This document shows, one piece after another, positions 1-26,453 of a stretch of DNA of 26,453 bases (its first letter is position 1; every line of letters starts with the position of its first letter). Source of the DNA: a virus (taxonomy: Duplodnaviria > Heunggongvirae > Uroviricota > Caudoviricetes); IMG/VR virus record IMGVR_UViG_3300005528_000049; one strand, written 5' to 3'. The notes beneath the pieces are model-generated. The model had not been told where the DNA came from, did no database searches, and saw nothing but the letters and a program-made list of their open reading frames with translations. The translations under genes and the position numbers were made by a program.

Positions 1-5895: not shown

Positions 5896-6307
5896 CCCTG
5901 ACTGGTGGAATGGTAGACACAAAAGACTTGATTAATTTAAAAATTTGAGCACTATTACAGTGATGTAGTATGTGAATCTCCCCTAAACGGTGAAGGCTAA
6001 GTATAAGAAATGATCAATCTTTTATATGCTAATACCGTGCCAATTGCTTTTCAATTGAAAAGTTCTAGTGCGTAGAGACTATACAGGGAGTATCTTTTTC
6101 ATATTGACAAACTTCCCACTAAAAGACTAGGGATAGGACGCAGAAGTAGCTAATTTGCTTATATGAACAAGATAAAGATTGAGTCCAGACCATCAAACAT
6201 TAACTCTTTTTAGATAACGAAGGTCTAATCTAATGGTAGTGAAAACTATAGTGGTATGAAAATCTTTTATCCTTTAGGATGTGCAGGTTCAAATCCTGTG
6301 TCAGGGA
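5896..6307 (+). tRNA. trnL: tRNA-Leu(UAA), exons 5896-5929 and 6259-6307, with a group I intron in the anticodon
   Basis: Acceptor ccctgac/gtcaggg; D arm gtg-gaatggtaga-cac; anticodon stem aaaga/tcttt; spliced loop CT-T^AA-AA; long variable arm; T arm gcagg-TTCAAAT-cctgt; no encoded CCA. Confidence 0.92.
5930..6258 (+). ncRNA. Group I intron of trnL(UAA) type, 329 nt, no ORF
   Basis: Inserted after U34 and ends in G (ggtatG). Core elements: cctaaacggtgaaggc, gctaataccgtgccaa, gtagagactatac, aagattgagtcc. Confidence 0.9.
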
Positions 6308-6333
6308 TTATACTTTAATTAGTATAAACAAAA

Positions 6334-6407
6334 GGTCCTATAGCCCAATTGGAAGAGGCGGTAGACTTAGAATCTATTCAGTGAAAGTTCAAATCTTTCT
6401 AGGACTA
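6334..6407 (+). tRNA. tRNA-Leu(UAG) with a short 5-nt variable loop
   Basis: Acceptor ggtccta/taggact; gcc/ggc D stem; gtaga-CTTAGAA-tctat; gaaag-TTCAAAT-ctttc; A73. Confidence 0.85.
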
Positions 6408-6410
6408 TAT

Positions 6411-6466
6411 AAAGATGATTCAGCAATTAATACTTTTTTATGCTAAAAAAAAACAAAATCATCTTG
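6411..6466 (+). ncRNA. Orphan 11th unit of the CAGCAA array, inside the tRNA cluster
   Basis: aaagatgatt-CAGCAA...aatcatcttg, with ends identical to units 2, 4 and 8; the insert is tttttt-atgct-aaaaaa. Confidence 0.8.
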
Positions 6467-6480
6467 TTCTCTATAAATAA

Positions 6481-6554
6481 CCTACATTGGGCAAGCGGTC
6501 TATGCCACCAACCTTTCACGTTGGGTATCACCAGTTCAAATCTGGTATGTAGGA
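6481..6554 (+). tRNA. tRNA-Glu(UUC)
   Basis: Acceptor cctacat/atgtagg; ccaac-CTTTCAC-gttgg; accag-TTCAAAT-ctggt; no encoded CCA. Confidence 0.92.
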
Positions 6555-6611
6555 TTACTCTACTAAGAGTATTATTTTATGTAATTAATAAAGCAAATCA
6601 ATAACAATAAT

Positions 6612-6950
6612 ATGACTGCTAAAAATTGGAGCATTACTGATGAGGAATTGGAAACTCAAATAACTAATGCAAAAGAAGCTACAAAAAAGAGTCTTTTAAA
6701 TACTGCCAGAGTAAAATCTGTTTATTGTACTAAAACAGATGAGCAAAGCATTGTTGTTAATTTATCTTTAATTAATGGTGCCTTAGTTAGTTTTCCAGTT
6801 CATTTGGTAAAAGAACTTAAAGATGCTAATGAAATTAGTTTAAAAGATCAGTGGATTAGTCATTCTGGAGATTCTATTCATTGGGAATCTTTAGACTTTG
6901 ATATTCATACAGAAGATTTAATTAAACGTGTAACTAGTAATAATAATTAA
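6612..6950 (+). CDS. DUF2442-like protein
   Basis: L.NG...FP...V.EL..A...L....IS.SGDSIHWESLDFDI..EDLI pattern. Confidence 0.75.
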   Translation: MTAKNWSITDEELETQITNAKEATKKSLLNTARVKSVYCTKTDEQSIVVNLSLINGALVSFPVHLVKELKDANEISLKDQWISHSGDSIHWESLDFDIHTEDLIKRVTSNNN

Positions 6951-6951
6951 T

Positions 6952-7215
6952 ATGACAGATATTTTGGCTGGCCCAAGAGTAGTAAATATTGAATATGATA
7001 AATTTGCTTTTCTATTAACTTTAGTTCTTAGTAATACTACTAAGATTACATTCTCTCCTGAGATAGTTCCTGCTTTGAAACATGCTTCTCATTCTGATCT
7101 AGACAAGGTTGGACTAAGTAGCTTGGGTGATACTATTTATTGGAATTCTTTAAACTTTTCTATTCCTACAGAGGACTTAATTAAGTTTGTAACTAATTGC
7201 AAAAACACTATTTAA
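6952..7215 (+). CDS. DUF2442-like protein (tandem paralog)
   Basis: LSN.....F.P..VPAL.HAS..DL..V.LS.LGDTIYW.SLNFSI.TEDLI pattern. Confidence 0.75.
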   Translation: MTDILAGPRVVNIEYDKFAFLLTLVLSNTTKITFSPEIVPALKHASHSDLDKVGLSSLGDTIYWNSLNFSIPTEDLIKFVTNCKNTI

Positions 7216-7229
7216 ATAACAATAAAATC

Positions 7230-8286
7230 ATGAAAACAATTACTTCTACATATTATAATAAAATTCAACCTCTTCTACAAAGTCTTTAGACAATTAGAAG
7301 AAGATGTAATTAATATTAATTTAGAATTAAATTATGATTGGTCTAATCTAGACTTACTTCAAATTCTAAGTAACAAAACAAGTTTAATTGATACTATAAA
7401 AGCTAATTTTAAATTAATAGAAGATTTAGAAGTTGCAGAAGAACTAGAACTAGAACTAGAACAAGATGTGTTAAATATTACATCTAAATTAGATTTGTTT
7501 TTACATACTTGGCAGATTAATAATCTATTCACAGCTAAGTATGATATTAATAATTGTATGTTATATGTTATAGCAGGAGCTGGTGGAACTGAAGCTTGTG
7601 ATTGGGCCAAACAAATACTTCAAATGTATTATAATTGGTTAAAAGATAATAACTATAAGTATAGTTTAATTGATATTCAAGAAGGAGATGTAACAGGTAT
7701 TAAATCAGCCTGTGTACTTATTGAAGGAGATTATTCTTATGGTTATTTAAAGAATGAAAGAGGAAATCACAGACTGCAAAGAGTCTCACCTTATGGTGGA
7801 AAGGATAAAAGACATACCTCTTTTTGTGGTGTTGAAGTTGAACCTATAATTGTTAATTCTCAATTAACAATTAACCCTAAAGATCTAATAATAGATACTT
7901 TTAGAAGTGGTGGAAAAGGAGGACAAAATGTTAATAAGGTTGAAACTGCTATTAGAATAACTCACATACCAACTGGTATTGCAGTTAAATGTCAAGAGAC
8001 TAGATCTCAGCATGAGAATAAGCAAAGAGCCTTAAAACTATTAACTTCTAGACTACAACTAATAAAAGATAATGATGAATTTACAGAGCTGCAAAGTACT
8101 AAAGAAGGTGTATTAGACACTGGATTTGGAAGTAGAATAAGAACATATTCTATTCATCCATATACCCTTGTAAAGGATGATAGAACAGAATGTCAAACGT
8201 CAGATGTATATGGATTTCTGGAAGGTAAATATCTAACAGAATTCATATTAGAAAACTTAAAAATCAAAACTCAAAACTCAAAATAA
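7230..8286 (+). CDS. prfB: Peptide chain release factor 2-like protein, ~351 aa through a +1 frameshift at CTT-TAG (7284-7289)
   Basis: GGQ motif (RSGGKGGQNVNK) and RF2-type tripeptide SPY (HRLQRVSPY...RHTSF). ATG 7230 reads 19 codons to CTT TAG; the +1 frame is open from 7234 to 8286 and has no ATG before the conserved domains. Confidence 0.85.
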
Positions 8287-8291
8287 ATAAA

Positions 8292-8980
<689 letters not shown>

Positions 8981-9033
8981 AGTTAAATTAGAATTAGGAA
9001 TATTAAATACCTAATTGTCTAAATGTCCAGATC

Positions 9034-9341
9034 TGTTCATATAGTGAAACTTATTATTTTGAAGCAGTTGGCCCTGCTGTCTCAGGGCTATTATAAATTG
9101 TAGGATTATACAACCAACTTGATTGGAGCTTGCCGACATAGGTGAGGATCAATTACCCAACTCAAAGTTTAAAGGTTAAAGTTTATAAGCTCATAAGTTC
9201 AAAATTCAAACAAGTATTACTCAGGCAGTATATACACTCAAAGTTTATAAGTTTAAATCTTAAAGCTATTTGAAATCCAGAATCAAGGTTAGTGGTGTCT
9301 TTAAAGCAACCCTAAGTTATCCTCTGGCTGCTATATGAACA
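9034..9341 (+). ncRNA. Candidate ~310-nt structured ncRNA with internal AAAGYYY repeats
   Basis: 11-bp closing helix tgttcatatag (9034-9044) / ctatatgaaca (9331-9341); internal helices agttgg/ccaact, gccctg/cagggc and ttgta/tacaa; GC-richer than the flanks; no ORF; followed by a terminator. Confidence 0.7.
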
Positions 9342-9353
9342 TTTTATTTATAA

Positions 9354-9394
9354 TTAAAAGCTGTTGTTAAATAAATAACAACAGCTTTTAATTT
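9354..9394 (+). terminator. Intrinsic terminator
   Basis: ttaaaagctgttgtt / aacaacagcttttaa inverted repeat, followed by (TA)9 at 9394-9411. Confidence 0.8.
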
Positions 9395-9424
9395 ATATAT
9401 ATATATATATACTATAAATATATT

Positions 9425-9922
9425 ATGTGGGTTAATGAAGAAATACTTCCAAGAAGAGTAGTTAGAATTATTGATCATCTGTGGCAAGGTTATTTTAATA
9501 TACATGTCTTAGAAACTGCAAGTACTGTTTGTCTTTGTAATTATAACTTTGCAATAGAGTTTATATCTTATGGGCCAGGTGGATTTAAGTTTGGTGTTGG
9601 TGGTAGAAATAGTTATAATAACAGTGTTAATAAGATAGTATGTTTTACTGTTGATAATTTAAAACCCTTTGAATTATTTGCAATATATGTAAATTCTGGA
9701 TATAAAAGATATGCTCTATCTATGGATTCTGTCATTTCTAAAGAAGATGTAGATGATATGTTAAATCTGTTTTATAAAGAAATAGATATATTAGTTAGTA
9801 ATAAAAATAAAATAAACTTAAAACAGCTAGAATACAATTTAGATTTTAAAGACCGAGATGTATTGCAGTTCCTTAGACACTTTAGAGAGAAAAATAAAAC
9901 AGTAAAAAGTTATGAATGGTAG
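9425..9922 (+). CDS. Hypothetical protein
   Basis: 165-aa ORF with coding-like composition. Confidence 0.7.
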   Translation: MWVNEEILPRRVVRIIDHLWQGYFNIHVLETASTVCLCNYNFAIEFISYGPGGFKFGVGGRNSYNNSVNKIVCFTVDNLKPFELFAIYVNSGYKRYALSMDSVISKEDVDDMLNLFYKEIDILVSNKNKINLKQLEYNLDFKDRDVLQFLRHFREKNKTVKSYEW

Positions 9923-10445
9923 ATATATTTTAGTTAAGGGTGCAGTTAATCCTGAGCATCCAGATGAAATTATTCCTTGTTGGGATGAAAGAATTGATTA
10001 TGTTAAGCGTGCTTATGGTAAAGACTATGTCATTAATAATCAACCAGTATACTTAGTTGATTTAGTACTTGATGTGCAAACTAAAAAATTAACTAAAGGA
10101 ATAGAGATAAATTTATATCCTGAAGAGGAAGAGTTTAAGGCTGGTGATTCTGTTCTTGTTAAGACTAAAAGAAGCTTGTTTGATTCAAACTCTTTATATA
10201 TGTCAACTATCAAAGAAGTTGTTTATACTGACTTTGAACAAAGCATTGTTAAGGGTAAAAAGATTGAAGAATATGTTATCTCTTCAATCAAAAAAGCTTA
10301 TCCTGATATAGTTATTGATGTTGCAACAGTATATTGTATTAGACACTGGCAGACTTATTATTTATTAGAGGATGATACTCTAATTAAATACAGTTCAGAG
10401 TTATTCCGTTTGATTGATAAACAAGATGTTTTATCTAGAAATTAA
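9912..10445 (+). CDS. Hypothetical protein
   Basis: 177-aa ORF overlapping the upstream stop. Confidence 0.75.
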   Translation: MNGRYILVKGAVNPEHPDEIIPCWDERIDYVKRAYGKDYVINNQPVYLVDLVLDVQTKKLTKGIEINLYPEEEEFKAGDSVLVKTKRSLFDSNSLYMSTIKEVVYTDFEQSIVKGKKIEEYVISSIKKAYPDIVIDVATVYCIRHWQTYYLLEDDTLIKYSSELFRLIDKQDVLSRN

Positions 10446-10486
10446 TTGTGTAATTAAAAAAAAATAATAAAATTAATGAGATTAAT

Positions 10487-11047
10487 ATGAGATTTGAAAT
10501 TGTAAATAGTAAAGGTAAAGTAGTTACTCCTATTAATAGAGTAATAGAATTACTGGATGATGAAACATTTAAAGTAAGAGTATATAACAATATATATACA
10601 AGAGTTCAGCTAGACTTATATATGAATGGAAAGGTTGGTAATAAAAAGGCTTGGGTAAGCAGCCTAATCTTAAGCCCTTTTAGTGGTGGAGAGATTGAAA
10701 GAGGCTTAAAATCTCATTCCCAGTTTACTTTTAAAGCTAAGAGAGAGACTGACTTGAGTCAAATTATTTCAACTGAAGAAGATGATTGGGGTCTTGTCTG
10801 TGTCAGATTTAGAGATGAATATTTTCAACAAAAAGAGGATTTTTCATTCTCAAAAGAGTCTTTAAAATCTCTTTCTGTGACTAATCGTTCCACTGGTGGT
10901 GTTGTTGGTTCTGGTTATAGTGACCAAGAATTTGGAACAACTCATCCAATTACAAAATATGGTAGTTATGATGAAATATTTGCTTACAGATTGCATGAGA
11001 AGAAGTATACTTCTTTAGAAAGTGTTCCTAATTATAATTATCCATAA
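10487..11047 (+). CDS. Hypothetical protein, predicted beta-rich
   Basis: 186-aa ORF; the F.VRVYN...MNGK.G...IERG...FTF...GLV.V.F..E pattern looks conserved. Confidence 0.75.
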   Translation: MRFEIVNSKGKVVTPINRVIELLDDETFKVRVYNNIYTRVQLDLYMNGKVGNKKAWVSSLILSPFSGGEIERGLKSHSQFTFKAKRETDLSQIISTEEDDWGLVCVRFRDEYFQQKEDFSFSKESLKSLSVTNRSTGGVVGSGYSDQEFGTTHPITKYGSYDEIFAYRLHEKKYTSLESVPNYNYP

Positions 11048-11050
11048 CAT

Positions 11051-13222
11051 ATGTTTAATACTAGACTGGAGTTAGAACAGAGTATTGTTCTTCTAACTAA
11101 AGTTGGCTCTACTTTATATGGTACAAGTGTAGAAGGTTCTGATGTTGATAGAAGAGGCATTTGTATTGCCCCTAAACAATATTATATTGGTATCACCCCA
11201 GAACCTTTCTACTTACAGGAAAAGAATCAATTATTTACTGATTCTGAGCCTTGTATGTATCCTTATTTAACAGGCCAAGATAGTAAGATCTTAGAACTTA
11301 CAAAGATGATAGAACTGCTATTACAGAATAATCCAAACTGTTTAGACTTACTTTATAGCCCTGAATATGATGTATTAGATCCAGTTATTTATCCTCTAAT
11401 TAATTTTAGAAATGCCTTTCTATGTAAGACAGCAAGATGGTCTTACGGTCAGTATGCTAAAGACCAAATTAATAAGTGTAACACTCATAGAGGGTGGTTA
11501 TTAGAATATAATAAGAACCCTAACTTTTTTAATGAACAACCTAAACCAGAAGATTTTGGCCTAGATGAGAATCTATTAAGAAAAGACTATAATATGTTTT
11601 TAGAATTATTATATGTCTTATTATTAGATGCTAAAACATTTCATCTAGATAGAGAGCCAACCTTAGAAGAGCTGTTTAGTAAGGTGGACTATAAAGGTCT
11701 GCTTATAAGAAACTATGTTCCAGATGAGGTTGAACAGTATGTTGGCTATTTAGTCAAGGCTGATTCTAATTATATGGACTATCTTAAGAGAACTAAATTG
11801 TATCTTAAGGAGTTAAATAAATATAAGAACTATCAATCCTGGAAGGCTAATAGAAACTCTAAGAGAGCTGAACTAGAAGCTAAGGTAGGTTATGATGGTA
11901 AACACCTTAAACTATAGTATAATAATATTATTGTTTATTATATAGTTTATGCGTTTACACAAAAAGGGTTATTTAACTAAAATTGAAAATATCAAGAATG
12001 AATTTATGTTAGTTTCAGAAAAACATGAAGATCAATATCTAAGTAATACATTCTTAAAAAAATAATGGCTATAATTATTTACTTTGTGCTATACAAAGAA
12101 CTGGATTATCATTTAGTGAATTTTTAACTTATATAAATTATGAGATTAAGTTTACACCTAAGAATTATTATAAAGATATTAATAATGTAAATACTGAAAT
12201 ATATAAGTTAGTTGATAAGTATGGGTATTTTCCCTTAGATCCATCAATAATAAGTATAGAACATAAATCTCAGTTAGTATCATGTTTACCTAAATTTCAT
12301 AACATAACTCTAGTACAACATTTAAAAGCATTAAATTTATATGTTAAGAATACTAAGTCTTGTCTTGAAATATATGTAAAATCATTACTTGATAAATTCA
12401 TATTAGATAAAAACTTTATTGATAATGGAAGAAAACAATTACTTGAAAAAGGTCTTTTACTAAAGAATCCTGAAACTAATATGTTTTTAGAATTAGATAG
12501 ATATTATTTTGATGCTAAAGTAGCTATAGAAATTCAAGGTCAACAACATTATAAAGAAACTAAATTTTGGGATAAATCTAGACTAAATGATGTTAGAAAA
12601 ATTGATCAGATTAAAAGAGAATTGCTAAAAGAACAAAATATTCATTTAATTGAAATACATTATCAAAGAATTGGTAAACAAACTATATATGATCAGTTAG
12701 AATACTCTGGGGTGTTAAAACTCTGTGAAAAGGAGAAACTCTTTGAATAAAGACAATTCCTTACCAAGCTATATTTGAAAGAATGTAGAAAGGTCTAACG
12801 ACTAGATATGAGGCTAAGGAGCAATCTATGCCAATAAAATTATCCAAGAGCGCAGGGGAACGGTTTATCTAATATAAACACGAAGAAATAGTCTGAACTA
12901 TATGGTGACATATAGAATTATAGGATAAAGAGCCTATAAGATAACAAAATTGGGACACGCTGTAAGGCTATATACTATGGCTTGTGAGATAGTTGAAAGT
13001 CAACAAGTCTTAGTTGACAGAAAGGCTGTTGGTGATGTTGACTATTTGAAAGCTATTAGACAAGGTAATGTTACATATGATGAAATATTAATTTATGTAA
13101 CACAACTAGAAGCTAGATTAGAAAAAGCTTTTATTGATACAAAATTACCAGAAAAACCAAACACTAGTCTTATTAGTGAATTACAAATACAAATAATAGA
13201 AAATTACTCTTTTAAAAACTAA
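11051..13222 (+). CDS. Pol-beta-superfamily nucleotidyltransferase (RlaP/PF10127-like), exons 11051-11908 and 12953-13222, 375 aa spliced
   Basis: GSTLYG.....SDVD motif. Splicing restores GYDGKHL|GHAVRL, which matches the family GYD.KH..H..RL spacing; exon 2 has L.AIRQG...YDEI. Confidence 0.85.
11909..12952 (+). mobile_element. Group I intron (IA-like) with an endonuclease ORF in the P1 loop
   Basis: 5' splice site after U, 3' site after G (ataacaaaattG). IGS ggggtgtt (12709-12716) pairs with exon aacacctt. R: ggtctaacgactag; S: gaagaaatagtctg. Confidence 0.9.
11949..12750 (+). pseudogene. Vsr/DUF559-like PD-(D/E)XK intron endonuclease broken by a +1 shift in an A7 run
   Basis: ATG 11949 stops at TAA 12063 after A-run 12056-12062. 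The +1 frame is open from 12058 to 12750 and includes LELDRY...AIEIQGQQHY...DQIKR. Removing one A gives 266 aa. Confidence 0.75.
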
Positions 13223-13876
13223 ATGAAGATCAAAGATTTACTAGCTAATATAGATAACTACTCTGATGATGACAAATATAAGTTAATGTATTCTTTATTT
13301 TCCATCAGATCTGTAAATGAAATACCTCCAGATGTGTTCCAAATTGTAAGTGCATTTATGTTAGTTATTGCATTAGCTGATGAACAAGAGGGTCTTAGTA
13401 TAAAAGCAATAGAAGCAACTGAAATACTTTCTTTAATGACCTGCCAACTATTAGCCTTATCAGGTCATTTAAAAAATATTCCTGCTCTGCCTGAGGAAGA
13501 TATAAATAAAGTAACAATTCCTACTTCTTTACCAGAGAACTGGGAAGACAATGTTTTAAAAGGTTATAAAGCTCATGCTAAAGAACTAGAGAAAAGAGAA
13601 TTATTTCTTGAAGCGTTAGCAAAGCTGTCTAAGAATAAAGCTATTCTAACGGCAGCTAGTAACTTTGTTTATTATCAAACAAAACACAATCTAGGAGAGT
13701 CTGAAGAGGTAGAAAGGAATTTAGGATTAATTAATTTAATTAAACTTTCTATAAAAGAGCAGATTGTTATTTATCTTAAAGATCTTCTAGATAAATATTT
13801 TAATATTAATTTAATTAAGTTTCTATCAGAAAATACTGAAGCATTTATCAGTATTTATGCAAATGACAGAGATTAG
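13223..13876 (+). CDS. Hypothetical protein
   Basis: 217-aa helical ORF directly after the upstream stop. Confidence 0.75.
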   Translation: MKIKDLLANIDNYSDDDKYKLMYSLFSIRSVNEIPPDVFQIVSAFMLVIALADEQEGLSIKAIEATEILSLMTCQLLALSGHLKNIPALPEEDINKVTIPTSLPENWEDNVLKGYKAHAKELEKRELFLEALAKLSKNKAILTAASNFVYYQTKHNLGESEEVERNLGLINLIKLSIKEQIVIYLKDLLDKYFNINLIKFLSENTEAFISIYANDRD

Positions 13877-14093
13877 AGATATAGGTGAAGAGTTAAGATG
13901 TTTGATATTAAAACATCTTAACTCTGTGTTTTGTGCTGATTGTGATTGTGTAACTGACTTGCACAATGGTATTTTAGCTATCATAGAAACTAACTTAGAA
14001 GATAGAGTTATTGTTGATAAAAAGACAATAACTTTAAATCTTGAGTTCTCCTTCAATAAGAATGATCAGATTGTATTAACAGTTATTAAATAG
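13857..14093 (+). CDS. Hypothetical protein
   Basis: 78-aa ORF overlapping the upstream gene end. Confidence 0.65.
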   Translation: MQMTEIRDIGEELRCLILKHLNSVFCADCDCVTDLHNGILAIIETNLEDRVIVDKKTITLNLEFSFNKNDQIVLTVIK

Positions 14094-14106
14094 TAGGTAA
14101 AAATGT

Positions 14107-14271
14107 ATGATTTGTACAGTAACAAAGCCTGTATCAAGGAGTAAAAAGCAATATAAAGTAGTTCTAACTAAAAGAAGAATTACAGCTTTTAAATGTAGGA
14201 AATGTGGTGAAACAGATGAAGATATTGCTGAGAATTATTGTGGTAATGGTGGCTGTCCACATAGGAAATAA
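14107..14271 (+). CDS. Small zinc-ribbon-like protein, 54 aa (absent from the ORF track)
   Basis: MICTVTKP...FKCRKCGE...YCGNGGCPHRK*; CxxC and CxxxxC; fills the gap between neighbouring genes. Confidence 0.65.
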   Translation: MICTVTKPVSRSKKQYKVVLTKRRITAFKCRKCGETDEDIAENYCGNGGCPHRK

Positions 14272-14276
14272 TAACT

Positions 14277-14708
14277 ATGGCAGCTTGTTATCATAAAAAT
14301 GACTTTGACACTGATGTAAAAAGATTTCTTACTTTTATTACATCAATTTCTTCTTTCTTTGAAAATAAAGATTTTGTAGAGTATTTTTATAATAAAAATA
14401 TTTATATTAAATATACTACTTGGACAGGATCTTTAGAAAGAAGAATAACCTTTTATACTGTCTATAAAGAAAAATCAGTTCATCTATTTAGAATTGATTA
14501 TAATGTTTCTAATGAAGTCTGTACAATATTTAGTTCCTTTGATAATTCAAAGGATCTAATTGCGGCTTTAAATTTCTTTAATGATGAGATTAATTCTTTT
14601 TTAGTATCAATAGATAAAAGAATATTAGAGCAAAGACAACAAGAACAAGACTTTGAATCAGAAGCTATAGAAGCCTTTAAAATTATTAATATTTTGGATA
14701 AAAGTTAG
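14277..14708 (+). CDS. Hypothetical protein
   Basis: 143-aa ORF. Confidence 0.7.
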   Translation: MAACYHKNDFDTDVKRFLTFITSISSFFENKDFVEYFYNKNIYIKYTTWTGSLERRITFYTVYKEKSVHLFRIDYNVSNEVCTIFSSFDNSKDLIAALNFFNDEINSFLVSIDKRILEQRQQEQDFESEAIEAFKIINILDKS

Positions 14709-14710
14709 TT

Positions 14711-15178
14711 ATGTATAACAGTAATAATGATGGTGTAGATCATATAAATATCTATTCTCAAGGTAAAACAGTACTAGGTTGTTTTTTATCCAATTGGTAT
14801 AGATATCCTATTGTTCTTGGGGGATTAGGCAGATTTGAATCAGTTGAAGGCTTGTGGTATTACATTAGCACAAGAGATGAAAGATTGAGAAATATGTCTG
14901 GTTTTGCTGCTAAGAAGTTAGGCAAATCTTTACCAAAAGTTGTAGATATTTCAGATGATCTGTTTAAAGAATGTATTAAAGTTGCAATCAAAACTAAGAT
15001 TTGTGGCAGCCCATTTCACATTCAATTTGTTGAATCTGTTTTACCATTTGATCATTATTATGTTTTTAGTGGCAAACAAGTAGATGCTGGTCATAAATGG
15101 ATTGTAGAATATATAACTCATTTAAGACAGCAGCTTAAGGATGATCTAAACAGGGGAAATATTAAAATTGTTACCTGA
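14711..15178 (+). CDS. NADAR-superfamily-like phage protein
   Basis: DGVDHINIYS.GKT.LG.FLSNW...F.SVEGLWY...AKKLG pattern. Confidence 0.6.
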   Translation: MYNSNNDGVDHINIYSQGKTVLGCFLSNWYRYPIVLGGLGRFESVEGLWYYISTRDERLRNMSGFAAKKLGKSLPKVVDISDDLFKECIKVAIKTKICGSPFHIQFVESVLPFDHYYVFSGKQVDAGHKWIVEYITHLRQQLKDDLNRGNIKIVT

Positions 15179-15290
15179 TGATATTGAATGGGTAAATGAT
15201 GAGATATTAGTCATTAATAATAAATATAAAGCTAAAGTTAAAGCTTTAGGATTTAATGAAATAGAGTTACCTAGCTTAAAAGAAAGATAG
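15168..15290 (+). CDS. Possible 40-aa small protein
   Basis: TTG start after AGGGG, overlapping the upstream stop; LPDDIEWVNDEILVINNKYK...ER*. Confidence 0.35.
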   Translation: MLPDDIEWVNDEILVINNKYKAKVKALGFNEIELPSLKER

Positions 15291-15342
15291 TGTAATCTTA
15301 AGTTTGTTTATTAATAGTTAATTTTGTTCTTAATATAAAACA

Positions 15343-18300
15343 ATGATACCAGTTGTACAAGAAGAGTTTAAGTCTAATTTAAAACAGAGTTTCTTTTCTA
15401 TAGATGAAAGTCAAACTGCTTTAATATTAGGCATTCTAAGAAATAATATTTATACTAATCCATTATTGGCGGCTTTTAAAGAAACGTTCTCTAAAAATAT
15501 TATTATATTTAAGTAAATAAATAATATAAGACAGTTGGAGCTTTAAGAAGTAATTCTTATTGAAAAATCCTGTGAATTGCTGGAAACCCCTTACAAGTAT
15601 TCATAAATACTTAAGTCGAGGCAATCAGCAGCAAAGCTTATACAGAAATGTATTTGAATGTTCAGAGACTATCTCTTAGATTAAATAATCTATTATGTTA
15701 TAAAAACATAACGAGCCTAAGTATTTTTTATAATATATGGTGATAAGGAGACAAGAGCGCAGGACATCCTAACTAATTAGGATGATGATATAGTCCGAAC
15801 TTTATAGAAATATAAAGAAATAAAGGATAAAGAGCCTTTATGATAACAAATTGAACGCATTAGATGAACATATAAAGCATGATATTAAAAAACCTATAGA
15901 TATATTTCTACCTAATCATTTTGATAATCATCTTGTTATTAGAGATTATGCTAAAGGTCTAAGTAGGGACTTTATGACTAATTATTATACTAAGGTTGGT
16001 TACTCAACAAAGTCTAATAGTAATGATCTATTAGGTGGATAAACATATATAGTTGATGTTTAACTATGTATTTTTTGATATAATTAGATAATAAATTTAT
16101 TATCTAATAATGAAATATACTGATGAGTTTAAAAGTATTGATACTCCAAATAAAGCTTATTTACTAGGTCTTATATATAGTGATGGAACTATTATAAATA
16201 ATATAGGACAACAATATGCTTGCAGAATAAAGATTAATGATGTTGAATTATTATATAAAATAATAGATGTTTTCCCTTTCTTTTGTGTCCCTAAAAAGTC
16301 TAAAGATGAAAAGAGTTGGTATATCTATTGTTATAGTAAACAATATGTTATTGATTTAATGAGTCATGGTTTAGTGCCAAGCAAAAGTATAAAAAATATA
16401 CATCTTTTAGGTAATCCTGGTATTTTACTATATCCAGGAGATTTCTTAAGAGGTGTTTTTGACGGAGATGGCAATGTTTATGTAGATTCTAATAATAATA
16501 AAAAAATTACAATTTATGGAAACTGCGCTTCTTTCTTTAAATACTTAATTGGAATATATGATGAATATGATATTAGATACAGTTTGGTTTCAAGAAGAAA
16601 TCAATATGAACTAAAAGTAGGTCGTCAAGCTAGTATGATAAATATAGTTAATCTAATGACAAATAATGATGCTTTATATATGCAAAGAAAGTGGGATGTA
16701 ATAAATAATCTTACTTGGAAATCAGCACATACTAAAAATAATCAGTATAACAAAAAACCATGTCCACTTTAAACTGGATGAATTGCTGGAAACCCCACTA
16801 ATTAAGATTAAGGGCAATCAGCAGCCAAGCTCTGTAGGAAAGAGAAGGTTCAGAGACTATCTATATTATTTTATATCCACACCAAGAGTGTGAAAAGATA
16901 TGTTAAAAACAAAAGAAAACATTTCAATATTGATGGGAATTATTTTTGGAGATGGTTGTGTTGCAAAACCTAGTCATGCTTCATTATCTGGTAGATTAAG
17001 TATTACTCACTGTCTAAAACAAAAAGAATATTTAGAGTGGAAAGCTAATTTAATTAGAAATATCTTTCAATCTAATATAAATGTTAGACAAATAGTTAAT
17101 AATGGATATCCTGCCGTTGTCTTAGAAAAAGGACATAAATATTTTAGAGTTTTACATAGATATTTATATAAAAATAAAGTAAAAACTATACCTCTTAAAG
17201 CTTTAAATAGACTAACTCCTATAGGATTAGCTATTTGGTGGATGGATGATGGTTCTTTATATCCTAAAAAAAGAAATGGCAAGATACATGCTTGGGAATT
17301 AATTCTTAGTACTTATTTATCAAAAGAAGAAAATGAAACAATAGTTAAATATTTTCAAGATAAATGGGATATTACTTGGAAGATAACAAAGCATAAAAAT
17401 CTATACAGACTAAGAATGTCTACTAAAGAAGGTAGAAGATTCTTAGAAATAGTAAGACCTTATGTTAATCAAATTGAATGTATGAAGTATAAAGCAATAA
17501 ATATATAGTAAAGCGTCCAGCATTAACTATTTTTATAGTTAATGATGATATAGTCCATGCTTGTAGTAATACAAGATAAACATGTTGGTCTAGGTAGAAT
17601 GTCTCCTTTAGCATATACTGATATGTATGTGGTAATTAGTATTACAGAAGAAGAAGAAGGCAGAGTTAGATGTGAATATGTAATATCTAAAGACAATAAT
17701 AAGGTCTTTTGTTCATTGCTATCTAAAGAGAAAACAACTCAAGATACAGGGGTAGAGATATCTTTTGAGATTAAAGAGAATGATGTTATTAATATTTGTA
17801 GATATGTAACTAATAATACTAGATATTTATATAATGTTTTAGTTGCAGTTGATAAGGAATTAGTTGTCCCAGAACAAGTTATTAAAGAAGGAAGACATTT
17901 TAAAATTGTTAGAAGTGATACTTATCCTAATAATTTATTTGGCTTGATTGGCGGCTTACCTAATAAAATAGAGCTATCTAATTATAAAGAAGTTTTAAAT
18001 TCACAAGACCTAGATTACTTGTCAAAAGTCAATACAAATAAAAAGTTTATATTTGATATTGAAATTGGTAGAGTTGATCAATCAGCAGATAAAGATATAC
18101 AATTAAGTCAGAAGACTAAAGTATATATTGCTGAGTGTTTGTCTAATATTGTTGCAGAATATAAAGAATATGTAAAAGAACAAATGGAAATGTTTGAACA
18201 TTGGGATGATGTTCAATCTTTCTTATCAAGTAGTAATTTACTCTTTGGGCCAATTAAGTGGAAGGATAATCCTATATCTTATAATAGCTGGCTAAAAGAA

Positions 18301-19191
18301 GTTATATGTTTTAATAAGACAAAGAAGGGGAAGGGGAATATAATTCAATGTAAGAATAAGTATCATTACTTTAATAAGACTTATACTTATTATTATAATG
18401 ATGTATCTTATGCTTTAACTGTCAAAGCTTTAAGTAAATACATTCCTGCAGAAGAACTAGAAAACACCTGTTTAGTTAATAATATTGACAATAAAATATT
18501 TAATCTTAGACTGCTTTCTAGTGTTATTCCTAAGGTAGATCTTGAGGTTAAAAAGACAACTAATACTACTAAAAGAGTATCTATTAATGCTAAATGCAAT
18601 AGATTGTCAGCATATCCAGGAGTATTAGGTAGAGAGTTAAATATTGATACTAATAAAAGTTACTATTATATTTCTAAACAAGTATATAACTTAAGCAGTT
18701 TTTACATATTTAAACATGAGCTTATTGACTATTGTAATGAAGAAGATATATATGTTGTTAATGATCCCTCTTTAGTAAAGCATTGTTGGAAAGATTTAAT
18801 TGAAGAGATACAGCAAAAACTAGCTGATAAGATTGACACAAATTATTTTATATATTATTCAAGAATATACGGTGGATCAACACTACTTCATTTAGAAAAT
18901 AAAGACTTATTTATTAGAGAAAATCCAGATAGTATTATAACCTCTTTATTTTTAGAGTCTAATAAGTATACTCCTTATTTGCATAAACACTACTTACTTA
19001 AAAATCTATATCAGGCAGGTTTAATAAAAATAAAGAAGGCTGAAATAGATTTATTAGATTTAGTGGCAAAGATTAAACAAACATATCCTTTAATAGAACA
19101 AAGTATTAAAAACAATAGTTCTCAAAATATATTAATGAGTAATTATATTAAGCAAACAGATTATTACAACAAAAATCAAACTAATGTCTAA
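15343..19191 (+). CDS. rIIA: rIIA-like protein with an N-terminal GHKL/Hsp90-type ATPase fold; exons 15343-15492, 15854-16040 and 17585-19191; 647 aa spliced
   Basis: Splicing restores IYTNP...KETFS|NALDEH and STK..SN..LGG-F(T|TT)-GLGRMSPLAYTD; IRDYAKGL motif; lies directly upstream of an rIIB-like gene. Confidence 0.85.
15493..15853 (+). ncRNA. Group I intron 1 of rIIA, 361 nt, no ORF
   Basis: gaattgctggaaac, ggcaatcagcagc, gttcagagactat, gatgatatagtcc; IGS ggag pairs with exon ctct; ends ataacaaattG. Confidence 0.92.
16110..16772 (+). CDS. LAGLIDADG homing endonuclease in the P1 loop
   Basis: AYLLGLIYSDG and FLRGVFDGDG motifs. Confidence 0.9.
   Translation: MKYTDEFKSIDTPNKAYLLGLIYSDGTIINNIGQQYACRIKINDVELLYKIIDVFPFFCVPKKSKDEKSWYIYCYSKQYVIDLMSHGLVPSKSIKNIHLLGNPGILLYPGDFLRGVFDGDGNVYVDSNNNKKITIYGNCASFFKYLIGIYDEYDIRYSLVSRRNQYELKVGRQASMINIVNLMTNNDALYMQRKWDVINNLTWKSAHTKNNQYNKKPCPL
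16900..17508 (+). CDS. LAGLIDADG homing endonuclease of a second subfamily, between the P7 5' strand and the P3 3' strand
   Basis: ILMGIIFGDG and LAIWWMDDG motifs; QKEYLEWK. Confidence 0.9.
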   Translation: MLKTKENISILMGIIFGDGCVAKPSHASLSGRLSITHCLKQKEYLEWKANLIRNIFQSNINVRQIVNNGYPAVVLEKGHKYFRVLHRYLYKNKVKTIPLKALNRLTPIGLAIWWMDDGSLYPKKRNGKIHAWELILSTYLSKEENETIVKYFQDKWDITWKITKHKNLYRLRMSTKEGRRFLEIVRPYVNQIECMKYKAINI

Positions 19192-21166
19192 CATCGTTAA
19201 CTACCTTATTTTTCCTACTACATTGTCTGTAATTGTAAAAGGAAAAACTTACACAATTAATAGAGAAGATGCTAAGTATGCACAAGTATTAGAATTAGCA
19301 TTAAATAATGAAGAAGAAGAATTATATAAACTTTTAAATGTTACTAGTGTTATTGCAGAAAATTTAGGCATTGAGATTACTAATGGATTAGTTACTTATA
19401 ATGGAGAGAATCTTCCAAAAGCTCTTAATAGAATGATTATTACTATGTATGAGCAAAGACTAACTAATATTCAACCTCTAATTAACTTTTGGAATAAGTT
19501 AAAGCTTAATCCTTCTTATAGACCTTTAAACTTCCTTTCAGAGTTTATAGAAGCTAATAATGTAGTTATTAATGAAAATGGTAACTTAATTCTATATAAG
19601 ATTGTTGGTAGAACTAAAGAGAAAGATGTATTTCTTGATTTGTACACTCATACATTTAAACATGAGTTTGGTGTTCCAGTATCAATGCCTAGAAACAAGG
19701 TAGATGATAATATTGATAATACTTGCAGTGAAGGGCTAAACATGATGGCCTCCTATTAAGTAATTAATAGGTAATAAATCCCGCAATATCAGTGAAAATC
19801 TTTTGCTCATTAAAGTAATATTTATATTACATATAATATACCCATTAATACATGGATACTTATATGCTTAAATATAATCAAGAAACTTTAAATGAAATAA
19901 TTAAATTAAATTTAGAAGGTTTTTCTTTAAACGAAATAGCAAATCATTATGAGACTTGTTATCAAAATATTCAGTCTTTATTAAAGAAATTTAATGAGAA
20001 ATTGCCTATTAGTTGGCCTAAGAATAAAGAAGTTGCTCATGACTTTTTTGATAACATTGATAATGAAATAAAAGCTTATTTATTTGGATTCTTTTTAGCA
20101 GATGGATGTGTATATGATAAAAATAGAATTGGTATTTGTTTATCAAACATTGATGAATATATTATTGATTTATATAGAGATTATATATATCCTAAAGGTT
20201 TAAAAAAGATACTTAATAATACAAAAGGCGCTTTAAATAGAAAACCTCAAATAATATTTAGAATTAATTCCTTTAGAATTGTAAATGCTTTAGCAAAATA
20301 TGGAGTTGGTCCTAGAAAAACATATGCAGATATTGAAATTCCAAAAATAGATAATGATTTGATTCATCATGTTATTAGAGGTTATTTTGATGGAGATGGC
20401 TGTATTTCTTTTAGAAAAGCAACAGGACTTGCTAATATTATAATTGTTAATGGGTCAGATTCTATACTAAAAAGCATTGCTGAATGTTTACCAAAAACAA
20501 TAAAATCAACAATGTTATATAGAAAGACTTGTGCTACTTTAAATATAAGAACTCAAAGTCATATTATTGAATTTGGTAATTATATTTATAAAGACGCTAA
20601 CTTTTATTTACAAAGAAAGAAGGATAAATTTAATTTAATTAGGACAACACTGAGATAATTATATAGAATAAAAGCTATATAACATCGCAACGCATAGGTA
20701 TGGTGAACCCTGTAAAGGAATATAATCCAGAGTTTAAAAAACTTATTAGTAATATTACTAATCCCAAGAGTGCGGGATATCCTTAATTATTAAGGATAAA
20801 GATATATGCTGAACTATATCAAAGCAATAAGATATAGAACTAGAGGATAAAAAACCTTTAGGATAACAAAATTGACATGTTTGTTGTTGGGGCTATATAC
20901 CTCATTATGGTAATGCTGTTTCTGAAAGAGATGCAATTATTCTAGTTGAAGTTGATCCACAAGACATTGTGGCTATTCCTAGAGATTATAATAATAGTAA
21001 GCTAAGAGTCTGTAAGTATATACCTATTTCAGAGTATAAGTTTGCTGAGGGAGAATTAAAGGATGTTTTATTTAAAATCTCTGAAGAAAATCAAAATGTA
21101 AGATCTAGTTCTAATACATATGATGATCAGAATGATTGGGACTGGGAAGAGGATGAAGAAGATTAA
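19184..21166 (+). CDS. rIIB: rIIB-like protein, exons 19184-19737 and 20875-21166, 281 aa spliced
   Basis: FW.KL..NPS, VSMPRN.VDDN...TCSEGL|HVC..GYI.HYG and VEVDP.DIVAIP.DYN..KLRVCKY motifs. Confidence 0.88.
19738..20874 (+). mobile_element. Group I intron in rIIB, 1137 nt, with a LAGLIDADG ORF and variant P7
   Basis: P1 gggct/ggcct; P3 atcccgca/tgcgggat; P7 gcata/tatgc; ends ataacaaaattG. Confidence 0.88.
19852..20658 (+). CDS. LAGLIDADG homing endonuclease with an N-terminal HTH-like segment
   Basis: AYLFGFFLADG and VIRGYFDGDG motifs; N-terminal G.SL.EIA..Y. Confidence 0.9.
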   Translation: MDTYMLKYNQETLNEIIKLNLEGFSLNEIANHYETCYQNIQSLLKKFNEKLPISWPKNKEVAHDFFDNIDNEIKAYLFGFFLADGCVYDKNRIGICLSNIDEYIIDLYRDYIYPKGLKKILNNTKGALNRKPQIIFRINSFRIVNALAKYGVGPRKTYADIEIPKIDNDLIHHVIRGYFDGDGCISFRKATGLANIIIVNGSDSILKSIAECLPKTIKSTMLYRKTCATLNIRTQSHIIEFGNYIYKDANFYLQRKKDKFNLIRTTLR

Positions 21167-21180
21167 ATTTATATAAACAA

Positions 21181-21765
21181 ATGAAAATAAACTTGGTTGT
21201 TGGCCTGGGTAATCCAGGCCAACAATATATTAATAATAGACATAATGTTGGCTATAAAGTAATTGATCAACTAATGTCTAGCTATGGTGTTTGGCATTCT
21301 ATAGATTTCTTTGATAAGCGCTTTGAAGGTATTATTAGAGTTGGTTATACTAAACTAGTTATATTAACTAAACCTACTACTATGATGAATAATAGTGGGT
21401 TATGTGTCTCAGCTATCTGTAAAGAATTAAAGATTAATCCGTCTAATATACTTGTTATATATGATGATATAACACTTCCTTTAGGTACTATTAGATTTAG
21501 AGAGAAGGGACGTTCAGGCGGTCATAATGGTATTAAAAGTATCATTGAAGAGCTAGGAACTGAAAGCTTTAATAGGTTGAAGATTGGCATTGGAAAGCCT
21601 CTTAATGACACATCTATATTAGATTATGTATTAGGAGATTTTACAGAATCTGAAGATATAGAAACCGTTATAAAAAATGCAGAGTTTATTACTTCTAATA
21701 TATTAGATGAAGTTATAACTCAGGGTGATACTTTTACTTGTAATACAAATGTTCACCTTCCTTAA
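21181..21765 (+). CDS. pth: Peptidyl-tRNA hydrolase
   Basis: VGLGNPG..Y...RHNVG, KP.T.MN.SG, VIYDD, GGHNGIKSI. Confidence 0.95.
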   Translation: MKINLVVGLGNPGQQYINNRHNVGYKVIDQLMSSYGVWHSIDFFDKRFEGIIRVGYTKLVILTKPTTMMNNSGLCVSAICKELKINPSNILVIYDDITLPLGTIRFREKGRSGGHNGIKSIIEELGTESFNRLKIGIGKPLNDTSILDYVLGDFTESEDIETVIKNAEFITSNILDEVITQGDTFTCNTNVHLP

Positions 21766-21805
21766 AAATAGATTTGATTTAAATTAGAAAATAAATAGGA
21801 GTTTT

Positions 21806-22273
21806 ATGATGTTTAATAAAAGAAAGTTGATGAGAAATCTTGCAAGTATTATGGACTTTCTAACATATAATAGATATGTTAAAGTTGTATATCTATTGTG
21901 GCTGGTTCAAACAGTTTCTTTGTTTATTATGTATCTAGTTACAAGAAATCCAGTAACATATAGCATAGTAAGCTTAATTTGGTTTTTTATTGTACTTTAT
22001 ATTATTGTTACAGATGGCTGGACATCCTACAAGGATTCCAAATACATTAAAGAGCTAGAAGATAAACTTTATGCCTTAAATGATCCAGAGCTAAAGATTG
22101 ATTTGGCCGCAGTATGTCACAACATTTGGTCTGAAGATATTGGAGAAAGTTCTAATAATCCTGTAGAAAATAGCAGAGCTAGTGTATGTTATGACTCTTT
22201 AACACCAGAAGAAAAAGAGGTCAATCTAAAGAAGGCTTCATTGATTTTAGATACTGTTAAAAACTATGTCTAA
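21806..22273 (+). CDS. Membrane protein with two TM segments and an RyR-repeat-like C-terminus
   Basis: Hydrophobic stretches at about residues 25-70; CHNIW...YDSLTPEEKE at the C-terminus. Confidence 0.6.
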   Translation: MMFNKRKLMRNLASIMDFLTYNRYVKVVYLLWLVQTVSLFIMYLVTRNPVTYSIVSLIWFFIVLYIIVTDGWTSYKDSKYIKELEDKLYALNDPELKIDLAAVCHNIWSEDIGESSNNPVENSRASVCYDSLTPEEKEVNLKKASLILDTVKNYV

Positions 22274-23033
22274 TTGTCCTATAATGAAGCGTCTTAAAGA
22301 GAATTATGAGGAAAGACAAACTCAATACTTATTAAGAAGAATACCTGTTATTGGCAGGCTTGATGGAATTACCTTTAGTTCTTATACTGCTGAGTTAAAG
22401 GATAAGTTCAGTCCTGAATTTATGGAAGTAATGGATGAAACTGGCATTTTCTTAGCTAAGTTAATGCAGGGTTGTCAACTGATATACATTCAATCTGATG
22501 AGATAAGTGTCTTTCTTCATGATTATAAAAACCTTCAATCACAAGCTTGGAGAAATTATAACCTTAATAAAATGCTCAGCGAAAGTGCAAGTGAAGCTGG
22601 TGGTAGATTTTGCTTAAGTAGTTGGAAGATTTGGGGTGATAAAACACCTAAAATTGAAAACCAAAAGTTTGCAAAGTTTGACTCCAGATTTAATAACTAT
22701 CCAGAAGCTGAGGTTAATAATTACTTTGTTGCAAGACAAAGAGACTGTATTAAAAACAGCATCCAAGCTTTAGGACAAACTCTATATAGTCATAATGAAC
22801 TAGATAGAAAGAATATGTCTCAAGTGCAAGATATGTGCTTTGAGAAAGGCTATAACTGGAATAATTTACCTGTTAGTTATAAAAGAGGTAGATGTATTAT
22901 CAAAGAAACTTACATTCATTGTTATGTTGGAGATAAACCAGTTTATAGATCTAGGTGGGTTGTTGATAATAACATTCCTGAGTTTAGTAAAGATAAAAAC
23001 TATGTTGAGCAGTACTTAGCTGTCAATTATTAA
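22266..23033 (+). CDS. tRNA(His) guanylyltransferase Thg1-like protein (3'-5' polymerase)
   Basis: RLDG..F, YIQSDEIS, FDSR, RQRDCIKNSI and YKRG motifs. Confidence 0.92.
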   Translation: MSNCPIMKRLKENYEERQTQYLLRRIPVIGRLDGITFSSYTAELKDKFSPEFMEVMDETGIFLAKLMQGCQLIYIQSDEISVFLHDYKNLQSQAWRNYNLNKMLSESASEAGGRFCLSSWKIWGDKTPKIENQKFAKFDSRFNNYPEAEVNNYFVARQRDCIKNSIQALGQTLYSHNELDRKNMSQVQDMCFEKGYNWNNLPVSYKRGRCIIKETYIHCYVGDKPVYRSRWVVDNNIPEFSKDKNYVEQYLAVNY

Positions 23034-23035
23034 AT

Positions 23036-23341
23036 ATGTGGAAAGATATTAAAGAAGCTTCTGGCTGGATTGCAGTAGCACTTGTTATTACTTTTGTTGC
23101 AGTTCATTCAGTTTATAAGGATCTAACAAGTCCTTTAACATCAGCTCAATTACAAGAGATAAAGACTAAGGTGACTGCTTATAATCTAACATTTGTTAGT
23201 ACTTTAGATAAAGAATGGTTAGGCTGTGGTAGTGGACATACTTATAGAGTGCCAATTAAAGTTACAAATACAAGTGGCGCAGTGCTTATTATTAACTATT
23301 GTTCAGGCAGTCTATTTACTCCCAGTCAAATTAAGATCTAA
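23036..23341 (+). CDS. Hypothetical membrane-anchored protein
   Basis: N-terminal TM segment; two Cys. Confidence 0.7.
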   Translation: MWKDIKEASGWIAVALVITFVAVHSVYKDLTSPLTSAQLQEIKTKVTAYNLTFVSTLDKEWLGCGSGHTYRVPIKVTNTSGAVLIINYCSGSLFTPSQIKI

Positions 23342-23350
23342 TAATAAATA

Positions 23351-23626
23351 ATGAATGATAGTTTTATTAAGTATGTTACTTGTTGTAAACTGTGGTTAGA
23401 GTTTCATAAAGACTCTAACCTTGCAGGTTTACTTAGATATAAGTTAACTGATAAAGTTTATTATAAATTACTACAAGAGTTTAACTTAATTAGTATAAGA
23501 TTTAATACCTTAAGTAATAAAGAATTGTTAGATGATAATGACTTTGAAATAATTAATAATGAGGTTATTAAATATAATGACTTCTTTGATATTATGTCTA
23601 TTATTAAGTCTGTAATGGAAAATTGA
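23351..23626 (+). CDS. Hypothetical protein
   Basis: 91-aa ORF in the gene string. Confidence 0.65.
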   Translation: MNDSFIKYVTCCKLWLEFHKDSNLAGLLRYKLTDKVYYKLLQEFNLISIRFNTLSNKELLDDNDFEIINNEVIKYNDFFDIMSIIKSVMEN

Positions 23627-23695
23627 GCATGAATAAGCATAATCAATTAACTCTAAAAAATATGTATCCTTAATAGTAAAAGAGAATAGATTATT

Positions 23696-23896
23696 ATGAT
23701 TAAAAGACATCTTAAACGTCTTGTTAACTTTATTGATGGTCTTACTTTAAATCAAATACGCTTTGGCATGTGGTTTATTGTTGGATTAACAGCAATTTGT
23801 TTATCTCCATTTATGACAGCAAAGCTTGTATCTCTACTTTATTTTGTTTCTGGCTTGATAGTTCTTGTTTGGTCCTTTAGTTGGTTATATGAATAG
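23696..23896 (+). CDS. Small two-TM membrane protein
   Basis: Two hydrophobic segments after a basic N-terminus. Confidence 0.65.
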   Translation: MIKRHLKRLVNFIDGLTLNQIRFGMWFIVGLTAICLSPFMTAKLVSLLYFVSGLIVLVWSFSWLYE

Positions 23897-23902
23897 ATAT
23901 AT

Positions 23903-24097
23903 ATGAGAACAACAACAAAAACTTCTCAGATAATTGAAATTGAAGCTGACAGGCTAGAAATAATAAAAAACACGGATAGACATGATTCTTTAGAAGATTT
24001 TACATTATCTTTTGGTGAAGAAAATAATGTTGTTAATATTATACTCAATGAGAGCTTTTTTAAACTTCTTCAAGAAAAAATATCAAAGATTAAATAA
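23903..24097 (+). CDS. Hypothetical protein
   Basis: 64-aa ORF in the gene string. Confidence 0.6.
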   Translation: MRTTTKTSQIIEIEADRLEIIKNTDRHDSLEDFTLSFGEENNVVNIILNESFFKLLQEKISKIK

Positions 24098-24102
24098 GAA
24101 AT

Positions 24103-24474
24103 ATGTATGAACAACTTCTTGCTCACTTAGTTGGAGATTATGTTTTACAAAGTCATAATATGGCTATTAATAAAACTAAATCTAACTGGTGGGCTGTATA
24201 TCATGGAATTATGTATAGCCTTCCTTTTATATTTATAGCTAGTCCTAATGCTTTATTTGTAATTGCTTTTACACATGTTGTCATTGATAGATTAAGATTG
24301 GCCGTTTATGTTACTAAGGCTAAAAACTACTTATTTGGTGGTTTTAATCCACAATCATTAGAAGAAATTTATCCACAGGGTACTCCAGAATATATAAGCT
24401 TCTGGTTATTAATTCTTGCTGATCAAACTATGCATTTACTCATTAATTACTTTAGTATCTTATATCTAAAGTAA
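24103..24474 (+). CDS. DUF3307-like membrane protein
   Basis: LLAHLVGDYVLQ, H...Y, H..ID and DQT.H motifs. Confidence 0.85.
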   Translation: MYEQLLAHLVGDYVLQSHNMAINKTKSNWWAVYHGIMYSLPFIFIASPNALFVIAFTHVVIDRLRLAVYVTKAKNYLFGGFNPQSLEEIYPQGTPEYISFWLLILADQTMHLLINYFSILYLK

Positions 24475-24504
24475 TACAATTAATCAATTATAAAAATAAA
24501 AAAA

Positions 24505-25299
24505 ATGAAGTATTTAACTCTTTCTGCTTTGGGTGTTGCTGGTTTAGTTGTTATTGCTGCTGCAATTGGATCTGTTGCTACTGTACAACAAGGTACTGTG
24601 CATGTAAAATATATTTTTGGTGAGGTTCAGCCTCAAATTCTTGTTCCTGGTGTAAACTTTGTAGTGCCTTTTATTACCGCTACAAAGCCTGTAGATGTAT
24701 CTATTAAAGCTCTACCAGAAAGCTTTTCTGGTTTAAGTTCTGATGGTCAAAAAATCACAATTACAGCAACTTCTACTTATAATGTAAACCCTGCACATCT
24801 TGCAACTGCAGTAAAGAACAACCTTCTTATTACTGGTGATCTTGCTAAAGATGCTGCTTATATTGATGCAACAGCTCTTGAGCCTTATTTGCTAGCAGCC
24901 GTGAAACAAGTAATCTCAAAGTATTCAATGACTCATATTATTAATAATCAGGCTGCAGTTTCACAAGAAATTATTGAACTTATTAATGTTTCTCTTGCTA
25001 ATCAAGCTATTATTAATCTACAGAATTTGGCAATTACTGGTATTGTTTTAGATCCAGAAGTTCAGGCTTCAATTGAAGCTAAAGCTATTGCTACACAGGA
25101 ACAAGAAGCAGCAGTTATTAAAGCTGAGACTGCTAAGATCTTGGCTCAACAAAATAAGATCTTGTCTGATTCTTTAACTCCACAAATTCTAGAACAAAAA
25201 GCAATTGAGAAGTGGAATGGCAACACTTTTGTGTTTGGTAATAGAACATCTAATACTCCTATTATCCTTCAAGCTTCATCTCTACCAACAACTAAATAA
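24505..25299 (+). CDS. SPFH/Band-7/prohibitin family protein
   Basis: N-terminal TM, FG.V....L.PG..F..PF, SSDGQ, Ala-rich coiled coil and AIEKWNG. Confidence 0.9.
   Translation: MKYLTLSALGVAGLVVIAAAIGSVATVQQGTVHVKYIFGEVQPQILVPGVNFVVPFITATKPVDVSIKALPESFSGLSSDGQKITITATSTYNVNPAHLATAVKNNLLITGDLAKDAAYIDATALEPYLLAAVKQVISKYSMTHIINNQAAVSQEIIELINVSLANQAIINLQNLAITGIVLDPEVQASIEAKAIATQEQEAAVIKAETAKILAQQNKILSDSLTPQILEQKAIEKWNGNTFVFGNRTSNTPIILQASSLPTTK

Positions 25300-26453: not shown

Follow-up and report, generated by a model that had tools for sequence, protein, structure and literature searches.

The DNA analysed here (the window) is a stretch of 26,453 nt from a member of the Caudoviricetes, IMG/VR record IMGVR_UViG_3300005528_000049, read on the plus strand as given. 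No record near-identical to it was found in the phage collection. A ten-unit array of the CAGCAA family lies at 1647-2515 on the plus strand, directly 5′ of a plus-strand gene (2526-4052) whose product was assigned by Pfam to DUF2828 and DUF7788. Array units 3 and 9 carry permuted tRNA-like modules, and they gave the only matches in the window to the Rfam model YrlA (RF02553), both of them weak (24.6 and 39.3 bits, respectively). A gene of the RNA ligase family (156-1211, plus strand; Pfam PF09414, E 1.3e-11) is found beside the array, and together with a pentapeptide-repeat gene it occupies the region directly 5′ of the array (156-1555).

An eleventh unit, unit 11, is located at 6411-6466 (56 nt, plus strand) within a cluster of tRNA genes. 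It is preceded by tRNA-Leu(UAG) at 6334-6407 and followed by tRNA-Glu(UUC) at 6481-6554, both on the plus strand and both identified by ARAGORN and by the Rfam tRNA model (59.6 and 57.2 bits, respectively). The gap on the 5′ side is 3 nt (6408-6410) and the gap on the 3′ side is 14 nt (6467-6480), and neither a promoter nor a terminator belonging to unit 11 alone was recognised between the two tRNA genes. Unit 11 starts 3896 nt 3′ of the array end at 2515 and lies on the same strand as the DUF2828 gene, 2359 nt 3′ of the end of that gene. It shares its first 16 nt and its last 10 nt exactly with units 2, 4 and 8, and over the first 34 nt, flank counted, it is 88% identical to unit 2. A preliminary description of the locus had reported these coordinates, the 3-nt and 14-nt spacings, the distance of 3.9 kb from the array and the ends shared with the three array units, and all of these proved exact.

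The minimum free energy (MFE) fold of unit 11 is a hairpin closed by a 9-bp terminal stem (9/9 pairs formed), with its 5′ strand at 6412-6420 and its 3′ strand at 6457-6465. The CAGCAA motif (6421-6426) directly follows the 5′ strand, and an invariant G (6466) directly follows the 3′ strand; stem, motif and 3′ G are referred to below as the handle. The interior of 30 nt contains a U-run (6434-6439), a loop (6440-6444) and an A-run (6445-6453; A-rich to 6458) before the 3′ strand, all on the plus strand, and these form a U-run/A-run hairpin. Most pairs of the stem are A-U, and its stability is only moderate (-5.9 to -7.6 kcal/mol, z -2.2). When 15 units of the same handle class were analysed with RNAalifold, the terminal stem alone was recovered, and the apical U/A hairpin, which is of low complexity, had no covariation support. 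Some relatives have 5-bp stems with CU-NNN-AA loops. The idea that unit 11 itself is an anticodon-arm mimic was rejected, since its loop has 5 nt, or 7 nt without a U at the U33 position.

To place unit 11 within its family, a covariance model (R1) was built from an alignment of 37 non-redundant units of other phages, with no window sequence included, and the window was searched with all filters off. The top match in the 26-kb window was unit 11, at full length, with 64.1 bits and an E value of 3e-12. Nine of the ten array units scored 35-58 bits, and unit 9, which has CAGCTA and a long insert, scored only 8.6 bits. The best match outside the units had an E value of 0.16. A loose handle pattern matched the window 14 times against 1.8 expected. 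In the 37-unit alignment the terminal stem is paired in 96.7% of cells, with compensatory changes at five of the nine pairs, and none of 500 shuffles did as well. The columns of CAGCAA, the A-rich run and the 3′ G are invariant in the 37 foreign units. Unit 11 is therefore a real and complete unit, and no other copy in the window is as canonical.

The interior of unit 11 is 79-82% identical to those of tRNA-adjacent units of other phages and 61-71% identical to those of its own array, in pairwise comparisons whose weight is limited by the low complexity of the interior. The preliminary description regarded the unit as self-contained, and this appears to hold: the whole handle is present away from the array, and the interior is nearer to foreign tRNA-embedded units.

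The cluster around unit 11 begins with a further gene, tRNA-Leu(UAA), at 5896-6307 (plus strand), which was found by ARAGORN with intron search and was missed at this position by both default ARAGORN and Rfam. It is split after U34 by a 329-nt intron (5930-6258), at the same site as the group I intron of cyanobacterial tRNA-Leu. A 320-nt self-closing form of 5939-6258 was present in all four of four metatranscriptomes at 89-315x coverage, against about 4-20x for neighbouring genes, which corresponds to 10-30 times the neighbour-gene abundance. This circle, lacking the first 9 intron bases and with a G at its end, would be the product expected of a group I intron; the Rfam model Intron_gpI gave no match to the intron, even at E 10. 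Because the closed RNA of the neighbouring tRNA intron is abundant, the cluster is transcribed in nature. Just 3′ of tRNA-Glu, a 6-bp hairpin followed by a T-rich run (6556-6580, plus strand) was read from the sequence and is a possible end of the tRNA/unit transcript. The terminator scan did not call it, because it has too few G-C pairs, and it persists in the MFE fold of the 267-nt precursor. That fold contains no cloverleaves and shows only that the unit 11 stem folds on its own. A promoter scan of the window gave 24 sites against 29.3 in shuffles, which is uninformative in such A+T-rich DNA.

Two other genes were observed around the cluster. An unlisted ORF of 47 codons (5748-5891) ends 5 nt before tRNA-Leu(UAA) and encodes a hydrophobic N-terminus with a lipobox-like L-Y-S-C; it may be a small lipoprotein gene that is co-transcribed with the tRNA cluster. 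A phage release factor gene with PCRF and RF-1 domains (7468-8286) lies about 0.9 kb 3′ of the tRNA/unit cluster.

Of the words sampled from 1600-6600, 48-87% were present in six metatranscriptomes. Four of these were compared as assembled contigs, which carry no information on ends, strand or level and may include DNA carry-over. One RNA-run contig (X15) covers 6327-6481, that is, tRNA-Leu(UAG), unit 11 and the first base of tRNA-Glu, and a second one starts at 6398 and extends across tRNA-Glu into the genes beyond. Contigs that bridge both junctions of unit 11 fit co-transcription of the unit with the tRNAs. The X15 contig stops at 6481, beside the predicted RNase P site, and this stop, which comes from a single run, was not counted as evidence. 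Two metatranscriptomes had no contig cover over 6425-6625, which is uninformative. In one RNA-run contig the A-run of unit 11 is longer by one A (6444-6445) and tRNA-Glu has a G-to-T change at 6504, with the handle unchanged.

The DUF2828 protein is the presumed partner of the units. A sequence search of this protein against solved structures, Ro60 included, gave no match. Its AlphaFold2 (AF2) model (pLDDT 84, pTM 0.84) has a ring and a vWA fold, and in a Foldseek search of the PDB the 13 best matches to the model were all Ro60, aligned over the full length, with E values of about 1e-7 and TM scores of about 0.55. These matches include Xenopus and human Ro60, Deinococcus Rsr and the Ro60 of Thermus phage phiLo, at 13-16% sequence identity. 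Judged from the predicted structure, the protein encoded at 2526-4052 has a Ro60 fold. Homologues of the protein occur in 711 phage records, where they are often annotated as "Ro-like RNA binding protein".

Relatives of the locus comprised 26 loci found by protein similarity and the best cultured relative, Synechococcus phage B23. CAGCAA units flank the DUF2828 gene in all close relatives and co-occur with this gene in every locus examined, and the 68 family matches in related loci share its strand without exception. In ten non-redundant loci, 24 of 50 units had a tRNA or tRNA-like gene no more than 30 nt away; with random placement this number averaged 1.6 and never exceeded 7. The gaps from a tRNA 3′ end to a unit were 0, 0, 0, 0, 1, 3, 3, 3, 3, 15 and 17 nt, and those from a unit to a tRNA 5′ end were 4-8 nt in most cases and 14-17 nt in a few. 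The gaps of 3 and 14 nt in the window are within this range, toward its loose end. Close tRNA spacing alone is no proof of coupled processing, since tRNA islands are tightly packed anyway.

A scan of IMG/VR with the exact handle of unit 11 gave 31 stretches, and 22 loci were on contigs new to the analysis. Most of the 22 had the same layout: tRNA-Lys or tRNA-Tyr, 0-1 nt, unit, 6 nt, tRNA-Met. The units in these tRNA rows are 3.9-6.2 kb from the DUF2828 gene, comparable to the 3.9 kb in the window. CCA is not encoded in the tRNAs 5′ of the units in the IMG/VR loci, and one base lies between discriminator and stem. Precursors of tRNAs without CCA are the usual substrates of RNase Z. Elsewhere, the handle occurs in arrays of 2-10 units directly before the DUF2828 gene without an adjoining tRNA. 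The nearest layout relative found was contig IMGVR_UViG_3300014720_000037 (L033, L039), with a DUF2828 gene of about 58% identity. It has seven units in a row 5′ of this gene with the AAG...CTTG stem closure of the window, and one more unit 3′ of the gene, 188 nt before tRNA-Leu(UAG).

In locus L004, a promoter-like site (TTGACA-17-TAAGAT) heads a whole transcription unit with the order unit, tRNA-like RNA, unit, tRNA-like RNA, unit, unit, tRNA-Met, tRNA-Thr, with spacers of 0-11 nt. The tRNA-like members of the family are tRNA-shaped handle RNAs of 110-120 nt with acceptor, D and T arms, which score as tRNA in Rfam and alternate with units 3′ of the DUF2828 gene (L004:7565-7677 and 7739-7858; L001:7869-7978; L002:7835-7947 and 8096-8209; L008:7586-7705; and others). 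In place of the anticodon arm they have a covarying hairpin followed by TAA-CAGCAA, which is a circularly permuted form of the unit handle. Locus L002 also has a permuted tmRNA of cyanobacterial type (5528-5779; 116 bits) just before its two gene-proximal units, which points to cyanobacterial hosts for the relatives.

The layout was also found in distant phages, the Ounavirinae of E. coli and Salmonella. In the E. coli phage REP5 (Felixounavirus; L028), a DUF2828 homologue is encoded directly before the tRNA row, and the window protein shares about 36% identity with the homologues of Ounavirinae. The DUF2828 homologue gene with the start of the tRNA row was present in 248 Ounavirinae records. 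Conserved units are located in the Glu-Met and Met-Asn tRNA spacers of Ounavirinae of E. coli, Citrobacter and Shigella. In REP5, these two spacers contain hairpins with a like-built handle, a stem and then ACAGCAA, and such hairpins were mapped in inter-tRNA spacers at 7723-7814, 7891-7974 and 8290-8560. One of the REP5 spacer hairpins has a permuted tRNA module, and parts of them are annotated as tRNA-OTHER or as an overlong tRNA-Thr. The top of the Met-Asn unit of Ounavirinae resembles that of unit 11 in having a U-run and an A-run. In alignments of Felixounavirus, Suspvirus and Mooglevirus the handles are invariant and the interiors drift. Two A-to-G changes in the Ounavirinae handles keep pairing as G-U only, which fits selection on RNA of the unit's strand.

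One of these homologues has a reported phenotype. In the PhageMaP preprint, gp130 of phage Bas63, which is Ro60-like and placed before the tRNA row, counters the ppl defence system (PMC11482910). The authors of the preprint guess that some of the tRNA genes are Y RNAs, and they identified no RNA (PMC11482910). Our comparison suggests that the candidate RNAs in Ounavirinae are the hairpins in the inter-tRNA spacers and not the tRNAs themselves.

The preliminary description called unit 11 an orphan that was inserted between two tRNA genes. This view has to be corrected, because unit 11 is the local copy of a conserved member of tRNA rows, seen in the ten loci, in IMG/VR and in Ounavirinae. Its other proposals agree with the data as far as sequence comparison goes. 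Release by tRNA processing is in line with a tight layout that recurs in cyanophage-like contigs and in Ounavirinae. Action in trans is in line with the location of units as far as 6 kb from the gene, 3′ of it and behind promoter-like sites of their own, and the link to tRNA metabolism is borne out by unit genes inside tRNA islands and by family members that are tRNA-shaped.

We propose that unit 11 is probably, though by no means certainly, a Y-RNA-like partner RNA that is made in a tRNA operon, freed by cuts of the RNase Z and RNase P type and bound by the protein in trans. On the plus strand, tRNA-Leu(UAA) with its intron, tRNA-Leu(UAG), unit 11 and tRNA-Glu(UUC) would be transcribed together as one precursor. 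The discriminator of the CCA-less tRNA-Leu(UAG), A6407, is 4 nt before the first stem base of unit 11, and an RNase Z type cut after it would place the 5′ end of the unit near 6408. RNase P is predicted to cut tRNA-Glu(UUC) on its 5′ side at 6480/6481, which would set the 3′ end of the unit 11 precursor at 6480. A 3′ tail of 14 nt would be left, which exonucleases may trim toward the invariant G6466. The stem, CAGCAA and G6466 of the freed hairpin would then be bound in trans by the Ro60-like protein, as the stem of a Y RNA is bound by Ro60. The apical U-run/A-run hairpin would be the variable part and would pick the target or a partner protein. The role of the particle is probably RNA repair or counter-defence around tRNAs; the RNA ligase gene by the array, the tRNA-like family members and the Bas63 phenotype together point in this direction.

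The main rival is that the unit is not released and acts in cis, as a landing pad that recruits the Ro60-like protein to the tRNA precursor for protection, chaperoning or quality control of the neighbouring phage tRNAs. The position of units within a few nucleotides of tRNAs in many phages would suit such a role, as would the RNA contigs that join unit 11 to both tRNAs. Judging from the titles of PDB entries 2i91 and 9nep, Ro60 binds misfolded small RNA precursors via a helix and a 3′ single strand. However, the same handle in the arrays of 2-10 units without tRNAs before the gene speaks against cis action as the sole role, and the RNase P and RNase Z cuts on either side would free the unit anyway. 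We consider this explanation unlikely.

It is also conceivable, but to us distinctly improbable, that unit 11 is a released small RNA that is independent of the DUF2828 protein and serves through its U-run/A-run hairpin as a decoy or sponge for a host exonuclease or RNA chaperone. The recurrence of this top in distant phages, E. coli Ounavirinae included, could be understood in this way, and tRNA-precursor-derived small RNAs are found in bacteria and in phage T4. The best-conserved parts, however, are the handle and CAGCAA, which are common to units with quite different tops, and in the loci examined the handle units are always beside the DUF2828 gene.

The identity of the ends to those of units 2, 4 and 8, and the 88% match to unit 2 over the first 34 nt, would be explained as well if unit 11 had arisen by recent duplication of an array unit and were inert, or were no more than a hairpin in a spacer. 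We give this little credence, as nothing else in the window matches a consensus from foreign phages so well, the interior of unit 11 resembles foreign tRNA-adjacent units more than local ones, and its placement has been kept in many lineages. A miniature mobile element, bounded by terminal inverted repeats and inserted between the tRNA genes, would account for the 9-nt inverted ends and the dispersed copies, but it is very improbable, because all copies are on one strand, the ends covary pairwise between copies with G-U pairs (which are RNA-only) included, the asymmetric CAGCAA motif is conserved and no target-site duplication was found at the flanks (6408-6410 versus 6467-6469). An intrinsic terminator or attenuator within the tRNA operon, which a hairpin between genes might suggest, is hardly credible, as the stem has two G-C pairs only and no U tract after it, the terminator scan called none at unit 11, and an RNA-library contig continues beyond the unit, across tRNA-Glu and into the genes that follow.

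If the proposal of a Y-RNA-like partner RNA released from the tRNA precursor is right, a large viral branch of Ro60 look-alikes keeps partner-type RNAs inside tRNA operons, at a spacing so close that the tRNA-trimming nucleases would define the RNA ends, and this would be a concrete route for how such RNAs are made. Many phage genomes have odd "spacers" and tRNA genes that were mis-called, and the layout would also explain these. Since the same layout is present in the easily grown Ounavirinae of E. coli, where one protein homologue has a counter-defence phenotype, the idea can be tested at the bench.

Ro60, an autoantigen in humans that has relatives in bacteria and viruses, has long been puzzling, together with its Y RNAs, as to its core function. 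In bacteria and mycobacteriophages, Ro60 (Rsr) occurs with YrlA/YrlB (Chen et al. 2014, PMC4201824; Rfam RF02553), and the Ro60 of Thermus phage phiLo occurs with Yrl1/Yrl2 (PMC12135203). The system described here resembles these in having a vWA ring protein with several small RNAs encoded beside it. As in Y RNAs, the 5′ and 3′ ends of the units pair in a stem beside a short conserved unpaired motif, and the tops are variable and in some cases tRNA-like. Unlike Ro60, the window protein belongs to Pfam DUF2828/DUF7788 and not to TROVE, and the similarity is of the fold only. The RNA also differs. A GNCGAA/CGAA motif has been described for bacterial YrlA and the Yrl RNAs of phage phiLo (PMC4201824, PMC12135203), whereas CGAA is absent from unit 11, which has CAGCAA in its place. 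No tRNA-like module (T arm, acceptor-like stem, D arm) is present between the stem strands of unit 11, and the Rfam Y_RNA and YrlA models gave no match there, even at E values up to 10. Unit 11 further differs from Y and Yrl RNAs in lying inside a tRNA operon and not beside the protein gene. The Bas63 gp130 system (PMC11482910) likewise has its Ro60-like gene before a tRNA row, and Bas63 is itself a Felixounavirus. Rfam release 15 has no family for CAGCAA-handle units, and no description of such an RNA family was found in the searchable papers, among which the Bas63 preprint only guesses at Y RNAs among the tRNAs. A full-text literature search for DUF2828 returned unrelated plant and tardigrade papers only.

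A likeness was also seen to the Class I RNAs of dictyostelids (RF01414), which are 42-65 nt long and in which the two ends meet in a short stem and the 5′ strand is directly followed by a conserved motif of 11 nt, with invariant positions T3, C6, C9, A10 and A11 (PMC7919456). Unlike the units, they come from eukaryotic genes that have an upstream promoter element of their own; the protein known to bind them is of the RRM type, and they have no reported link to DUF2828. The invariant positions would fit a motif ending in CAGCAA. RF01414 gave weak matches to unit 2 (1722-1779; 21.0 bits) and unit 11 (6414-6465; 20.5 bits), with E values of 4-5, which is near chance, and below the gathering score of 41.5. 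Membership of unit 11 in Class I (20.5 bits, E 5) was rejected on this basis, and the likeness of units 2 and 11 to Class I RNAs is a lead only. A broader and considerably more tentative reading is that the DUF2828 particles might be a separate, widespread branch of the Ro60/Y-RNA system, with RNAs (hairpins, permuted tRNA mimics and tRNA-shaped forms) that sit in tRNA operons and are matured by the tRNA-processing machinery. Such a branch might serve as a tRNA-centred repair or counter-defence device, and the handle in the amoebal Class I RNAs might lead to their missing protein partner.

Non-tRNA RNAs in tRNA transcripts have precedents. The tRNA cluster of phage T4 contains two stable RNAs, which have no known function, and 3′ETS-leuZ of E. 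coli is a sponge RNA from a tRNA precursor. In plants, tRNA-snoRNA dicistrons exist. None of these is known to have a CAGCAA handle or a dedicated Ro60-like partner. What they share with the proposal for unit 11 is that a non-tRNA RNA within a tRNA transcript is freed by the nucleases that trim the tRNAs. Events of this kind, in which a tRNA precursor yields a small RNA, are known.

Follow-up and report, generated by a model that had tools for sequence, protein, structure and literature searches.

Bacterial prfB autoregulates at a CTT-TGA frameshift site, as its product RF2 reads UGA; UAG is read by RF1. What, then, could a UAG codon at such a site report to a factor of RF2 type? The question is raised by a release-factor gene in a 26,453-nucleotide stretch of Caudoviricetes DNA (IMG/VR record IMGVR_UViG_3300005528_000049; the whole stretch is referred to below as the window), in which an RF2-like protein is reached through CTT TAG. 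The prfB frameshift is a textbook example of autoregulation through recoding, in which the product reads its own sensor codon. That logic has so far depended on UGA or UAA being used universally, and a 2025 survey stressed that no genome used UAG (PMC12421855). Here, a natural lineage combines a UAG sensor with a change in the recognition loop, at the single residue by which RF1 and RF2 differ in third-base reading. The reading that we favor, and consider fairly probable from comparative sequence evidence, is that the gene belongs to an RF2 subfamily (named RF2-Q) that would have acquired UAG reading and be autoregulated on UAG via a CUU-UAG +1 frameshift.

Reading frames and shift site

The features of the gene on which the argument depends are as follows.

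7230..7289, + strand: leader ORF in frame 0; ATG, 19 sense codons ending in CTT, then TAG
7282..7304, + strand: invariant 23-nt block GT CTT TAG ACAATTAGAAGAAGA, from the aligned window, L029, and L030
7284..7290, + strand: +1 shift site CTT TAG A; CUU would slip to UUU, with AGA read next
7288..8286, + strand: main ORF (+1 frame; 332 codons plus TAA), encoding P0001, a class I release factor of RF2 type
7468..7470, + strand: GTG, the gene callers' start (272-aa product), rejected as the true start
7777..7779, + strand: Gln183 (CAA, full-length numbering), aligned with Val190 of T. thermophilus RF2 and Gln181 of RF1
7786..7794, + strand: SPY tripeptide (TCA CCT TAT), RF2-type SP(F/Y), from sequence and alignment
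7918..7926, + strand: GGQ catalytic motif (GGA GGA CAA), its column invariant in alignment A2

Re-reading of the sequence bore out the preliminary description of the locus in its main outline: an ATG at 7230 followed by 19 codons and CTT TAG A, a +1 frame open through GGQ to a product of about 351 aa, and no Shine-Dalgarno (SD) element before the site. The leader codons, as translated from the window, are MKTITSTYYNKIQPLLQSL; the TAG occupies 7287–7289 with A as the next base, and the leader frame, if read beyond it, meets TAA seven codons on. From AGA 7288 to the TAA at 8284–8286, the +1 frame runs through 332 codons without a stop, giving 351 aa in total with the leader. It is closed upstream by a TGA at 7231–7233, and its first start codon is the GTG at 7468. 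At 29% GC, where ~8% of random codons are stops, the chance of at least 88 open codons 5′ of the first conserved start-like codon is ~6e-4, and random openness of the frame is not a plausible explanation. A purine run resembling an SD element is absent 5′ of the window's shift site (...CAAAGT CTT TAG A, in the phage clade).

An RF2 protein with an RF1-like residue

Pfam analysis of the +1 frame identified PCRF (PF03462, 9e-38) and RF-1 (PF00472, 2e-35) domains, and the best solved relatives are RF2 chains (224 bits, with RF1 chains at 157 bits). The RF1 hallmark PxT is absent, SPY taking its place, and RF1 sequences form the outgroup with 100% support. The hallmarks of RF2 were found (PCRF, RF-1, and GGQ; SP(F/Y); placement in the RF2 clade) with the exception of Val at T. 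thermophilus position 190. The preliminary description had singled out the SPY loop; the tripeptide is indeed present at 7786–7794, but it is not unusual, SP(F/Y) being a recognized normal RF2 motif (PMC4530459).

In the alignment, the discriminating change is Val to Gln, not SPY, and the Gln had been missed earlier. The recognition loop of the window protein reads HRLQRV-SPY, with the HTS threonine unchanged. The residue three before the Ser is Gln in this protein and Val in 197 of 209 other RF2 sequences; the sole Gln among those 209 is that of locus L138, which itself carries CTT TAG. Gln fills this position (alignment column 523) in 12 of 12 RF2-Q members and 4 of 4 RF1 sequences, replaces Val in P0001–P0004 and in a second clade, and lies in a local context, HR-x-Q-R-V/I, common to the window factor and RF1. 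An unbiased column scan of RF2-Q against the 209 other RF2 sequences returned only three separating columns, the first of them Val-to-Gln.

Structural work offers a role for both residues: RF1 Q185 (E. coli numbering; Gln181 in T. thermophilus) contacts A3/G3, and RF2 V190 makes an unfavorable hydrophobic contact with O6 of a third-position G that aids discrimination (PMC5776981). Another of the three columns (Eco 327) is two residues away from D329, a position at which laboratory mutants acquire the reading of UAG and UGG (PMC7530605). The combination of Ser and Gln could admit UGG too; UGG reading by laboratory RF2 mutants is toxic (PMC7530605).

CTT TAG accompanies the Gln residue

Gln-type genes were recovered in 12 diverged lineages: the window, L029, L030, L122, L123, L124, L125, L132/133, L134, L136, L137, and L138. 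In 12/12, a leader ends at CTT TAG and the protein lies in the +1 frame. The preliminary description had proposed checking whether homologs keep CTT-TAG, and had named continuous homologous ORFs as the finding that would speak against it; the site and its leader are kept throughout the Gln-type lineages, each gene being broken in the same way. Outside the phage trio (the window, L029, and L030), the leader runs to 20–29 codons ending in CTT TAG. A cyanobacterial-chromosome clade comprises L122, L123, L124 (an uncultured MAG), L125 (a Chamaesiphon MAG), L136, and L137; L132/L133, L134, and L138 are further lineages of phage-like context. Cyanobacterial members read ...CGG AGT TAC CTT TAG C, with an SD-like GGAG upstream and a leader that ends in ...RSYL* as in ordinary prfB, and the L138 site, GAGGAG-TCG-CTT TAG C, has exactly the canonical spacing. 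In L137 (a 198-kb cyanobacterial contig), RF2-Q stands ~2 kb from pyrH and frr, the latter encoding ribosome recycling factor (1–802 and 2821–3834), a neighborhood not common to the other loci.

Control loci included 80 ordinary bacterial RF2 genes from a search of metagenome contigs with P0001, matched via the word KGGQNVNK. Among 84 RF2 loci without the Gln, 72 have CTT TGA, one GTT TGA, and five CTT TAA; six have no site, and none has TAG. Across 8,164 bacterial genomes, prfB sites were likewise 98.6% TGA and 1.4% TAA, with no TAG (PMC12421855). The five CTT TAA loci (L051, L052, L059, L066, and L090, all metagenomic RF2 genes with the site preceded by ...GAGGTTAT or ...GGGGTTAT) are in line with this 1.4% class. 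As candidate shift sites, the occurrences of GGAGGGGT CTT TGA/TAG in L003–L009 were rejected: they lie inside continuous short RF1-type ORFs (GGVFEF or GGVFSF).

The association also holds within single genomes. In each of two MAGs, that of Chamaesiphon and a second one, RF2-Q is a third paralog, beside a normal RF1 (Gln, with PLT or PAT) and an RF2 whose shift site is CTT TGA C; the sensor codon of the paralogs differs there together with the residue. The ordinary RF2 of the uncultured RF2-Q-bearing MAG (L129, genome G001) has CTT TGA C and, at the Val190 position, Glu (HRMERI-SPF).

RF2-Q genes are rare. When 185,579 species genomes were screened with a degenerate DNA pattern of the Gln motif, 2 matched; a pattern of that kind had no match in IMG/VR, nor did a search of genome contigs with P0016 give any.

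Proposed autoregulation on UAG

Ribosomes would start at ATG 7230 and translate the 19 leader codons, bringing peptidyl-tRNA-Leu onto CUU with UAG in the A site, where two outcomes would compete. A UAG-reading factor would free a 19-residue peptide; alternatively, the tRNA would slip to UUU, AGA would be read, and the 351-aa factor would be made. Output of the factor would rise when UAG termination capacity is low and fall when it is high. The RF2-Q factor itself probably reads UAG, since Gln is the solution that RF1 uses for accepting G at position 3. If it does, the loop would be true autoregulation, the sensor codon having changed together with the specificity. Reading of UAA and UGA may also be kept, because the Ser of SP(F/Y) is retained. 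To the phage, such a gene, standing as it does among RNA-repair and tRNA genes, would provide extra termination capacity during infection, UAG included.

In E. coli assays of CUU shift-site variants, UAG served as the 3′ codon (PMC5009743), and CUU-UAG would thus be competent to shift in principle. Shift efficiency at the phage site may be low, since the SD-like stimulator is absent and the base after UAG is A, a context shared with four ordinary TAG stops of the window.

A bolder form of this reading, which we advance only tentatively and hold to be less likely true than not, is that RF2-Q is a natural omnipotent class I factor of bacterial type, reading UAA, UAG, and UGA. Ser would admit A or G at position 2 and Gln A or G at position 3, with UGG excluded or kept harmless by the UAG-keyed control. 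With a factor of this kind, the phage would need neither of the host release factors.

The strongest alternative, unlikely in our estimation but deserving of serious attention, is that the factor reads only UAA and UGA, and that the UAG site ties its synthesis to the RF1 activity of the cell, supplying more RF2-type capacity (e.g., for UAA) when host RF1 is scarce or inactivated. The tripeptide swap of Ito et al. in 2000 reportedly established that third-base choice is set by the third residue of PxT/SPF; as that residue is still F/Y here, the model predicts no UAG reading. SP(F/Y) and the HTS threonine are both unchanged. Moreover, UAG is read by host RF1, which makes the site necessarily responsive to RF1 regardless of what the phage factor recognizes (PMC5009743). 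However, an RF1 sensor leaves the fixed Gln unexplained, present as it is in 12/12 TAG-type genes and 0/208 other RF2 sequences, and it gives no reason for cyanobacteria with an autoregulated RF2 to keep a second one tied to RF1. Gain of UAG recognition and sensing of host RF1 shortage were the two options left by the preliminary description; the comparative evidence favors the former, though through the Val-to-Gln change and not through SPY.

Conservation in phage relatives and alternatives without a frameshift

Two diverged phage relatives, L029 (a 137-kb contig; 88% aa identity) and L030 (81%), share with the window the ATG, the 19-codon leader length, and CTT TAG A. Around the site, 23 of 23 columns of the block at 7282..7304 are invariant, as compared with 54–59% in the flanks, making it the longest invariant run in 440 nt across the three phage lineages. 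A search for RNA structure or a stimulator at the site found no covariation, and an outer stem is broken in L029; the invariant block is not explained by any conserved RNA structure. Substitutions among the three lineages fall mostly at third codon positions in leader and body alike, and the body of the gene is, by this pattern, under purifying selection.

A second alternative, which these data make very unlikely, dispenses with the frameshift: translation would begin at an internal start (GTG 7468 or a later ATG), yielding a truncated factor, and the leader and upstream frame would be relics. Gene callers do propose such products (272, 241, and 236 aa), and release factors without domain 1 exist, such as PrfH/RF-H (PDB matches). 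However, the start codons are not conserved: the first start-like +1 codon is codon 61 in the window, and 89 and 93 in the two relatives. Position GTG 7468, considered as a start in the preliminary description, lacks a start-like codon in L029 and L030, and the later starts at codon 89 or 93 would remove domain 1. Further, in every lineage the +1 frame runs without a stop from the shift site onward and can be aligned with RF2 domain 1. The length of the leader is conserved, as are CTT TAG and the 23-nt block, and the same architecture recurs across lineages only ~43% identical.

The remaining alternative holds that the break is an artifact of assembly, a frame lost recently by mutation (a pseudogene), or the mark of a recoded phage in which TAG is a sense codon. 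Large phages with TAG recoded to Gln and an RF2 of their own are a precedent (preprint 10.1101/2021.08.26.457843), but this alternative is highly improbable and already contradicted by the present data, given the identical sequence in many independent assemblies and runs, the purifying selection on the body with its mostly third-position changes, the TAA met within 7–9 codons in all three phage lineages when TAG is taken as sense, and the fit of code 11 to a window in which eight genes end in TAG. The window DNA was found to be identical (100%) in nine independent assemblies, and also in freshwater runs of several further studies; it is present on metagenome contigs of up to 216–228 kb and in freshwater and lake runs. 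A contig from an RNA library spans 7234–8944 with 0 differences and 0 gaps, a match that may reflect DNA carry-over and does not imply transcription; the comparison used Logan contigs, in which rare edited forms would not show. Judged from these sequences, the site is neither an assembly error nor a recent mutation, and assembly error, pseudogene, recoded TAG, and internal initiation are all poor explanations of it.

Origin of the subfamily

Maximum-likelihood trees recovered the main RF2-Q group (14 rows) as one clade (SH-aLRT 94–97), nested in the cyanobacterial RF2 group (SH-aLRT 99) with L129, the RF2 of one MAG, as its sister. The next-best scores of an RF2-Q profile are also cyanobacterial RF2 sequences. 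Phage and cyanobacterial members share ~43% identity. L138, with SAF in place of SPF and without the other clade-specific residues, is placed apart by the free tree (95% SH-aLRT); as a single clade survives the AU test (p = 0.2), two joint origins of Gln and TAG cannot be claimed. The association may go back to one event, retained over very long branches.

Relation to known systems

Bacterial prfB (in E. coli, SD-N3-CUU UGA C) resembles the RF2-Q genes in its leader of ~20–25 codons ending in CUU, its +1 slip onto UUU, and the +1-frame location of the complete functional protein. Cyanobacterial RF2-Q further keeps ...RSYL*, the SD-like GGAG, and the homologous position of the site. The difference lies in the sensor codon, which is UAG in RF2-Q and in neither prfB (0/8,164; PMC12421855) nor our controls (0/84). 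The phage version additionally differs in having no SD-like element, a 3′ A for C, and a site ~6 residues nearer the LEE motif. The likeness to RF1 (prfA) lies in the Gln at the position reading the third stop-codon base, with its local context; SP(F/Y) stands here where RF1 has PxT, and tree and sequence place the factor inside the cyanobacterial RF2 group. To our knowledge, RF1 genes carry no frameshift.

Laboratory RF2 variants that gain UAG termination (E167K, E170K, E172K, K177R, and D329A/G; PMC7530605) are built, as RF2-Q is, on an RF2 scaffold. However, E167, E170, E172, and K177 read D, E, D, and K here, and none of the variant positions is changed; in RF2-Q it is a recognition-loop Val that has become Gln, and the laboratory variants also read UGG and are toxic.

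Among phages, the TAG-recoded Lak and Agate phages carry RF2 and the TGA-recoded Jade phages RF1 (preprint 10.1101/2021.08.26.457843). The window gene is comparable as a class I factor of a large phage among translation genes; it differs in that no frameshift is mentioned in the same preprint and the window shows no recoding. Two other full-length phage RF2 genes from IMG/VR have a canonical CTT TGA with SPF (L001) and a continuous ORF (L002). The latter, a huge-phage homolog on a 391-kb contig (IMGVR_UViG_3300028898_000252), has SEF in place of SPF and Lys at the Val190 position, and may be another factor of altered specificity. Mimivirus and Megavirus provide a viral parallel, as their eRF1 genes are reported to need frameshift or readthrough at stop codons for expression (PMC3521657); they are likewise viral release-factor genes in need of recoding, but encode a eukaryote-type eRF1 of an unrelated protein family in viruses of eukaryotes.

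We found no description in the literature of a release-factor gene with a CUU-UAG shift site, and a literature search for the strings CUU UAG and CTTTAG returned primers only. A 2016 recoding review (PMC5009743) and the 2025 prfB survey (PMC12421855) knew of no CUU-UAG case. The RF2-Q subfamily is previously unnoticed; its genes would be easily missed in annotation, as gene callers start them at internal codons. If the factor reads UAG, the subfamily would put the autoregulation logic to a natural test, would supply natural evidence on stop-codon specificity that bears on the dispute between structural and tripeptide models, and would point to a possible route to single-factor termination, of interest for genetic-code engineering. 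For phage biology, a regulated termination factor joins the translation-maintenance genes of large phages.

Phage setting

The window has 27–33% GC, nearly all of its ORFs on the + strand, many small genes, two tRNAs, an SPFH gene, and the following RNA-repair and translation-maintenance genes identified with Pfam; this gene content is the make-up of a large phage.

156–1211, 2490–4052, 11051–11917, 22266–23033: RNA ligase, Ro-like DUF2828/DUF7788, RlaP nucleotidyltransferase, Thg1-like

The Ro-like protein near the release-factor gene finds its best match in Synechococcus phages B3 and B23 (50%), and an SD-like 4-mer at −17 to −4 precedes only 2 of 38 + strand ORFs. The Ro-like match and the near absence of SD-like motifs hint that the phage belongs to the cyanophage gene pool. 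A release factor was looked for in Synechococcus phage B23 and not found, and a 544-aa window protein had no match among cultured phages.

The 38 ORFs of the window end in TAA (27), TAG (8), or TGA (3), each TAG being followed by A or T. With eight of 38 ending in TAG and code 11 fitting the window, the earlier remark that amber does not appear to be reassigned, as other window genes end in TAG, stands.

A tRNA-Leu with anticodon UAG is encoded at window positions 6334–6407, 0.9 kb upstream of the release-factor gene. It is pure speculation that this phage tRNA reads the shift-site CUU by U-U wobble, in which case weak P-site pairing could favor the +1 slip.

Elsewhere in the window, a group I intron was identified at 15518–15817 (Rfam, 75.7 bits), between ORFs 14711–15178 and 15851–16042. 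Downstream of it are LAGLIDADG-type ORFs at 16110–16772 and 16900–17508 (faint or plain Pfam matches), and the host gene of the intron is probably split.
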